Origin: a virus
Direction: 5' to 3' (one strand)
DNA: 64,000 nt
Virus record (IMG/VR): IMGVR_UViG_3300031578_000001
Within the stretch, counting starts at the first letter, position 1. Every line of letters starts with the position of its first letter. Positions 1 through 64,000 of this stretch are shown in pieces. The notes under the pieces are model-generated. The model did no database searches. It saw only the letters and a list, made by a program, of their open reading frames with translations, and was not told the DNA's origin. The position numbers and the translations under genes were made by a program.

Positions 1-1
1 G

Positions 2-199
2 GCCCAGCCTTCCCAGGGGAACGAGTCCAACGACGACTCGATGATGAAGCGTATCACCGACAAGGTGATGAGCTTCAAGGGTTACGCTTCCCCGGGGAGC
101 TCTCCTTCGGTTCCGGGTTCCAACCCCAACGTCGTGGCGGAAACAGTGGAGCCGGCCCAGGCCGCGAAGCCGAACCAGGACGAGCCCGCGGGCGGTTAA
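2..199 (+). CDS. 3' end of a head-region protein (partial, runs off window)
   Basis: Frame 2 open from window edge to TAA at 197-199; low-complexity P/S/E-rich tail; phage-like GC3 codon usage. Confidence 0.6.
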   Translation, partial: AQPSQGNESNDDSMMKRITDKVMSFKGYASPGSSPSVPGSNPNVVAETVEPAQAAKPNQDEPAGG

Positions 200-222
200 T
201 CACTGCCGATAGGTGAGCATCG

Positions 223-426
223 ATGATCGATCTCATAAAACTGGCCGAGAAGTTTAGGGACGGCACTCGTTATCTGGACGACGATGAGACCGTCCTTCTC
301 GCTTCGGCCGTCGAGACCATCGCCCTCGAGAAAGAAGCAGGAAGACTGGAGGGTGTCGACAGCGAGAAGGAGATCGTCATGCTCGGTGCGGCAATCGCCG
401 ACGCGATTTTGAGAAGGAGCTCGTGA
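223..426 (+). CDS. small acidic head-region protein
   Basis: ORF with AGGTGAG RBS-like site, tightly packed in operon upstream of capsid gene. Confidence 0.7.
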   Translation: MIDLIKLAEKFRDGTRYLDDDETVLLASAVETIALEKEAGRLEGVDSEKEIVMLGAAIADAILRRSS

Positions 427-427
427 C

Positions 428-832
428 ATGGAACTCGTCGATTTCTACAACGACCTCGTCACGAAGGAAGCGCAGATCAAGCTCGCTCACGTGCTCGAAG
501 AGTACAAAGAGCAGCCGGAGACTCTCGCGGCCTTCGACAAGACCCTGGACCTGGTGAAAAAGGCGCAGGAACTGGGCAAGATCCCCGCTCTCAATTCCAG
601 CGAAGCCATCTCCGTCGCAGTCCAGCTCGTGGAAGAGGAGAAGCTCGCGCAGGCCGCCGAGGAGTGGGAGAAAATCGGGCAGGAGGTGGCCGAGCTACTC
701 AAGGAGAACTTCGGGATCACCCAGGAAGACATCGAGAAGATCTCGTCCGAGGAAGAGGCCGACGAGTTCGGGCGCTTCTGCGCCAAACTCTGGGCCACAG
801 CCAAGACCGGCGAGAACTACCTGACGGAGTAG
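428..832 (+). CDS. acidic helical protein, possible scaffold/internal head protein
   Basis: 134 aa, E/K/A-rich, upstream of major capsid gene. Confidence 0.6.
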   Translation: MELVDFYNDLVTKEAQIKLAHVLEEYKEQPETLAAFDKTLDLVKKAQELGKIPALNSSEAISVAVQLVEEEKLAQAAEEWEKIGQEVAELLKENFGITQEDIEKISSEEEADEFGRFCAKLWATAKTGENYLTE

Positions 833-842
833 GAGACCCGAC

Positions 843-1133
843 GTGGACCCTCTCGAGCTGAACAGGATCGTCGAGAAAGCGAAAGCGGAAGCAACCGCTA
901 CCGGTGCCCTCGAGGCACCTCGTAAAGAGATCGACGCCGAGAAGCTGGGTGGTGTCCAGAAAGAGGTCGAGGATTCCGATATCGAGCGTCTCTCCGGATG
1001 GCTGGAGGATCTGGCCGAGGAGAGCGTCGAAGAGGAGACTCTCAAGAAGGAAGCCGGAGCGGAGCGAAGCAGAAACATGAACGTCGCGAAGCTTCTCGCC
1101 GCACTCGACACGCTCATGGAGGTGGGTCGATGA
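843..1133 (+). CDS. acidic helical protein, possible scaffold/internal head protein
   Basis: GTG start with GGAG RBS; ATGA overlap with next gene. Confidence 0.55.
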   Translation: MDPLELNRIVEKAKAEATATGALEAPRKEIDAEKLGGVQKEVEDSDIERLSGWLEDLAEESVEEETLKKEAGAERSRNMNVAKLLAALDTLMEVGR

Positions 1134-1507
1134 GCGACGACTCCAGGTATGTCAAAGAGGTCGGAGCGACTCTCCGGAAGCAGCAGGACCTGATCAAACA
1201 GGCCCAGGTGCGGGAAACCGACCTACAGACCAAGATCGCATCCATGCAGACCGAGATGCAGATCCACAGGGACGTGATCGATCTCGTCTCGCAGGGGATG
1301 ATTGACCCGAGCGATGCCGCCGAGAAACTCGCACTGTTCCTGGAGGATCCAGAGCAGGTCGAGGTTATCAAGCAAGCACTCGCTCTTGGCCTCGACCGGA
1401 TTCCCAGCTTGGGATCCGTCATCGAGGAAGAGTCCCTGTCCTCGGAGGACGAGGATCCCATAACCCGGATGCTGCGGGAGAACGAACCTCATCTGCGTGG
1501 CATCTGA
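1130..1507 (+). CDS. coiled-coil scaffold-like protein
   Basis: ATG at 1130 with GGAGG RBS (track ORF 998..1507); heptad-like N half. Confidence 0.55.
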   Translation: MSDDSRYVKEVGATLRKQQDLIKQAQVRETDLQTKIASMQTEMQIHRDVIDLVSQGMIDPSDAAEKLALFLEDPEQVEVIKQALALGLDRIPSLGSVIEEESLSSEDEDPITRMLRENEPHLRGI

Positions 1508-1546
1508 CGGCAATGAACCGGACATCTGAGTCCGAAGGAGAGAATC

Positions 1547-2041
1547 ATGGCCAACGACTACGACGAGAGGAAGACCACCAGCGTCGTGCGGCTGAACTCG
1601 AAACTCTCCGCAACCGACCTCGAGCACTTCGAGGACGGAGGGGTGGACATCGCGGAGGGAATCTTGATCGCCGAGGACGCGAACGGGAAGGCCAAGATCG
1701 CGGTCGTAACGGACCGTGCGGTCTTCGTGAACTTCCTCGACACCGACCACGGGTCGGTACGGGATTCCACCAAGGACGTTTTCGATCCCACGGCCCCGGT
1801 CCTGACCAGGAGCACGGGCGGGCTGACGGGGATCATCGGGCGCGAGACGCCGATCGGCCTCCACAAGTCCCTGTGGGACGGAACGCCGGCGCGGGGCGAA
1901 CTGGTGACCGTGGGAACCGTCGGAAAACCCAAAGGCGTGGCACCGGCATCGATCGCGACCACGCCCCATTTCGGCGTCATCCACCGCGTGCGCGGGGACT
2001 TCATCTGGTTCCTGTTCAAGTCGGTGGCCGGCATCGGCTAA
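1547..2041 (+). CDS. probable capsid decoration/cement protein
   Basis: 164 aa beta-rich protein immediately upstream of MCP; GAAGGAG RBS. Confidence 0.55.
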   Translation: MANDYDERKTTSVVRLNSKLSATDLEHFEDGGVDIAEGILIAEDANGKAKIAVVTDRAVFVNFLDTDHGSVRDSTKDVFDPTAPVLTRSTGGLTGIIGRETPIGLHKSLWDGTPARGELVTVGTVGKPKGVAPASIATTPHFGVIHRVRGDFIWFLFKSVAGIG

Positions 2042-2106
2042 ACCCGATCTTCGAGACGACCCCGAAAGGGTAAAGCCGAAGGTCCCAGAGAGACAAGGAG
2101 ACAACC

Positions 2107-3291
2107 ATGGACTTCACTCCCGAGAGGTTCAACGCTCTCTTCGGTGAGGCCGTCCGCAGGGGAGGTGAGTACCTCGAGAAGGTCGCCGACGCCGGGGATC
2201 TCTACGTGCAGAAGAAGCTCCGCGAGAACTCCTTCGCCCGGAAGATCATCCAGCCGAAGACCGTCACCGAGCGCGAGTGCCAGCGGTCCCTCACCGAGGA
2301 CTCCCTCGAGTACGTGGACGACATCGAGCCGGATTCGATCGCCATGCACATCAACTGGAGAGGGGAGCCGGAGAAGTCGTGGATCATGGGAAAGCGTTAC
2401 GCGATCCCGTTCCACACCATCTCCTCCGACATCTTCCAGAAGACGGAATCCGAGCTCCGGGCGTACCGGATGCCCATCACCAAGATCATCGAGCAGAACA
2501 TCATCAGGGACATCCAGGAGCAGGAGGACGTGACGTTCATGCAGCACGTCCTCGCTGCGCTGTTCTTGGCCACCCGTGCCCGCTACAACACTCTCGTGCG
2601 GCGCGGCGTCCTTTCCACCTCCAGGAACTTCGCCAACGAGACCGAGTTGGCGTGCTTCCTCTTCACCCAGAACAAGGCCTACCAGGCATCGCCTTGGGCT
2701 GCGGCCATCCCCACTTCGGCCCTCAACCGGGCCAAGGGTTTCCACAGCAACATCCTGTTCTCGGACCAGTCCGAGTTCAATCGGATCGTGCTGCGTGACC
2801 TGAGCCAGGTCTGCTCCGCCCGCGAGCTCGAGCTCAAGACCTTCCTCATGCACAAGTACGACTTCGACGCGACCATCGCGTGGTCGCTGAACGAGGCCGG
2901 CCTCGAGATCACCAGCGAGATCGTGCGGGACGGATTCAAGTACACCACGATCGGCGGTTTCACCTACGTGACGACCGTCCGCGACAACCAGCAGCTGGTG
3001 CAGCCCGGCCAGATCTTCGGTTTCCCGTCGCCCCAGTTCCTCGGGAAGTTCCTCATCCTCGACAACACCAAGTTCTTCATCAACCGGCGCGGCCGGTTCA
3101 TCGAGATGGAGGCTTGGGAGGAGATCGGCGCAGGCTTCGGGAACATCTACGGCGTCTGCTGCATCATCCTTAAGGGGGCCGAGATGACCATCCCGGTCGC
3201 TTTCCAGAACCCGTCCGATGTGGTCGGCGTCACGGGATCGCTCCGGATCATCAACGACCATACGCTCACCTCGATCCCGGCTCCGGTGTAG
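2107..3291 (+). CDS. major capsid protein (HK97-fold)
   Basis: 394 aa, strong AAGGAG RBS, extreme GC3 bias (high expression), position after scaffold/decoration genes, followed by terminator; KLRENSFARKI...DIEPDS...GKRY pattern typical of large-phage MCPs. Confidence 0.8.
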   Translation: MDFTPERFNALFGEAVRRGGEYLEKVADAGDLYVQKKLRENSFARKIIQPKTVTERECQRSLTEDSLEYVDDIEPDSIAMHINWRGEPEKSWIMGKRYAIPFHTISSDIFQKTESELRAYRMPITKIIEQNIIRDIQEQEDVTFMQHVLAALFLATRARYNTLVRRGVLSTSRNFANETELACFLFTQNKAYQASPWAAAIPTSALNRAKGFHSNILFSDQSEFNRIVLRDLSQVCSARELELKTFLMHKYDFDATIAWSLNEAGLEITSEIVRDGFKYTTIGGFTYVTTVRDNQQLVQPGQIFGFPSPQFLGKFLILDNTKFFINRRGRFIEMEAWEEIGAGFGNIYGVCCIILKGAEMTIPVAFQNPSDVVGVTGSLRIINDHTLTSIPAPV

Positions 3292-3326
3292 GATCGGGTT
3301 GACCCGTAGGGTCAGAGGCGCACTTG

Positions 3327-3370
3327 AGACAAGGCCCGTCCGCCGCGCTGGCGGCGGGCCTGTCTTTTTT
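3327..3370 (+). terminator. intrinsic terminator after MCP
   Basis: AGAC-AGGCCCG-CCGCC / GGCGG-CGGGCCT-GTCT stem followed by T6. Confidence 0.8.
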
Positions 3371-3398
3371 GTCGGGAGCAGGAGAAGGACAGGAGATC

Positions 3399-4094
3399 AT
3401 GGAGAACGTGAAGATCTACTCGGCGTCGGGGGCCACGATCGACCTGGCTCTCGACAAGATCAATCCCAGGCAGATGAAGGTCATCCAGAAGGACCAGATC
3501 ACTCCGCAGGTCCTCCAGGCTCACGGCGCCAGCATCGCCGTGGCCTCTCTGGATGGCCAGGTGATCCACGTGGGAGAACAGATCAACCCCCAGTTCCTCA
3601 TCCGGGAGTTCGGATGGCAGGTGGGAGGCGTGGAGCCCTACAAACCCTCGTCCAAGGTCGCCAGGCTCCTCGGGAAAAAGAGAGACGGTCTCGATCCGAG
3701 AACCGTGGCTCTGAGGCTCGAGAGCGAGGCCAAGGCTCAGAAGGACGCCGAGGAGACGGGGACGTCTCGGGCAGAGGTCACGAAGCTGGACATCCACACT
3801 GCCAAAAAGGCAGCCTTGAACGTGGTCGCGTCCGTGGCCGGGCACGACAGGGAGGACGGCGCAGGTGCCGAGCCTCCGACCATGCCTGTGGAGTCTGAGA
3901 TGGCCCCAGGCGAGTCCGAGTCGTCCGACCCTACCTCGGAGACCCATGAGGGGGAAAACGTCAACGGGGCGCAAGGAGACAAGGCCCAGGACGCCCGAGA
4001 AGAGGGGTCCGAGTCTGACCAGGAGCCCAATTCGACCCGGGAATCCCAGAAGGAGTCCGGTAAGAAGGGGAAGAAAGGCAAGAAGGGTAAGTAG
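3399..4094 (+). CDS. hypothetical protein with acidic/disordered C-terminus
   Basis: ATG 3399 with AGGAG RBS (track ORF starts 3324). Confidence 0.7.
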   Translation: MENVKIYSASGATIDLALDKINPRQMKVIQKDQITPQVLQAHGASIAVASLDGQVIHVGEQINPQFLIREFGWQVGGVEPYKPSSKVARLLGKKRDGLDPRTVALRLESEAKAQKDAEETGTSRAEVTKLDIHTAKKAALNVVASVAGHDREDGAGAEPPTMPVESEMAPGESESSDPTSETHEGENVNGAQGDKAQDAREEGSESDQEPNSTRESQKESGKKGKKGKKGK

Positions 4095-4120
4095 ACCCCA
4101 GGCTGTGAGGACGTTCCGAC

Positions 4121-4612
4121 ATGGAAATACGAGTCCCCAAGCCCCTCGTCCGGGAGCTCCGGGCCAAGCTTCGGGATTATCCCGAGATCAACTACGTCGA
4201 TAAGAAGGAGGAGAGTCGGGACAAGGATCTGGCCCGATGCCTCTGGGAGGCAATGGAAGATCTCAACCTGATTCCTCCTGTCTTCAATGACGACTACAGT
4301 TTCACGAACCTACCCAGGAAGGCCGTGCGGATCATCCTTGACTTGGCCGTGGTTAGAGTCCTCAACGAGGTCTCGATCTGGATGATTCGTCAGGACTTCA
4401 AGTACATTGCCGGCGACGTTCAAGTCGATATCTACAGCCGGTGGAGGTCCTACCAGCAACTCATTCCAATACTCTCCGGGGAAGTCAAAGCAGCTGCCCA
4501 GGGATTCAAGTTCAGCGAGAATACGGAGAGGGCATGGGGAGCGAATCTCACGGAGATGTATGATTCGTGGCGGGGCTTGGAGAATGCTGACTGGTTCGTC
4601 ATCAACGTATAG
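4121..4612 (+). CDS. probable head-tail adaptor (neck) protein
   Basis: 163 aa helical protein downstream of MCP; position and pattern as in neck genes. Confidence 0.55.
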   Translation: MEIRVPKPLVRELRAKLRDYPEINYVDKKEESRDKDLARCLWEAMEDLNLIPPVFNDDYSFTNLPRKAVRIILDLAVVRVLNEVSIWMIRQDFKYIAGDVQVDIYSRWRSYQQLIPILSGEVKAAAQGFKFSENTERAWGANLTEMYDSWRGLENADWFVINV

Positions 4613-4624
4613 GAAGGCGAGACT

Positions 4625-4969
4625 ATGCCAAAGCAAGAACTTCACGGAAGGGACCCTGTCGCTTTCAAGAGCAGCACGATCGCGGCCCCCGATGTCACTT
4701 TCTCGTCCTTGACCGCGACCTACTTCAAGCTGAAGAACTACGACAAGATCCAGGACGTGATCTACTGCATCGGGGCTGTAGGGACGTTTCCATCCAAGTG
4801 GGAGAAACTCTTCGCCGGAGAAGAGATCGTGGTGCCCTCGTTGGGAGCCGCGGTGGTGAGTTTCAGGAAGATGGTGTTCTTCCGGAACATAGCCAGGAAC
4901 GACGACGATTCGACCAGGACGAACGACGTGAGTGTGACCGTCGGACTCGAGGAGCGCGAAGTTCCGTAG
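4625..4969 (+). CDS. hypothetical virion protein
   Basis: ORF with RBS in structural operon. Confidence 0.6.
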   Translation: MPKQELHGRDPVAFKSSTIAAPDVTFSSLTATYFKLKNYDKIQDVIYCIGAVGTFPSKWEKLFAGEEIVVPSLGAAVVSFRKMVFFRNIARNDDDSTRTNDVSVTVGLEEREVP

Positions 4970-5133
4970 TGTCCTTCTCAGGCGGCGTTAAAAGTTCCTC
5001 TTAAAGGTCGCGCCGTACCTGAAGAAGTGACCCGGTAGCGTCGAAGTCCGATGGTGCATCTGCGAGCACGAGCGCAGTCGCCCAGGCCGGTGGTGAGTGA
5101 GCGGTCGTCCATCTCTCGTGCGCGGGCCGAACC

Positions 5134-6009
5134 ATGCAGATCACTGCAATAGAGTTCGATGAACTGAGGGTGTATCAGGCATCTCCGGAGGCCCGGGTCG
5201 TCTGGTGGTCCTTCCGTCTGACCAATCGTGATCTCAGCGGGATTCCGGTGGACATCCATCGGTCGTTCTCCCCTGATCAGGAATTCGAAAAGGTCGGTAC
5301 GGTATTGTGGCCTCAGACCTACTTCGTCGATAGCGAAGTGAACCTTGGTGACTTCTGGAGAAACGCCTACTACTCCCTCTCCGCCATGGTGGACGGACAC
5401 ACGATCGAGACCAGCAGGGAGGGTCTTTACGGCAGTCCCCCTCCGATGGTGCAGGAAATGGTAAAACAGTTCGACATCAGCCTTCAGTTCGGTGGCGATC
5501 CTGTTTTCATTTATCTGCGGCGGAGCAGGATCCGGTGTCCGGATTGCTGGGACGCCGTAAGCAAGAAGGTCACTCGAAGCAAGTGTCCGACGTGTTTCGC
5601 CACCGGATACCTGGGCGGGTTCTATTCCCCTATTCTCACTTGCGTAAAGATCAGTTCTGAGATGAAGAGCAACCAACCTGACGCTACGCTCAGAGAAGGA
5701 GCACAGACTGTTTTCAAGGCGTCGAGATTCCCAGAGGTGCGTCCCAGGGACGTAATCCGTGAGGTGAACTCCGGGAAGTTGTGGCGAATCGTGAATATCA
5801 CTCCAGTGAGAATGAACGGATATATGATCCATCAGAGTCTCGTGATGACCCGTCTCGAGACGAGCGAGATCGAGAACGATTTACCTATCCCGGAGAGTCT
5901 CGAGTACGTAATCGCACCCCACTGGTCCGACAGGATCAGGAATCACGAAGATAAAGTGGCAAGGAATGATCCTGAGAAACCAGTCACAGAAGCGAGGTTG
6001 TGGAGATGA
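5134..6009 (+). CDS. probable head-closure/neck protein with CxxC...CxxC Zn finger
   Basis: CPDCWD...KCPTCFATGYLGGFY motif; neck position. Confidence 0.55.
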   Translation: MQITAIEFDELRVYQASPEARVVWWSFRLTNRDLSGIPVDIHRSFSPDQEFEKVGTVLWPQTYFVDSEVNLGDFWRNAYYSLSAMVDGHTIETSREGLYGSPPPMVQEMVKQFDISLQFGGDPVFIYLRRSRIRCPDCWDAVSKKVTRSKCPTCFATGYLGGFYSPILTCVKISSEMKSNQPDATLREGAQTVFKASRFPEVRPRDVIREVNSGKLWRIVNITPVRMNGYMIHQSLVMTRLETSEIENDLPIPESLEYVIAPHWSDRIRNHEDKVARNDPEKPVTEARLWR

Positions 6010-6311
6010 GCGAGAATATGCCCCTGGCATGGCCCCTGAAGAAAGGCGTCGAAGAGACGATCAATAAGCAGATCGACAAGGGCGCCAAGGACTCCGAAGG
6101 GACGGACGACCCGAGATCCCAGGTTTCCGGGAACCCGGACAATGTCCCGGAGCGGGAGCCCACGGTAACCAAGATGTCTTCGGCCGAGTTCTATATCGAC
6201 GTTCAGGAGTCGGTGAGTCGGATCCTTGAGAAGAGGGCCATATGCGGGAAGGATCACGACAAGAAGAAGAGGAAGATGAAGATCCCTCCCCAGTTCCTGT
6301 CGAATAGATAG
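6006..6311 (+). CDS. hypothetical protein
   Basis: ATG 6006 overlaps previous stop (ATGA), GGAG RBS. Confidence 0.55.
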   Translation: MSENMPLAWPLKKGVEETINKQIDKGAKDSEGTDDPRSQVSGNPDNVPEREPTVTKMSSAEFYIDVQESVSRILEKRAICGKDHDKKKRKMKIPPQFLSNR

Positions 6312-6749
6312 ATGCCGCTTGCCATTCTCAGATTCACGGACCCTCCAGGAAAGGAGGAGATGCAGCGTGTCGCGGTGGATGTGACGCAGGGTATTCGTGA
6401 GTATCTGGCCGGAAATCTGAAGCATCGAAGCGGCCGACTGGAGGAGAGCATCAGGTCCGTGGCGTACGGAAGAGAGATTGTCGTAGAGTCCGATCTTCCC
6501 TATGCCGAGTCCCTTGACCGGGGATCAAAGTCGTCTAATGTCATGTGGCATTTGATAAACCGGGTCGTACCGCTAAAATTAAGAGATGGAAGAACCATAT
6601 TCCGAGCCATGACCATGGAAAGTGTCCGGCGAGGAAAATGGAGGACAAGACCGAGAATGGGAGTAGACTTCACAGGTAGAGGAATCGAGATCGCGAGGAG
6701 CAAGACTTCGTTGCGGTCCTTTCAAAATTTCATAGTGGTGAAACCCTGA
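6312..6749 (+). CDS. HK97 gp10-like neck/tail-completion protein
   Basis: SGRLEESIRSV...ESDLPYAESLDRGS resembles the gp10 'TG.L..SI...Y+..+E.G' pattern. Confidence 0.55.
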   Translation: MPLAILRFTDPPGKEEMQRVAVDVTQGIREYLAGNLKHRSGRLEESIRSVAYGREIVVESDLPYAESLDRGSKSSNVMWHLINRVVPLKLRDGRTIFRAMTMESVRRGKWRTRPRMGVDFTGRGIEIARSKTSLRSFQNFIVVKP

Positions 6750-6764
6750 GCTGGAGGAAGAACA

Positions 6765-7079
6765 ATGATTACGGAACCTCTGCAAGGTGCCGACTTGGAA
6801 TTCGCGGATTCTCTGGCGAGCATCATGGGAACTTCCGATCTGCGGAAAGTCGCTTCGGCTCCGGCCGGGACGCCAGCGGAAGGAACCAAGGCACCGGAGA
6901 GCGGCATGGTGAAGGAGGCCTCGGGAGACATGTGGGACGACATGTTCGGCATGTCCCTCCAGGATCTCATGAAGAACGCTGACTTCCGCCGCGGAGTCGA
7001 GGAAGGCCTCGAGGAGAGGCGAAGCGATTGGGAGCCCCTGCTCGTGAACTACTGGGGCTGCCTGACCGGGCAGCTGTAG
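6765..7079 (+). CDS. hypothetical acidic protein
   Basis: GGAGG RBS; operon context. Confidence 0.65.
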   Translation: MITEPLQGADLEFADSLASIMGTSDLRKVASAPAGTPAEGTKAPESGMVKEASGDMWDDMFGMSLQDLMKNADFRRGVEEGLEERRSDWEPLLVNYWGCLTGQL

Positions 7080-7080
7080 G

Positions 7081-7743
7081 ATGTCGTCGACGCCAAGTTA
7101 TGGAGATAAGGTCTCGAGGATTGGCGATTTCATTCGCTATCCGAAACGCGTACTGATCGAGGCCCTCCAGATCGGATTCAGAGAAGAGTACCTGTTCACT
7201 GATACTGAGGGTGAGAGGGTCGAGAACCCGTTCATCTACAAGACCGACGAGAACGGTGAGACGACCAAGGACAGCAGGATCGAGATCGCTGATACATGGA
7301 CAGAAGAACTCAAAGAGACGGATCCGAGACCGATCATCACGGTCAGACGGTCCGTTCTCTCGTTCAACAGGAATGCGATCGGCGGTCTTGGTTCGATAGA
7401 TCTTCCAGGCGGGAAGTGGAAGAAGTTCACTATCATGATGGACTGTCCTATCATCGCGAACTGCTGGTCGAGGAAGGACCTCGAGTCGGAAGAGATCGCG
7501 ATGGCCGTGGCCTTTTTCTTCAGTCTGTTCCGGGAAACGCATCTGAAAAGGACAAGGCTCCAGTCGCTTTCGGAGCCCTCCATCGGGGACACGACACCTG
7601 TGAAGGTGGACGCGGAGCACGAGCTTTTCGTGACCCCGGTTCAGATCATGACCACTATGACCTTGGCGTGGAAGGTAAACTATACTGCCCTCGCTGACGC
7701 GAAGGGTGTCCAAATAAACACTAACGAGAGCGGGAGATCGTGA
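7081..7743 (+). CDS. probable tail terminator/completion protein
   Basis: 220 aa directly upstream of the sheath gene. Confidence 0.5.
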   Translation: MSSTPSYGDKVSRIGDFIRYPKRVLIEALQIGFREEYLFTDTEGERVENPFIYKTDENGETTKDSRIEIADTWTEELKETDPRPIITVRRSVLSFNRNAIGGLGSIDLPGGKWKKFTIMMDCPIIANCWSRKDLESEEIAMAVAFFFSLFRETHLKRTRLQSLSEPSIGDTTPVKVDAEHELFVTPVQIMTTMTLAWKVNYTALADAKGVQINTNESGRS

Positions 7744-10700
7744 TGGCCAGCAGCAACCTTAGAACAGACCTCGAAATCATCCAGGTCTTCGAGCCCGCGT
7801 CCCCCATCGTACAGGACGCCAACAATCCATTGGTTCTGATTGGCGTGAACCGTCAGATCGTCTGGCATGAGAACACTGGCAACTTCATCGGTGGCCAGGA
7901 GAACGATCCCTTCTACTTCCCCGACCTAATCGCGGGATCGAAGGTGGAGCAACCTTCCGCCTCCGAAGAGGAGCTCCGGCCTCACGTCTTCATCTCGGGC
8001 CGCTACGGTGTGTCGGAGGTGACTCCCATCTACAACTTCGGCGTCGATCCTCCGAACATCGAATTATCCCCCACCCTCTCCGCGGTCTTCGAGATCGCGA
8101 GCGGTAACACGGGCGAGTATTCCTCCTCGTCGGGGAAGTTCGTGGACCCGAGCGCCGACTTCATCGAGGCCGAGGTGGCTCCCGGCGACGTGATCAAAGT
8201 CGACGACGTGGATGCCTTCCTCGTGACCAACCTGGTGTCCGATACCGAGATCGATGTCAGTCGGATCGACAAAGCCGATCCGACCTGGTCGGGCGATCTC
8301 TCGGCCGAGGATTCCAACGGAGACCGGATCTTCACGGATCTCGGCTATGACTTCGAGACTGCGGGCGTCATGATCGGCGATCTCATGACCGTCAAGGGCT
8401 GGGACATCCTGGCCACGGGTGATGGCATCGACTTCTCGGCGGAGGTCGTGGGAGTCCGGACCATCACGGCCGGGACCGGTTACGACTTCTCCGGCGCCGG
8501 TGTCCAGCCTCCAGTCACGGGTCCCCCGTATCAGGTGGACATCATCTGGATGCAGGACAACGATAACCCGCCGGACTGGTACCCGGCTCTCAAGGTGAGC
8601 GCGAACGTGACCACGAACACGCTTGACGCCGTGAACCTGATCACCACACCGGCATACCCCGGACCGACAGATGCCGAAGATGACAAGGTCTTCGAGATCT
8701 ACCACTACACCCAGATCGATTTGACGGGTGGGACCGTGTGGACCGATGCCAACGGCGACTGGACTGCGGACGGGATTCCGATCGCCGGCCAGAGGACTTT
8801 CAGCATCGGCGGCGGGAACCCCAATGGGATCGATTTCTCCACACTGCTCACGCTTTCGCTCTCGCGGTACAACCTGGTGGTCCACGGGATCAACGATGCC
8901 GGGGGAACCACGAACGCAAGGCCGATCTTCAAGATCATCTCCATCACGAACCCGACGACCCTCGTGGTGCAGAACTGGGACCCCGATAGGCCCCAGAACT
9001 CGACCACCGGGACGGGAACGACCTGGGAGATCTGGGACGATGGCGGAGCCGTGATCATGGGATTCCAGGGAGCGTCGATCACGGCCGAGGGTCCGGGCGG
9101 ACTCCTCGCCGCGAACGAGCGTCTGTTCACCAGCACCATCGACATGGAAGTGGCCGGTGTGGCCGTGGGCGACACGGTCTTCAGCGCGGGCGGCATGGCC
9201 ATGTTCGAGGTCACCACGGTCGGCGCCAGCGGAAATCCGGGGTATCCCGGACTCCTGAACCAGTTCGAACTGGGAGTCACCAACTTGGTACCGGGCACCC
9301 CTCCCCCGAGCTGGAACGATGGGAACTTCCCGTTCTACGTGACGGACGTGACCGAGGCGATCATGCGGGTCACGCGGGTTCTCGATGCCAACAATCTCAC
9401 AGTCCGGAACACGATGGCGAGCACGCCTCCGGAGGCTTCGGCGTTCACCGGCCTGCTCTACTCGATCACCGTGGCCGACTCGCTCTCGAGCCTGAACTAC
9501 ACGATCGAGAAGACCGTGTCTGGCGCCAACCTCACGGGCGACGTCCTCGTGACCTACACGGCCCGCAGGAACGACTCCTACACGCAACTATTCACCGTGA
9601 AGGCCGATGACTGGGAGTCTCTCCTGGGACAGGCGGTGCCGGCGAACCCCTTGGCGCTGGCTGCCAAGATCGGCACCCTGAATTCCAACTACCCCCTGTG
9701 GGTCCTCCAGGTCCCCAACGATCTGTCCCAGGACTGGACCGACACCTTGAACTACCTGAAGACGAACAGGTACTACATCCTCTGCCCCCTGACGCAGGAC
9801 GAGACGGTCCTCTCTGCCTATAGGGCGCACGTCCTGGCCCAATCGACCCCGGAGACCAAGAGGGACAGAATCCTCTTCCAGTCCCATCTCTTCGAGAGGA
9901 TCAAGACCAGGACTACCGGGTCCACCTCGACGTTCACCAAGACGGCTACGGTCACCACGATCACGGTCACGGGCGATCTCTCGGCCTACGGAGTCCTCGT
10001 GGGCGACGTGATGAAGGGGACGGCCAACGTCTCTGGAACCGAGTATGCGTTCGAAGCCAGGATTATCACCCTGATCACGGGAGCCTCCTCCATCCTGACG
10101 GTCGTGAACGACAACGGGATCGGCGGGACGCCTCCGGTCAGCGGGACCATCACGGCCTGGACCATTCAGTCCAAGGATCTCACGGACACCCAGTTCGCCA
10201 TGGAGATGGCGGAGTACGCCGAGGGGCTCGGGAACCGCAGATTCCGTAATGTGTTCCCGAGCACCTGCCAGGTGAAGTTCTCCGACCAGACCGACCCGTC
10301 CCTGGCCTCGGGACTTTACGGAGGGGGCGACGTGATCGTCGAGGTTGGTGGCCAGTACCAGGCGGCCATGTTCGCGGCCATGCGGTCCTCGCAGAAGCCA
10401 GCCCAGGCGCTCACCAAGGTCATGGGTACCGGGATCTACAAGGTCTTGAACCCGTTCGGAGACTTCTACGGAGGGGACGAGGACACCAACGACATCGTCC
10501 TGAACGGCGGTAACTGGATCGCGACCCAGGATACCGTGGGCGGCGACGTCTCGTCGGCCAGGGCGGTCACGACCGATACAAGCGATATCCAGAAGCTCGA
10601 GGACTCGGTCACGGTCCAGGTGGACAACTTCGCCAGGATCCTGCGCAAGCAGATCAAACCGTTGCTCGGACCCTTCAACATCGAGGAGACCTACTTCGAC

Positions 10701-10880
10701 ATGGTCAGCGCTAACGTGCAGGCCGTGATCGACAAGATCGTCATCGAGGACAAGGACATGAAGTTCATCGAGTTCCTCGATATCAGGGAGTCCGAAACGA
10801 TCATCGATACCTTCGAGCTTGACTTCAATGCCGATCCGTTCATCTCAGCCGCAAGGGCGAAGGTCACCATCTTCGTCTAA
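7740..10880 (+). CDS. tail sheath protein with large inserted beta-rich domains
   Basis: 1046 aa; C-terminal sheath-like segment (EDSVTVQVDNFARILRKQIKPLLG...FELDFNADPFISAARAKVTIFV); followed by tube-like gene. Confidence 0.8.
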   Translation: MMASSNLRTDLEIIQVFEPASPIVQDANNPLVLIGVNRQIVWHENTGNFIGGQENDPFYFPDLIAGSKVEQPSASEEELRPHVFISGRYGVSEVTPIYNFGVDPPNIELSPTLSAVFEIASGNTGEYSSSSGKFVDPSADFIEAEVAPGDVIKVDDVDAFLVTNLVSDTEIDVSRIDKADPTWSGDLSAEDSNGDRIFTDLGYDFETAGVMIGDLMTVKGWDILATGDGIDFSAEVVGVRTITAGTGYDFSGAGVQPPVTGPPYQVDIIWMQDNDNPPDWYPALKVSANVTTNTLDAVNLITTPAYPGPTDAEDDKVFEIYHYTQIDLTGGTVWTDANGDWTADGIPIAGQRTFSIGGGNPNGIDFSTLLTLSLSRYNLVVHGINDAGGTTNARPIFKIISITNPTTLVVQNWDPDRPQNSTTGTGTTWEIWDDGGAVIMGFQGASITAEGPGGLLAANERLFTSTIDMEVAGVAVGDTVFSAGGMAMFEVTTVGASGNPGYPGLLNQFELGVTNLVPGTPPPSWNDGNFPFYVTDVTEAIMRVTRVLDANNLTVRNTMASTPPEASAFTGLLYSITVADSLSSLNYTIEKTVSGANLTGDVLVTYTARRNDSYTQLFTVKADDWESLLGQAVPANPLALAAKIGTLNSNYPLWVLQVPNDLSQDWTDTLNYLKTNRYYILCPLTQDETVLSAYRAHVLAQSTPETKRDRILFQSHLFERIKTRTTGSTSTFTKTATVTTITVTGDLSAYGVLVGDVMKGTANVSGTEYAFEARIITLITGASSILTVVNDNGIGGTPPVSGTITAWTIQSKDLTDTQFAMEMAEYAEGLGNRRFRNVFPSTCQVKFSDQTDPSLASGLYGGGDVIVEVGGQYQAAMFAAMRSSQKPAQALTKVMGTGIYKVLNPFGDFYGGDEDTNDIVLNGGNWIATQDTVGGDVSSARAVTTDTSDIQKLEDSVTVQVDNFARILRKQIKPLLGPFNIEETYFDMVSANVQAVIDKIVIEDKDMKFIEFLDIRESETIIDTFELDFNADPFISAARAKVTIFV

Positions 10881-10908
10881 ATGTTGCTGACACAAAAAGG
10901 AGCAGGAG

Positions 10909-11649
10909 ATGCCCAGCACGAGTTTCATCAACTGGAAGTTCGCTTCCGAGCATGTCCAGGCGGAACTCCAGAACGGTGAGTACGTCAGCGCCGAGTCGAC
11001 GCTGATCCTCGCCGGTCCTTCCCGTCTGAGGATGATCCAGGACGGAAGCCCGGATCCTCTGGCCGCAAAAAGCCGGCTGTTCCCGGTGGGCCTGCTTCAG
11101 ACGATGCAAGTCGCCCAGAACCGTCAGGTGGCCCGCCTCTTCGAGATCGGGTCGAAGCGATCCTACTTCGTCCCGGGGCGCCTCTTCGCTAACTTCCAGA
11201 TCAACAGGATTCTCTTCTACGGGCCGAGCCTCATGCGTCTGCTCTACGCCCTGGCGCCGCGAAGGGGATTCGGACAGCCTTTCAATTTCGCCCCGGACGG
11301 CACGACGCCCAGGCATCAGGACGATCTCCGGACGCCTCGGTCCTACGAGTCGCTGTTCCCGGCCCCTGGTACGAACTTCCAGCTGGGACCTGGCCACGGT
11401 GGGAAGTCGGCCGACGACAACAGGGACTTCTTCATCAACCTGGCCTCGGAGCTCTTCAACGTGCCCTTCGGCCTATGCCCCCTTCTGAAGGATGCCCGTC
11501 AACGGCCGTACGGATCCTTCTACATGGAGGACTGCATGATCGAGGCGCACTCGATCGGCTTCGACTCGAACAACATCGTGATCGCGGAAGGCGTGAACGG
11601 ACAGTTCGACATGCTCATGCCCGTGCAGGTGTACGACAAAGCAGCCTAA
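10909..11649 (+). CDS. tail tube protein
   Basis: 246 aa after sheath; VGLLQTMQVAQNRQVARLFEIGS and YMEDCMIEAHS...IAEGVNGQF tube-like motifs. Confidence 0.75.
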   Translation: MPSTSFINWKFASEHVQAELQNGEYVSAESTLILAGPSRLRMIQDGSPDPLAAKSRLFPVGLLQTMQVAQNRQVARLFEIGSKRSYFVPGRLFANFQINRILFYGPSLMRLLYALAPRRGFGQPFNFAPDGTTPRHQDDLRTPRSYESLFPAPGTNFQLGPGHGGKSADDNRDFFINLASELFNVPFGLCPLLKDARQRPYGSFYMEDCMIEAHSIGFDSNNIVIAEGVNGQFDMLMPVQVYDKAA

Positions 11650-11671
11650 GCCTTGTGGTTCGTTCCGTGGG

Positions 11672-11707
11672 AGAGCCCGGCGATTAGTCGTCGGGCTCTT
11701 CTTTTTT
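11672..11707 (+). terminator. intrinsic terminator at convergence of + and - arms
   Basis: AGAGCCCGGCGA / TCGTCGGGCTCT stem followed by TCTTTTTT. Confidence 0.75.
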
Positions 11708-12505
11708 GAGTGCGGCTGGAGGGATGTGACCTTCTCTGATGAGAACGTAGAGTTTCCTGAGGGCCGCGCTTTCGATCTGTCGTATCCGTTCCCTGGACTT
11801 TCCGTAGTGTTCCGAGATCTCCTTCAAGGTCTCTTCGTCGCACGAGATCCCGTAGCGCCGGCGTATGATATCCTCCTCGAGAGGCTTGAGTCTGTGGAGG
11901 ACACCTGCGATCTTCTCCTTGATTTCCGCATTCGCTGATATGTCTATCGGATCTCCATCGGTTGATGGAATGTCATCGCATATGTTGTGAGCGATCATGG
12001 TTCTCTTCTCGTTGTATTTCTTGAAGATCCTGAGAAGGGATACTGACCACCCAAGGAATTCGTAGACCTCATGTTCGGTCGGAGTTCGTCCCGTGTCCTC
12101 CTCGATAGCTTTCTTGGCAAGTTTGAAATCGTTCTTGAGGTTCGAGACAGAGGCCACTGTTTCCCTACTGAAGAAGTTAAGACCTTTCCTGATTTTAGAG
12201 TTGATCCACCAGACGGCGTACGTGGAGAACTTGAACCCGAGGCTGATGTTGAATTTGTCGATGGCCGTGAACAGGCCTATCGTTCCGTCACTGATGAGGG
12301 ACATGACCCTCGGGTCCTTGGGGCCACAGAACTTCATCACGCACGAGATAACGAGTCTCATATTCCGTTCGATGAACTCGATCCGGGCTTCTTTATTTCC
12401 CTTTTTTATCAACCTCAGAAGTCTCTTCTCCTCCTGAGCCGATAAGGTTCCTTTGTTCTCGAACTTCTTATAGAACTCGTTGAATTCCTGCTGGTCATTA
12501 GCCAT
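11684..12505 (-). CDS. RNA polymerase sigma-70 family factor (RpoD/RpoS-like)
   Basis: Region 1.2 (LSAQEEKRLL), region 2 (NMRLV...GLFTAIDKF...GFKFSTYAVWWI), region 3 (RTPTEHEV), region 4 (TLKEISEHYGKSRERIRQIESAALRKL). Confidence 0.92.
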   Translation of the reverse strand: MANDQQEFNEFYKKFENKGTLSAQEEKRLLRLIKKGNKEARIEFIERNMRLVISCVMKFCGPKDPRVMSLISDGTIGLFTAIDKFNISLGFKFSTYAVWWINSKIRKGLNFFSRETVASVSNLKNDFKLAKKAIEEDTGRTPTEHEVYEFLGWSVSLLRIFKKYNEKRTMIAHNICDDIPSTDGDPIDISANAEIKEKIAGVLHRLKPLEEDIIRRRYGISCDEETLKEISEHYGKSRERIRQIESAALRKLYVLIREGHIPPAALKKEEPDD

Positions 12506-12974
12506 TTCTGATCGTCTGGAAACGGTCGATAAACATGAGGAACCTGTCCATGATGAACGGGGCCTCGAATGCCGTAGTGTAGATGATCAGATCCCAGTGG
12601 TTCCTGAAGATAGGGTTTTCCGAGGCTTCGGCCTCGACGTTGGTGAGACTCATCTCGAGTATTCTCCTGGCCAGATACTCCCCGAGGATCCCCATATTTT
12701 GCTTCGTGATCTTTTTGAAATGGAAGGCGATTTTCGACCAGACGGGAGAGAGTTCCTGGATTCCGTACTCCAACTGGAAGTGAGGATAATCTTTTGTCGT
12801 GAACTGGACCACGACCGGATCGCTGTCGTGACCCATCTCCTTCAGGGCGTCGAGATCGATGCTAACCTCAGGGTTCTTTTCCATGAACTTCTTGAAGGCG
12901 CCCGGCGCGTGCTCGTGCAGGGCGTTCGCGAATTCAGGATCTCCCGGCGTTATTATCTTTCTCTTTTCCGCCAT
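12498..12974 (-). CDS. hypothetical protein
   Basis: 158 aa ORF coupled to sigma gene. Confidence 0.65.
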   Translation of the reverse strand: MAEKRKIITPGDPEFANALHEHAPGAFKKFMEKNPEVSIDLDALKEMGHDSDPVVVQFTTKDYPHFQLEYGIQELSPVWSKIAFHFKKITKQNMGILGEYLARRILEMSLTNVEAEASENPIFRNHWDLIIYTTAFEAPFIMDRFLMFIDRFQTIRNG

Positions 12975-13407
12975 CTTCTTCCCCTCTCTTCTTTCTCTTC
13001 ATCTCCTCCTTCACATAGAGCCTCGCCTTATCGAGGACCTCGTTGTAGGAGATCTTTCTTTCCTCGAGCTCGTTCCTGACCTTCAACTCGCCTCGCAGCA
13101 TATCCACCTTGATCGAGAGGTTATCGATGGATCTAAGGAGTGGTTCGAGGTTGGCTCCAAGCAACGCCTGGAGTAGGAGGGCTTTCATGGTCTCGATGGA
13201 TGGGATCTTCACCTGGGACATCGGAGTCTGGGATCTCAATGGTTCCACAGGCTTGCCGCACTCAGGGCAGACGAAAGTCAGTATTCCGTCCGTCTCCACC
13301 TTCGGAGCTTCCCACACGGGTAGATATGCCTTGCATCCATCGCAGTAGAGGATATTTCCGAGAGATCCGAGGTCTACCCCATTAGGAACATTTTCAGGTT
13401 TGAGCAT
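12934..13407 (-). CDS. Zn-ribbon + coiled-coil protein
   Basis: CDGC...CPEC; GGAG RBS. Confidence 0.6.
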   Translation of the reverse strand: MLKPENVPNGVDLGSLGNILYCDGCKAYLPVWEAPKVETDGILTFVCPECGKPVEPLRSQTPMSQVKIPSIETMKALLLQALLGANLEPLLRSIDNLSIKVDMLRGELKVRNELEERKISYNEVLDKARLYVKEEMKRKKRGEEDGGKEKDNNAGRS

Positions 13408-13817
13408 GGAACAGTCTCCTCTGCAATACGCATAATCAGGTCTGCCTGCTCTCTAAAAAATTCGCGAGCGAATAGAAATGGGACCCTGGCGAAGAAGGTC
13501 TCCGCCAGGGTTCCGAGAAAGTATTTCCGGTATTCGTTACGAAGCCATGCCCAGTCGAGCGCGTCAGAGGCATCTTTCTTAGAGAGCCTGAACGTGATGA
13601 TTTTCTTGCGCCTTGGATTCGTTTCCGGGAACCAATCACTGTCGAATTTATAGATCGATAGGAACACCCTGAAGAAGTCTTGGAAGGTGCGGTTTGTCTG
13701 GGTCTTGAGGCTCCGGATCTTATTCCTGGTGGGAGAGGAGAGGGATGCTCTGACGATCGTGCCGAAACGAGATTCTGTCAGACGGGCTTCAAGAATCTCT
13801 TTTGGCAGCTCCGGCAT
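13374..13817 (-). CDS. hypothetical protein
   Basis: ATG 13817 with GAGGAG RBS (track ORF starts 13880). Confidence 0.6.
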   Translation of the reverse strand: MPELPKEILEARLTESRFGTIVRASLSSPTRNKIRSLKTQTNRTFQDFFRVFLSIYKFDSDWFPETNPRRKKIITFRLSKKDASDALDWAWLRNEYRKYFLGTLAETFFARVPFLFAREFFREQADLIMRIAEETVPCSNLKMFLMG

Positions 13818-13945
13818 TCGTAGGTCTCCTCGCTGACCTGCGAGCCGTCGTTCTCGACCGTGTCGGCGGTCTTGACCCATTCTACGTCGCAGGATTCGCA
13901 GTTAGGACACTTCACCGCGCCGTGTTTGTCCATTTCCTGCTCCAT
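13778..13945 (-). CDS. 55-aa Zn-ribbon protein (below ORF-track cutoff)
   Basis: MEQEMDKHGAVKCPNCESCDVEWVKTADTVENDGSQVSEETYECRSCQKRFLKPV; CxxC...CxxC. Confidence 0.6.
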   Translation of the reverse strand: MEQEMDKHGAVKCPNCESCDVEWVKTADTVENDGSQVSEETYECRSCQKRFLKPV

Positions 13946-13977
13946 GGATTAGAGAGTAGCGTGGACGGAAGGCCGCG

Positions 13978-14301
13978 TCAAGAGCGAACTTGCGGCTCCT
14001 TTCCGACGGCCGAGCAGGCGTTCTCGTAGGTGCTGGCCAGGTCGACCCAGGAATCGTCGGCCGCTGGGACGTGATGTCCGCTGCCTTCCGGGTCCTCGAC
14101 GAGGCCCCCGGTCGCATCGATGGTGGCGATAAACTCAAGCAGAGCCGAGAAGGTGGCCTTGGGCTCGATCCAGTTCTCGCCCGGAATCGATGGATTCATG
14201 CTTCTCCTGTGGAGACGGCCGCAGTCCGGGCACCATCTGAGGTACACTCCGCTGGCAGCGGTCCCGATGTCCTTCATCGGGGCTCCGCATCTGCATTCCA
14301 T
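13978..14301 (-). CDS. Zn-ribbon-containing hypothetical protein
   Basis: MECRCG...WCPDCG; AAGGAG RBS. Confidence 0.6.
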   Translation of the reverse strand: MECRCGAPMKDIGTAASGVYLRWCPDCGRLHRRSMNPSIPGENWIEPKATFSALLEFIATIDATGGLVEDPEGSGHHVPAADDSWVDLASTYENACSAVGKEPQVRS

Positions 14302-14330
14302 GGGATCTCCTTGTATCAATCGGTTTGGTA

Positions 14331-14552
14331 CTACCAATCCAGTTTGCACTTCTTGTGGATGAAGAGCATCTGTCCGAATCTGGCAAGAAGCAGTACCTTC
14401 TCGTGGGGTTCATCCCCTATCGGCTCGCTGCACGTCAGGCAGAGTACACGCTTCACGCGATCGAGGTCGTATCCATATTCTGGATGGTACTGTTTTTCCG
14501 GGGTGGGTTTGCACAGACCGCACTTGCAGTCAGGTGGTTTGCTGCGTTTCAT
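14331..14552 (-). CDS. Cys-rich small protein
   Basis: CKCGLC...CLTC...HKKC. Confidence 0.5.
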   Translation of the reverse strand: MKRSKPPDCKCGLCKPTPEKQYHPEYGYDLDRVKRVLCLTCSEPIGDEPHEKVLLLARFGQMLFIHKKCKLDW

Positions 14553-14555
14553 TCG

Positions 14556-14861
14556 TTAATCCGAGAAGAGATTCCCCTGGCGGAGATCCGGGGGAATTTC
14601 CTTGACCTCGAGATCCGTGTAGCCGGTTTCTCTCAACTCTTTGAGGAGCCGTCGGTATTCCGTCTCTGTCGCCGGCACGGTCTTTCCGAGAACGGTATCG
14701 TAGTCTGCTGCTCTGTGCTGGCCGATGTGGGAGTAGGAGGCGACGTTGCCCTGGGTGTCGAACGGGATGTCAGGGAACAGGGCCACGACGTCGCCCTCAT
14801 TGAATTTCCTGAAGATGACGGTAGTCCAGGCCAGGGGTTTCTTGTTCTTCCTTTTAGGCAT
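14556..14861 (-). CDS. conserved-looking phage hypothetical protein
   Basis: VIFRKF..GDVVALFP...SYSHIGQH...EY..LL.EL...GY pattern common in phage ORFs. Confidence 0.65.
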   Translation of the reverse strand: MPKRKNKKPLAWTTVIFRKFNEGDVVALFPDIPFDTQGNVASYSHIGQHRAADYDTVLGKTVPATETEYRRLLKELRETGYTDLEVKEIPPDLRQGNLFSD

Positions 14862-14942
14862 TTCATTCAACCTGAATATCCGGGATATTATTTCCCTTGA
14901 CGTTCAATTTGTCGACGAGGATTGTTCAAGCATTCCTCGATG

Positions 14943-15575
14943 TTAACTTTTCGATTCTAACCATTTCTGGAATCCAAGGTCCTGCTCTTCCCTCTGTTTT
15001 ACGATCAGACTCGCAGCCTCATCGGCGTCGTCGGGGAGATGGTCCATAAAGGCCTGGAGCACGGTGAGCGTCATTTCGCAATCGGTGCCGGCGCTGTGGG
15101 CGTTACCGTCCACCCAGATTCCGAGCCTGTCGATTACGTTCTCGAGTTTGTGTCGGCCCTTACCTTTCCAGAAGCGTCCGACTTTCTCGAGTCTGACCAC
15201 GACCAAGGGATCGATGACCGGCTTGGTCATGGCGAGCCATTTCCAGGCATCTCCCATTTCGTTCAGCATGAAGGAGGCATCGAATGGCCAGTTGTAGGCC
15301 ACAAGGACGTCTGCCGTCGAGAGCCAGTCTGCGACCTTCTGAACGATGTCTCCGAACTCGGGAGCGTCCTTAACCTTCTTGTCCGTGATACCGTGGATCG
15401 CGGACGCCTCCGGAGGGATGGGAATGCCAGGGTTGATGAGCCTCGAGTGGACTTTGTTGATCTTTCCGTTCACCATTCTGGCAGTTCCCAGCTCGACGAT
15501 CTTGTCCTTCTCGGGATCGAGGCCCGTGGTCTCGACGTCGATGGCGATGACGGTTCCCTTCTTCCAGGTCTTCAT
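14943..15575 (-). CDS. DEDDh 3'-5' exonuclease (Pol III epsilon-like)
   Basis: IDVETTGLD, AYNWPFD, HSAGTDC motifs. Confidence 0.9.
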   Translation of the reverse strand: MKTWKKGTVIAIDVETTGLDPEKDKIVELGTARMVNGKINKVHSRLINPGIPIPPEASAIHGITDKKVKDAPEFGDIVQKVADWLSTADVLVAYNWPFDASFMLNEMGDAWKWLAMTKPVIDPLVVVRLEKVGRFWKGKGRHKLENVIDRLGIWVDGNAHSAGTDCEMTLTVLQAFMDHLPDDADEAASLIVKQREEQDLGFQKWLESKS

Positions 15576-15802
15576 CTGGCGTTCTCCAGCGTGATCGAGC
15601 AGTCCATGTGGGCCGAGAGCGTTCCGGCAATTTCGGCTCTGTAGACTCTGAGTTTGGGGACGTCGTCCACGTCTATGTCTCCCATGTTGATTTCTTCCCG
15701 GATTTTCTCCTTGATCTCGTCGAAGGTTCCGATAACTATCATCACATCGATATTGTCGATGACGATAAAAGTGTTACTACAGGCAGGTTTCTTTTTCTTC
15801 AC
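15572..15802 (-). CDS. hypothetical protein
   Basis: overlaps neighbours at stop/start. Confidence 0.55.
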   Translation of the reverse strand: MKKKKPACSNTFIVIDNIDVMIVIGTFDEIKEKIREEINMGDIDVDDVPKLRVYRAEIAGTLSAHMDCSITLENAR

Positions 15803-16046
15803 GTTCCTTCACCTCCTTGAATTCGATGGTCATGATCGTGTCGCGTGTCCACTCGGTATTACATTCGTTGCAGTAGAAGTTGATCACGACGATCTCGCCC
15901 GGAATGGGATAGCTGAGTATGCCGGACACCTGGTCTTGGGCTGTCTCGTGGCCGCACGCCGGGCAGTTGTCCCGGAATTCATGTCCATGATAGAACCGCT
16001 TGGCCAGCTCAGGCTGTTGGTCCTGTGGAAGCTTGATGATCTTCAT
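15777..16046 (-). CDS. Zn-ribbon protein
   Basis: CPACG...CNECN. Confidence 0.6.
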   Translation of the reverse strand: MKIIKLPQDQQPELAKRFYHGHEFRDNCPACGHETAQDQVSGILSYPIPGEIVVINFYCNECNTEWTRDTIMTIEFKEVKEREEKETCL

Positions 16047-16366
16047 CGACTTCGGTCTTTCCTGCCCTTCGAGCGTATGACCATCTTGGTCGGGTCGAGG
16101 AGCAGGCCGTCGTAGATGTAGGCGTTCCCGAACAATAGGAGATAGTCCTTGACGAGTTGGTCCGTGGCCGGCCTGCCGAGAACATTTCTCAGGTATGTGA
16201 CTTCGTCGTGGAGATCTTCGACCAGGCGCATGAGGGACGACGCCGCGCTAATGGACGCCTGGATGTCTATCATTTTGGATAGATCAGCCAGTTCACCCAA
16301 CTTGACCAGCATCTCTTCGGCCTTCTTGATCCTCTCGCTCCACTTGGTTACTTCTTCGCCGGTCAC
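16043..16366 (-). CDS. hypothetical coiled-coil protein
   Basis: GTG 16366 with GGAGGAG RBS. Confidence 0.6.
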   Translation of the reverse strand: MTGEEVTKWSERIKKAEEMLVKLGELADLSKMIDIQASISAASSLMRLVEDLHDEVTYLRNVLGRPATDQLVKDYLLLFGNAYIYDGLLLDPTKMVIRSKGRKDRSR

Positions 16367-16368
16367 GT

Positions 16369-17196
16369 TTACTCCTCCACAGCAACCTTGACGGTCTTCG
16401 GAATCATGATCTCCTTTTCCTCTACGCGGTGGTTTTTGACGAAGTCGATGAATGCGTCCAGGACCTTTTGGATGGTCTTGTCGAAATCCCAGACGATACG
16501 TACGCGGTCCCGCAAGGAATCCGTGTCCCACGAATCGAAGTCGTTGGGATCCTCATCCATCTCCTTGCCCGGCATCGTGAAGGTCCGCATGTGGGTCTTC
16601 TTATAGTCCTGCATACCTCCTTCACGGTGGCAATGGCCGCACTGATTTACACCGACTTCTCCATTCTTATTCACGTCCTCCTTCGCCCGCTTAGCGATTT
16701 CGATTACCTTCTCAACGGGGAGATCGAGCTCGGCGATCTCGGACTGAGTCGGATAGACTTCTGGAATCCACATTGTGTGGGTCAGTGCATATAGGTAAGC
16801 AACGCCCTCAGGTGATTTGTCATCCAGGACCGTCTGTGGGATTCCCCTACGGTAGTTCTGCTGTCCGCAGAAATGGCAGTGGCGCTTGTAACCAGAGGGC
16901 TTTTGGCCCCCATGATACAAAACCAGGTATCCACCCGAACGTCCGTTGGATCCAATCTGCCACTCATGGTTCCACCGCTCATCGAATTCTCGGATGATGT
17001 CGTTGCCATCATGGAATGCCTCGTCGATGCCGAGGAAGTCATAGGCTTTGGAGAGGAGGTCACGTGGGACAAATGTATCGACCTTGACACGGGCTGCGTA
17101 GGAGGTTGAGAGGTTCCATGAATTCATGGTGTAATACCTGAAGTGTTCACTCAGGTACGCGATCATTTCCTTTCTTGTCCTTGGCTTTCTCGGCAC
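16369..17196 (-). CDS. phage hypothetical protein with split Zn finger
   Basis: GTG 17196 with GAGGAG RBS; NGRSGGYLVLY motif; CHFC...CGHC. Confidence 0.65.
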   Translation of the reverse strand: MPRKPRTRKEMIAYLSEHFRYYTMNSWNLSTSYAARVKVDTFVPRDLLSKAYDFLGIDEAFHDGNDIIREFDERWNHEWQIGSNGRSGGYLVLYHGGQKPSGYKRHCHFCGQQNYRRGIPQTVLDDKSPEGVAYLYALTHTMWIPEVYPTQSEIAELDLPVEKVIEIAKRAKEDVNKNGEVGVNQCGHCHREGGMQDYKKTHMRTFTMPGKEMDEDPNDFDSWDTDSLRDRVRIVWDFDKTIQKVLDAFIDFVKNHRVEEKEIMIPKTVKVAVEE

Positions 17197-17467
17197 GTTC
17201 GATCTCCTCAAATTTCTTGATCCCCTCACTGGTGATTGACCATCCCCAGTCCTTGTGGAATCCATAGTTCACCACGGAGTAGCTCACGAGTCTCTTTTCT
17301 TGGAGTGCGTTGAGGACTTTGCCGGCAGTTCTCGCGTAGGCCTGAGGCTTCCTATTTTTACCCCAGACCGTATCGCCGATGTACCCGGGTCCAAGTTGCC
17401 GATCGAATTTCATCGAGTCGTCGTAGAGCACTCCGAGAACCTTGATCTGCGCTTCGCTCAGGTTCAC
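17147..17467 (-). CDS. small winged-helix-like protein
   Basis: MNLSEAQIKVL...GKVLNALQEKRLV...WSITSEG pattern. Confidence 0.5.
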   Translation of the reverse strand: MNLSEAQIKVLGVLYDDSMKFDRQLGPGYIGDTVWGKNRKPQAYARTAGKVLNALQEKRLVSYSVVNYGFHKDWGWSITSEGIKKFEEIERAEKAKDKKGNDRVPE

Positions 17468-17991
17468 TTTATCTTCCTCATCTTTCCGAACACGTTGAGG
17501 ACCCGGATCACGTTGTTCGGGCCGCAGAGAACCGGGTGAAGTGCCACGCGCTGGACATTGAACTCCTTATAGGCCGGAATGACCAGGATGTGGAGGATGA
17601 GGATAAGACCGCCCGTTCTTGTAAGCCTGGCCGCTTCCTTGAGGACGTGCTTGGGCTTCGGCAGGTCTTTCATGTCCTTGGACCACTCAAACCCGAATCC
17701 TGCCGTGTAAGGAGGATCTGCGATCACCATGTCGAAGGTGCCATTTTTCAACGGGATCTTATCGTATGGCGCCACTATCTCGGCTCCCGTTTCGGATCGA
17801 AAATCAGTGGTCACTCCGATGTCGGATTCGCCGCAGAACATGGATAAGATCTTCTTTCCCTCGAGAGGGTAGAACTTCTTGAGGTTATAGATGAAGCGAC
17901 CTGGCCAGCGCTGACGCTGGCCGGTGTTAGGAGGACTTCCGCAGAGCCATGGGGTCATGTCCATCCCGCTGCTCGTCTTGAAGTGCTTCAT
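17464..17991 (-). CDS. small amino (N6A/N4C) methyltransferase
   Basis: ILSMFCG (motif I-like), FDMVIADPPY (motif IV). Confidence 0.75.
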   Translation of the reverse strand: MKHFKTSSGMDMTPWLCGSPPNTGQRQRWPGRFIYNLKKFYPLEGKKILSMFCGESDIGVTTDFRSETGAEIVAPYDKIPLKNGTFDMVIADPPYTAGFGFEWSKDMKDLPKPKHVLKEAARLTRTGGLILILHILVIPAYKEFNVQRVALHPVLCGPNNVIRVLNVFGKMRKIK

Positions 17992-18245
17992 CCGAACATC
18001 TCCTTCTCCAGGTCCTCGAGGGTGGGTTCCTCTTCTTCCTTGTGTTTCTTGATCTTCTTCGAGACGGTCGCCAGATCGACGCCGTAAAAGGGATTCTTAG
18101 CGGCTTTCCTGAAGGCGGCTGTCTTCATGCACTTCGTGCAGTCGACTTCGCAGGCCCTGGTAGTGACTTCCCGGTCGGGAAGGTCTTTGGCGCCACACTC
18201 TCCGACGCCTTTCTGATTCTCATACTCCCTCAGTAGATGTTTCAT
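17988..18245 (-). CDS. hypothetical protein with Cys cluster
   Basis: ATG 18245; C...CEVDCTKC. Confidence 0.55.
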   Translation of the reverse strand: MKHLLREYENQKGVGECGAKDLPDREVTTRACEVDCTKCMKTAAFRKAAKNPFYGVDLATVSKKIKKHKEEEEPTLEDLEKEMFG

Positions 18246-18481
18246 CCTGCTCGTCACCTGGAGGATCCTCCAATCCGAGAAGCGAGAGGTCGAGGCCTGC
18301 GGAGGCGCCCAGTCCGATGAGGGCGGCAAGATTCTTCATGGTCTTCTCCCGCTTCTCCGGATTCATTTTCGATAGATGCTCCCTGATCTCGGTCCTTCGA
18401 ATCTTGAGCTCTCTTTTGTTCTTCTCGATCGCCTCTGTTCTACGCTGGTCGAAGGACCCTCGCTTTTTTTGCCTCTCCCAT
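18220..18481 (-). pseudogene. 86-aa ORF interrupted by one extra A in an A7 run
   Basis: Removing one A at 18464-18470 gives an uninterrupted MGEAKKRGSFDQRRTEAIE... ORF to TGA at 18220; GGAGAGG RBS. Confidence 0.6.
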
Positions 18482-18483
18482 AC

Positions 18484-18999
18484 CTACCTCTCCAATTGAC
18501 GAATGCGACCCGTGGCTACTATAGCTACGGCCACGGCATCGCTGATGTCCTCCTGACCGGGTTCGATGGCGAGATCGAACATTTTGTTTACGGTCTTCCT
18601 GACGGCTTCCTTGGCCTCATTACGTAATCCTTTACATCTGAGGTCGCTCCGGATTTTGGCCGGTGAGAGCTCGATGACCTCTCTGCCGGTGTACGCCTTC
18701 GCCGCGCACAACCCGACGCCCATGAACTTCAGGATCGTGATGGCGGCTTTCAGTTTGGCGATGTGGTGCTGCTCGAAGGCCACATAGTCGGGGCGTGCCT
18801 TCTTGAATAAGGCGTCGAGATTCCGGTAGAAGTCCACGAGTCGGTCGGCCATGGGCCTCAGTTTTTTGCTGATGTGGGACTTGGTGGTGAACATTCCCTT
18901 GTCGAGAATCTTTGATTTCGAGACGAGATCCGTCTCGAGGAGAGCCCAGCCCGTGATGCCTGATGATGAGTCGAACCCGAGGATTCTGATCTTAGTCAT
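18484..18999 (-). CDS. ruvC: RuvC-like Holliday junction resolvase
   Basis: ILGFDSSSGITGWA, VAFEQ, DISDAVAVA catalytic pattern. Confidence 0.85.
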   Translation of the reverse strand: MTKIRILGFDSSSGITGWALLETDLVSKSKILDKGMFTTKSHISKKLRPMADRLVDFYRNLDALFKKARPDYVAFEQHHIAKLKAAITILKFMGVGLCAAKAYTGREVIELSPAKIRSDLRCKGLRNEAKEAVRKTVNKMFDLAIEPGQEDISDAVAVAIVATGRIRQLER

Positions 19000-19429
19000 C
19001 CTTCATCTCCTCTTCCGGAGGATGGGAGCCCATTTCAGCGAATCTGGCCTTGACCATGTCCTGGAGAATCTTCTTCCTCTTGCTCGGAGGAATCTTGTGC
19101 CAAGGAATCTCGATCGCTCGAGGAGGAATGATCTCGATCTTCTCTCGCATCAGTCGTACGAACTGGTTCACGACATCCTTCGGAGTCACACGATCCACGG
19201 TCCTGCTTTCGAAGAACCACGGAGGGATGACAAATCCGAATGGTTCCTCTGGCGGCGTCAGATAGTGGTAGAAGAGATCCTTTTCGAGACCACGGACCGC
19301 AATGGTCACATAGATGAAGTATCCATAGACCTTCGAGAGAACTTCCTGCTGAAGACCCGCGGTGATTTCGATCTTCGTGATCAGGATGCTCCAGAACTTT
19401 TTCGTTCTAACTTGGTCCGGTTTATCCAT
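18992..19429 (-). CDS. hypothetical protein
   Basis: 145 aa ORF between RNase H and RuvC. Confidence 0.6.
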   Translation of the reverse strand: MDKPDQVRTKKFWSILITKIEITAGLQQEVLSKVYGYFIYVTIAVRGLEKDLFYHYLTPPEEPFGFVIPPWFFESRTVDRVTPKDVVNQFVRLMREKIEIIPPRAIEIPWHKIPPSKRKKILQDMVKARFAEMGSHPPEEEMKDD

Positions 19430-19848
19430 CGGTGCCTCGAGCCTTTAGAAACAGTATCGGCTTTGTTCATGGCGCCCTTCACGAGAGTGAACCTGAAGAA
19501 TTTGATACTCCCAGTTTTCCTCATATCGTCGAGTTCGGTGAGGATCCTTTTTGCGAGACGCTTTGAGGTCTTGGACCTCGTTTTATTGATCTCGTAGAGC
19601 GAGTCGATAACGGATGTTGAGTCCGTATGGAATAGAATCCCGTCGCCCTTCTCGAGGACTCCTGATCTCATAAGGGAAGTAATCAGGTCGATCCCCCAGA
19701 ACACAGCGAGAAACTCTGCCTCCGTAGTAGTACGGCCGGGTTTAGCGGCCGTCCCCAGTCGAATGACTTCCTTGCCATCGTTGAGGACGACCGCTCCCAG
19801 ACCGATGAGCCGTTTTCCTCCGGAGGTGTCGATGTGAACTTCGATCAC
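19381..19848 (-). CDS. RNase H-like protein
   Basis: VHIDTS, TTEAEFLAV, FHTDSTSV, NKAD: D-E-D-D RNase HI pattern. Confidence 0.75.
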   Translation of the reverse strand: MIEVHIDTSGGKRLIGLGAVVLNDGKEVIRLGTAAKPGRTTTEAEFLAVFWGIDLITSLMRSGVLEKGDGILFHTDSTSVIDSLYEINKTRSKTSKRLAKRILTELDDMRKTGSIKFFRFTLVKGAMNKADTVSKGSRHRWINRTKLERKSSGAS

Positions 19849-21284
19849 TTTCCGGACCCTTTCTTATCGGCCTTCTTCACGATCTTCTTCTTGGCCACGG
19901 CCTTCTTCTTCGATCCCTTCTTGGCTATCTTCGCCTCCTCCTCGTAGAGCCAGCACAGGAGACTCTGATTGATGTCGAGGCCCACTGGAAGCGTCTTCTC
20001 GAGTTCCTCCTTCCTGGAATAGTAGGCGGCTTCGCTGACGCCCAGGGAGGGAACGAGGCGAGTGATCTCGGTCTTGACGTCCTTGGATTTCATGACCTTG
20101 ACCTTCTCGACCACGTTACTGGCCGGAGCCTTGGCCTTCGAGACCTTGGCAGCCTTTGGCTTCTCGGGAGCAGGCTCCTCGATCTTGATCTCGGGCGTGA
20201 CCGTGAAGGGTGCCTTGGGCATGAGGGACTGGGCCACCTTGATGGGAAACATCCGGACGAGCTTGACGCCGAGGAATATCAGCGCCTCGGATTCGCTGGA
20301 GGCCACGCAGAACAGCGGATCGCTGGACCCGTCCTTGTAGCCCTGGAAGATGTGGGAGGTGGGAGCCACGCCGATCTTCTGGGCCGTGATGTCATCGGAC
20401 AGTGGCACGAAGATGGCGGCCACTGGAGCAGTGCGCTCGGCCAGCTCCTTGAGTGCCGCGAGTCCTCTTGACTTCCAGAACGCCGCGTCCTTCTTGTCCT
20501 TCAGGTTCGCGTAGTTGCTGGAGAAGTCGATGATCGCCTGGAGATACCACTCGCCCCTGTTGTTCGCAACAAGAGCGGCCTCGGCGATCTCCTCGAACTG
20601 GAGGATGATCGGCATCTCGTAGGCCGCGATCTCGAACTTGACGGTCTTGGTCTCTTTGCTCATGTTGGCCCGATCGGACTCGGCCACGAGCTTCTTGACC
20701 ATGTTCTCCAGTGCCTCAAGGCTCGTGAAGTTCTTATCGCCGGGAGCGGCGATGCAGCGGGCCAGCCACGTCTCGATGTTCCTGGTCGTGATCTTCCCGT
20801 TGACGATGCCCTTACGGATGATCTTGATCTTGGTCCAGGAGAGGCCGCCCAGGCGCTTGATATTCGTCACGCCGACCTCGATGAGTACGCGCCAGTTCTT
20901 CACCAGCTCCGTCGCTTTGGTGTAGGAGATCTGGAGGTGTTCGCGGTAGTAGTCCTTGCGCTCCCAACCATGGGCCACGTGGACCTGCTTCTCCTCGATC
21001 GCGTAGAGCACGGCTGCCAGTTCGGCCTCGTTTTGCGCCTTCGACCGATCCAGCTGAATGGCCCTCTGTTCCAGTTCCGCGGACGTGAGGCTCATCGGAT
21101 CCTTGAAAGGCGTGATGCCGATCTCCTGGAGCTCGATGATCGCGGTTTCCTGATCCGACATCGGCTTGGCATTGACCTCAATGGGTCCATCGGCCTTTAC
21201 CACATCGGCCACCTTTTTCCCCTTTTTCGGTGTCGACTTCTTCGTCGCCTTCCCTGAGCTTTTCCCCGTTGACTTTTTGGCCAT
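19845..21284 (-). CDS. hypothetical protein with Lys-rich termini
   Basis: ATG 21284 with GAGGAG RBS; basic histone-like ends. Confidence 0.7.
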   Translation of the reverse strand: MAKKSTGKSSGKATKKSTPKKGKKVADVVKADGPIEVNAKPMSDQETAIIELQEIGITPFKDPMSLTSAELEQRAIQLDRSKAQNEAELAAVLYAIEEKQVHVAHGWERKDYYREHLQISYTKATELVKNWRVLIEVGVTNIKRLGGLSWTKIKIIRKGIVNGKITTRNIETWLARCIAAPGDKNFTSLEALENMVKKLVAESDRANMSKETKTVKFEIAAYEMPIILQFEEIAEAALVANNRGEWYLQAIIDFSSNYANLKDKKDAAFWKSRGLAALKELAERTAPVAAIFVPLSDDITAQKIGVAPTSHIFQGYKDGSSDPLFCVASSESEALIFLGVKLVRMFPIKVAQSLMPKAPFTVTPEIKIEEPAPEKPKAAKVSKAKAPASNVVEKVKVMKSKDVKTEITRLVPSLGVSEAAYYSRKEELEKTLPVGLDINQSLLCWLYEEEAKIAKKGSKKKAVAKKKIVKKADKKGSGK

Positions 21285-21298
21285 GTCACTCCTCCTCG

Positions 21299-22180
21299 TT
21301 ATGAAGCCTTCGCGGCCCGCTTGGACGGGAAGCACTTCGATCTTCCCCAGCACCGCTTCGCCTTGGACACATCTTTGCTTTTGCATAGCGGCGGGGCGGC
21401 CATGGGATCTTTTGTATCGAGGAGCATGGCGAGAACTCGTGTCTGTTCATCCAGCCATGCTATTGCCCTTGGATCAGGTTTCTTCAGGAACGGCCTGAAG
21501 TCCCAGTCTGTTTTGTTGATGTAGAGAGGCATGATCAATTTGATCCCCCGTGCCCATGCGTAGGAGGACGATTGGATGACGTCCTTAGAGACGGCTTTGT
21601 GGAGATCCTTGAACTGATCCTGCCTCATGGACTTCATCTCGAGGATCGTTTCGTTGTCACGAATGACGAGTTCGCCATCCGTGTTTCCGGTGACCTCGAT
21701 TCCGTTCAAGGTGAAGCTCACTTCAGGTTCGATGTAGATCCATCTGGTATCGAGATCGGCGCACGATACGTCGAGCGTTCCTCCGTTGTCGTAATGGATC
21801 GTGAGTTTCGACGTGCACGGTTCTTTGGGCATGAATCCGTCTTTGCGACTGTCGCAGACGGAACATTTCCAGGAACCCCGGAGGATCCCCATTGGTCCAA
21901 AATACCTGTTCTGCCACCACCAGTGGGTCATCGTCCCGCAGTCGAACATCTTTCGGTCCTTACCGGAAACCTGGATATCCGCGTATCCGGGATCGAGGAG
22001 TTTGAACATGAGTTTTCTGAAGCATGGGGCGAGAAGGTCGGTGACATGGACTCCTGGTCTTCTCTCGTCCGCTGGTTGCTTCGCGAGAAAGGCATTCAGG
22101 TCGCGCCTGAACTGATCGAACGGATCCTCGAATAGGAGGAACCGGTTGAAAGCCCCGATAACTTCGATGATGTTTTCCAC
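21299..22180 (-). CDS. Cas4-like PD-(D/E)XK exonuclease
   Basis: HVTDLLAPCFRK, GTMTH, GNTDG...LEMKS, Q.SSY, C-terminal C...C..C. Confidence 0.75.
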   Translation of the reverse strand: MENIIEVIGAFNRFLLFEDPFDQFRRDLNAFLAKQPADERRPGVHVTDLLAPCFRKLMFKLLDPGYADIQVSGKDRKMFDCGTMTHWWWQNRYFGPMGILRGSWKCSVCDSRKDGFMPKEPCTSKLTIHYDNGGTLDVSCADLDTRWIYIEPEVSFTLNGIEVTGNTDGELVIRDNETILEMKSMRQDQFKDLHKAVSKDVIQSSSYAWARGIKLIMPLYINKTDWDFRPFLKKPDPRAIAWLDEQTRVLAMLLDTKDPMAAPPLCKSKDVSKAKRCWGRSKCFPSKRAAKAS

Positions 22181-22395
22181 TAACCCTCCTGGGAAGATTT
22201 GAGCCTGGAGGCCAGATCGGAGATGCTCATCTCGGCGAGATCGGATCTCTTGATCTGCATGAGTTCCCTTCCGGCGTCGTTGTAGATCTTCACGGTCTCG
22301 GGTGTAATCGTGATCTTCGCGACACAGACCGAGGAGTGGTGGATCGCAAGAATGAAAATTTCATGGATCCCGTCATCGTCTATGCTTTGAGCCAC
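22180..22395 (-). CDS. hypothetical protein
   Basis: short ORF filling the gap; start uncertain. Confidence 0.45.
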   Translation of the reverse strand: MAQSIDDDGIHEIFILAIHHSSVCVAKITITPETVKIYNDAGRELMQIKRSDLAEMSISDLASRLKSSQEG

Positions 22396-23006
22396 TGCTT
22401 GGTTCTCCTGAAGATCTCTACAGCGTCGTCCCTCAACTTCACGTCCTTCTGGTTGTATCCGAGATATTGGGGGTGTACGTTGACGACGACGGGGATCTCA
22501 CCGTACGTGGTTTTGAGGACCGATTGTCGTCCCACCCAGGTCTTAACGAAATTCTCAGGAGATTTCTCCAAGCCCAGGAGCCTCTGTGTAGCCACTTTAC
22601 CAAGGGTCACGATGACTCTCGGTTGGACTACTTCAATCTGCCTGTAGAGGAAGGGGAGACAGTTGGACACTTCCTCCTGAGTCGGCGCTCGGTTTCCCGA
22701 GACAGGATACAGGCGCTTCGGAGGGTGACATTTGAGGATGTTAGCGATGAAGATCCACTCTCTTTTGATTTCGGCATCAGTGAGACATGCCGTCAGAATT
22801 CCGCCTGCATTGCCGACGAACACTCTTCCAGCAATGTCCTCGTCGACTCCTGGAGCCTCACCGACGAGCATCATGCCTGTCGATGCGAGACCGGATCCGA
22901 AGACTCGGGTTCTGGCGAATTCGCTGATGCCGCACTTCGTGCAGGTGACCACGTCGCGGTAGATCTCGAGGAGTTTCTCTTTTTTCGTCATTTTCTCTTC
23001 ATCCAC
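22380..23006 (-). CDS. uracil-DNA glycosylase, family 4 (Fe-S)
   Basis: CTKC, VGEAPG..ED..GRVFVG.AG, NILKCHPP, HPQYL. Confidence 0.92.
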   Translation of the reverse strand: MDEEKMTKKEKLLEIYRDVVTCTKCGISEFARTRVFGSGLASTGMMLVGEAPGVDEDIAGRVFVGNAGGILTACLTDAEIKREWIFIANILKCHPPKRLYPVSGNRAPTQEEVSNCLPFLYRQIEVVQPRVIVTLGKVATQRLLGLEKSPENFVKTWVGRQSVLKTTYGEIPVVVNVHPQYLGYNQKDVKLRDDAVEIFRRTKQWLKA

Positions 23007-23413
23007 ACGGAGATCGGAACTGCGATGAAGGTCCTGCTCGGTATGAACGTCCCCCTCCTCTCGAACCCGAAGACAAAAGCGGGGTCGAGACTATCCTCTT
23101 CAGCGTGCAGGATCAACTTCTCTATGTCGGCGAGCTTGATCGAAATGGACTTTCCTATCGTCCCTTTCGCCTGGATCAGGAGACCTTCGTCCTTCAAGTC
23201 CTCTCGCTCGATGCAGCCAGATCCGGACCCGGATTGCCGGGAACAGGAGAGCATCCACTCGAGAAGATTCTCGAATCGCTCTCCTCTCTCCCGGTTATCC
23301 TTGTTGGTCTTCGATCTCTTCTCCGAGGCTTTCTTTGAGCCAACTCGAGTCCTCTCCCTCTTCTCGATCATCTTCTGCCTCTCCGGATAGATCGACTTCA
23401 CCGGGAGACTCAT
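22988..23413 (-). CDS. Hjc-like PD-(D/E)XK Holliday junction resolvase
   Basis: GERFE...GSGSG...EDL...LIQAK...SI...EKL pattern; start uncertain. Confidence 0.6.
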   Translation of the reverse strand: MSLPVKSIYPERQKMIEKRERTRVGSKKASEKRSKTNKDNRERGERFENLLEWMLSCSRQSGSGSGCIEREDLKDEGLLIQAKGTIGKSISIKLADIEKLILHAEEDSLDPAFVFGFERRGTFIPSRTFIAVPISVWMKRK

Positions 23414-24812
23414 TGACGATTTTTTCGCTTTCTGCGACGAAGGGGTCGAGTCCGAACGGTGAGTATTCATAGTGAGATTTCCTCAGGTGATCCTTGGCGG
23501 TGACAGGGAGCATTTCGCGGAAAATCAGGTATCTCGCGATATATCCAATATCTCTCCTCATCAGGAACGAACGCATCTCAGCCACTTTCTTGAACTCCCT
23601 GCCAAGGACTGTATGGGCGTTCTTAGTTTTACGGTAGTAGCCGAGCGCCTCCAAGTAGGAGAAGAGCCTGTCGTAGTCGTTGGTGTCTCCGGCCGTGAGG
23701 AAGCCGTGCTTGGTTTTGACCGTGTCGAGGTAGAGGCGGTAGCTGCCCTGCCCGAGTGGAGGTCCGGCAGCCTTTCCCTTCTTTGCCTCGAACTTCACGT
23801 CAATAAACCTCGCGGACTTATCCGCACCAACCCTCGACGCTCTGGCATCGAAGTCCGGTGTGGCCGATATGATGCGCATCTCGAGGTCCTGGCTATATTG
23901 GGCCTTCTTTCCGCCCGAAGGACGTCGTGGATCCTGCTTCGGATTCTTCACAGGACCAAGATAGAATTGGTTGGTCCAGATCACTGTCGCTCTGGCATTG
24001 AAGTCCTGCTTGGCCACTATCTGAGCGTTGACGATCTTCTTCAAGCCCTCGGAGGCGAGCCTGGCGAGGGGAGAGATACGTGCCTCCCCTACGCCAGGCC
24101 CAAGGGTCTCCCGAGGAGTGAGCATGGCCAGTGAGTCGAACGTGACGACGTCAACGGCTCCGTGCAGGATGGCGTCTACCGCGAAATCGAACGCGGCGTT
24201 TCCGTCCCTTGGAAGTGCCACCCAGAACGTCTCGTCGTCACTTTTGATGAGGTCGAAACCTTTCTTCTGGATGATGTCGTCCCCGACTCTGACGCCCCAT
24301 CTGCGAGCCCATGGAGGATCGAAGCAATCTTCCACGTCAATGTGGAGTACAACCATGGGACTGTTCTTACCGCATTTGCACGTTACGATCACTTCTCCGG
24401 TCTCCGGAGAAACCCAATCAATGATCGGCATGAAGCATTCGCGGCAGGTGTTCTGGGCGGCGCCAGCAAGGATTAGTGTGGTGACGGTCTTTCCGGTGGA
24501 TTCGTCCCCGATGATGCAGATTCGTTTTCCGAAGGCCGGCTTCAGAACCAGATCGATGTCTACCAGCGGGGTATAGATCCGATTCACGGCGAAGATTTCG
24601 TACTGTTCCGGGGTGACAAGGAAGCTGGATCCTGTGTCCTTGATGAACTGCTGGTTGACTTCCCCCATCGACATCCGGACCCGAGGTTCCGCCTTCTCCT
24701 TATCCTCTCCGGAGGTTTTCTTGGACGTCTTTCTGGGCGCGGATTTCTTCTTGACGGCTTTCTTGGCCGCCGGTTTTCCGGCCTTCTTTTTAGACGTCTT
24801 TTTCCTCGCCAT
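23295..24812 (-). CDS. recA: RecA/UvsX-like recombinase
   Basis: Walker A GDESTGKT, HIDVEDCFDPPWARRWGV, VVTFDSLAML, IWTNQ, GGKKAQY. Confidence 0.85.
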   Translation of the reverse strand: MARKKTSKKKAGKPAAKKAVKKKSAPRKTSKKTSGEDKEKAEPRVRMSMGEVNQQFIKDTGSSFLVTPEQYEIFAVNRIYTPLVDIDLVLKPAFGKRICIIGDESTGKTVTTLILAGAAQNTCRECFMPIIDWVSPETGEVIVTCKCGKNSPMVVLHIDVEDCFDPPWARRWGVRVGDDIIQKKGFDLIKSDDETFWVALPRDGNAAFDFAVDAILHGAVDVVTFDSLAMLTPRETLGPGVGEARISPLARLASEGLKKIVNAQIVAKQDFNARATVIWTNQFYLGPVKNPKQDPRRPSGGKKAQYSQDLEMRIISATPDFDARASRVGADKSARFIDVKFEAKKGKAAGPPLGQGSYRLYLDTVKTKHGFLTAGDTNDYDRLFSYLEALGYYRKTKNAHTVLGREFKKVAEMRSFLMRRDIGYIARYLIFREMLPVTAKDHLRKSHYEYSPFGLDPFVAESEKIVNESPGEVDLSGEAEDDREEGEDSSWLKESLGEEIEDQQG

Positions 24813-24842
24813 ATTCTTCTCCTCGTACCCAGTCACTTGGTA

Positions 24843-25241
24843 CTACGCCTGCGGGGTGCTGGGGAAGCCCGGGATTTGCCCTTGTGCCTGGCCCTGATCG
24901 GGCGTGAAGCCCTGTTGCGGAGCGGCGGCCTGCGGTGCCGTGGCCCAGCAAGGACCGAAACCGGAGCCGATGCTGATTCGGTTCATGGTGTCCTGGATCT
25001 TCACGACCATTCGAGGGAACAGATTGTCGATGTTATCCTCGAAAGGCTTCCCAGTGGGGAGGATGGGGATGTCGATTCCGACCTCGAGGGAGCTGTAATC
25101 CCCGAAGACGCCCGAGAGCTTCTCGCTGATGCGGAATACCATGGGGGCGTGGATCTGGATGACCGTGGGCTGCACTTCAGCGGGCTTGGTGGATTTCTTG
25201 GGTTCCGCCTTCAAGGCGGTTCCGGATTTCTTCTTGGCCAT
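24843..25241 (-). CDS. hypothetical protein with Q/P/G tail
   Basis: ATG 25241 with GGAGG RBS. Confidence 0.65.
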   Translation of the reverse strand: MAKKKSGTALKAEPKKSTKPAEVQPTVIQIHAPMVFRISEKLSGVFGDYSSLEVGIDIPILPTGKPFEDNIDNLFPRMVVKIQDTMNRISIGSGFGPCWATAPQAAAPQQGFTPDQGQAQGQIPGFPSTPQA

Positions 25242-25314
25242 GAGTTCCTCCATGTCTTGTTCGATCTCGAACGATTCCTTGAGAAGAATCTCGTCCGGCT
25301 GTCCAGTCACATGC

Positions 25315-26952
25315 CTAATAGCAATGATGGAGCCGAGCAAGGAGATCCGATGTGTCCCGACAGATGACGATTCCATACCCCTCGTTCCTATAAAACTTGA
25401 GATGACTCTCATGCTGATACCTGAAGGTATCCACCGACTGGATCAGCGGATCGATAATGATCGGCTGTCTCTTCCCCTCACGATATCGGAGCGCACGTCC
25501 GATGGTCTGCTCGACGCGGGTGACCGGCATGGCGAGCAGAGCTGCGTCCTTGTGCGGGGCGTCGATGGCATGTTCGGTATTCTTGTAGGTGGTGAACGTG
25601 AGTCTTGGCTTCAGGCACGGTTCCTTGTTCATGCCTCCGAAGAACAGAGACGCGTCCTCTTCGGGAACGCTCTTGATGATCTGCTCGTACAGGTAGGTGA
25701 GGTGATTCCTGAACTTAGAGAAGATCAGGGCGTGACGTCCGGTCTTCCAGAGTGCGTAGACGATCTGGAGGAGGAATATGTTGTAGGTGACGTCGTTGGC
25801 CAGCCTCTCCCACATTTCGCTGAACAGAATCTTGGATCCGGACCCTTCCCGGTTCTGGCAGATGTCGGTGATCTGGCACATTTTCGAGCATGCCCACTTC
25901 GATATGGGCTTATACATGGCGGTGCAGAAATAGGACGCGTGGTCCTTCTGATCGATTCTTGTGAAAAGCGGTGCGTCAATCTTGAAGACGACCGGATCCA
26001 TCGTTCTCCCCTCGAGGTGAACGATCACGGGACCGAGGCAATCCATGAACACCCATTCGAGACCATCGGCCCGGTCCGGTGTGGCAGTGAGGGAGATCGA
26101 GTATTGGAAGGAGATCCTGAAGATCGTGTCCGCGAACGTAGGGGCCGAGAATTTGTGTGCTTCGTCAACTATGAGCAGAGATGCCTGAAGGGGCTCTTCG
26201 ATGCTCCCGTTCCTGAAGAGCGTCTGAGCCATTACGATAACGATGTCGCCCCTCGTATCCACTTTAGTACGCCCAGTCGCAGGAATGCCCACTTTCTTGC
26301 ATATCTTGCGCTGGTCGGCCGTGGGCATGACGAACGAGATGGACGCGCCAGGAATGAACTTATGAATCGTCTCGGCCCATTGTTCGGCGACGTGTATCTG
26401 ATCGACGAGAACGATGGATCGGTGAGAGCAGACTTTGGCCAAGAACCATGTTCCGACCACAGTTTTCCCACTCCCGCATTTCCCCTGGATCGTGACTCCA
26501 TTCCACTTCTCGAGTGCCTTGACGGCTGCCTCGGTTCCCGCCTTCTGCTCCTCGAGGAGATCTCCTACGAACTTGAACTTGGGTTCTGGTGGCCGGTCTT
26601 GGACCGCGTGGATGATCTTGTCCGACTTAACTGCGAGACCGATGCCGACTCCAGCCGCGTACTTATACTTCGGAACGAGAAGATGCTTACCGATTGTCTT
26701 GTATACCTGGAACGTCGTTTTCTTTCCCGGGGCGGATCTCGATCTTTTTGGATCAGCGGTAAGATCCTTCTCCACCCTTGGCGTGAGTCTTGAGATAGGG
26801 ATTACGGATACGCCGCGGAAAAAGATCTCGTCACGAAACAACGGCAACTGATCTGCTTTCATCTGCCAGGTCCCAGAAGAGCAAAGATGGGAGTCCTGAT
26901 GAACTTCCCCTTCTTTTCCGGATGGAGCCACGTATCGAACGTAGTGCACCAT
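25315..26952 (-). CDS. superfamily II DNA helicase (UvsW/ResIII-like)
   Basis: GKCGSGKT, IVDEAH, LTATPDRADG, QTIGRALR; start uncertain. Confidence 0.9.
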   Translation of the reverse strand: MVHYVRYVAPSGKEGEVHQDSHLCSSGTWQMKADQLPLFRDEIFFRGVSVIPISRLTPRVEKDLTADPKRSRSAPGKKTTFQVYKTIGKHLLVPKYKYAAGVGIGLAVKSDKIIHAVQDRPPEPKFKFVGDLLEEQKAGTEAAVKALEKWNGVTIQGKCGSGKTVVGTWFLAKVCSHRSIVLVDQIHVAEQWAETIHKFIPGASISFVMPTADQRKICKKVGIPATGRTKVDTRGDIVIVMAQTLFRNGSIEEPLQASLLIVDEAHKFSAPTFADTIFRISFQYSISLTATPDRADGLEWVFMDCLGPVIVHLEGRTMDPVVFKIDAPLFTRIDQKDHASYFCTAMYKPISKWACSKMCQITDICQNREGSGSKILFSEMWERLANDVTYNIFLLQIVYALWKTGRHALIFSKFRNHLTYLYEQIIKSVPEEDASLFFGGMNKEPCLKPRLTFTTYKNTEHAIDAPHKDAALLAMPVTRVEQTIGRALRYREGKRQPIIIDPLIQSVDTFRYQHESHLKFYRNEGYGIVICRDTSDLLARLHHCY

Positions 26953-27605
26953 TCGCGGAGTACGTCGAGGTGAGTCTTCTCGTTAGTCACGATCTCGCGC
27001 TTAGCATCTGCGAGCATGTTCTCAATGTCGGCCAGGTTGATTAACCCATCCAAGATGGGATCACGTTCCACGATCTCCCACAAACTATCTGACCTATTGT
27101 TGGAGACATTCTTGTGGTCGCAGGTACGTTCAGTCCTTCTCAAAAACTGGCATTCCACCGGCTTGTTATCGAGCAGGCATCCGTGATCCGCCAGGAACGG
27201 GCACGGAATTCCGACCTTCGCCCAGTCGTATTGAAAGACGTTGGGATCGAAGGGGTTGAAGTTACGAACTCCAGCAGCACGGCACTGATGCTGCCAGACC
27301 TGGTACACACCTTTGGACTGTTCGATCGCGTGAATCTTCGCCGGATAGTTCCTGAACATCTCCCTCGACAGATATTCCAACTCGATGCGACTCGTGATGA
27401 TCGGGATCCGGTAACAGCAGTCCGAGCATCCTGGAGGGCAAGGGAACTTAGGGAATCTGCGGCTGAGCAGGTTCCTGACCTCCTTGAGCACGGATCTGAA
27501 TGCCTTAATCTTCGTGCCGAAGCCGACCTTGTTGTTTCCTATGGTGTTGAGGTGCTTCTGCACCTTGGATTTCAGGGCATCGAAGAACGGGACCTCGTTT
27601 TTCAC
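26859..27605 (-). CDS. YkgJ-like Cys-cluster (CxxxCxxCC) protein
   Basis: CPPGCSDCC...CPFLADHGC...KPVECQ. Confidence 0.7.
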   Translation of the reverse strand: MKNEVPFFDALKSKVQKHLNTIGNNKVGFGTKIKAFRSVLKEVRNLLSRRFPKFPCPPGCSDCCYRIPIITSRIELEYLSREMFRNYPAKIHAIEQSKGVYQVWQHQCRAAGVRNFNPFDPNVFQYDWAKVGIPCPFLADHGCLLDNKPVECQFLRRTERTCDHKNVSNNRSDSLWEIVERDPILDGLINLADIENMLADAKREIVTNEKTHLDVLREWCTTFDTWLHPEKKGKFIRTPIFALLGPGR

Positions 27606-27607
27606 GG

Positions 27608-27862
27608 CTACTCCTCGATTTCAGGGAAGTGAATGTGGGTGCTGATCGCCCGTTCCTGGACTTCCTTCACGAACTTCTCGGCACTCTTGTCGTGCGGAGC
27701 GTCGAAGAAGATGATGATCGCGCTTCCGTCTTCGTCATCCTTGACCAAGGCAAATCCTTCCGGAAGGTTGCCCATGTCGGAGTAGAGTCTCCCATTCAAG
27801 TCGCTATCATCGATTTCGACCATTGACTGCTCCACCCGGGTCATTCTCATTTTGACCTTCAC
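27608..27862 (-). CDS. hypothetical protein
   Basis: GTG 27862 with GAGGAGG RBS. Confidence 0.6.
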   Translation of the reverse strand: MKVKMRMTRVEQSMVEIDDSDLNGRLYSDMGNLPEGFALVKDDEDGSAIIIFFDAPHDKSAEKFVKEVQERAISTHIHFPEIEE

Positions 27863-27884
27863 GGTTCCTCCTCTTTGCAACGGG

Positions 27885-27916
27885 CCAGGAGGGCCGTCGA
27901 TGGACGACCCTCCTGG
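27885..27916 (-). other. 14-bp GC-rich hairpin without U-tract 3' of DUF932-like gene
   Basis: minus strand CCAGGAGGGUCGUC-CAUC-GACGGCCCUCCUGG pairs fully with one G-U. Confidence 0.65.
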
Positions 27917-27932
27917 TTTCCGTCAGTGCACC

Positions 27933-29177
27933 TCAGACCACCTCAACGTCAATTTGCTTCGCGAACATGACCTGCGGCATCCGCAGGACCTGGGACCCGG
28001 CTTCCTCGAGGACCACGGCCTTCTCGTAGTCCTTGTCCTTCAACTCGTGGGCCTGGAAGGTGATGGCCTGGGCCATGGCGAAACGTGTGCGCCCGTGATC
28101 TTGCGTCTCCTCGATGTACTTGGAGAGGATGCCTTTGCTGATCTCATCGCCGAAGGAGAACTTGTCGGAGATGTTCAGGATTGCCTGTTCCGGGTGATCC
28201 ACCGGCCATCCGGCGTTCTCGGCGAACAGGTCGGCGATGGCCTGGAATTTCTCGGCCACCAGGCACGCCTTAATGACGTCCCTCATGCGGGCGAAGAGGG
28301 AGGCGTTCATCTTCCGGATCGTGTCGTGGGACAAGATGTCCATGTCTTTGTACTCGGATCCCACGTGGATCTGGGAAAGTTCTTCCGTCGACACCAGTAG
28401 GTTGGTGCACGAAAAGACCAGGAGAGTGGGCACCACGACCATCTGGGCGAGGCCTACGTCGGAGTTCTTCACTCGGAGGCCGGCACCACAGGGAACACGG
28501 ATCATTTTGTGGCCGTGGCCCTTCTCTGGGAATGAGATCTCGGCCCGCATGTCGGAGAGGGTGAAGTTGAGGTGCATGCGCTCCTCGGACAGGGATCCGT
28601 CGATCTTGACGTCGTCTCGCTTAGCCTTCTCGATCTGGTCGAGGGCTATGCCGGCCACATCGAGGTTGTCGATGATCCGGTAGCCCTTGGACAGGATTGC
28701 CCGGAGAACGCCGTCGCTCCCGTTGGGCTCGAAGGCCCGGACGAGTTGGCGCTGCGTCCCGGGATCCACGCGATTTACCCTGGGTTTGGCCGTCCCGATC
28801 CGGTTGGCGATGTCGCTGTCGTGCATCCAGCGGTTAACCATGTCCGCGGCCAGATCCGGGTACTTGGCGGCCGTGAGCCGCAGGTGGTCGAGAGGGATCC
28901 TGGTGAGGTTCGAGAGATGGGTCAAGGCCACATTGGTAGGCCTGAAGGTTCCGTCGTGTCCGCTGAACGTGAACCCAAAACGGTCCCCTTCTTTTGTCCC
29001 GATGGATTTCGCCTTGAGATCATTGCGGCGGACGATGGTGTCGAATCGCGCCTTGTTCCTCGACTCCAGGGTCTTGGCCAGGTCGCTGATGGAGAGAAGC
29101 TTATTGGTTCTCTCGCCGAAAGGCTGAACGGTCGCTGCCGAGACGTCGAGTCCCGGTACCCCGTTTTTCTTCGCCAT
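27933..29177 (-). CDS. DUF932-like protein
   Basis: RAILSKGYRIIDNLDV, GLRVKNSDVGLA, LLVFSCTNL, HVG motifs. Confidence 0.7.
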   Translation of the reverse strand: MAKKNGVPGLDVSAATVQPFGERTNKLLSISDLAKTLESRNKARFDTIVRRNDLKAKSIGTKEGDRFGFTFSGHDGTFRPTNVALTHLSNLTRIPLDHLRLTAAKYPDLAADMVNRWMHDSDIANRIGTAKPRVNRVDPGTQRQLVRAFEPNGSDGVLRAILSKGYRIIDNLDVAGIALDQIEKAKRDDVKIDGSLSEERMHLNFTLSDMRAEISFPEKGHGHKMIRVPCGAGLRVKNSDVGLAQMVVVPTLLVFSCTNLLVSTEELSQIHVGSEYKDMDILSHDTIRKMNASLFARMRDVIKACLVAEKFQAIADLFAENAGWPVDHPEQAILNISDKFSFGDEISKGILSKYIEETQDHGRTRFAMAQAITFQAHELKDKDYEKAVVLEEAGSQVLRMPQVMFAKQIDVEVV

Positions 29178-29205
29178 GGATTTCTCTGCTCCTATTTCGG
29201 TGTTG

Positions 29206-29625
29206 TCAATTCCTCTCCGCCTGTGTTTTCAACTCGTCGCCCACCATTGAATTCCTAAGGACGTTATCGAGTCGACGGAGTACGGACCCCATGGTGTCCG
29301 CGTCATCCTTGAGTACAATTCTCAAGAACGGCATGTCGTTCTTTAGGACTCTCCAGGTTGCGCCGGAGTCCTGGTACGGGCCTGTGCCTGGGTAGAGAGC
29401 GATGTCGTCGTAGGACTTCTTCAGCCTCAATATCATTGTGACGATGTCCGCTACGGCGTTTTGAATGAGCCCCCACTCGCCTGAGCCGTGAGTGTCTGCC
29501 TGACGTCCGTAGTTTCCGTTCTCCTTCTTCTCCCAGATGAAACTATCGAGGCCAATACGACCACCTTGGGAGAGGTGAGACGTGCACAGTATCCTGAACA
29601 AGGACTCCTCGTCCTCAAACATCAT
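29206..29625 (-). CDS. hypothetical protein
   Basis: ATG 29625 with GGAGG RBS overlapping pol stop. Confidence 0.6.
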   Translation of the reverse strand: MMFEDEESLFRILCTSHLSQGGRIGLDSFIWEKKENGNYGRQADTHGSGEWGLIQNAVADIVTMILRLKKSYDDIALYPGTGPYQDSGATWRVLKNDMPFLRIVLKDDADTMGSVLRRLDNVLRNSMVGDELKTQAERN

Positions 29626-32600
29626 ATCCACCTCCTGCGTAGAATTCGTCAATGGAGACGAACCCCGACGACTCTGCCACCTCGGCGATTTCATCGAACT
29701 GTTCGAAGCTGGGAACGAATTTCGAGGCCCATCTCCTCTGGTCGTCATCGAGCATGGCGACACAGGGTTTGATCCCGGATTCTGGATCAGGCATGTGTCC
29801 GATTTCCAGGATGTCGTCGTTATCCTTATCGCTCCAGGCGTCACAGATTTTCGCCGAAGCGAAGGTCGGAACTCTCAGATTGAACCAGGCGAGTTCCATG
29901 ATGTACTTGACCAGGATTCCGACGTCCTGCGCCTTCTTCTCGGGAACTTCCGCACCGATTTCATCGTGGACCTGGAGGACGAGTTTGGTGCCCTTAAACT
30001 TCCTGTTCTTGACAACGTACTCCCAGATGGCCCAGCAGATGATCTTCAGGACATCGGCAGCCGATCCCTGGATGATGAAGTTGAGGAGTTTACCGGCGGA
30101 GATGAAACTTTCCGTGAAATGACGCTCCCGGCCCGAGAGGGTTTTGAACATTCTCTGTCCCTCGTTCCAGCACCCATCGAGATACTCCATGCTTTCGGGG
30201 ATTCCTGAGTAGAGGGACATGAACGCGTTCCGGAATCTGTCGGCACCCTGGATGTCGTACTCGCCGTCTTCCTTGAAGAGTTTCGCGTAGACGGCGAAGC
30301 CGGCGGCCATCATGCCGTAGCAGTTATGGGATACGAGTCCGTTAGCGATGAAGCTGTGATCGTCGGCGACGGTGAAATCATGGACGGTAGTCGGTTCGAC
30401 ATAGTCTATCGTGACTCTTGTAATCTTCTCCTCGGCGTCGAATCGTTTCTTTGGTTCGTAGTTCTTACCCACGACTTTGACAGTCGGAATGCTTACGAGG
30501 AATCGAATCTTGCTATTCTGCCCGACGACCCCGACGGCCGCCGATATATCCTTGCCATAGTCGTAGACTCTTGAGTTGATTCCGACGCTGTCGAGAAGCC
30601 GTATCACGTCATTCAATAGGCCACGGCTCTTGGATGCGTAGGTGATCTGCGCCCGTCTTCTCGTGACAGAGACGGATCCATCTCCGTCCCATAGAGATCC
30701 GAGAACCTCGAGACGAGCCTTCCTATTCAGCGAGAACACGGATTCTGGTATCCGCTTTCCTATGGATTCCTTTACGCCGAACTTCCTGAGGTGTTTCTCG
30801 AACACACTTTTGGGGGCGGAGATGTGGGGAGATCCATCAAGGTCGTACCATTTGAATCCGAGGTACTTGTCCATCTTCTCTGCCACTAAGGGATTGACAT
30901 TCGGGTCCTGAGAAATCTTGTATCTGGAGTTGCTGTAACTTCCCTCGGACAGGAACCAGCCGAGTAGGGCGCAGGACTCTTTCGGGGCTTTATCTCCATT
31001 GGAATATCCCCTGCCATGGTAGACGAGGTAGTTTCCAGTTTTGAGTCGGCCCATTTCGACCCATCCCTTGCCTCCTTTCATACCGTTGGCAGAGGGGAAG
31101 TATCTTTCAAGCATGTGGTCGGGAGTGCCTGTGATGATCTTGCCGGTCGATGTCTCGACGGTAACGAGCGTCTTCGTTTTGAGTCTCTGAAGTGCTGTCA
31201 CGGATCGCCACCCGGTTCTCGTCATGACCAGGTCGCCAATCTCGATCTTCTCGATGGGTCTGTAGCCGTCGATAGTCAGGATCTGCGTTCCGGCTACGAG
31301 ACACAGACCGAAGTTGAGATTCTTCGCCAGCTTCCTTCCGATGTCGAATCCCACCATCTGGGAGACGAACGACTTCGTCGATGCGTGGACGTCTCCCGTG
31401 TAGTAGGTGATGCCGTCGTGGTGAACACACTCCTGGTAGATCTTCATGAGATTGGCGTCACCTGTTACGTGGGCGATCAGTCTCAATTCGATCTGGCTCA
31501 GGTCCGCGCTGAGGAACTTCTTTCCCCGTGGGGCCGCGAATGCTTCTCGGATCTTGGGTCCGAGTTGCTGGATTCGTTCGTCGTACTCATGGGGCTTTGA
31601 TCTCGCTGGTATGTTCTGGAGGTTAGGCCCAGATGAGGAGGCGCGGCCTGTCTTGCGTGCTCCGATTGGGTTGAACTTGGCATAGATTCTATGATTCTTG
31701 TCTTCGAGAGACTTCAGTCGCATCTTATGGACGTAGGTCCCGTAGAGTTTCTTCAGGGATTTGAAGTTCAGGATCATCTGCGGAAGCGGGTGCTTAATCC
31801 GCATCAGATTCTTCTCATTCGTTCCCCTATTCCCTGAGTAGTCTGTGAACCCGTGGATATCATAAAGGACGTTGGCAACCTGCTGGGGCGAGTTAGGGTT
31901 GAATTCCATCTTTGCAAGGTTGAAGACCTCGGCCTCGAACTCGTTAATGAGAGGGACGAAGATGTCCTCCAGTTTCTGGAGTCGATCCGGATTCACATGG
32001 ATGCCGGACACTTCCATTGCCGCCGCGGCGAACGTGGTCTTGATCTCCATGCCGGCCCATCGATCGAGTCCTCGGTTTGTGAGATATCTGCGGAGGAAGT
32101 AGAAGAGCCTGAGCGTTTGCCGCGCATCGTCCTCGGCGTACTCGCGCTTCTGGGCATCTGCTTCGGCCTCGAGGTGAACCATGTCCGCTTTGAGGTCTCC
32201 GATCTTCCGGTTCATAGCCTCGATGGTTTCGTTCTTGATCTGGCTTCCGAACTTCCTTTCGATGTAAGCGTCGACCTTCGCCTGGTAGATAGATCTCTCC
32301 TCTCGGTCCTCCTTTTTCCTGCGGCCCTTGAACCTCTCCTTCAATTCGTTTCCGAGCCGCTTTATTTCGCTCTTCGCTTCCTTGTTGATCTCGGTGATGA
32401 TCTGGGACTTTCTCTCCTCGAGGTCAACTATAACCTTCTCGCTTTGACGAATCATCATCATGGCTGGAGAGTAGATGTACGCCTCCTCGTACGTGACCAT
32501 CTTGTAGCCGAAGATCCGATCGACCATCTCTTTCAACCCGTGAGGGATCATCCCCTTGTAGAGCCACGATAGGGGGAGCGTATCGATAACCTTTGCCTGG

Positions 32601-32887
32601 ACGTCGTTCAAGTTGAAGATCCCATTGAAGTGGAGGACCTCGAGGTCGAATCGGATGATGTTGTGTCCGATGACGCGAAGACTCGGGCGCCTCAGTTGTT
32701 CTTTGACGAACGATATGACCTCCGAGGTCGGAGGGACGGCCACAGCTACCGTGGCCGTCCCTTTACCCGAAGCCATTGCGACGAGTTCGACCTTGGCTTC
32801 CCTCGATATTTTGGAGGTCGTCTCAAGGTCGAGAGATAGGATGCCGTACTCGTCGATCTTATCCCTGAGGAGCCTGAACTTGGACAT
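29615..32887 (-). CDS. polA: family A DNA polymerase with 3'-5' exonuclease, intein-containing
   Basis: Exo I DLETT, Exo II GHNIIRFD, Exo III YAEDDA; RASSSGPNLQNIP, motif A ADLSQIELR, motif B K..NFG..YG, motif C VHDE. Confidence 0.95.
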   Translation of the reverse strand: MSKFRLLRDKIDEYGILSLDLETTSKISREAKVELVAMASGKGTATVAVAVPPTSEVISFVKEQLRRPSLRVIGHNIIRFDLEVLHFNGIFNLNDVQAKVIDTLPLSWLYKGMIPHGLKEMVDRIFGYKMVTYEEAYIYSPAMMMIRQSEKVIVDLEERKSQIITEINKEAKSEIKRLGNELKERFKGRRKKEDREERSIYQAKVDAYIERKFGSQIKNETIEAMNRKIGDLKADMVHLEAEADAQKREYAEDDARQTLRLFYFLRRYLTNRGLDRWAGMEIKTTFAAAAMEVSGIHVNPDRLQKLEDIFVPLINEFEAEVFNLAKMEFNPNSPQQVANVLYDIHGFTDYSGNRGTNEKNLMRIKHPLPQMILNFKSLKKLYGTYVHKMRLKSLEDKNHRIYAKFNPIGARKTGRASSSGPNLQNIPARSKPHEYDERIQQLGPKIREAFAAPRGKKFLSADLSQIELRLIAHVTGDANLMKIYQECVHHDGITYYTGDVHASTKSFVSQMVGFDIGRKLAKNLNFGLCLVAGTQILTIDGYRPIEKIEIGDLVMTRTGWRSVTALQRLKTKTLVTVETSTGKIITGTPDHMLERYFPSANGMKGGKGWVEMGRLKTGNYLVYHGRGYSNGDKAPKESCALLGWFLSEGSYSNSRYKISQDPNVNPLVAEKMDKYLGFKWYDLDGSPHISAPKSVFEKHLRKFGVKESIGKRIPESVFSLNRKARLEVLGSLWDGDGSVSVTRRRAQITYASKSRGLLNDVIRLLDSVGINSRVYDYGKDISAAVGVVGQNSKIRFLVSIPTVKVVGKNYEPKKRFDAEEKITRVTIDYVEPTTVHDFTVADDHSFIANGLVSHNCYGMMAAGFAVYAKLFKEDGEYDIQGADRFRNAFMSLYSGIPESMEYLDGCWNEGQRMFKTLSGRERHFTESFISAGKLLNFIIQGSAADVLKIICWAIWEYVVKNRKFKGTKLVLQVHDEIGAEVPEKKAQDVGILVKYIMELAWFNLRVPTFASAKICDAWSDKDNDDILEIGHMPDPESGIKPCVAMLDDDQRRWASKFVPSFEQFDEIAEVAESSGFVSIDEFYAGGGYDV
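30323..31303 (-). mobile_element. intein (327 aa) with LAGLIDADG homing endonuclease in Pol A motif B
   Basis: Starts CLVAGTQI, ends ...FIANGLVSHN, +1 extein Cys; LLGWFLSEGS and VLGSLWDGDGS LAGLIDADG motifs; removal restores KNLNFGLCYG. Confidence 0.93.
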
Positions 32888-34527
32888 CAGAGGTTACCCT
32901 TCTGGAAAGGGTCGAAAGCCTTGTTTCCATCCTCGATGTCATCGAGGTCATCGATCCCCGGGCGCTGGACCATCCCCTGAGGAACGGTACCTTGGCCCTG
33001 GCCTTGGCTGAACGGGGCTCTGGGATCCGCGAAGGCACCCTGGGCCTGCGGAGGATTTCCGATCTGCTGACCCTGCTGACCCTGGGGCATGAACATCTGG
33101 CCCTGGGTTTGGGGTTGGCCCTGAGGTGCCGGCTGGCCGAACATCTGACCTTGTGGCTGCGTCTGAGGGACCTGCTGGCCCTGGGACACCGGCTGACCGA
33201 ACATCTGGCCCTGAGGGGCAGTTCCAGGCTGCTGGAAGCCTCCCTGTGGCTGCTGGCCTCCCTGAGGGAGAGGCTGCGCCTGAGGCTGCGCCTGAGGCTG
33301 GGCTTGGAAGGGTGCCTGGATATTCTGGCCTGCCATAGTGGCAGGATGGCCCTGGCCGAAGATAGGGAAGTCCTGGGCGGGCGAGGTGTTGGGCATCGGG
33401 CCTCCAGAAGCTCCGTGAACGCCCTGGAATGCCTGTCCCTGAGGATTCTGGGGCTGCCCCTGACCTGGGAGGGGTACTTGGGCTACGAACGCGATTTGAG
33501 CGCCTCCCTGCACCGAGGGGAGCGTCTGGGCGTTGCCCTGCATGAAGGCTGGAGTTCCCTGCTGCCCCTGAGGCTGCTGGGCGGGAAATTCGCTCCCCTG
33601 GGGTACGAACTGGGATCCCGGGGCCGGAGCTACGACGGCTCCCTGCCCGAAGATCTGGAGGGCGCCGTCACGACTGTAGGTTTGCCTGTTCCCCATGTCG
33701 TGCGAGTCGCAGATCTGGATGTGTTTCATCAGCACGTCCTTCAGGCTCGCGTCGTCGAAGACAGGCCACCCGGCGTTAATGTCGGGGAGGTGGGGCATGA
33801 ACTGCTGGCAGTCGTTCGGATTGGCGAACTGCTCGAAGACCCAGGTGTCGCCGATCCGGGGGGCACGGGGCGCGTCAGAGCGGCTCACCCGGAAGATGGA
33901 GTACCGCGGGTACGGGGGACGGCCGAATTGTGGTGCCATCATGTCCACGGACCTGGTGATGGTCTCACGGACGCCGTCATCGGTGAGCTCGAGGTAGCGC
34001 ATCGTGAAGGGATGCGTCTGATTCGTCTTCCTGTCGTGGTAGGGTCTGAGATCGATAACGATGAAGATGAGCGCGAGTCTGGGGTCACGTCCGAGGACCT
34101 TGCAACTGGCGCACGGACGTCCGTTGGGATCCTGGATCCATCTTCCGTGCTGGTCGAGGGTGTAGTAGGTGCAGCGCACCAGCTCCGAGATGGCAAAGGC
34201 TTTGATCCCGCTCTTCCACGTCCTGTAAACGTCATGCGCCAGGATGGGGGAACCGTCGTTGAGGAGAAGCGCTCTCGTCGACTGGGTCTTGTCGAGCCAG
34301 AAGTCGTAGAGATGCTTCCTGGCGTCCCAAATCGCTTTCCAGACCTTGCTGGTGGTGGTGACGTTCCTCTGCTTGGATTCCTGACCCGCTCGAGTGAGGA
34401 ACTGAGTCATCGGACTCGCTTCGATCTGTGGTTGGGCGAAGATCCCTCCGGCCGGCTGCCCTTGCTGGTTTTGCGGTGCGGAGCCGAATCCCTGGCCCTG
34501 CGGTGGTCCCTGCTGGTAGTTGCTCAT
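32887..34527 (-). CDS. single-stranded DNA-binding protein (gp32-like, Zn) with long Q/P/G-rich tail
   Basis: DFWL...LLNDG...C...CASC...IVIDLR...FRVSR...IGDTWVF core; acidic C-tip DDLDDIEDGNKAFDPF; between primase and polymerase. Confidence 0.65.
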   Translation of the reverse strand: MSNYQQGPPQGQGFGSAPQNQQGQPAGGIFAQPQIEASPMTQFLTRAGQESKQRNVTTTSKVWKAIWDARKHLYDFWLDKTQSTRALLLNDGSPILAHDVYRTWKSGIKAFAISELVRCTYYTLDQHGRWIQDPNGRPCASCKVLGRDPRLALIFIVIDLRPYHDRKTNQTHPFTMRYLELTDDGVRETITRSVDMMAPQFGRPPYPRYSIFRVSRSDAPRAPRIGDTWVFEQFANPNDCQQFMPHLPDINAGWPVFDDASLKDVLMKHIQICDSHDMGNRQTYSRDGALQIFGQGAVVAPAPGSQFVPQGSEFPAQQPQGQQGTPAFMQGNAQTLPSVQGGAQIAFVAQVPLPGQGQPQNPQGQAFQGVHGASGGPMPNTSPAQDFPIFGQGHPATMAGQNIQAPFQAQPQAQPQAQPLPQGGQQPQGGFQQPGTAPQGQMFGQPVSQGQQVPQTQPQGQMFGQPAPQGQPQTQGQMFMPQGQQGQQIGNPPQAQGAFADPRAPFSQGQGQGTVPQGMVQRPGIDDLDDIEDGNKAFDPFQKGNL

Positions 34528-35534
34528 CAGATAACTCCTCCTGTCAACGATGTGAGGTCTTCCCTCGTGAGACACTTCGGATCTTTGGTCGGAACGATCG
34601 GAGCCACCATGAGTCCGGCCTTGCGGATTTTCATCACGATTCTCTCGACTCGTTTTTGACCTTCGGGATCAGGATCGAGCATCACGAACACGATCCTGGG
34701 TTGGTTACAGACGATCTTGGCCACGCGTGGTTGGTTGAGATAGAGACCGAAGAGACCTACTGAGTGAACTCCGATGGAGGCGAAGTGGGCGACATCCAGC
34801 GGTCCCTCGAGAACGAATAGGGGTTTACCCGATGCGTGGTGGAGCAGATGTTCGGCGTAGAGGAAATGACCTGCCTTGAATTTGAAGAACGTGAAGTATT
34901 TGCTTCGTGTGGTCTTCCTTTTGATCGGACGAGCCTGCGCCCCGATGCAGATAAGCTTCCCGGATACCCTCGACATCACAGGAATCAGGATGCTATCTTT
35001 GACCTCGATCTCGGTCTTGTCGTATTTCTTGATCGTGGCCTTTTCGATCCACGCGAAGTTCATGAATCGTGCCGTCTGCTCCGGGATGCCTTTCGACGAC
35101 AGAAATTCCAGAGCATGGGGAGGAAGTCCTACGGCGAGGTACTTACGAAGTTCAGATGAGTAGTTGATGATGGATAAGGGTTTGTCTTTTTTCTCCTTGG
35201 CTTCAATAGTCCCGAGTTTCTTGAGAGCCGTGTCCACCTCTCGAACCCATTCGGCCAGGTTTCTGAATCCTCCTCTATGGAGCACATTCAGATCCATCAC
35301 CGCGTTGTAGAGACTGACGCGATACTGGCACATGTGGCAGCGGACAGTAGACGGTCCGGTATCGTCTACCGATACAGTCATGGAGGGGGTGCCGTCCATC
35401 CCTCCTTCGTGCCGGTAAGGTGCCATGAGGCACGAAAGGGACAGATGGCTGTCACCGGATTCACCGATACTTGATGTTATGATTCCGGCGTTCTGAAGAA
35501 CACTTAGGACTTTCATTAAATTCGTCCTGTCCAT
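34527..35534 (-). CDS. DNA primase (Zn finger + TOPRIM)
   Basis: C..PYRH...CHMC; VLEGPLD and MLDPDPEG TOPRIM motifs. Confidence 0.85.
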   Translation of the reverse strand: MDRTNLMKVLSVLQNAGIITSSIGESGDSHLSLSCLMAPYRHEGGMDGTPSMTVSVDDTGPSTVRCHMCQYRVSLYNAVMDLNVLHRGGFRNLAEWVREVDTALKKLGTIEAKEKKDKPLSIINYSSELRKYLAVGLPPHALEFLSSKGIPEQTARFMNFAWIEKATIKKYDKTEIEVKDSILIPVMSRVSGKLICIGAQARPIKRKTTRSKYFTFFKFKAGHFLYAEHLLHHASGKPLFVLEGPLDVAHFASIGVHSVGLFGLYLNQPRVAKIVCNQPRIVFVMLDPDPEGQKRVERIVMKIRKAGLMVAPIVPTKDPKCLTREDLTSLTGGVI

Positions 35535-38225
35535 CTATCCCCCACACTGTCCTTCCGAGTTGGAGCAGTAGGAACACTGCTTGCACAGCGAATTGATACG
35601 GTGCATCAGGTTCCCGCAATTACCGCACACGTCACCGAGGATCTCGTCGCTTTTCTTCGAGATGTGGATCTCGGTGGTGTCACGGCTCTTCGGAATCTCG
35701 GTTTCGGTCTCGTCCTTCGGTATGCCGTTCATTCCGAGGACTTCCTGGCATTCCAGGTCGAATTGGGCCAAGAGTCTGAAGACGTAGTCAGGAACGGATC
35801 TCGCGAACCGGATCTCCGGATCGTCGGTGAACCCTCTCGGATCGAAACTCTGGTCCGCGAATTTCTCCGCGAAAACAGAGAGGGGGATTTGATGCTGGAG
35901 GCCGATCGAGATGGCCAAGGCGAAGGCATCGACCCACCCGGTTAGGGCTGATCCAGCCTTGCCGATTCTGAGAAATACTTCTCCGACCTTCTTGGTGTCC
36001 GGGTAGAACCCTACGGTTGTGTAGAGTTTGATCTGGTTGATCTTGGTCGTAATATCTTCCGCAGGCCGCCGTCTTGGCAGTCTCTTTTTCTGGGACTTCA
36101 TCACCGTGGATTGAGGGGTCGAAGTGCTCGCGCCGGATATCGGTTGCGTGACCTTGGATCCATCCCTATAGATCGTCACGGACTTGAGACCGAGTTTCCA
36201 GGCCTTGTAATAGATCTCGAGGAACTCTTCCGACTTAGCGGAACTCGGTCTTCCGATCGTCTTGGAGATCCCTCCGGAGATGAAGGGTTGGCAGGCGGCC
36301 AGCATGAGTAGATGACCGTCGGGCGAGATTGTTCTCCCCGACTTGCCATTCTGATACGAGGTGTCGAAGATAGGGAGGTGGTCCTTCTTGAGCGAGGGGC
36401 ATCCGTCAATCGTGTGGTGCTCTTTGATGTACGAATGGATCGCCTCCTTATCACGGTCCGAATATCCGAGAGTGTTGAGCGCCTTCGGTACGGAGGTGAG
36501 AGGCATGGCCATGATCCCACCGTCGGTGAGTTTCTTGTTCATGGTGAGCCAGTTGCCTGCCTCGATTCCGGTGGTCGACGCATCCATGAGGAGCGCCGTG
36601 GTTCCGGTAGGAGCCAGCAATGTAACCTGAGCGTTCCGAACCCCATACTTAGGTGTATCCCTGATGACCTCGTCCCAGACCTCCTTGGCCTTGCGGAGGA
36701 TATTCGAGATCTCCTGGTTCTTCGACATGATGAGTTCCTCGAGCTTGGATTCGTGCTGCTTGAGGACTTTCATCATAGGTCTCTTGTTCTTCTCGAAGTG
36801 CTTGAATGGACCCATGATCTTCGAGATCCCGATGGATGTCTTGTACGCCATTCCGGTCATGAGGGCAGAGATCGATGATCCCCACATTCTCGCCTCGTTA
36901 GAGTCGTAGGGGAGACCGAGGGACATGACCATGCCGCCAAGATCAGTGAAGCCGAGGCCCAAGGGCCTGAACTCGATGGAGTTAGTTCTGATCTCTTCCG
37001 TGGGGTAGCCACTAATCTGGCAGATGATGTCCTGGGCGATGATGAGCATAGCGACCGCGTGGCAGAATTCTTTCTCGAAGAAAAGACCCTCCGGGAGCGA
37101 GAGGAACGAAGACAAGTTGATGGACGCGAGGTTGCACGCAGAGTTGTTTAGGAAGAGGAACTCACCGCACGGATTTGACGAGTTGATCTCTCCGCTCTTC
37201 GTGCAGGTGTTCCAGTCGTTGATTGTCGTGTGGAATTGGACTCCAGGGTCGCCGCAGAAGTGACAGTTCTGTGCGATGGACTCCATCATCCTCTTCGCGC
37301 TCACGACCCGCGTGATCTTGTCACTGACGACGGATCGCAGGGGCCATTCCCGATCCTCAATCGCGGCCCGCATGAACTCATCCGTGAGGCCGACGCTGAG
37401 ATTCGCGTTCTGGCCCGATACCGTGGCATACGCCTCTTCCGGCGTATACCCGGCGAGAACCAGCACTCTCGCTTTCCTTTCTTCATGGCTCTTGAACGAG
37501 ATAAAATCGCTTCCCACCTCGAGGCCGTCGTAGACGTCGGGATGATTGCAGTCGAGCCTGTTGAACTTGGAGGCCCTTCTAAGGATTCCTCCGGACCGGA
37601 TCGTGCCACCCCAGGCGTTGTACCCGCGGAAGAACGACATAGGTCCGGAGGCCCAACCTCCTCTGGATAACGGTTCTCCTGTTCCTCGAAGAGTCGAGAG
37701 GTTGACGCCAGATCCAGATCCTTTGGAGAAGATCTCGATCTCATTCGTCTGGACCCTGGCGATGTCCTTTAGATCGTCCTTGATATCCAGAATGAAACAC
37801 GCAGATCCCTGCGGATTAGGTTCCACTCCCATGTTGAAGAAGACAGGACTGTTGAAGGATGCCCTCTGGTCCATGATCATCTTCTTCAACTCGTAGTTAA
37901 ATTTCCTCGAGTTGATCTTGTCTAAGTATCCCAGGGTGATGCCAGCTTCCGAGATTGGATCGATGATCCGGTCGAGGACATGTTTCAGGGAAGACTCTCT
38001 GGATCCGGTTCCCTCGTGCCCCCTGAAGTATTTAGAGGCGAGGATGAACGCGGCTCGATCGCTCCATGAGACCGGGACTTCCACGTTTTCCTGGAGGAAG
38101 ACTCCTTCCATACGGATAGTCCGCTTGGACCACTTGATCGTGTCGTACGGATGCTTGGACTTTCCGGCCTCGTCTTCTAAACAGAACATCGGCGAGATGT
38201 CCAACCTGTTTTTACTACCCCTCAT
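35535..38225 (-). CDS. nrdJ: class II (B12-dependent) ribonucleotide reductase with C-terminal TSCPD-like domain and Zn ribbon
   Basis: FNSPVFFN...QGSACF, SSNPCGEF, ACNLASINL, LGLGFTDLG, APTGT, ISKTI, YRDGSK; no R2 gene nearby. Confidence 0.9.
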   Translation of the reverse strand: MRGSKNRLDISPMFCLEDEAGKSKHPYDTIKWSKRTIRMEGVFLQENVEVPVSWSDRAAFILASKYFRGHEGTGSRESSLKHVLDRIIDPISEAGITLGYLDKINSRKFNYELKKMIMDQRASFNSPVFFNMGVEPNPQGSACFILDIKDDLKDIARVQTNEIEIFSKGSGSGVNLSTLRGTGEPLSRGGWASGPMSFFRGYNAWGGTIRSGGILRRASKFNRLDCNHPDVYDGLEVGSDFISFKSHEERKARVLVLAGYTPEEAYATVSGQNANLSVGLTDEFMRAAIEDREWPLRSVVSDKITRVVSAKRMMESIAQNCHFCGDPGVQFHTTINDWNTCTKSGEINSSNPCGEFLFLNNSACNLASINLSSFLSLPEGLFFEKEFCHAVAMLIIAQDIICQISGYPTEEIRTNSIEFRPLGLGFTDLGGMVMSLGLPYDSNEARMWGSSISALMTGMAYKTSIGISKIMGPFKHFEKNKRPMMKVLKQHESKLEELIMSKNQEISNILRKAKEVWDEVIRDTPKYGVRNAQVTLLAPTGTTALLMDASTTGIEAGNWLTMNKKLTDGGIMAMPLTSVPKALNTLGYSDRDKEAIHSYIKEHHTIDGCPSLKKDHLPIFDTSYQNGKSGRTISPDGHLLMLAACQPFISGGISKTIGRPSSAKSEEFLEIYYKAWKLGLKSVTIYRDGSKVTQPISGASTSTPQSTVMKSQKKRLPRRRPAEDITTKINQIKLYTTVGFYPDTKKVGEVFLRIGKAGSALTGWVDAFALAISIGLQHQIPLSVFAEKFADQSFDPRGFTDDPEIRFARSVPDYVFRLLAQFDLECQEVLGMNGIPKDETETEIPKSRDTTEIHISKKSDEILGDVCGNCGNLMHRINSLCKQCSYCSNSEGQCGG

Positions 38226-38234
38226 CGGTCCTCC

Positions 38235-39542
38235 TCATCGATCTAAATATCCCCTCTTCTTCGACCTCTTCTCAGTATTCGTCGATTCGACGTGAACCGC
38301 GATCGGAGCCCACTGCATGTCGAAGAAGTTCCAGTGGTGAAGCCAAGGCAGCTGGGGTGCTGCGTCACGACCCTTCCCGATCCGGATGATGATCTGCTTG
38401 TTAATCTTTTCCCGCTTGCGCTGGATCAGGAAGATCGTGTTGTTCGAGATGTGGTTGAACTTATCCGTACCACCTACGGCAAGGTCATCGGAAGACCACG
38501 TTCCTATGGCGGATTTGTTGAACTGGGCGGTCAAGAACCAGTGGCGCTTCGAGGCCATGGAGACGCGCCGAACCTCGATGAGGTTCTCGTTGATCTTCTC
38601 CCAGCCCTTCTTGTCTTCTGAGCCCTCGGGGAAGTCATAGAAGGCATCGGCCATGACAGCGTGCGCCCCGAACAGATCCGCCTGCGCCTCGACGGAGTAG
38701 ACATCTGTTATCGCCTCTGGGTTCATGATCCTGAGATTGTTCCAGTAGCCGATCCTATTGGCCGCGTCCGCGAGCGTCTTCTCGAAGATGGGTTCTTGCT
38801 CCGGGAGCAGGGTTCCCTTGATCACGCGATCGAAGTTCACCGTGGACGCCATAGCGGCGAGCCTTCGCATGATCTCAGTGTCGAGCATCTCCATGGAGGC
38901 GATGACTACCTTGAATCCACAGGCCGCGGCGTAGAGACACTGGATCAGGCAGAGCCACGTCTTTCCCACGCTGGACCTGGCCACGACAGTCGTGATGTTC
39001 CCGAAGCGCCACTTGACGAAGGCGTCTATCAGAACTCGGAAATGAGGATGGATCGGGATGCCCGGCATGTTTCCGGCTTTAGTCATGAGATACTCGTTCC
39101 AGACAGGCTGGGCGAGTTCTGCCGGCGACGAGGACTTTCCAGTCGCGCCTGAATACCGAAGTTCGACCTTGCGGATCTGCTCGGCCGTCATCTTGAGCAT
39201 CTTCCTGGGATCGTGGACATGTTTGTTATATTCTATGGCCGAGAACTGGATGGCGTTGGCAAGATCGGCCTCGAGGTAGCCATCGACCAACTGCTCCCAG
39301 TAGACCGACGCTTTCGAGGGACACTGGCTCGCTGCCGCAACCGTGATTCCGCCGATGTCCTCGCACATGGACTGAAGCCGCTTGACGCCCGGGAGCTGGT
39401 TATGCTTCTGGTAGAACTTGATGAGGCGGTGGAAGGCCTCGTCGTAGGGCGGCTTCAGGATGCTTGGATCGAATCCGTTCTGGTACAACTCCCAGAGTTC
39501 TCCATCGATCGCCTTCCTGAGGAGTTTCGATTCGATTAACAT
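38235..39542 (-). CDS. dnaB: DnaB-like replicative helicase
   Basis: VVARSSVGKTW Walker A, SMEM, MADAFY, LTAQFN, GKGRD. Confidence 0.85.
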   Translation of the reverse strand: MLIESKLLRKAIDGELWELYQNGFDPSILKPPYDEAFHRLIKFYQKHNQLPGVKRLQSMCEDIGGITVAAASQCPSKASVYWEQLVDGYLEADLANAIQFSAIEYNKHVHDPRKMLKMTAEQIRKVELRYSGATGKSSSPAELAQPVWNEYLMTKAGNMPGIPIHPHFRVLIDAFVKWRFGNITTVVARSSVGKTWLCLIQCLYAAACGFKVVIASMEMLDTEIMRRLAAMASTVNFDRVIKGTLLPEQEPIFEKTLADAANRIGYWNNLRIMNPEAITDVYSVEAQADLFGAHAVMADAFYDFPEGSEDKKGWEKINENLIEVRRVSMASKRHWFLTAQFNKSAIGTWSSDDLAVGGTDKFNHISNNTIFLIQRKREKINKQIIIRIGKGRDAAPQLPWLHHWNFFDMQWAPIAVHVESTNTEKRSKKRGYLDR

Positions 39543-40039
39543 TTAGGCTTCTCCACACGCCCTTTATAGGCGTCGATCGTCATATGGAAGTCCTTGGTCC
39601 TCTTGTCTCCGAACAGGATCGTGACCTTCGGATGCCTGAGCGCCCTGACCGCGATCTCACGGTCGAGTTCCTTGATCGTAATCGCTTCCATGCCGTCGAT
39701 GTAGCAGATGCCCATGACATCAGTCGTCCAGATCAGGTCGCTGAATGACATCTCGCCCGGTTCGTGCCATGCCCCCGTCCGAAGCCAGGTCAGGACCTGA
39801 GAGCCCGGCAAGCAGTCCACCATGTCCGCATGATGGGCGAGGGCGGCGAGAACGTCTGCGACGACGCTTTCTCTTTTTTGTGGAATGAGGATCAGGCGTC
39901 CCTTTAGGAGGTCTTCGTTCGGAGTCTTCTTCTCCTGCACCTTCTCCAGGACGGTTTCCGCGATACCAATCGGATATATCCACTCTGCCAACCATTCCAC
40001 CACGTTCCGGCTTTTGTGGATCGGGTCCCTCCAGATCAT
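39536..40039 (-). CDS. hypothetical, possibly degenerate DnaC/IstB-like helicase loader
   Basis: alpha/beta pattern, adjacent to DnaB; no Walker A. Confidence 0.35.
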   Translation of the reverse strand: MIWRDPIHKSRNVVEWLAEWIYPIGIAETVLEKVQEKKTPNEDLLKGRLILIPQKRESVVADVLAALAHHADMVDCLPGSQVLTWLRTGAWHEPGEMSFSDLIWTTDVMGICYIDGMEAITIKELDREIAVRALRHPKVTILFGDKRTKDFHMTIDAYKGRVEKPKC

Positions 40040-40220
40040 TACGAACCTCCTTGATTTCCTTTTTCAGTTCACGGAGTAGCGTTTCAATCCGAGAGACGGA
40101 GGTCAGGAGGTCGGCCGGAACCGGCCTCCCTTCCTCCTCTCTTCGGCGGATTTCAGCCTTCAAAGAGGCCCAGTAGGCTGATGCGTGGATGATCGAAGAA
40201 TGGTCGTCGTCTATTCGCAT
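39720..40220 (-). CDS. hypothetical coiled-coil protein (3' half overlaps next gene)
   Basis: start overlaps RNase H stop; N-terminal helical part plausible. Confidence 0.4.
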   Translation of the reverse strand: MRIDDDHSSIIHASAYWASLKAEIRRREEEGRPVPADLLTSVSRIETLLRELKKEIKEVRNDLEGPDPQKPERGGMVGRVDISDWYRGNRPGEGAGEEDSERRPPKGTPDPHSTKKRKRRRRRSRRPRPSCGHGGLLAGLSGPDLASDGGMARTGRDVIQRPDLDD

Positions 40221-40912
40221 CTCGGACCAATCAGTTGGGTACTATCTTGAAGATCGACGTAGACGGATTTCCGCTCACACACAGCCCATGATCTCGTCTT
40301 GATGAGACGGAATGCGTCCGGCCATTTCTTCTTGTTGGCCCTGTTCCCATTCACGCACGGGAAGAATTTGCATAGAGAACACCCGAGAGGGATGTTACCG
40401 ATGGGGACGTCCTTGTCGATTGCGACTCCATTCTTCCATGTCTGGCTGCATGCGTAATCCACCAGCTCGTTGAAGAAGTACCCTTGGTGTCCACGTACGT
40501 GCCGACCTACCACGGTCACGGAGTTCTCGAGGAGCGCCCGTTTAATCATTACGATTAGGTCTTCGTTCTTCTTCATGCCCCACTTGCTGTTAAACAAGAT
40601 GTTCAGGGCGTACTCGGAGTCTGACCAGGCCGGGATGATGCGCTTCTCCCCGTCGTTGAAAAACAGGACTGAGGCGCTGGCCAGGATGTTGAATGCGGTC
40701 AACTCCATTCTGGAGTTCGTGACGCTTGAGTAACCTTCCGCGTACTCGGTGCAGACCCGGATCCTGTCGAGCATCGGTATGGAGTCCTGGACTCGTGTCG
40801 TTACGAATGCAACCCCCGCGGATCCTTTAGAGAATACGCTCGCATTGTTGACGTTCACGGATCCGTCGAGGAACGCGATGATCTTAGGAACGGTCGGCAA
40901 CGAGGTCGACAT
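40211..40912 (-). CDS. rnhA: ribonuclease HI with C-terminal Cys cluster
   Basis: FLDGS, TNSRMELTA, WSDSEY, HVRGHQGYFFNELVD. Confidence 0.88.
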   Translation of the reverse strand: MSTSLPTVPKIIAFLDGSVNVNNASVFSKGSAGVAFVTTRVQDSIPMLDRIRVCTEYAEGYSSVTNSRMELTAFNILASASVLFFNDGEKRIIPAWSDSEYALNILFNSKWGMKKNEDLIVMIKRALLENSVTVVGRHVRGHQGYFFNELVDYACSQTWKNGVAIDKDVPIGNIPLGCSLCKFFPCVNGNRANKKKWPDAFRLIKTRSWAVCERKSVYVDLQDSTQLIGPRCE

Positions 40913-41894
40913 ACTGCTCCTCCGGCTTGCTCACGAATTCAGCCCTCTCCTCACCCCACACGACCTTCCCCTCGTCGATGCGGATGTCGAAGATTCTGGA
41001 GACCTTCACGATCTGGAGCTCATCGTCCAGGTACATCGTGGACAGCGAGACTCTGGAGATATGCTGATCCTTCGAAGGCTGGGTCTCGAGTATCCAGATA
41101 ACCTCAGGCTTGATCGAATCCGCGTACTCACGAATCCTCTTCCACCGCTCAGAGTTCGGAACCTGGATGTTGACCATGTGGACGTTAACGTCGTCCATCA
41201 TGAGAAGGGTCTTGTGTGGTCTGGGGGTCTTCTCCAGGAACTCAGCCACGGCCGTCTCTGTTCTCGGTCTGATAGAGCCGCCTTCGATGAAGCCGTGGAC
41301 GATGATCGGCTGAAACTTCATCTTCTCGTTGAGTCTGGTGTCGATGATGGAATCTGTTCTCTCCTTCGCGAACTTGAACGAAAGTTCCCGAACGTGGGCC
41401 ATCTCGTTCATGTTGAGGAGGGCCAGGACGGCGGATGGCGTGTAGTTGAGAGACTCGTTGGTGAGGGGCCGCACGGTGAGCTGCGAGATGTCGTCATCCA
41501 GCTTGAGAGGAAGGTTACCGCCGATCCTCGCGGAGTACCGATTGAGGAGCCTGTTCAGCAGGTACTTCATCTCCGCGCTCAGCATCTTGAAGGCGTGAGC
41601 TGCGGGACGGATCTCGGGATCGAGGCCTCTTCCGGCCGGATGACAGCGGTCGACGAGGTACTGGCGCAGTTCGATGATCGTGAGGTTGATGTTTTTGATC
41701 TTGGCGAGGACCGTGATCTCCTCCTCGTTGAGTTCGACCACATCCCCCACCGTGAAGGCCTTGCCTCCGACGATGAAGTTATCGCCGTCGACGTACTGCG
41801 TGAGAACGTCGTTCTCGGACTTTAGGAACTCCAGTTCCTTGTTGAAGTTCATCAAGAGATTCTGGATGATCGGGTTCGATTGCGGGTCACTCAT
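40884..41894 (-). CDS. hypothetical protein
   Basis: 336 aa ORF with GAGAAGG RBS. Confidence 0.7.
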   Translation of the reverse strand: MSDPQSNPIIQNLLMNFNKELEFLKSENDVLTQYVDGDNFIVGGKAFTVGDVVELNEEEITVLAKIKNINLTIIELRQYLVDRCHPAGRGLDPEIRPAAHAFKMLSAEMKYLLNRLLNRYSARIGGNLPLKLDDDISQLTVRPLTNESLNYTPSAVLALLNMNEMAHVRELSFKFAKERTDSIIDTRLNEKMKFQPIIVHGFIEGGSIRPRTETAVAEFLEKTPRPHKTLLMMDDVNVHMVNIQVPNSERWKRIREYADSIKPEVIWILETQPSKDQHISRVSLSTMYLDDELQIVKVSRIFDIRIDEGKVVWGEERAEFVSKPEEQYVDLVADRS

Positions 41895-42966
41895 GGTTCT
41901 CCTTCCTCTCGAACAAATGGTCCAGGTTGTCTACCTCGGGAATCTCCTGCTCGGGGAGTTCGTTGTCCGTGTCCTTGAGCTGATCGAAGGTCGCTCGGGC
42001 CTCGTCGTACCCGGTGATCCGGATGACCCGGTCGATGTGTTTCCGGATCATGTAGACCGAGAGCTTCCCGTTCCACGAGATGGCCTCCTCGGCGTCTTGA
42101 TTCCATCGCTGGGCCACGATGAGGAGGATCTTCGCGAAGGCTGTCTTGGAGACTCCTCTGGACTCGGCCGCGGCAAGAGTATCGTTCATGGCCTTGGCGT
42201 AGCGAGGCGGAACGGAGGTCGGGGAGTTGAGGAACTCGACGTCGTCGCCGGATTTGATGTCGAATTGGCCACAGAGAAGGTGTAGGTAGTAGAAGAAGGC
42301 TTTACCTCCCCATTTTTCGGCGTTACGGGCGCTGATCCCGTGTGACGTTCGTTGCCGTTTCAGGGCCTGTTTCTCGATAGCTTTCTCGGATCGTTTCCCG
42401 GCGTCCTCAGCACACTGTTCCAAGGTCTTCCGTGGGCCTTTTCTCACGGCCTCTCCCTTCGTCTGACTCGCCGGAGTTTGCTCCGGCGATATGGATGTTT
42501 CTTGGATCTGTTTCATTGGATCTGTTTCTGTTAGCCAAAAAAGCTCACCCCCCACGCCAATTTGGCTCACCCCCCACGCCAAATTTGCGCACCCCCCGAA
42601 GCCAGGGGAGATTCGACTCGGGTCAAGGGGGAGCACATTTACGGCGCTGAGACGAACCGGAATGGTCTTGGGAAGGCCATTATCGTCGACCCATCGGCGA
42701 ACCAGGCCGTTATCCACGAGTTCCTTGATGTATCTCGATACGGACCGTCGACATATACCAAGTTCGTTCGCTATGGAGACGTTGGTGTACCAGATGGGTC
42801 TGGTCTTGTTGGGCCATCCTGAGGCGAAGATGATGAAGGCGTACAGCAGGCGTGCGCCTGGGGTTAGGGCCTTAGCCGTTATGATATCTATTGGAAAACG
42901 ACTGAACCTTATCTCGGGCGAGTCCGGCAAACAAGCGGACTCGCGCCGTTTTGCGAGCTCCATCAT
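41887..42966 (-). CDS. HTH replication initiator (lambda O-like)
   Basis: LTPGARLLYAFI...WYTNVSIANELGICRRSVSRYIKELVDNGLV winged HTH; internal repeats. Confidence 0.7.
   Translation of the reverse strand: MMELAKRRESACLPDSPEIRFSRFPIDIITAKALTPGARLLYAFIIFASGWPNKTRPIWYTNVSIANELGICRRSVSRYIKELVDNGLVRRWVDDNGLPKTIPVRLSAVNVLPLDPSRISPGFGGCANLAWGVSQIGVGGELFWLTETDPMKQIQETSISPEQTPASQTKGEAVRKGPRKTLEQCAEDAGKRSEKAIEKQALKRQRTSHGISARNAEKWGGKAFFYYLHLLCGQFDIKSGDDVEFLNSPTSVPPRYAKAMNDTLAAAESRGVSKTAFAKILLIVAQRWNQDAEEAISWNGKLSVYMIRKHIDRVIRITGYDEARATFDQLKDTDNELPEQEIPEVDNLDHLFERKENHE
42491..42604. repeat. iteron-like direct repeats plus GATCT 13-mers (candidate replication origin)
   Basis: GCTCACCCCCCACGCCAA x2 (42543, 42565) + degenerate third (42587), 22-bp period; TTGGATCTGTTTC x2 (42502, 42516). 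Confidence 0.7.
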
Positions 42967-43051
42967 TCCTCCTGTTATTCCGGCAGTTCTTTGCGGCGTT
43001 GCACCGCAGAGGCAAGTGAAATTGTATCGCTGGATGGGAACTCGTCAAGGC

Positions 43052-43711
43052 TTATTTGAAGAAGATCTCTACGTCCTCGTTGAAGATGGTGAGATGGTTG
43101 CTCGCGGTGGACACCGACACCGTGCTTCCTTTGATGATAAGAAGGTTCTGGGCAATGACGTCGGATAGCACGCTGGCGCATCTGGAAGTGCGCGATGGCT
43201 TCGATGCCGTGGAGATCTCGATCTTGATTTCTTTCTTGACGAGGCTGATCTTGAAGATGGTGTACTTCATCGATCCGGATCTGTTCTTGATCGTTCTCGG
43301 GATCAGATCCATGATGCAACTTTGCATTATCGTCGTCGACATGGTCTGGTTGTGGATCGTGGACCGCTTCTTGTATGGATCGAGGGTCCTCGATCCGGTC
43401 TTCTCGGTACGTTTCCCGGGATTGAAGAAGTCCTTGTGCCACCTACGTACCGCATGCTCGTCCTCCGTGACGAAGCAATCGGGGACGACCGATGGGTAGA
43501 TCTTGTTCTTGAAGAGGCTGCGCATGGCCTGACTCATCTCCCGTGTGCTCGAGTATGACGTCTTGGATCTCTCGGGCATGAACCTGAACATCAGGATGCG
43601 GAGATACTTTTCAACTTCGATGGAGAAGTTGTTCGGAAGCACGCAGCCGGCCTCTTTGAGAGTTTTCTTCAGCAGGGGCACGTCGACCGCTTCGATGAGA
43701 TCCTTCGCCAT
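43052..43711 (-). CDS. hypothetical protein
   Basis: 219 aa, AGGAG RBS. Confidence 0.65.
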   Translation of the reverse strand: MAKDLIEAVDVPLLKKTLKEAGCVLPNNFSIEVEKYLRILMFRFMPERSKTSYSSTREMSQAMRSLFKNKIYPSVVPDCFVTEDEHAVRRWHKDFFNPGKRTEKTGSRTLDPYKKRSTIHNQTMSTTIMQSCIMDLIPRTIKNRSGSMKYTIFKISLVKKEIKIEISTASKPSRTSRCASVLSDVIAQNLLIIKGSTVSVSTASNHLTIFNEDVEIFFK

Positions 43712-43712
43712 C

Positions 43713-44894
43713 TCACACTCCTTTCAGGATCTGGGTTTCAACGTCGGCCCCCTCGCCGGTCTCCGCATTCAGTAGTCCGACGCCGGCGACCTCGAATCCG
43801 GCTTCCTTTGCCCGTTCTTCGACTGCCTTCGCGGCGGCTACGATGTCCGACTCTTTGGCACTTCCACTTATGGTGATCAGGGCTGCTGTTTCGTAGGTGT
43901 GGTCTTCCTCGGGTCGGCGGCAATGGTCGCAGGGCACCGTGCAGTCGATCGTTCCGTGGTCGGTGAAGTGTTGCGTGCCGATTGTGAACGGGTGGGGTTT
44001 GATTCTGCTTCCCGGAAGTCCATCATCAGGTCCGGTGTAGTGTCTCATGAGGCGTTGGATCTTCAGGTTCTCAGGCATGGCGACTTCGTGTTTCAGGACG
44101 ATCTCGAGGTCGTCTTCCTTCAGGTCGGGGAAGAAGGGCTTCATCCCGGCCGTTTTGCGCTTCTTGTCGAAGAGGTATCTGGCCAGTGGGTCGTTGGTGA
44201 AGATGTCCTTGCTGCACTTCTCCCTGCCCAGTGAGCAGGCCCACTCGAACGCCTTCTTGTCGTTGATGATGTGCGTGGCTCTCCGATACCGGCAGATCCA
44301 TTTCGGACCGCCTCCTTTGTAGAGGTGCGAGATGAGCACGCCGGCGATCTCGGCACGCCCGATGATCTTCACCTGGAGGCACGACTCCACGGCGTGGAGC
44401 AGCTGTTCCGGATCCATGTTAGGATCCATGACGGTGGGATTGTCGTAGTAGCCCATCCACCATGAGTGGAAGGGCTCTGTTCCCCTGTACTCATCGAACC
44501 CATCAACCGGCGTGTTGCTTTCGATGGGGACAGCGTCACCCCAGCACCCACCGACGTCGAATACGATCCCGTGCTCGTTGGCGTACTCACGCATCCTTTG
44601 GAGCGCCCATTTTCCGATCTCGTCGTCTGCGTCGTCGCCTCCCCTCGGATCCCCGTCTTTCAGGCCGAGGGATCTCTCGAACGTGCTGAGGCAGTTCCCG
44701 AAGGAGCCTGGTGAATTGAGCGAGAAGTAGTCGGCGAGGATCTGCATCTCTCCGGTGATCTTGCAACTGTCACACGTTTCCAGAGTGTGCCTACCGTTCA
44801 CCCATTTCATCTTGAGCCGCTTGTCCGGTGGTGTCTCGTGCATCCAGATCAGCGTGCTCGCGTTCAGGTGGTACTTCCTCAGGGGTACTCCCAT
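43713..44894 (-). CDS. hypothetical multi-domain protein with Cys/His clusters
   Basis: 393 aa, AAGGAG RBS; CDSC and CDHC..PEEDH. Confidence 0.65.
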   Translation of the reverse strand: MGVPLRKYHLNASTLIWMHETPPDKRLKMKWVNGRHTLETCDSCKITGEMQILADYFSLNSPGSFGNCLSTFERSLGLKDGDPRGGDDADDEIGKWALQRMREYANEHGIVFDVGGCWGDAVPIESNTPVDGFDEYRGTEPFHSWWMGYYDNPTVMDPNMDPEQLLHAVESCLQVKIIGRAEIAGVLISHLYKGGGPKWICRYRRATHIINDKKAFEWACSLGREKCSKDIFTNDPLARYLFDKKRKTAGMKPFFPDLKEDDLEIVLKHEVAMPENLKIQRLMRHYTGPDDGLPGSRIKPHPFTIGTQHFTDHGTIDCTVPCDHCRRPEEDHTYETAALITISGSAKESDIVAAAKAVEERAKEAGFEVAGVGLLNAETGEGADVETQILKGV

Positions 44895-45204
44895 CGATCT
44901 GCTCCTTCACTCCATCGACCAGTTTGAATCCGGCGATTTTCTCGCACTCCTTCAACCACTCATCGCACTCGAAGAACTCGACGTCGACGTCCATGTTCGC
45001 CAGGTGGCAGAGTTGGATGAGGATGAGGCAGACCGGTGCAGACGTGTTCTGCTTGTCAGTGCCCGGTCCGAAGGCCCTGTAGGCCTCGGTGAGAGCCTTG
45101 GATACGGCGAGCCCGTTACAGGCCCCATGAAAAATATAGAGGGCATCGGATGCGGCCTTGCGTTGCACGGCCGAGGATCCAGACGATATCAATTCCGTGG
45201 ACAT
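44791..45204 (-). CDS. phage hypothetical protein
   Basis: AAGGAGG RBS; DAL...GACN...GTDKQN.APV pattern. Confidence 0.65.
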   Translation of the reverse strand: MSTELISSGSSAVQRKAASDALYIFHGACNGLAVSKALTEAYRAFGPGTDKQNTSAPVCLILIQLCHLANMDVDVEFFECDEWLKECEKIAGFKLVDGVKEQIDGSTPEEVPPEREHADLDARDTTGQAAQDEMGER

Positions 45205-45213
45205 GATTCCTCC

Positions 45214-45432
45214 TTAAGTCTGTCCCGACTGTGTCTCCAGTAAGACGCGGAGGGAGAAGAGGATCATCTTTTGGTTGAGCAGGATGCTGATCTGCCCCAA
45301 GAGGATCTCTGCTGTAACGATGCTGGTGGAAGCGGATCCGAACGTGACCATCGCGGCGGTCTCTTTGATCTGGGCGATCCTCTCGTCGATCAGGGGGATG
45401 GCGCTTTTGAGTGTATCTAACGCCTCAGACAT
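45214..45432 (-). CDS. small helical protein
   Basis: AGGAG RBS. Confidence 0.6.
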   Translation of the reverse strand: MSEALDTLKSAIPLIDERIAQIKETAAMVTFGSASTSIVTAEILLGQISILLNQKMILFSLRVLLETQSGQT

Positions 45433-45463
45433 CAGAAAATCTCCTACTTAGATGCAGAGATTC

Positions 45464-45622
45464 CTAAGAGGAAGCGGGACCGTTTCCTTCGGGGTCGCAC
45501 GAGACTTCGATTTTGTACCCATTGTCCAACTTGAACCACGGGAATCCGTCCGTGCCTACGCCAGTCTCGACGATCGTTCGGCCTTTCAAAGATTCCATGT
45601 ATTTCTTCATGTTGTCGTTCAT
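45464..45622 (-). CDS. 52-aa ORF, possibly frameshifted near its end
   Basis: MNDNMKKYMESLKGRTIVETG...SCDPEGNGPASS; GAGGA RBS. Confidence 0.5.
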   Translation of the reverse strand: MNDNMKKYMESLKGRTIVETGVGTDGFPWFKLDNGYKIEVSCDPEGNGPASS

Positions 45623-45658
45623 CGTCTTCCTCGCACCAAACGGTTAGGTACAACGAGA

Positions 45659-45688
45659 GGGCGGAGCGCCCGATTGGACGCCCCGCCC
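45659..45688 (-). other. conserved GC hairpin, copy 1 (3' of Ubl gene)
   Basis: GGGCGGGGCGUCC-AAUC-GGGCGCUCCGCCC, 13 bp incl. 2 G-U. Confidence 0.75.
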
Positions 45689-45696
45689 ATGATTAC

Positions 45697-45951
45697 TTAT
45701 CCCCTCGACTTGGAACTCGTCTTGAAGTAGATGTGATCACCGTCCTCGAGGACAGTGCTCTCGTCCATGATCTCGCCGTTGACCAGGGCGGCCATGTCGT
45801 TGGTGATATTCATCTCATCGGAAAACCGGAATCGGATCTGCTTGACGGTGACGATCTCTCCCTCATTGAGGGTGAGTTCGATCGGTTCCATGTCTTCCCC
45901 GAGATCGCTGTTGGGTTCCCGTTCGATCGTGATGACTCTTGTGAGATCCAC
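45697..45951 (-). CDS. ubiquitin-like (beta-grasp) protein
   Basis: 84 aa, GTG with GGAGG RBS; ALVNGE...TVLEDGDHIYF ThiS/MoaD-like pattern; C-terminal Gly (KSRG). Confidence 0.8.
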   Translation of the reverse strand: MDLTRVITIEREPNSDLGEDMEPIELTLNEGEIVTVKQIRFRFSDEMNITNDMAALVNGEIMDESTVLEDGDHIYFKTSSKSRG

Positions 45952-46657
45952 GGCTCCTCCCTTTCGTAACGAGGGACTTCTGAAGAAGGGGAATCATCTT
46001 CCCCGTTCTTGTGTCCACACGGATTTCGTTGATCGATGGCTTGGCCTTCGATAGCACATGATGAACGAGGATTTCCATGGCTACCGCCGTTGCCTTGTTG
46101 GCCAGAGCCGTCTGAGGCCCCGACTCGAGGCATCCTCCCTCGCCCGGAAGCGGATCCTTATCCGCGAGGATTTCCGGTGCGATGTGGGAGACTTTCGGAA
46201 GTATGTTGCGTCCGCTTTTACGGACGTATGCTTGCGCCTGGCCGCCGTGATTGTCGTTCCCTCCGACGACATAGATGGCGTTCTTTTTACGGGCTACCTC
46301 GGTCTCGAGGAATACCCTTACACCGTCTCTGTCGACACATCCGAGGAACAGATAGCATCTATCGATCCAGAGCGACCTATGCTTCTCCAGGGTTTCGTGG
46401 TTGAGGTACTCAGGCACGGCATGGATCATGACGTGGCCATCCAGGTCGAACCGTTCCTTGGCCATCGTTGCGATCATGATGGCCTTGTTCTTTCCGATAG
46501 CCGACGGGAAGAACTGCCTGGTCAGATTATTCAGTTCGACCGAATCTCCATCGATGACGTAAAGAGACGACTTCTTCTCAAGGGAGAGTAGATACCTGAT
46601 GATGTCTTCCCACAGATGGTAGGTGATTCCACCTGCTCCAAGGATCGCTACTTTCAT
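45863..46657 (-). CDS. E1/ThiF-family adenylyltransferase
   Basis: ILGAGG, IDGDSVELNNLTRQ, GKNKA, GCVD, candidate catalytic Cys (GGCLE); ATGA-coupled to JAB gene. Confidence 0.88.
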   Translation of the reverse strand: MKVAILGAGGITYHLWEDIIRYLLSLEKKSSLYVIDGDSVELNNLTRQFFPSAIGKNKAIMIATMAKERFDLDGHVMIHAVPEYLNHETLEKHRSLWIDRCYLFLGCVDRDGVRVFLETEVARKKNAIYVVGGNDNHGGQAQAYVRKSGRNILPKVSHIAPEILADKDPLPGEGGCLESGPQTALANKATAVAMEILVHHVLSKAKPSINEIRVDTRTGKMIPLLQKSLVTKGRSRGSHKSHHDRTGTQQRSRGRHGTDRTHPQ

Positions 46658-47802
46658 TGTCTCTCCTTCGAGTCGAAGTCCGGATCCGCATCCATGTCGT
46701 CGATCATGAAGTCGATCTGCTCGCTGATGGCTATATCCAGTTCCTCGAGATGTTCCATGGGAGCGATCGTTGAGAGGATCTCCACGAACCTGTCGTAGCA
46801 ACCGTGTTCCACGAAATACGTGGCGAAGACGCGCAGGACATCGTCGTGTGTCCCGTCTGCTGGTGGCCTGATCCCGGTCTGGGTGAACGTGAATATCCTC
46901 TCGTGGGGCTTCTCGGTTTTGGGGAGGTCAGCCGACATCTTTTTGACCGAATGCACCTTGAACTTGTCCGTGGCCAGTTCCGTCGCCTCTTCTTCGGTCT
47001 CGGTCCAGTAGACGACGTTGCCGGTGCGCTTGCTCAGGAGGAGGAATCCCGTCTTTTTACTCCTGACTTCTTCCAGCGGAAGGATCCTCTCCATGAACCA
47101 TCGGTACTCTTCGTCAGTGACGCGGTGGCTCGTGACCGATTCCGTAATCTTATTGATGCGGATGTCATGGCGTTCGCCCGCACCGGTGATGGATCCTACG
47201 ATGGACGGGGTATCATGATTCAGGTTTCCGATGACGATATAGATTCCCTCGCTCTCCATCTCGTTTTCGTCGTCGGTTCTCGAGAATCCGGCTCCGAACG
47301 CGCCATGGGAATGGATGGTTCCCGAGTGTCTGCCCTCGTAGCAGTATTCCAGATAGGCCGATCCGATGATCCCGAACTTAGCCCGATCGAGGACGTAGGA
47401 CTGGTGCTCCATATCCCACTTGAGAATGACGATCATCTCGGACTTATAGTCCTCGTAGGCTCTTCTGAAGATCCCCACGACTCTCGCAATGATGCTCATC
47501 GGGATGGGATGGATATGCTTGATGAAGAATCCAGGGTGGATCTTCCTCAGGGACGGGGCGACGTTCACGGGTCTGACTACGTGGAACTCGGCGGCTCTGT
47601 CCGGTCCTCCCACGTGCATGACCTTATAGATGCCGTCGTTTCCCGCCACGTAGGCGAAGTGTTTCTTGGACTGCTCAATGGCGTCCTGCACCGTTGTGTA
47701 TGGACGCTCGTAGAGGTCGTCCAAAGATACTTGTCTGGGCGTTCTCGAAGACGAATCCGATTTCGGTATTGTCCTTTGCTGCTGCTGCATTCGAGACTCC
47801 AA
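46654..47802 (-). CDS. JAB/MPN+ metallopeptidase (deubiquitinase-like) with C-terminal extension
   Basis: E...GTIHSHGAFGAGFSRTDD JAB motif. Confidence 0.88.
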   Translation of the reverse strand: MESRMQQQQRTIPKSDSSSRTPRQVSLDDLYERPYTTVQDAIEQSKKHFAYVAGNDGIYKVMHVGGPDRAAEFHVVRPVNVAPSLRKIHPGFFIKHIHPIPMSIIARVVGIFRRAYEDYKSEMIVILKWDMEHQSYVLDRAKFGIIGSAYLEYCYEGRHSGTIHSHGAFGAGFSRTDDENEMESEGIYIVIGNLNHDTPSIVGSITGAGERHDIRINKITESVTSHRVTDEEYRWFMERILPLEEVRSKKTGFLLLSKRTGNVVYWTETEEEATELATDKFKVHSVKKMSADLPKTEKPHERIFTFTQTGIRPPADGTHDDVLRVFATYFVEHGCYDRFVEILSTIAPMEHLEELDIAISEQIDFMIDDMDADPDFDSKERQ

Positions 47803-47998
47803 TCATTTCCTTGATGATCTCTATAGCCCCGACCTCCTCGAGACGTTTGATGAACCTGTCGCGGGCTACGGGATAATGTTTGCCGGTATCGGTCTTCTTC
47901 ACGGCATCAAGTAGAGACTCGATCCTGTTTCTCGGTTCGGTCCAGATGGTCGCATTTTTGAGTCTCATAATGCAATTCTCGAATTCGATATAGTTCAT
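47675..47998 (-). CDS. hypothetical protein in Ubl operon
   Basis: ATGA-coupled to E2 stop; 3' end overlaps JAB start. Confidence 0.5.
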   Translation of the reverse strand: MNYIEFENCIMRLKNATIWTEPRNRIESLLDAVKKTDTGKHYPVARDRFIKRLEEVGAIEIIKEMIGVSNAAAAKDNTEIGFVFENAQTSIFGRPLRASIHNGAGRH

Positions 47999-48681
47999 TT
48001 AGCCCTCTCCACCAGTTTCCCGAATGTCTCGGTCTGGACCCACGTGAGACTCGTGATATCACTCCACTCCTTGCCAGCGTCCTTGGTCCATTTCGCCCAG
48101 CACTCGAAAGTGTCAACGGGTTTTTCGATCGGACCCTTTCCTTCCACCATTTCTGCTGGAAGATTGTCGATACCGCCTTTTAGATGATCGCTGTGGGCGG
48201 ACTTGTTGACCCAGGTAACGATCTTCGAGACGATCTCTGAGATCGGACCGGACCTTCCAACCTCGCTTACGAATCCGGTGCCCATGCACATTTCTCCGTC
48301 GAGACTGATATTCGGAAGTGGGACAATATATAGCGGGTCGTAGAAGTTGTGGATCTGGTTCATTGCGAACCGGAGATAGTAATTCACGATGAGATCGCCG
48401 GTGAACACAAAGGCGAAGACACGCCACGGAATCGCGATGGTATAGAACTTTCTCCCGTATTTGAGGACCTGCTTCTCGGGAGGTCGTTGGACGAAGTAGA
48501 GAGTTTTGTTCGTATTCTTCTTGAAGACGATAGTTCCGTACGGCAGGATCGGGGTCTCTATGTTCTTGATCTGGAGCGCCTTTATGGCGTCTTCGATGGA
48601 CACCGTCTTTCCGCGGGTAATGGTGAGCTGTCTCACGGTGTCATCCGGGCAGAAGAGAACGTAGCTGCCTTCATCGAGCAT
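47995..48681 (-). CDS. prokaryotic E2-like protein (family D / PRTRC protein B-like)
   Basis: IPWRVF...LYIVPLPNISLDGEMCMG motif with putative catalytic Cys. Confidence 0.8.
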   Translation of the reverse strand: MLDEGSYVLFCPDDTVRQLTITRGKTVSIEDAIKALQIKNIETPILPYGTIVFKKNTNKTLYFVQRPPEKQVLKYGRKFYTIAIPWRVFAFVFTGDLIVNYYLRFAMNQIHNFYDPLYIVPLPNISLDGEMCMGTGFVSEVGRSGPISEIVSKIVTWVNKSAHSDHLKGGIDNLPAEMVEGKGPIEKPVDTFECWAKWTKDAGKEWSDITSLTWVQTETFGKLVERAK

Positions 48682-49685
48682 GTAAGATTCTCCAACTCAT
48701 CAAACTTTGCCTTCAGAGCCGCCCCCTTGTTCTGGTCGAGACTGGTGATGAACGCGATCCTGCCTTTCCACTGATCCATCGGGACCGGGATGATGGCCTT
48801 CTTTCTTTTCGCTTTATTGAGGATTTTTCTCGCCTCCTGATTCAAACCGAGAAGTGTGACCAGGCCGTCCTTCTTTTCGATTCCCTGGGCCTGCCTGATC
48901 TGTTTTCTGAACTCGTTGTCGAGATAAAAACCTGCGGGTACTATGGCCGCCCGCAGGTCCGTGATCGCGTTGTGGAGGTCTGCTCTCATTGATCTCCAGT
49001 ACGATCTTTTAGGTCCGATCTTGTCGTTGATCTGCACCCCGCAGACGATGAGCCGGGCCGGCTTATGGTGAAATCTCGTTTTGTTTTCGTTGATCTCGAA
49101 TCCTTCGGACTCGAGGATGTAGCGCACCTGGTAGAGGAGTTTCCAGACTTCTCTGGAATCGCACCCGAAGGTGAGGTTGTCGCAGTACGCGCTGAACACG
49201 ACAGGGCAATGATGTTCTCTGTTCCAACGGATGATGAGTCCACGGATAAGGGAGACGATTCGTTTCATGGCGACCGACGACAGGAATGGACTTGTCGGCG
49301 CCCCTTGCGGGAGAGCCTTTTTCCCGTCGATCATGTCGAAGCAGGTGTCCTTGATCTCGTCGATGAGCCACTTCGGAGCCCTCTCGTAGGAGAGAGACTC
49401 CTCCACGTGGTGTTCCAAGACCGAATGGAAGAAATCGCTGATATCGATTTTCAGAATGCAGTCCGGTGAACGTAACGTCCCATCGGCTTGCTTGAGCAGG
49501 AGGGCCTTGGCGTTGGTCCTTACGGACCGGCCCCGCATGTAGGCGTGGATGTGGTATCCCGGGTGGATCTTTAGGCGTTTGAGCCATCCCAGGATTTCGA
49601 GCTGTTTCTTCTTCAGCTTCGCATCCGGAATCCTGATCTCCCGGAATCCCCCACCTCGTTTCTGAATCTTGACGATCTGGTACAT
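48633..49685 (-). CDS. retron-type reverse transcriptase
   Basis: Y..VKIQKRGGGFREI.IP..KLK..Q, HAYMRGRSVRTNA, LKIDISDFFHSV, LPQGAPTSPFLS, YCDN, INENKT, VCGVQIN (VTG-like region Y). Confidence 0.88.
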   Translation of the reverse strand: MYQIVKIQKRGGGFREIRIPDAKLKKKQLEILGWLKRLKIHPGYHIHAYMRGRSVRTNAKALLLKQADGTLRSPDCILKIDISDFFHSVLEHHVEESLSYERAPKWLIDEIKDTCFDMIDGKKALPQGAPTSPFLSSVAMKRIVSLIRGLIIRWNREHHCPVVFSAYCDNLTFGCDSREVWKLLYQVRYILESEGFEINENKTRFHHKPARLIVCGVQINDKIGPKRSYWRSMRADLHNAITDLRAAIVPAGFYLDNEFRKQIRQAQGIEKKDGLVTLLGLNQEARKILNKAKRKKAIIPVPMDQWKGRIAFITSLDQNKGAALKAKFDELENLTCSMKAATFSSARMTP

Positions 49686-49694
49686 GTCTCCCCC

Positions 49695-49736
49695 TTAGAG
49701 CGCAGCGATGAGCGCACGCAGGACCGTGAGAATCAC
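49695..49736 (-). CDS. 13-aa leader ORF (MILTVLRALIAAL)
   Basis: AAGGAGG RBS 5 nt before GTG; TAA just upstream of the RT RBS. Confidence 0.5.
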   Translation of the reverse strand: MILTVLRALIAAL

Positions 49737-49777
49737 GCCAGCCTCCTTTCTGAGAAACGTACGAAAACCCATAGGGC

Positions 49778-49899
49778 TGGAGAGGGAGCCAGCACGTGGC
49801 CGGCTCCCTCTCCAATGTGTGGAGGAGTAGTTTTATTAGACTCTCTCGGGTAAAAGGCCAGAGAGAGTAGGGGCGGAGCCCATTGCTGGACCCCGCCCC
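49778..49899 (-). ncRNA. candidate retron-like structured ncRNA
   Basis: three hairpins on the minus strand (16 bp at 49778-49814; 8+2 bp at 49840-49868; 13 bp with GCAA tetraloop at 49870-49899) directly upstream of RT. Confidence 0.6.
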
Positions 49900-49916
49900 A
49901 TGGTGATCGCGGAGGA

Positions 49917-50456
49917 CTATGCCTCCTCTTCCTCGTCGTCGTCTTCCTCTTCCTCGTCGGTCGGATCGGCGGGCTTTTCCTCGCCTTTCTCGTCCTTCTC
50001 CTCGTCCCGCTTCTCGAATTCCTTCTCGAGTTTCTCGAATCTGCGGCGGATCTTCTTCGCCTGTTTGTCCGAGACCTCGTGGTCGAGGTGGTCCTCGATG
50101 TAGTCGATGACCTCTTCCGGGTTGGCGGGGATGGCTGCGGGCAGGTCCTTCGGATCGAGATCTTTCGGGATCTTGACGAAGGGGGCCGCCGTCAGCACGG
50201 CCGCTAAGCCGGCTCCTCGGAGCTGGTGGTTCTTGAAGTTCGCGCCGTCCTCGTTCTCGAATTCCTGAACGCGGGAAACCGCGTCTTCGGATGCCTCGAA
50301 GGGGGCGTCGGAGTCGGCCATGGCGGATCTGATGGCCAAGCCAAGGGCCAGGCCGGTTGCTCCACCGATTCCGATCGTGAGACCGACCGCGACAGGACTC
50401 ATCTCCTCGCGGTCTTCTTCGGTACGACTGTTCCTGTAGGAAATCACTCTCGCCAT
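49917..50456 (-). CDS. membrane-associated protein with glycine-zipper-like helix and acidic tail
   Basis: VAVGLTIGIGGATGLALGLAI hydrophobic segment; D/E-rich C-terminus; GGAGG RBS. Confidence 0.75.
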   Translation of the reverse strand: MARVISYRNSRTEEDREEMSPVAVGLTIGIGGATGLALGLAIRSAMADSDAPFEASEDAVSRVQEFENEDGANFKNHQLRGAGLAAVLTAAPFVKIPKDLDPKDLPAAIPANPEEVIDYIEDHLDHEVSDKQAKKIRRRFEKLEKEFEKRDEEKDEKGEEKPADPTDEEEEDDDEEEEA

Positions 50457-50527
50457 CTTACTACTCCTCCAAAGATGGCCTCGTATCGGACCGTAAAGTT
50501 CTCATGGATCTCCATGAGTACGGTCCG
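50452..50527 (-). promoter_or_regulatory. two tandem hairpins in the 5' leader of the RT/Ubl arm
   Basis: GCCATCTT/AAGATGGC stem with RBS in 12-nt loop; CGGACCGTA..CTCATGG/CCATGAG.TACGGTCCG 16-bp stem at 50487-50527. Confidence 0.6.
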
Positions 50528-50622
50528 CTTCATTCTTCTTATGACACAGCCGTACTCCGTTTTTGATGGCCTTCGGATCGGTGGATGGTATACTTTCTCA
50601 AGGAGCAGGAAGAGGAGGATTC

Positions 50623-51315
50623 ATGCCGGACAAAGAGGTTCAAGTCGGTCCACATCGGGAAACGCCGACGGGTTCCTTCACGGGAGCCCACGCTCTCGAT
50701 CGTATCGAACGCGAACGAGCCGAGAAGGCCATCGAGGAGGGAAAGCGCAAGGCCGAAGCAGGCAAGGAGGTGGAGGAGGAGAAGGACGAGCGGGATAAGG
50801 AGATTGACAAACTGCTCCCTGCGAAGATCACATCCTCCATCGGCCCCATGGCATTCGACTCATTCAAGAAGTGGTACTCCTCGATCTGGGATCAGGTCGT
50901 GAGCAAGGAGCATCTCGCCAGAGGTTTCTGCACGATGACTCGGGACATCTCGGGAATCTCCGTCGTCTTCAGGACGTTCAGATCAAAGGAGATGCGCATC
51001 ATCAACTCCTTCTCTCCTGTGTCGAATCCGGACTCCAATTTCGGGAAGTACCTCGAGGAGGACGCTGCCTATCGCGCTATCCAGATCGTTTTCGGTATCA
51101 CTGAGTTTGACGGGAAGACGGTGCCGCAAATTGGCTTTCCCACGGGCGATCTTCAGGCCTGGAGGGAGGGCGCGGACCTTAAAGCCAGGCTTGACTGGGT
51201 CGATACACTTCCCGAGGAGATGGTGTCTGTCATGAACGCGATTCTCGCCGACGTGACGATCGCTTACAGGCTGGCTCTGAGGGAGAACTTAAAAAACCAA
51301 TTAGCACCTCTTTAG
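50623..51315 (+). CDS. tail assembly chaperone (G)
   Basis: ATG 50623 with GAGGAGG RBS; ends ...LKNQLAPL at slippery site. Confidence 0.7.
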   Translation: MPDKEVQVGPHRETPTGSFTGAHALDRIERERAEKAIEEGKRKAEAGKEVEEEKDERDKEIDKLLPAKITSSIGPMAFDSFKKWYSSIWDQVVSKEHLARGFCTMTRDISGISVVFRTFRSKEMRIINSFSPVSNPDSNFGKYLEEDAAYRAIQIVFGITEFDGKTVPQIGFPTGDLQAWREGADLKARLDWVDTLPEEMVSVMNAILADVTIAYRLALRENLKNQLAPL

Positions 51316-51641
51316 CATTCCTGAGGGCCAGGCTTATAGCTAAGGGGGTGCATCTTTCAGAGTATGATCTCCTCGAGCAGGTCGATCTCATCGAGGCCGA
51401 GAGGCGAGACCTGTTCATAGATTTCGGAAGGGAAGCGATCAAGGTCCTGTCGACGGCGAAGGATCATGATCATGCGATGTCTCTCATAGGCCACCTCAGG
51501 AAGATTTTCTTCGTGGATGAGGGCCAGAAAGACCATGAGAAGATTTCCAAGCAGGCCGATGAACTCATCAGGATGGGTAGCCTGACTTACACAATCGAGC
51601 CCAAGAAGGGCGGAGCATCACTGGTGATCTCGAACAAATGA
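51291..51641 (+). CDS. -1 frameshift extension of tail chaperone (GT)
   Basis: A AAA AAC at 51291-51297 in the 0 frame; -1 frame open into ORF 51348..51641; 13-bp stem starts 6 nt downstream. Confidence 0.75.
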   Translation, partial: KKPISTSLAFLRARLIAKGVHLSEYDLLEQVDLIEAERRDLFIDFGREAIKVLSTAKDHDHAMSLIGHLRKIFFVDEGQKDHEKISKQADELIRMGSLTYTIEPKKGGASLVISNK

Positions 51642-52186
51642 CAGACACCTACTACGCAGCGAACAAGACGCAGCAGTTCTCCGAGATGGTGAAGGAGGGC
51701 GTGCGGAATCTCCGGTCCAGCAAGCTCGTCCCGTACTACGAGGTGCCGGCCGTCTCAGGCGCAGACGCCTCGGCCAGGTATGATGCTTCCGTGACCTTCA
51801 GGTCGAAGAACGGTCTTCCACCAGTCACGGAGTCTTCCTTCTCGTCCCAGATCTCGAGGGGTTTCGGCAAGGACACGTTCATTCAGTTCTTGAACGAGAT
51901 GGGGATTGAATCTCAGGTCGTCATCGATCTGTTCAACGACGATCCTGGTGAACGAATTCCTCAGATCCCAGGTCTCTCGGACCTGATTCACGACCTCGTG
52001 AGGAAGGGGTTCAAAATCGATACCTCGGCTCTCATGAGAACCTTCCCGGGGCTCGACCTGTCGTCGGACCCGGTCCTCCATCTGAGCGAGGAGGATCCGT
52101 CCACGTGGGCGGAAGAGGATTCCGTGGTTGCAGCTCGACTGCGGAAAGCCAAGACCTACGCACGTCTGTATATGCAAGGGGGGTAG
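51638..52186 (+). CDS. hypothetical virion-region protein
   Basis: ATGA overlap with previous gene. Confidence 0.65.
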   Translation: MTDTYYAANKTQQFSEMVKEGVRNLRSSKLVPYYEVPAVSGADASARYDASVTFRSKNGLPPVTESSFSSQISRGFGKDTFIQFLNEMGIESQVVIDLFNDDPGERIPQIPGLSDLIHDLVRKGFKIDTSALMRTFPGLDLSSDPVLHLSEEDPSTWAEEDSVVAARLRKAKTYARLYMQGG

Positions 52187-52187
52187 C

Positions 52188-52499
52188 ATGAACCGTATGA
52201 TCGTGGGAGTTCTCCTCCTGGCTGTCGTCTGTCTCGCGGCTCAGGGGTGCTTCCTATGCCCGGACAAGATCGACGGAGACCGCCTCCAGCAGGTCAACCA
52301 GGAGTGGTGGGCGATCTACAATTCCCAGCGTCGGATGACCAAGGTCGAGGCCTCGGAGTACGAGGCATTGGCGGACGAGCAGAAACTTGAGTGGCGCAAG
52401 GATGGGAAGCCAACGGATAGGCCCCTTCTCCTTGAGCAGCTCGACGCCGTCACCGATCTCAAGAAGGCGATTGACGAGGAGGCTGAAGCGGCGAAGTAG
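52188..52499 (+). CDS. lipoprotein (spanin-like?)
   Basis: signal peptide MNRMIVGVLLLAVVCLAAQG-C, lipobox-like. Confidence 0.55.
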   Translation: MNRMIVGVLLLAVVCLAAQGCFLCPDKIDGDRLQQVNQEWWAIYNSQRRMTKVEASEYEALADEQKLEWRKDGKPTDRPLLLEQLDAVTDLKKAIDEEAEAAK

Positions 52500-52528
52500 T
52501 TGCGGTCTCAACCAAAAGGAGGATCTAT

Positions 52529-52990
52529 ATGGACGAGGAGAAACCCGAAGTCGAGGAGAACAAGTTGATCCAGGTGGCAGCCTTGAAGATCCTGGACGGA
52601 CTGACGAAGAAGGGTCTCGACCAGGTGAAAGACGAAAAGGTCAAGGAGTACCTGACCGAGGTCTGGGGCGATCTCAAGGACGAGATCCCGGATCTATTCG
52701 ACGTTCTCGTAGGGGACGGCGAGGTCGTTCTCAGTGGGAAGTACGAGGACGCCACGAAGACGATCATGAAGAAGATCCAGGACGACATCCTGGCCTTCCG
52801 GGCCGGAGGCATGGACGCCATCGACTTCGAGGAGATCGTCAGGATCCGCAGGGCCGCGATCTTCGCCCTCTACAACGCCCAGAAGGCGAGCCAGGCGCAG
52901 CCGAGCCTCCAGTACGTGCTAACGGCGGCGGAGAGCATCGCCACGATTCTCATCACCAAAGGAATCCCCTTCATCTTGGCCCTCCTGTAG
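52529..52990 (+). CDS. helical protein with hydrophobic C-terminus
   Basis: AGGAGG RBS; high GC3. Confidence 0.7.
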   Translation: MDEEKPEVEENKLIQVAALKILDGLTKKGLDQVKDEKVKEYLTEVWGDLKDEIPDLFDVLVGDGEVVLSGKYEDATKTIMKKIQDDILAFRAGGMDAIDFEEIVRIRRAAIFALYNAQKASQAQPSLQYVLTAAESIATILITKGIPFILALL

Positions 52991-53025
52991 GGTCTCGGGG
53001 TTTCCGTACATAGGGAGGACCAGAC

Positions 53026-53385
53026 ATGGACTGGAACGAGATCATCCAGACCGCGCTCACGAACTACGTGATCCCCATCGTGTTCCTGATCATCTCCACC
53101 CTGGCCGCCCGCTACCTGATCCCCTGGCTCAAGAAGAAGGAAGCGGAGGCGGACACGGTGCTGAAGAAGACCGCCATCGGCATGGCCATCTCGGCCGTCG
53201 AGCAGCAGAACGAGGCCTGGAAGAAGCAGGACTCCGAAGTCCAGAACGGCGTCCAGAAGAAAGAATCGGCGATCACCAAGGCGTCCAAGGTCCTCGGGAA
53301 TTACGGAGTCAAGATGTCCCCTGAAGACATCGGGGACATGATCGAATCCGTTCTCGGAGAGTCCAAAACCAAGCCGAAAGAATGA
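53026..53385 (+). CDS. LL-H-family holin-like protein
   Basis: N-terminal TM helix, then AISAVEQ...G.QKKESA...IESVL pattern. Confidence 0.65.
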   Translation: MDWNEIIQTALTNYVIPIVFLIISTLAARYLIPWLKKKEAEADTVLKKTAIGMAISAVEQQNEAWKKQDSEVQNGVQKKESAITKASKVLGNYGVKMSPEDIGDMIESVLGESKTKPKE

Positions 53386-53408
53386 TCCGGACCGACCCTC
53401 ATCCCACG

Positions 53409-53443
53409 ATCCCCGCAAGCGCAGGCCGCGGGGATTTTTATTT
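53409..53443 (+). terminator. intrinsic terminator
   Basis: ATCCCCGC/GCGGGGAT stem then TTTTATTT. Confidence 0.75.
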
Positions 53444-53488
53444 AGTCGTTGCCCGCTGTATACTTAATGCAAAATCGAGAGGAATCCG

Positions 53489-56400
53489 ATGCCGGATCCA
53501 CAACTTCGAGATCTCGTAGAAGCGGCGAGGCAGCGTTCCGAGGCCTTTCTACAGCAGTCCCACAACCAGATGCTCCAGAACTTCCAGGAGCATCGGGCCA
53601 TGGCTATTGGGGTCCCTGCTATGGCCGCGGCGGGCGTTGCTGGGGCGGGTCTTGGTGGATCCACACAGCAGGGAACCCCAGCCGGGCGCCTCATGGACAC
53701 CATCACTCAGCTGGTGAGGCGTGGGGCCACGTTCGGGGCCGGGGTGGCAGGAGACGTGGTCCAGCCGGTCTTCAGCGCGGGTCAGGGAGCGGTCCAAGGA
53801 ATTGCGGGTGGTGGCGCTTTCATGTCTGGTGCAGGGGCTTTTGGTCCTGCCGGAGTCGCCGGTGGAAGCTACATGGACATGAACCAGAGGATGGGATTTG
53901 CACAGACCGCATGGACGGCCTTGGGTAAGGACGTTCCCTGGTTCGGCAAATATGCAGGTCAACGTCTTTCGATGACTCGCGAACAAGCAACTCAGATGGC
54001 CCAGGAAGACATATTATACGGAGTATCTGGAGGAGCCAGGAGAGGTGCAGCCGGAGTAGCGAATGCTATCTCATTCGGTTTCTTAAACATGAGTCTGCGT
54101 AGACAAGGACTTCTCATGAGTACCGTCTACGCCGATCGTTTCGCTAAACACATTCAGAATCAGTTCAGATTCGTTACAAAAGAAAATTTGGCCCGGGCTG
54201 GAATGGGAGAGTATGCGGGAGCTTTTGAAACCGGAATCACGCGTGGTGGTGCCACGGCTCTATCGGGTCAGATGGCCCAAGAACTCGGGGGTCTTGAGGC
54301 TGAAATGGGTCTCGCTCCCGAAGAGATCATGACCCTCCAGTCGAGAGCTGCTGGAATGATGGGCATTCAGGGCATCAACAAGATGTTTACCGAGGGAGGA
54401 GGTCGTGACGCAGTAAGTAATCGTTTGAGTAGAACCATGAACCGTCAGACCAGGTCGGTAAAAGATATACAGCAGGGCTTGAACCTGAGCGAGAAAGAGG
54501 CTGAAGAGTTCTTCGATACTATCGGGCAAATGTATGGGACGGCGGACAGGGTCGCCAAGATGGTGAAGCAGACTCAGGTGCATGCGGGCAAGTGGGGAAT
54601 GAACAAGCGCCAGGTCTTCGATATGATGCGCGAATTCGAGGACATGGGAAGGACGATGGCCATAGGTCAGGAGGAGACTGGAAGAGTCGGAATGGATTAT
54701 GCCGGAGCTCTAAGAGCGCAGAGTTATCGTGGTCTGATGACTCGACAGGAGCTGATGAGATTCGGAGGCCGTACCGAGGAAGAGGCTCTACAACGACAGG
54801 TCATGACCAGGTTTCAGAGAAATATACAAATGTACGAAACAGGACGTCTTGGCGGAGCAGGGGTCCTGATGACGCAGAATCGTGGCGCTTTCATGCAGTT
54901 CATGACGGGCCGTATGGATCCCATGGAATTAGCAGGAGAGGTCGGGAGAGTCTACGCCGAGAACCCATGGGCAGGTGCCGCGGCTCGTTTTGATCCGCGA
55001 ACCAGGAGGATGGCTGGAAGACTCGGTGAACTTGTTCAATTCAGAAAAGTGACGGCCCTAAGGCAGTCGGGGATGCTTTTGACCCAGGATGTTAATGCCG
55101 CCATTTCGGAATTCCAAGGTCTCACTGGATTGCAGGATGCTGATGCTGCCCAGGATTTCAGGCGCTTCATGAGAGAGCAGGCGATGTTCGGTCGTGAAGC
55201 TGCCCAGAAATTCGGAAAAGGTGACAATGTCCAGAGAGGGGAGGATCTTCAGAATCTGTTCCATAGGATTCAATCCGAGGACTTGTCACAGCTGGCTTCA
55301 TCAATGTATGGCGGAGATGTATACGAGGCCACTCTTGGGTTCTATGATACGTTGACTAACGGAGGCAAAGACCGGTTGAGATCCGATCTCAATCTTGAAG
55401 ACGAACTTCTCAAAAAATCGTTCGAACAAGTTTCAACTCCAGGCGAGATAGCGGCTGAAATGAGAAAGTCCGATGTGACCGGACTCGGTAAGACCATAGC
55501 CAGATTTGGATCATCTCGTTCTGCTCCTACGAATTTGAACTTTCGCCAGATTGCCAGAGAATCTCAGGGAGCCTTTTCAAAGGACATAAGAACATTTATC
55601 AGTCCTCTCATAAAACGAGGAATAGGGCGTGCCGATCTCAATACGCTCATCTTCGGGGAGGCCTCTTCCGATCTCGGAACCAGAATTACAGTTGGCGAGA
55701 ATAATCTTCTTTTTATGTCGATGAATGAGAATGGAACCTTCAGAATAAGATCGGGAGAAAAGGAAGTTGAGAGTACATCTTTTGGCGATTTGGACAGATC
55801 CTTACGAACTATTCTTCCCGATGTAGATAACGATGTCATCAAAAGAGCTCAGTTCTTGATAGCGACAAGAGTAGCGAAAGGACTTGGAAGTTTGGCGGGT
55901 GGAGGACTCGAGACCGCTCTCGCTGCAATTCAAAAAACGGGCCGGATTATGAGTCCGGCTCGAAGAGCTTATGAGGCGTTGAACTTCCACAGATATAAGG
56001 GATTTGCCGAAACTGTCTTTGGTCCTACAGTCGATAATATGGGATCGTTGACCGAAAAAGCAGCCGATTCCGAGAGAGACACAAAAACATCTAATACGCT
56101 TATGAGACTCGGAGCCACTGGAGTCTATGCCTTCGGTCGTGCGTTCAAGCGGGCCGGGACCGGATTCGGTCTTGAAGATGGATTGGGGAAAGTGGCCGAT
56201 ATATTCGGATCGACCGAAGAAGCCGAAGACAATATACGTAGAGCACTCGAGAGAGCTAACGTACCCGGATGGAGTAATGAGAAAATAGGGAGGGCCTTAA
56301 CCAAAGAGGGAAATGAACGGAGGGAACTCAAACAGGCGATAGTCGGTAGAAATGTAGTTCAGGAAATATTGAATCTCGTGCTGAAAGCCCAGGAGGCCGA

Positions 56401-56491
56401 GAAGCTCGAGGATCCCCTCGGAACTACTAATAGACCGATGATCGTCAAGCCTGAGGGGACAACTTGGGATGCTCTGGTGAAACCCAAATAA
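53489..56491 (+). CDS. tail tape measure protein
   Basis: 1000 aa, G/A/M/Q-rich helical, between tail chaperone and baseplate genes. Confidence 0.7.
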   Translation: MPDPQLRDLVEAARQRSEAFLQQSHNQMLQNFQEHRAMAIGVPAMAAAGVAGAGLGGSTQQGTPAGRLMDTITQLVRRGATFGAGVAGDVVQPVFSAGQGAVQGIAGGGAFMSGAGAFGPAGVAGGSYMDMNQRMGFAQTAWTALGKDVPWFGKYAGQRLSMTREQATQMAQEDILYGVSGGARRGAAGVANAISFGFLNMSLRRQGLLMSTVYADRFAKHIQNQFRFVTKENLARAGMGEYAGAFETGITRGGATALSGQMAQELGGLEAEMGLAPEEIMTLQSRAAGMMGIQGINKMFTEGGGRDAVSNRLSRTMNRQTRSVKDIQQGLNLSEKEAEEFFDTIGQMYGTADRVAKMVKQTQVHAGKWGMNKRQVFDMMREFEDMGRTMAIGQEETGRVGMDYAGALRAQSYRGLMTRQELMRFGGRTEEEALQRQVMTRFQRNIQMYETGRLGGAGVLMTQNRGAFMQFMTGRMDPMELAGEVGRVYAENPWAGAAARFDPRTRRMAGRLGELVQFRKVTALRQSGMLLTQDVNAAISEFQGLTGLQDADAAQDFRRFMREQAMFGREAAQKFGKGDNVQRGEDLQNLFHRIQSEDLSQLASSMYGGDVYEATLGFYDTLTNGGKDRLRSDLNLEDELLKKSFEQVSTPGEIAAEMRKSDVTGLGKTIARFGSSRSAPTNLNFRQIARESQGAFSKDIRTFISPLIKRGIGRADLNTLIFGEASSDLGTRITVGENNLLFMSMNENGTFRIRSGEKEVESTSFGDLDRSLRTILPDVDNDVIKRAQFLIATRVAKGLGSLAGGGLETALAAIQKTGRIMSPARRAYEALNFHRYKGFAETVFGPTVDNMGSLTEKAADSERDTKTSNTLMRLGATGVYAFGRAFKRAGTGFGLEDGLGKVADIFGSTEEAEDNIRRALERANVPGWSNEKIGRALTKEGNERRELKQAIVGRNVVQEILNLVLKAQEAEKLEDPLGTTNRPMIVKPEGTTWDALVKPK

Positions 56492-56499
56492 GGTGTTGC

Positions 56500-57075
56500 A
56501 TGGTGTTCGATCTAAACTTCATATCTGATGGTATCCAGGAGAGCATGAGCGCGATCGTGGAGACCACCCAGCAGGCAGATCGCGCTCCAGACGTCATGAG
56601 GGCCGGCAACAGGGACGTCTACAACCTACTCGCGACCGAGCAGCATATCGTCAAGGAGTACCTCGATATGCCATCCGTTCTCTCGATCCGGAGAGGACGA
56701 AGGATCATTGCCGCCACCGACCACTTCATTCTCGGGTCAGCGAATGAGTCCGATCAGGAGAGGATGTCTTTCGTTTTCACGTTCGGCGATCCCGTCTTGT
56801 TCGGTGGGATGGGCAGGCGGCCGAGGATCTGGACCTACGCCGGATTCCTAAAGGATTCACTTGTAGGTGGGAAGGGGATCTCAGGCTGGAGAAAGATGTA
56901 CGACGAGTATCTTCGTGGAACGAAGTGCAGGAGAAACGGGGCCATTGCTGATCTCAGGTATAGGGATCAGTGGCGTCTCGGATACATTGTGGCCTCGAGT
57001 ATGACCTACGAGGAGTCGAAGCCACGGGTATCCACGTTCTCATTTTCCATGTTCATCATCGAGTCTATTCCATAA
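56500..57075 (+). CDS. baseplate/tail-tube initiator-like protein
   Basis: follows TMP; paralogous to next gene. Confidence 0.5.
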   Translation: MVFDLNFISDGIQESMSAIVETTQQADRAPDVMRAGNRDVYNLLATEQHIVKEYLDMPSVLSIRRGRRIIAATDHFILGSANESDQERMSFVFTFGDPVLFGGMGRRPRIWTYAGFLKDSLVGGKGISGWRKMYDEYLRGTKCRRNGAIADLRYRDQWRLGYIVASSMTYEESKPRVSTFSFSMFIIESIP

Positions 57076-57842
57076 TGGCCAATCTGACACCAGACAGACT
57101 TCCGTCGAGGATGAAGTATTTGACGTCTTCCCAGGACGTTAATGACATCGTCCGTTCGACTATCACGCTGCATAGGCTCCTCGACAACGGACTTCCGGAG
57201 GAGGCTCCTGTCGAAATCGCCGACATGCTCCACATCCAATCCATCTCGGTTCCGGATGAGGAGCGGATTCAAATCTCGGTGGATTCGGCAGACGACGGTA
57301 AGGTCTACATTTTCGGGCGTCAGGCTCGAGTCTACTCGGTCTCGTGTTTCCTTGTGGATAGCAATCAGGACTCCAGGGTCGGGTCCGCTATCGATCAGGC
57401 CTTCGGGGGAAACCTTCTGACCAGATGGCTCGAGTTCTATGAGGACCAGTTCAGGTTTACGAAGTGCCTCGAGAGGGGTTATATCGTCAGAATTCGGTGG
57501 AGGAACTCGGAATACTGGGGATACATTCTCAGCAACGCAAGGACCATCGAGTCCACGAATCCGAGTGTCATTCCGATCAGTTTCACGTTCGCTCATATCT
57601 TCGGCGAAGAGCATATGAACTTCGACGTGCTGGACCCTCAGAATGGGTATCCGTCCTTCCCGGTGATGATCAGTAGGGAGGGCTACCAGCATCTTATGAA
57701 CTATATCGCCACCGACCCATGGATCGGTGAGCCCGCTTCAGCGGTGTCGAGGCATTCGGAAGGGAGGACTTCGGTGCCATCAAACGCCGGTCCAGTGAAT
57801 CCGGACCTCGTTCCAGTGTTCAATGAAGAGGATCTCGGCTGA
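57075..57842 (+). CDS. baseplate/tail-tube initiator-like protein (paralog)
   Basis: TAATG coupling; shared FG...R...FL.DS...W...Y......TKC...G.I...R......GYI motif. Confidence 0.5.
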   Translation: MANLTPDRLPSRMKYLTSSQDVNDIVRSTITLHRLLDNGLPEEAPVEIADMLHIQSISVPDEERIQISVDSADDGKVYIFGRQARVYSVSCFLVDSNQDSRVGSAIDQAFGGNLLTRWLEFYEDQFRFTKCLERGYIVRIRWRNSEYWGYILSNARTIESTNPSVIPISFTFAHIFGEEHMNFDVLDPQNGYPSFPVMISREGYQHLMNYIATDPWIGEPASAVSRHSEGRTSVPSNAGPVNPDLVPVFNEEDLG

Positions 57843-60799
57843 TGCCAAAGATCTCAAGAAAGTTCGTTAAGTGGAAGGTAACGCTTGATGGTGTCGAGAT
57901 CCCTTGGAAGACCATTTCTCTTCAGGTCGGGGTTGACTCGCCTGGTCATATTACAATCGACATCGAGAGCGATCCGGTACTCAGGAAACTGAGAGCCGGT
58001 ATGAAGATTCATCTCTGGATGTACGACGACAAGATCGAGGGAGACGATGATCTCGACAAGCTCTTCCTGTTTTGGGAGGGAGATCTCAAGGTCAGTAGCT
58101 ACACCAGGTCTTACGGATCGAGGGTCTACGGTATCGTGGGTATCGGGGAATTTGCCGCATTCGGTCGCAGTAAGCTATTCGCTCACGGATTCGGGACCAT
58201 CTCGAATACCCATCTCGTCTCTGGTTCCGTATTCGTCTCGACGGATTCCACTTCGGCTAAGCAGCTTGTCAACTACACCATGTTCGGAAAAGCATTCGAT
58301 CCGAAGACACCGAACGATATTGGAAAAGAAGTCCCCTTTCGTGACACCAAGAATCCGAACTATTCCGAGAGGCTTCTCAGGCTTCTTTCCTACTTCTCTT
58401 CGTACAATGCCTTGTTCAGGCTCCAGATGGTTAGGTCGAACCTCTTCGGAAAGATCGTTGCTTTCCAAGATGATGCCCTCGGACGTCTTCTGCCGAGGGC
58501 GCTCGCTTCGGATTACTTCAATCAAGGGAACACGAAGTTACCGCCAGAATCCACCATGCTTGACCTCATCGCTATCTTCAACCAGATGATGTTCTATCAC
58601 TTCTCCAGCATGGCTGGTCCGGTCCTTCCAACTGATCTGGTCACGGCGGAGAAGCCCCCATACCTGTACCTTCCTGGCGTCAAAGCGGATGATCATATTT
58701 ATGCTATGCCGAGGAGGTTCTTGAGAAACGACTACATTCTTCTGCCGGAGACCTTTTACGCGATCCCACCGTCGTGCAACATGATCTTTCCGGAGCACAT
58801 GAATCAATTCTCGCTGACGAGAGATCTGTTCTCCGAGCCTACAAGAGCCCTCGTCTCCAATATTCACCTTAACTCACAGCTGTCGGCTGTGGCTCCGGAC
58901 ACGATCTTCAGGTACGCGGACGAGGGCAAAGACTCCGACCCGGCATCGTTCTGGTCTATCAACAAGGACGGCATCAAGGGTGACGGGAAGGTCACGAGCC
59001 CCTACCAGGCGAAATTGGACTCAGGCAAGAGCATCAACCTGTTCGGTGCCGTGAGTGACGAGGAGATCGATCGCGGTATCATCACGACCTCGAGTTATCC
59101 GCCATTTGAGTTCTTTTCAGCCGTGTCTAACGTGTTTGATCTGAAAACCCAGTACGGCAGGAACAGGATCAGGGAGATCGTGGACCGAACCGATAAGATG
59201 GCGGCAAGCGTTATTGAAGGAAGCACCACCCGTGATCGGTCTTTCCTATACATGATGAAGGCAATTGCCGACTACACCTATACGCTCGAGAAGTTCAGGC
59301 GTAACGTGACCATCAGCATCGTTGGGCACAGGTGGATCGTTCCTGGGTTCCCCTGTGTCATCCTGGCCTCGGATGGATCCTACCTCGCGTACGTGAAGGG
59401 GTATGCCCTCAGCATCTCGTCTGACGGCGATGAGATGTCGAACGTGGATCTCGACTTTGTCAGGCCTTTTCCGGAGATCGATTTCTCCTACATCAAGCGT
59501 GTGGAAGAGGCGTCTGAGGAACTGGCAAAGATCGAGGGTGAGACCAAGAAAGCCGAGGGTAAGATTGACGTTCTCGGAGAGGAAGGAGCCAGAGGACTTG
59601 AGGAGTACCTCAAGGGAATGGAGACGATAACGAATGTTATCTACAGCAAGGATAGGGATCTGGACACCGCAACTCGGGGGTATGATCGTCTGAAGTCGGC
59701 AGCTATTAAGGCCTACAAAGCAATTAAATCCGACCCGAATATGTTGGAGAAGACTGGATACTCCAAGAGTGAACTTACAAGAATTGTCGAAAATTTCAAG
59801 AACGTGCGTCCGGGAAGTCGGTACAACCAGGGGACTGTCGATGCTTACGTCGGGGCATATTCTGTAGAGACGCAGATGGCATTCTGCCGCTATGCGAATG
59901 ATATGGTCCAGAGATACGTAGCGGTCTTCAAAGAAACGATGAATACGGCCGTCACGAGTCTCGACTCCAAGAAGATTCCAAATAACCCGTGGATGGGGGA
60001 TCTGACGAAGGATCTAAGAAATGCCGTGTCCCAGGCGAAGTTAGACGACAACGTGCCCTCCGATTTCATGACGCCGCCGATCTTCGGTAATCTCGACCTT
60101 CTATCTGTGGTCAAGGCAGAGGAGATCTACAACGAAATCTTCGGGGCCAAGAAGGCGCTGAGCGGTCTTGTCGAGTCACAAGATATATCTCGCAGTACAC
60201 CGTCCGGAACGTCGGCCAGAGTGATCACCCTGAAGAAGCAGGCCTATACCAGGTTCGCTAATTTTGCCAAGGCTCTGAATCGAGTGTTCCCTGTGACCGG
60301 CAGACAGATGTATGAGGAGGAGGGCCAGGCAGGATCCAGCGAATGGGAGCAGGTGTCGGCGGACACGACGACTGAGAAGTCGGTGCGGGATTGGGCCGAG
60401 GAAAAGTTCATAAAACGCGAGCGTCTCCAAAGTCTCAGGCACTTCCTCAAGGTAAACGGACTCAATCTCGAGAGGCCCATGTCGGAGCCTCCGACTCCGA
60501 TGAGGTTCATGCACTTTGTTCCATCCCAGGTGAAGGAGATCACGTCCCCGATTGGCAATCTCGTCTGGGACGATACCCTATTCAGTAAGATCGTGGACGA
60601 GTTCAACATCAGGAGAAGGGAAGTTCTCGTCCGTGAGGAGAACGGAGACGTCAGAAGGTTGCCCAAGATTTCCGATAGCCAGATCGACCAACTCAGGAAG
60701 TCGGTCAAGGATCCGTTCCTGACCACGAAGGCCCGGCAGTCAATCATTCTTGACTATGCCAGCAGGCACTTCGGTTCGAGGGGATATGGTGGCAGTTGA
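57842..60799 (+). CDS. baseplate hub-like protein
   Basis: 985 aa; N-terminal KVTLDGVEIP..ISLQVG..PG.ITIDI and ...RNVTISIVG..WIVPGFP hub-like pattern. Confidence 0.55.
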   Translation: MPKISRKFVKWKVTLDGVEIPWKTISLQVGVDSPGHITIDIESDPVLRKLRAGMKIHLWMYDDKIEGDDDLDKLFLFWEGDLKVSSYTRSYGSRVYGIVGIGEFAAFGRSKLFAHGFGTISNTHLVSGSVFVSTDSTSAKQLVNYTMFGKAFDPKTPNDIGKEVPFRDTKNPNYSERLLRLLSYFSSYNALFRLQMVRSNLFGKIVAFQDDALGRLLPRALASDYFNQGNTKLPPESTMLDLIAIFNQMMFYHFSSMAGPVLPTDLVTAEKPPYLYLPGVKADDHIYAMPRRFLRNDYILLPETFYAIPPSCNMIFPEHMNQFSLTRDLFSEPTRALVSNIHLNSQLSAVAPDTIFRYADEGKDSDPASFWSINKDGIKGDGKVTSPYQAKLDSGKSINLFGAVSDEEIDRGIITTSSYPPFEFFSAVSNVFDLKTQYGRNRIREIVDRTDKMAASVIEGSTTRDRSFLYMMKAIADYTYTLEKFRRNVTISIVGHRWIVPGFPCVILASDGSYLAYVKGYALSISSDGDEMSNVDLDFVRPFPEIDFSYIKRVEEASEELAKIEGETKKAEGKIDVLGEEGARGLEEYLKGMETITNVIYSKDRDLDTATRGYDRLKSAAIKAYKAIKSDPNMLEKTGYSKSELTRIVENFKNVRPGSRYNQGTVDAYVGAYSVETQMAFCRYANDMVQRYVAVFKETMNTAVTSLDSKKIPNNPWMGDLTKDLRNAVSQAKLDDNVPSDFMTPPIFGNLDLLSVVKAEEIYNEIFGAKKALSGLVESQDISRSTPSGTSARVITLKKQAYTRFANFAKALNRVFPVTGRQMYEEEGQAGSSEWEQVSADTTTEKSVRDWAEEKFIKRERLQSLRHFLKVNGLNLERPMSEPPTPMRFMHFVPSQVKEITSPIGNLVWDDTLFSKIVDEFNIRRREVLVREENGDVRRLPKISDSQIDQLRKSVKDPFLTTKARQSIILDYASRHFGSRGYGGS

Positions 60800-61485
60800 T
60801 AACTGACAACCAATTGATCGTGCAGGCCAAGGCCGGGAATCTGATGGCGAAGAACGAACTGATTCGCCGGTACAAGATTCTTCTCAAGATCAAGGTCTCG
60901 GCCTACAGTCGGGCTCCGATCCCAACGGCTGCCCTCGACGGTGAGGCTATGAAGATTCTGCTGCACACGGTCGAGAAGTTCGATCCGAGTCGAGGTATCC
61001 AGTTCAAGACCTTCCTCGAGCAGAATCTCAAGGGACTGTATCGCTACGCGGCCAAGACCAAGAACGTGGCACGGATCCCGGAGCACAAGGTTCTCCAGAT
61101 CAATCTGTTCCAGCAGGCCAAGTCAATCGTTCAGACCCAGAAGGGCCGGGAGCCAACGGCTCACGAGCTCGCCGACTCACTCGGTTGGTCTCCCACTCAG
61201 GTTCAGAGCATGGAGACGGCGCTGAGTCGGCGTGATATTGCTGCTTCTGGAATCGAGACTCTTCACGCGCAGGAGCGGTTCAAGGATAGGATGGAGGATC
61301 TTCTCGAGTTCGAGTATTTCGGAATGGTCCCGGAGGAGAAACTCATCTACGACTTCAGCCTCGGCAGGCATGGGAAGCCGAGGCTCGACAGCGTGAAAGA
61401 CATCGCCGCCAGGACGGGCCTGAGCACCGATAAGGTGTATGCGATCAAGAGTAAGATCGCCCAAAGGATCACAGCGAGGATTTGA
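60796..61485 (+). CDS. second sigma-70 family factor (FliA/SigF-like)
   Basis: QAKAGN.MAKNELI..Y, EKFDPSRGIQFKTF, GREPTAHELADSLGWS, region-4 HTH VKDIAARTGLS. Confidence 0.85.
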   Translation: MITDNQLIVQAKAGNLMAKNELIRRYKILLKIKVSAYSRAPIPTAALDGEAMKILLHTVEKFDPSRGIQFKTFLEQNLKGLYRYAAKTKNVARIPEHKVLQINLFQQAKSIVQTQKGREPTAHELADSLGWSPTQVQSMETALSRRDIAASGIETLHAQERFKDRMEDLLEFEYFGMVPEEKLIYDFSLGRHGKPRLDSVKDIAARTGLSTDKVYAIKSKIAQRITARI

Positions 61486-61487
61486 AG

Positions 61488-61790
61488 ATGCCCGAGATCA
61501 AACAGATCACGAAGGAGAGGCTCCGAAGCATCGTCCAGAAGCTCAAGGTGTTCCTGGGCAAAGCGAAGGAAAGTCCGAAAGGAGCGAGGCTTCTCGCCAT
61601 GATCGGACGCTTCGAGAAGAAGACGGACCCCATCAGGAAGATCGAGGACTTCGGGGGCTACTACAAGTACGCCGTGGCCAGGGCGTTCAGGACGGAACTG
61701 AAACCGGATACGATCACGAAGATGAGGGCAGGATGGCTAACGGATGCAAAGGCTGCGTCTCGGAGCAAGAAGTCTCCGAAGTCAGGCTGA
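61488..61790 (+). CDS. basic hypothetical protein
   Basis: GAGG RBS. Confidence 0.6.
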   Translation: MPEIKQITKERLRSIVQKLKVFLGKAKESPKGARLLAMIGRFEKKTDPIRKIEDFGGYYKYAVARAFRTELKPDTITKMRAGWLTDAKAASRSKKSPKSG

Positions 61791-62026
61791 TCACGAAGAG
61801 GAACCGGCCGCAGAACTGGGTCGAGGCGGCGGCTCCTGGGGACCTGTTCCTGTTCGGGGACAAAGTCGGTGCGGGTGGTGGGCTGCTCAGGCTTCGCTAC
61901 GCCAAGGCGTTCGTGACCTTGACTGATGAGCAGGTATGGAAAGGCCGGCCGGTGGCGTGGCCTTTTTCCGGAGACGTGATCCGGTTCAGGATCATGAGCA
62001 CCAAGATTACCTACTTCAAGAAGTAA
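61733..62026 (+). CDS. hypothetical protein
   Basis: 3' part of track ORF 61439..62026; start uncertain. Confidence 0.45.
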   Translation: MANGCKGCVSEQEVSEVRLITKRNRPQNWVEAAAPGDLFLFGDKVGAGGGLLRLRYAKAFVTLTDEQVWKGRPVAWPFSGDVIRFRIMSTKITYFKK

Positions 62027-62059
62027 AAATAACGCCGGGGATCTCTCGACCCCCGGCGT
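62024..62059 (-). terminator. terminator between convergent units
   Basis: ACGCCGGGG/CCCCGGCGT stem; U-tract on minus strand. Confidence 0.7.
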
Positions 62060-62067
62060 CTTCACGC

Positions 62068-62466
62068 CTAAACAAGGAATTGCTTAAATCTCTCGAGATG
62101 GCCTGTCTCGGCGTCCTCGAGTTGACCTACGAGCAGATTCCTTCCCACCATTTTCCAAGCCTTGAACTTCTTGGCCTTGACCGACTCTTCGGTCATCCAG
62201 AATACCCAGATGGTCTCGGACTCTTTATCGTTATAGGTCGCAACGATCTCGTCGGCTGGACCAACTACCACTCTCATTTGGTAGCATAGACACTCTATGT
62301 CGTCAATGGTCCCTTTCCCTTGGTCAGGCGAGCTGATCTCGATTACCTTCCCTATATGAAACCAGACTACGGCTCTGTAGGAGTTATAGTCTTTCGCGAT
62401 GTCTCGGATCATTTCCGAGAAGAACTCGACGGTACCCCGTTTCAGAGCCTCGGCGTATTCGATCAT
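62068..62466 (-). CDS. hypothetical protein
   Basis: ATGA coupling. Confidence 0.6.
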   Translation of the reverse strand: MIEYAEALKRGTVEFFSEMIRDIAKDYNSYRAVVWFHIGKVIEISSPDQGKGTIDDIECLCYQMRVVVGPADEIVATYNDKESETIWVFWMTEESVKAKKFKAWKMVGRNLLVGQLEDAETGHLERFKQFLV

Positions 62467-62639
62467 TCGAGCTTGTCCCTAATCTCGGCCATGGAGTAGT
62501 AGCGTCTCTGATTGTTGAAGTCCACGAACCAGTAGATGTCTTCACTTCGGACTCGTCCGAACTCCACGAAGACGAGGTCGTACCTTCGGCAGAAGGCGTT
62601 AAGAATCTCGATGTTGTTGGGAACGGATACAGTTGTCAT
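62463..62639 (-). CDS. small hypothetical protein
   Basis: ATG 62639 with GGAG RBS. Confidence 0.5.
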   Translation of the reverse strand: MTTVSVPNNIEILNAFCRRYDLVFVEFGRVRSEDIYWFVDFNNQRRYYSMAEIRDKLE

Positions 62640-63015
62640 GAACGAGATCCTCCATCGAATGCACACTGGCGTACTCAATAGTTTGATCTCGTTGGTCCTC
62701 AGAAGCAACTTTGAGGGCGGTGTTCGGGTCATTGGCGAAGACGAGTCTTACCTCACATCGGTACGGCCTGGCCGGAGGTATCGCCTTTCCGCCCTTCGAA
62801 TCCGGGTTCTTGATCCTGAGATGGATGATGTGTGCCCCGGCAAAGATATGTTTACCGGTCATGAGTTTCTCGGTCTTGAAGACATGACCGCAGTGCACGT
62901 CGGCACAGATCCACTTGAGCTCGTCCGGCTTGAGGACTTCGATCGTGGGACGATTGGGGTAGACTTCGTTGCACCCACACTGGGGGCAGTTGTTCGGCCA
63001 GTTCCACAGGATCAT
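62599..63015 (-). CDS. Zn-ribbon protein
   Basis: CPQCGC...ICADVHCG. Confidence 0.6.
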   Translation of the reverse strand: MILWNWPNNCPQCGCNEVYPNRPTIEVLKPDELKWICADVHCGHVFKTEKLMTGKHIFAGAHIIHLRIKNPDSKGGKAIPPARPYRCEVRLVFANDPNTALKVASEDQRDQTIEYASVHSMEDLVHDNCIRSQQHRDS

Positions 63016-63431
63016 CCGTCGAGCCTCACAGATCCCTCGAGTTGGCAGCTCGGGGAGTGGTCCTCACCCCTCGTGGCCCGGCACATCGAGCAGGCCGGAC
63101 CGTAGCCGAAGTTATCGACGATCGGTGCCGCGATGGCGGGTTCAGGCTTCTCGACTTTGGGCTTCGGCCTCGGTGTGGACTTCAGTGGATCGTTTTGGGA
63201 GATGCCCCAATAGGGGGTGGACTCCTTCTCGATCTTCTTCAGGTTGTCAGACGAGCACTTGGTTTCCGCGCCGTTTGGGCCTTTGATGTCGAAGCCCTTC
63301 GAGACGAAAGGATTGATCCGTTCGATTGTTCCCTTGGTCTTGTTCAGGATCTTCGGGTCGCACTTGTGGATCCTTAGGCATCCAGAGCAAGATCTTTCCA
63401 CCGTGTCCTTTGGTTTCAGCATTTCAGGCAT
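63012..63431 (-). CDS. Cys-rich hypothetical protein
   Basis: ATG 63431 with AAGGAGGAG RBS; CSGC..HKC, CSMC...H...C. Confidence 0.6.
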   Translation of the reverse strand: MPEMLKPKDTVERSCSGCLRIHKCDPKILNKTKGTIERINPFVSKGFDIKGPNGAETKCSSDNLKKIEKESTPYWGISQNDPLKSTPRPKPKVEKPEPAIAAPIVDNFGYGPACSMCRATRGEDHSPSCQLEGSVRLDG

Positions 63432-63459
63432 GTCTCCTCCTTCTCGGTATACTTTGGTG

Positions 63460-63624
63460 ATGGATAAAACGCAATGCCCTGAGTGTTCGGGATCCAAGAT
63501 GGTCCGCCAGGGGGAGCGCTCCGTACGGTGTCCAGCGTGCGGAGGAAAGGGGGTAATATCCCTGGAAGAGCTCAACTCGTGGCTACTCAGGAAAAAAGGA
63601 AAGCGAAATCGGAACGAAGACTAA
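63460..63624 (+). CDS. 54-aa DnaJ-type CxxCxGxG Zn finger, possibly leaderless
   Basis: CPECSGSK...CPACGGKG; ATG 6 nt after TATACT. Confidence 0.55.
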   Translation: MDKTQCPECSGSKMVRQGERSVRCPACGGKGVISLEELNSWLLRKKGKRNRNED

Positions 63625-63679
63625 AGTCCTCGTTCCAATATCTTATGACACAAATTTGCCTTGGTTTTACTTGTGGACA

Positions 63680-63708
63680 TTGTCTTACCCACTTTACGGC
63701 ATATACTT
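63680..63708 (+). promoter_or_regulatory. sigma70-like promoter
   Basis: TTGTCT-N17-TATACT upstream of ATG 63718. Confidence 0.55.
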
Positions 63709-63717
63709 AAATTTAAG

Positions 63718-64000
63718 ATGGCATCAAAAGAGGACAAAGACCGCGAACTCAGATCTAAGGCATTGGCCCTCGGCTTGCTTGGATACGTTCCGGCAACCGT
63801 GGGTGCTGGCGCTGCTACACGTCTGCTTCAAGGCAAAGGAGCCAAGGTCGTATTCTCCGGTCCTAAGATCAGCGAGACGGCCGCGGAGAGGTTCCCGATG
63901 AAGGCGTTCGGCAAGAATCCGAACATTGAATTCATCAAAGATGTGATGCCGTCTTCCGGACGTACAGTGCGTCTTCCTGTGGTCGTGGGGAAGGGGAGGA
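63718..64000 (+). CDS. 5' part of hypothetical protein with hydrophobic Gly/Ala helix (partial)
   Basis: MASKEDKDRELRSKALALGLLGYVPATVGAGAATRLL..., open to window end. Confidence 0.6.
   Translation, partial: MASKEDKDRELRSKALALGLLGYVPATVGAGAATRLLQGKGAKVVFSGPKISETAAERFPMKAFGKNPNIEFIKDVMPSSGRTVRLPVVVGKGR

What the first reader, a model, noticed from the sequence alone, without database searches (positions are those of the whole stretch)
45659..50527. Retron-type RT and structured ncRNA joined in one operon with a complete ubiquitin-like conjugation system
Seen: one contiguous minus-strand unit: membrane protein, three-hairpin ncRNA, 13-aa leader, RT, E2, small ORF, JAB, E1, Ubl. The RT stop overlaps the E2 start by 49 nt; E2/ORF and JAB/E1 have ATGA overlaps. 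Established: E1+E2+JAB+Ubl cassettes (PRTRC-like; Bil; the Cap2/Cap3 enzymes of type II CBASS) and retrons (ncRNA+RT+effector) are each known as separate systems. As far as I recall, the described retron effector classes do not include Ubl enzymes. Inference: this phage may carry an undescribed RT-Ubl system in which msDNA/RT senses a trigger and the Ubl machinery is the effector, or the RT/msDNA complex is itself a conjugation substrate or regulator. It could act in counter-defence or in competition with other phages.
Basis: partly seen in the sequence, partly recalled or inferred. Interest (0 to 1): 0.92.

Follow-up and report, generated by a model that had tools for sequence, protein, structure and literature searches.

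The report
Phage retron-like RT joined to ubiquitin-like kit
A large uncultured phage carries a retron-type reverse transcriptase whose gene overlaps the first gene of a complete ubiquitin-like protein-tagging kit (E2, JAB protease, E1, small tag); the pairing is inherited together in related phages, I found no paper describing it, and its purpose is unknown.

Summary
On the minus strand, 50476-45659 reads: membrane/acidic protein, 230-nt three-hairpin spacer, RT, E2, small ORF, JAB, E1, Ubl. The 49-nt RT/E2 overlap and both ATGA overlaps are as stated.

The RT is retron-clade by four independent comparisons. However, all 16 members of its family read YxDN where sister lineages keep YADD.

The E2 is a divergent Prok-E2_D. 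The JAB carries HxHx7SxxD, the E1 is ThiF-type, and the Ubl ends in Gly.

RT and E2 (and once E1) share five further metagenome contigs. A 28%-identical RT (L007) repeats the TM gene / hairpins / RT / overlapping E2 layout. RT and E2 divergences track each other (r = 0.99).

Two complete 50-kb phages carry a differently ordered Ubl-X-JAB-ThiF-RT block. The same E2-JAB-E1 cassette occurs with no RT in two cultured jumbo phages, so the RT is an add-on to a phage-borne Ubl module.

Whether the hairpins are a retron msr/msd is unresolved: no Rfam match and no clear a1/a2 pair. No paper in the library links retron RTs to ThiF/JAB. This scan has noted the pairing before on other DNA (notes from at least 32 genomes).

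Verdict: a real composite module and a new variant of known kinds, with its mechanism inferred only.

The parts
50460..50476 (-). 5' arm of a 17-nt (15/17) long-range inverted repeat; it contains the Shine-Dalgarno of the membrane-protein gene
   Evidence: used as the closing stem in the MFE fold of 49805-50485
49917..50456 (-). 179-aa protein with a Gly/Ala-rich hydrophobic segment and an acidic low-complexity tail; first gene of the leftward unit
   Evidence: no family hit; coding-type GC3 of 0.78; L007 has an analogous TM ORF upstream of its RT
49871..49898 (-). Hairpin H1: 13-bp G+C-rich stem with two G-U pairs and a GCAA loop
   Evidence: its sequence type occurs only twice in the 120.9-kb record; L007 has a GCAA-capped 14-bp hairpin at the same place
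49840..49868 (-). Hairpin H2 (8+2 bp)
   Evidence: I23
49815..49831 (-). Single-stranded CUCCUCC linker (anti-Shine-Dalgarno-like). It is the 3' arm of the long-range repeat and alternatively pairs with the RT's GGGGGAG ribosome-binding site
49778..49814 (-). Hairpin H3 (16 bp)
   Evidence: I4
49695..49736 (-). Possible 13-codon GTG leader ORF whose stop lies in the RT's ribosome-binding site
   Evidence: sequence only; unverified
48633..49685 (-). Retron-clade reverse transcriptase, 350 aa. Motif C reads YCDN, NAxxH reads NAKAL, VTG reads VCG. It has a conserved C-terminal helical domain and a Ser-rich tail
47995..48681 (-). E2-like protein (divergent Prok-E2_D), 228 aa, with an invariant Pro-Asn...Cys132
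47675..47998 (-). 107-codon ORF coupled to the E2 stop by ATGA; function unknown; its 3' third overlaps the JAB start
46654..47790 (-). JAB/JAMM metalloprotease (HSH-x7-S-xx-D) with unassigned N- and C-terminal regions
45863..46657 (-). ThiF-type E1 adenylating enzyme, 264 aa
45697..45891 (-). Small ThiS-like Ubl, 64 aa from the ATG (84 aa from an upstream GTG), ending ...SRG directly before the stop
45659..45688 (-). Second copy of the H1-type 13-bp hairpin (AAUC loop) right after the Ubl stop; it closes the block

Best explanation
This is a phage-borne composite conflict module. A retron-clade RT has been recruited onto a pre-existing phage ubiquitin-like conjugation cassette (E2, JAB, E1, Ubl of the Prok-E2_D / PRTRC-like kind), and the two have since been inherited as one unit.

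Shown:
- The RT gene overlaps the E2 gene.
- RT and E2 co-occur and co-diverge.
- A second, differently ordered RT+Ubl block exists in other phages.

Inferred mechanism:
- E1 adenylates the C-terminal Gly of the 64-aa Ubl and passes it to Cys132 of E2.
- E2 transfers it to lysines of a target.
- JAB trims or reverses the conjugate.
- The RT, made in fixed ratio with E2 through the overlap, binds structured RNA from its own 5' leader. It acts as the sensing or targeting subunit that decides when or on what the cascade acts.

This parallels type II CBASS, where E1/E2 and JAB enzymes tune a nucleotide-polymerase-type sensor. Because the whole family carries YxDN, I expect short or altered cDNA synthesis, or none, rather than a classical long msDNA.

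The module sits at the head of the leftward replication-gene operon, so it probably acts early. It most likely acts in phage-host or phage-phage conflict; the direction (defence or counter-defence) is not determined.
For: RT identity:
- PADLOC's 25 best models listed are all retron RTs, 4e-39 to 2e-22.
- The 12 best PDB sequences are all retron RTs, 1e-29 to 1e-18, against 1e-10 for group II RTs.
- The 17 best Foldseek hits are all retron RTs.

E2 identity:
- Invariant P-N...C.
- The model has pLDDT 91.5.
- The highest-scoring chains in the fold search are nearly all E2/UBC, Z to 5.7.
- Fused relatives pass the Pfam Prok-E2_D cut-off.

Linkage:
- A 49-nt overlap in the window and 70 nt in L007.
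- Shared contig lengths for RT and E2 homologues: 15614 (also E1), 4869, 71542, 3895 and 2740.
- Pairwise RT and E2 identities correlate at r = 0.986 over 7 paired sources.
- The RT family plus L007 forms one clade, support 98.

Independent architecture:
- Ubl-X-JAB-ThiF-RT in two complete 50-kb phages.
- These carry IR-closed structured RNAs next to the RT, z = -4.5 and -5.0.

Structured leader: z = -6.6, and a like hairpin layout in L007, z = -7.6.
Against: - No experiment and no transcript data.
- The same E2-JAB-E1 cassette works without any RT in phages KLEB27-3 and Arash, so the Ubl module does not need an RT.
- The second catalytic Asp is Asn in all 16 family members, and NAxxH/VTG are altered, so reverse transcription is unproven.
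- No Rfam family matches the leader, and no convincing a1/a2 pair with a branching G was found.
- Co-occurrence beyond L007 rests on contig-length fingerprints, not on DNA I could read. Two such matches (2028, 3445) looked like coincidences.
- No E1 homologue was detected for the 71542-bp contig.
Confidence: 0.7

Rival explanations
1. Classical retron reading. The spacer is a true msr-msd, the RT makes msDNA, and the membrane protein and/or the Ubl cascade is the effector released when msDNA is disturbed. This would be a retron of a new type used by the phage against competing phages.
For: - Retron-clade RT.
- Strongly structured RNA directly upstream, with G-U pairs that work only on the transcribed strand.
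- A 17-nt inverted repeat (15/17) that closes a domain ending in H1 and H2.
- A TM protein upstream in both the window and L007.
- The other architecture has IR-closed RNAs beside its YADD RT.
Against: - YxDN, NAxxL and VCG replace the retron signatures throughout the family.
- No Rfam match.
- The only long inverted repeat encloses a 179-codon gene, unlike any described msr.
- Its arms are Shine-Dalgarno/anti-Shine-Dalgarno sequences, which pair for trivial reasons. Similar 12-nt repeats are common in this stretch.
Confidence: 0.25
2. Regulatory-leader reading. The hairpins are not a template. H1 and its copy after Ubl would be transcript-end or stabiliser hairpins that mark the borders of an inserted cassette. 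The CUCCUCC linker would be an anti-Shine-Dalgarno switch controlling translation of the membrane gene and the RT. The RT would act as an RNA-binding, possibly non-polymerising, subunit.
For: - H1-type hairpins occur only twice in 120.9 kb, exactly at the two ends of the RT-to-Ubl block.
- The linker pairs alternatively with the RT's ribosome-binding site or the membrane gene's.
- YxDN is fixed in the family while the other RT motifs stay invariant.
Against: - Neither hairpin has a U tract, and neither was called by the terminator scan.
- Two copies cannot prove selection on structure.
- Relatives with YADD (L007, L002, L004) suggest polymerisation mattered at least ancestrally.
Confidence: 0.4
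3. Unrelated neighbours. The RT and the Ubl cassette are separate accessory genes that happen to lie together in a variable region of the phage.
For: Each occurs widely without the other: classical retrons in L003, L005 and most of L006-L085, and RT-less cassettes in cultured jumbo phages.
Against: - Overlapping reading frames kept down to 28% RT identity.
- Co-occurrence on five further contigs.
- Co-divergence at r = 0.986.
- A second independent gene order joins ThiF/JAB/Ubl to an RT.
Confidence: 0.07

Closest known systems
Retrons (RT + msr-msd ncRNA + accessory effector; types I-XIII of Mestre et al. 2020, PMC7736814)
   Same: - The RT belongs to the retron clade by sequence and predicted fold. 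Best models are type XIII, III-A, II-A and Ec107-like; best structures are Ec83, Ec86, Ec67 and Ec78.
- A structured RNA region lies directly upstream.
- Accessory genes are tightly linked and co-diverging.
   Different: - The accessory set is a four-enzyme Ubl cascade, which appears in none of the 13 types.
- Motif C is YxDN; NAxxH and VTG are altered.
- The RT scores below every NCBIfam retron cut-off (111.7 against 235 bits for St85).
- No msr/msd could be recognised.
- The carrier is a large lytic-type phage.
PRTRC cassette / Prok-E2_D systems (TIGR03735-03742; Pfam PF14460, PF14464, PF00899) of plasmids and integrative elements
   Same: - ThiF-type E1 with best NCBIfam hit PRTRC_ThiF.
- JAB with best hit PRTRC_A.
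- E2 of the Prok-E2_D kind.
- A small Ubl.
- Carried by a mobile element.
   Different: - All scores are far below the PRTRC cut-offs (48.5 against 144.75; 26.7 against 101.8).
- No ParB-like or other PRTRC components were found.
- It is joined to an RT.
- The nearest real relatives are RT-less cassettes in jumbo phages (KLEB27-3 gp194-196, Arash gp246c-248c).
Type II CBASS (CD-NTase + effector + Cap2 E1/E2 + Cap3 JAB) and Bil (BilABCD) anti-phage systems
   Same: E1/E2/JAB chemistry is attached to a conflict system. In CBASS the cascade tunes a polymerase-fold sensor enzyme, which is the analogy behind my proposed mechanism.
   Different: - No CD-NTase.
- E1 and E2 are separate proteins.
- A free-standing Ubl is present, unlike CBASS.
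- Only a weak PADLOC E1-E2 hit (0.0025).
- It is encoded by a phage rather than by the host.
- Membership is not claimed.

Membership tests
Retron | RT belongs to the retron clade of prokaryotic RTs | tested here: met
   PADLOC retron RT models score 4e-39 to 2e-22. Retron RTs fill the first 12 PDB sequence hits and the first 17 Foldseek hits. Drt2/Drt3a score only 1e-4 to 1e-5.
Retron | Catalytic YxDD in motif C | tested here: not met
   YCDN in the window. All 16 family members read Y-x-D-N, while sisters L007, P0017, P0018 and P0020 read YADD.
Retron | Retron-specific NAxxH and VTG motifs | tested here: not met
   NAKAL and VCG in the window; consensus SIKTNAEALL and VCGVQIN in the family.
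Retron | Adjacent msr-msd ncRNA closed by a1/a2 inverted repeats with a branching G | tested here: inconclusive
   Three stable hairpins, z = -6.6. No Rfam match at E<=10. The only long inverted repeat (15/17) encloses the membrane gene plus H1 and H2. No relatives' DNA was available for covariation.
Retron | Production of msDNA | not testable with these tools
   Needs expression and nucleic-acid analysis.
Retron | Conserved, co-evolving accessory gene(s) next to the RT | tested here: met
   E2 overlaps the RT in the window and in L007. Shared contigs. r = 0.986 between RT and E2 identities.
Prok-E2_D / PRTRC-like Ubl conjugation cassette | ThiF-family E1 | tested here: met
   PF00899 at 34.7 bits against a 28.1 cut-off. 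PRTRC_ThiF is the best NCBIfam hit but lies below its cut-off.
Prok-E2_D / PRTRC-like Ubl conjugation cassette | UBC-fold E2 with catalytic Cys after a (H)PN motif | tested here: met
   LPN-x7-C is invariant in 40 homologues. The highest-scoring chains are nearly all E2/UBC, Z up to 5.7 over 115-129 residues. Relatives pass PF14460. The window protein itself scores only 14.2 bits.
Prok-E2_D / PRTRC-like Ubl conjugation cassette | JAB/JAMM protease motif HxHx7SxxD | tested here: met
   HSHGAFGAGFSRTD read in the translation. It aligns to the same motif in KLEB27-3 gp195. Prok-JAB scores 23.3 bits, just under the 25 cut-off.
Prok-E2_D / PRTRC-like Ubl conjugation cassette | Small beta-grasp Ubl ending in Gly | tested here: inconclusive
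   It ends ...SRG before the stop. ThiS-like 0.012 and TGS 5e-4 are both below cut-off. No structure was predicted.
PRTRC system proper (TIGR03735-03742) | ParB-like protein and the further PRTRC proteins B-F; scores above the equivalog cut-offs | tested here: not met
   Only PRTRC_A and PRTRC_ThiF were hit, both far below cut-off. No other PRTRC model was hit.
Type II CBASS | CD-NTase with fused E1-E2 (Cap2) and JAB (Cap3) | tested here: not met
   No CD-NTase or effector model was hit. E1 and E2 are separate genes. PADLOC E1-E2 scores only 0.0025.
Diversity-generating retroelement | DGR-type RT with template/variable repeat pair | tested here: not met
   No direct repeat of 30 nt or more links the RT region to a target gene. 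The RT's best matches are retrons, not DGR RTs.

The most novel reading that the evidence does not exclude
RT-plus-Ubl blocks are a distinct, widespread class of phage-encoded systems in which a nucleic-acid-handling enzyme (RT with its RNA or cDNA) directs or gates ubiquitin-like protein tagging. They would have been assembled at least twice, in two gene orders with different ThiF lineages. In the strongest form, the RT-nucleic-acid complex is itself the substrate or the specificity factor of the E2. That would be a link between reverse transcription and protein conjugation with no described precedent.
Probability: 0.3. Interest if true: 0.9.

Novelty: new variant of a known kind. Interest (0 to 1): 0.8.

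Why it matters
Retrons and bacterial ubiquitin-like cascades are both recent entries in the phage-bacterium conflict field, and each has been described only on its own.

A stable, translationally coupled union of the two, carried by phages, suggests one of two things. Either a retron-type RT can be regulated by Ubl conjugation, or Ubl conjugation can be steered by an RT-RNA complex.

It also gives a handle on the uncharacterised PRTRC-like cassettes. The family offers natural controls: RT-less cassettes in cultured phages (KLEB27-3, Arash), YADD against YxDN lineages, and two gene orders. These make the question directly testable.

Tried and rejected
It was swamped by ordinary retrons, and only L007 proved useful.
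- IMG/VR scans with the RT, with the neighbouring 393-aa protein and with L007's E2 found no close kin. The genome-contig scan found none either.
- E2 alignments were too divergent for the search for related loci.
- 'relatives' is not available for a virus record.
- The E2 has no tblastn match in the phage collection.
- PDB sequence searches found nothing significant (best E 0.099, unrelated proteins) with the E2 alignment and no match for JAB or E1.
- The Atlas search of the small ORF gave nothing usable.
- The contig-length matches 2028 (L006) and 3445 (P0024) were set aside as probable coincidences, because L006 holds no E2-like ORF.
- RT-E2 fusion proteins were sought among long E2-family members. 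Their N-terminal parts are not RTs.
- The DGR reading was rejected.
- The window Ubl and an Arash ORF with a similar ...HIYF...G end give no BLASTP alignment, so that resemblance is anecdotal.
- The 'structural protein' label on the Arash homologues comes from a proteome of 116 proteins that includes many enzymes (PMC10585845). It shows expression, not virion function.


Full report
**Setting.** The window is bases 31049-95048 of a 120,910-bp IMG/VR virus record that CheckV rates 63% complete. Identical proteins also occur on a 182,080-bp contig. The window encodes a family-A-type DNA polymerase, a ribonucleotide reductase large subunit, a DnaB-type helicase, a replication initiator, a weak major-head-protein match and a sigma-factor-like protein. 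It is therefore a large tailed phage of roughly 180-190 kb. The standard genetic code fits. No close relative is in the GenBank phage set or in IMG/VR.

**Observation.** The unit starts at a divergent region near 50.5 kb and runs as follows:
- a 179-aa protein with one Gly/Ala-rich hydrophobic segment and an acidic tail (49917-50456);
- a 230-nt spacer;
- RT (48633-49685);
- E2-like (47995-48681);
- a 107-codon ORF (47675-47998);
- JAB (46654-47790);
- E1 (45863-46657);
- Ubl (45697-45891).

The RT/E2 overlap is 49 nt. The E2/small-ORF and JAB/E1 junctions are ATGA. All the genes show the phage's coding signature (GC3 about 0.7). The exception is the last ~125 nt of the small ORF, where the JAB frame carries the signal.

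**The parts.**

*RT.* It matches RVT_1 at 6e-19, retron RT models of PADLOC at up to 4e-39, and NCBIfam retron St85 at 111.7 bits, below the 235-bit cut-off. A profile of its family finds twelve retron RTs first in the PDB (Ec83 1e-29, Ec86, Ec67, Ec78, Kva2), then group II RTs at 1e-10 and Drt2 at 1e-5. The AlphaFold model (pLDDT 85) matches 17 retron RT structures before any other RT.

*E2.* It scores only 0.036 against Prok-E2_D. An exhaustive profile search, however, finds 889 relatives at E<=1e-3. Forty of these share an invariant Pro, Pro-Asn and Cys in the pattern LPN-x7-C, the E2 HPN...Cys signature. Long fused relatives pass the Pfam Prok-E2_D cut-off. The model (pLDDT 91.5) gives a hit list that is almost purely E2/UBC/UEV, with Z up to 5.7 over 115-129 residues.

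*JAB, E1 and Ubl.* The JAB has HSH-x7-S-xx-D. The E1 passes the ThiF cut-off, and its best NCBIfam model is PRTRC_ThiF. The Ubl has weak ThiS-like and TGS matches and ends ...SRG at the stop.

**An unusual RT.** In the alignment of 16 family clusters (37-81% identical, full length) motif C is Y-x-D-N without exception. Asp81 of motif A and PQGAPTSP are invariant. NAxxH reads NAxxL and VTG reads VCG. The sister lineages (L007, P0017, P0018, P0020) keep YADD. The Asp-to-Asn change is therefore a fixed, selected feature of this clade, not decay. What it does to polymerisation cannot be told from sequence.

*Contig fingerprints.* The protein database reports the longest contig for each protein.
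- Homologues of RT and E2 share contigs of 4869, 3895, 71542 and 2740 bp.
- A 15,614-bp contig holds RT (P0240), E2 (P0241) and E1 (P0075).
- Two other length matches were judged coincidental, which shows the limit of this method. Five matches with parallel identity ranks are nevertheless unlikely to be chance.

*Locus L007.* This is a 1.8-kb metagenome contig with an RT only 28% identical to the window's.
- It shows the same layout: a TM protein gene, a 14-bp GCAA-capped hairpin, a second hairpin, the RT, and an E2-family ORF overlapping the RT's end by 70 nt.
- In an RT tree of 153 sequences the 16-member family is one clade (support 100). L007+P0020 is its sister, and the 20-row set is supported at 98.
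- Across seven paired sources, RT and E2 pairwise identities correlate at r = 0.986. The pairs are not independent, so this describes co-divergence and is not a test.

**A second architecture, and cassettes without RT.** Two complete ~50-kb phage genomes (L002, L004; CheckV 100%) carry the following series: Ubl (77-78 aa, one ending ...GGCC), a large unknown protein, a JAB-motif protein, ThiF (2e-21), then a YADD RT. L004 has two ~280-nt RNAs closed by long inverted repeats just downstream. Their ThiF is only distantly like the window's E1, and their RT is not resolved as sister to the window's clade. The union of RT and Ubl enzymes may therefore have arisen more than once.

Conversely, the window's kind of cassette (E2 family, JAB, E1, in the same order) is present in two cultured jumbo phages: Bacillus phage vB_BauM_KLEB27-3 (gp196-194) and Salmonella phage Arash (gp248c-246c). 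It is also on a faecal phage scaffold. Neither complete genome encodes any RT. The Arash E2 and E1 homologues were detected by mass spectrometry of phage preparations (PMC10585845). The Ubl cassette is thus an autonomous phage module, and the RT is an addition in some lineages.

**The spacer.** It folds into H1 (13 bp, GCAA loop), H2 (8+2 bp) and H3 (16 bp), and is far more stable than shuffles. G-U pairs show that the transcribed strand is the relevant one. No Rfam family matches at E<=10.

The CUCCUCC linker between H2 and H3 can pair in two ways. One partner is the RT's ribosome-binding site. The other lies 628 nt upstream: the 17-nt segment (15/17) holding the membrane gene's ribosome-binding site. 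The MFE fold of the whole 681-nt stretch uses that long-range stem. This could be a retron-like a1/a2 stem, with H2/H1 as template next to a2. It could equally be plain translational control by an anti-Shine-Dalgarno element. Similar short repeats are frequent here, so I leave it open.

H1's sequence type occurs exactly twice in the 120.9-kb record: after the membrane gene and after the Ubl gene. The two copies differ by compensated changes. They bracket the RT-to-Ubl block like cassette borders. Neither has a U tract.

**What is known.** Full-text searches for retron with ThiF/JAB/ubiquitin-like, and for reverse transcriptase with ThiF, phage and ubiquitin, returned nothing relevant. The retron classification paper does not mention these enzymes. 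PRTRC is cited only as an annotation. The library lacks most subscription journals, so this is absence in what I could search.

Notes of this scan record the same pairing in at least 32 other genomes. I treat them as leads. My own loci L002/L004 fit the 'Ubl-E2-JAB-E1-RT with template RNAs' form described there. One note warned of a supposed template RNA that was really an antisense gene; here the spacer's only antisense ORF is 40 codons.

**Verdict.** I file it as a new variant that joins two known kinds: not a member of any described retron type, and not a PRTRC system proper.

Noticed in passing
L088 (OM634661.1, 166-171 kb) and L089 (OQ632216.1, 176-180 kb): Cultured jumbo phages KLEB27-3 and Arash carry an E2-family / JAB / ThiF cassette of the window's kind but no RT anywhere in their complete genomes. 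In the Arash record gp248c and gp246c are labelled 'structural protein'. The E2-family genes (KLEB27-3 gp196, Arash gp248c) are not recognised as such in the records.
   Followed up: partly
L002:3862-8849 and L004:4052-8678, with L004:9026-9616: Complete ~50-kb phages carry Ubl, a large unknown protein, JAB, ThiF and a YADD RT in one row. In L004 two ~280-nt RNAs closed by long inverted repeats follow. An SNF2 helicase lies a few kb downstream in both.
   Followed up: partly
L003:6274-8930 and L005:6319-8930: Viral contigs that carry, next to tail genes (tail X and gpD in L003, a spike/baseplate protein in L005), a PRTase-CE + wHTH protein followed by a YSDD RT. This is an ordinary PRTase-type retron on a phage.
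   Followed up: no
window 45659-45688 and 49871-49898: The only two GGGCGGGG...CCGCCC hairpins in the 120.9-kb record flank the RT-to-Ubl block. They may mark an inserted cassette or shared RNA-processing sites.
   Followed up: partly
proteins P0132, P0152, P0156, P0177, P0183, P0193, P0201: Proteins of 690-770 aa with a Prok-E2_D domain at about residues 390-600 and an N-terminal half that matches no Pfam family.
   Followed up: no
L089:110-307: A 65-codon ORF in phage Arash, upstream of its cassette, ends ...HIYFSRRTGTKG, reminiscent of the window Ubl's ...HIYFKTSSKSRG. BLASTP finds no alignment.
   Followed up: partly
window 41887-42966 (-) and 60796-61485 (+): A replication-initiator-like protein (phrog_270, 4e-9) and a sigma-factor-like protein (phrog_351, 2e-16).
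   Followed up: no
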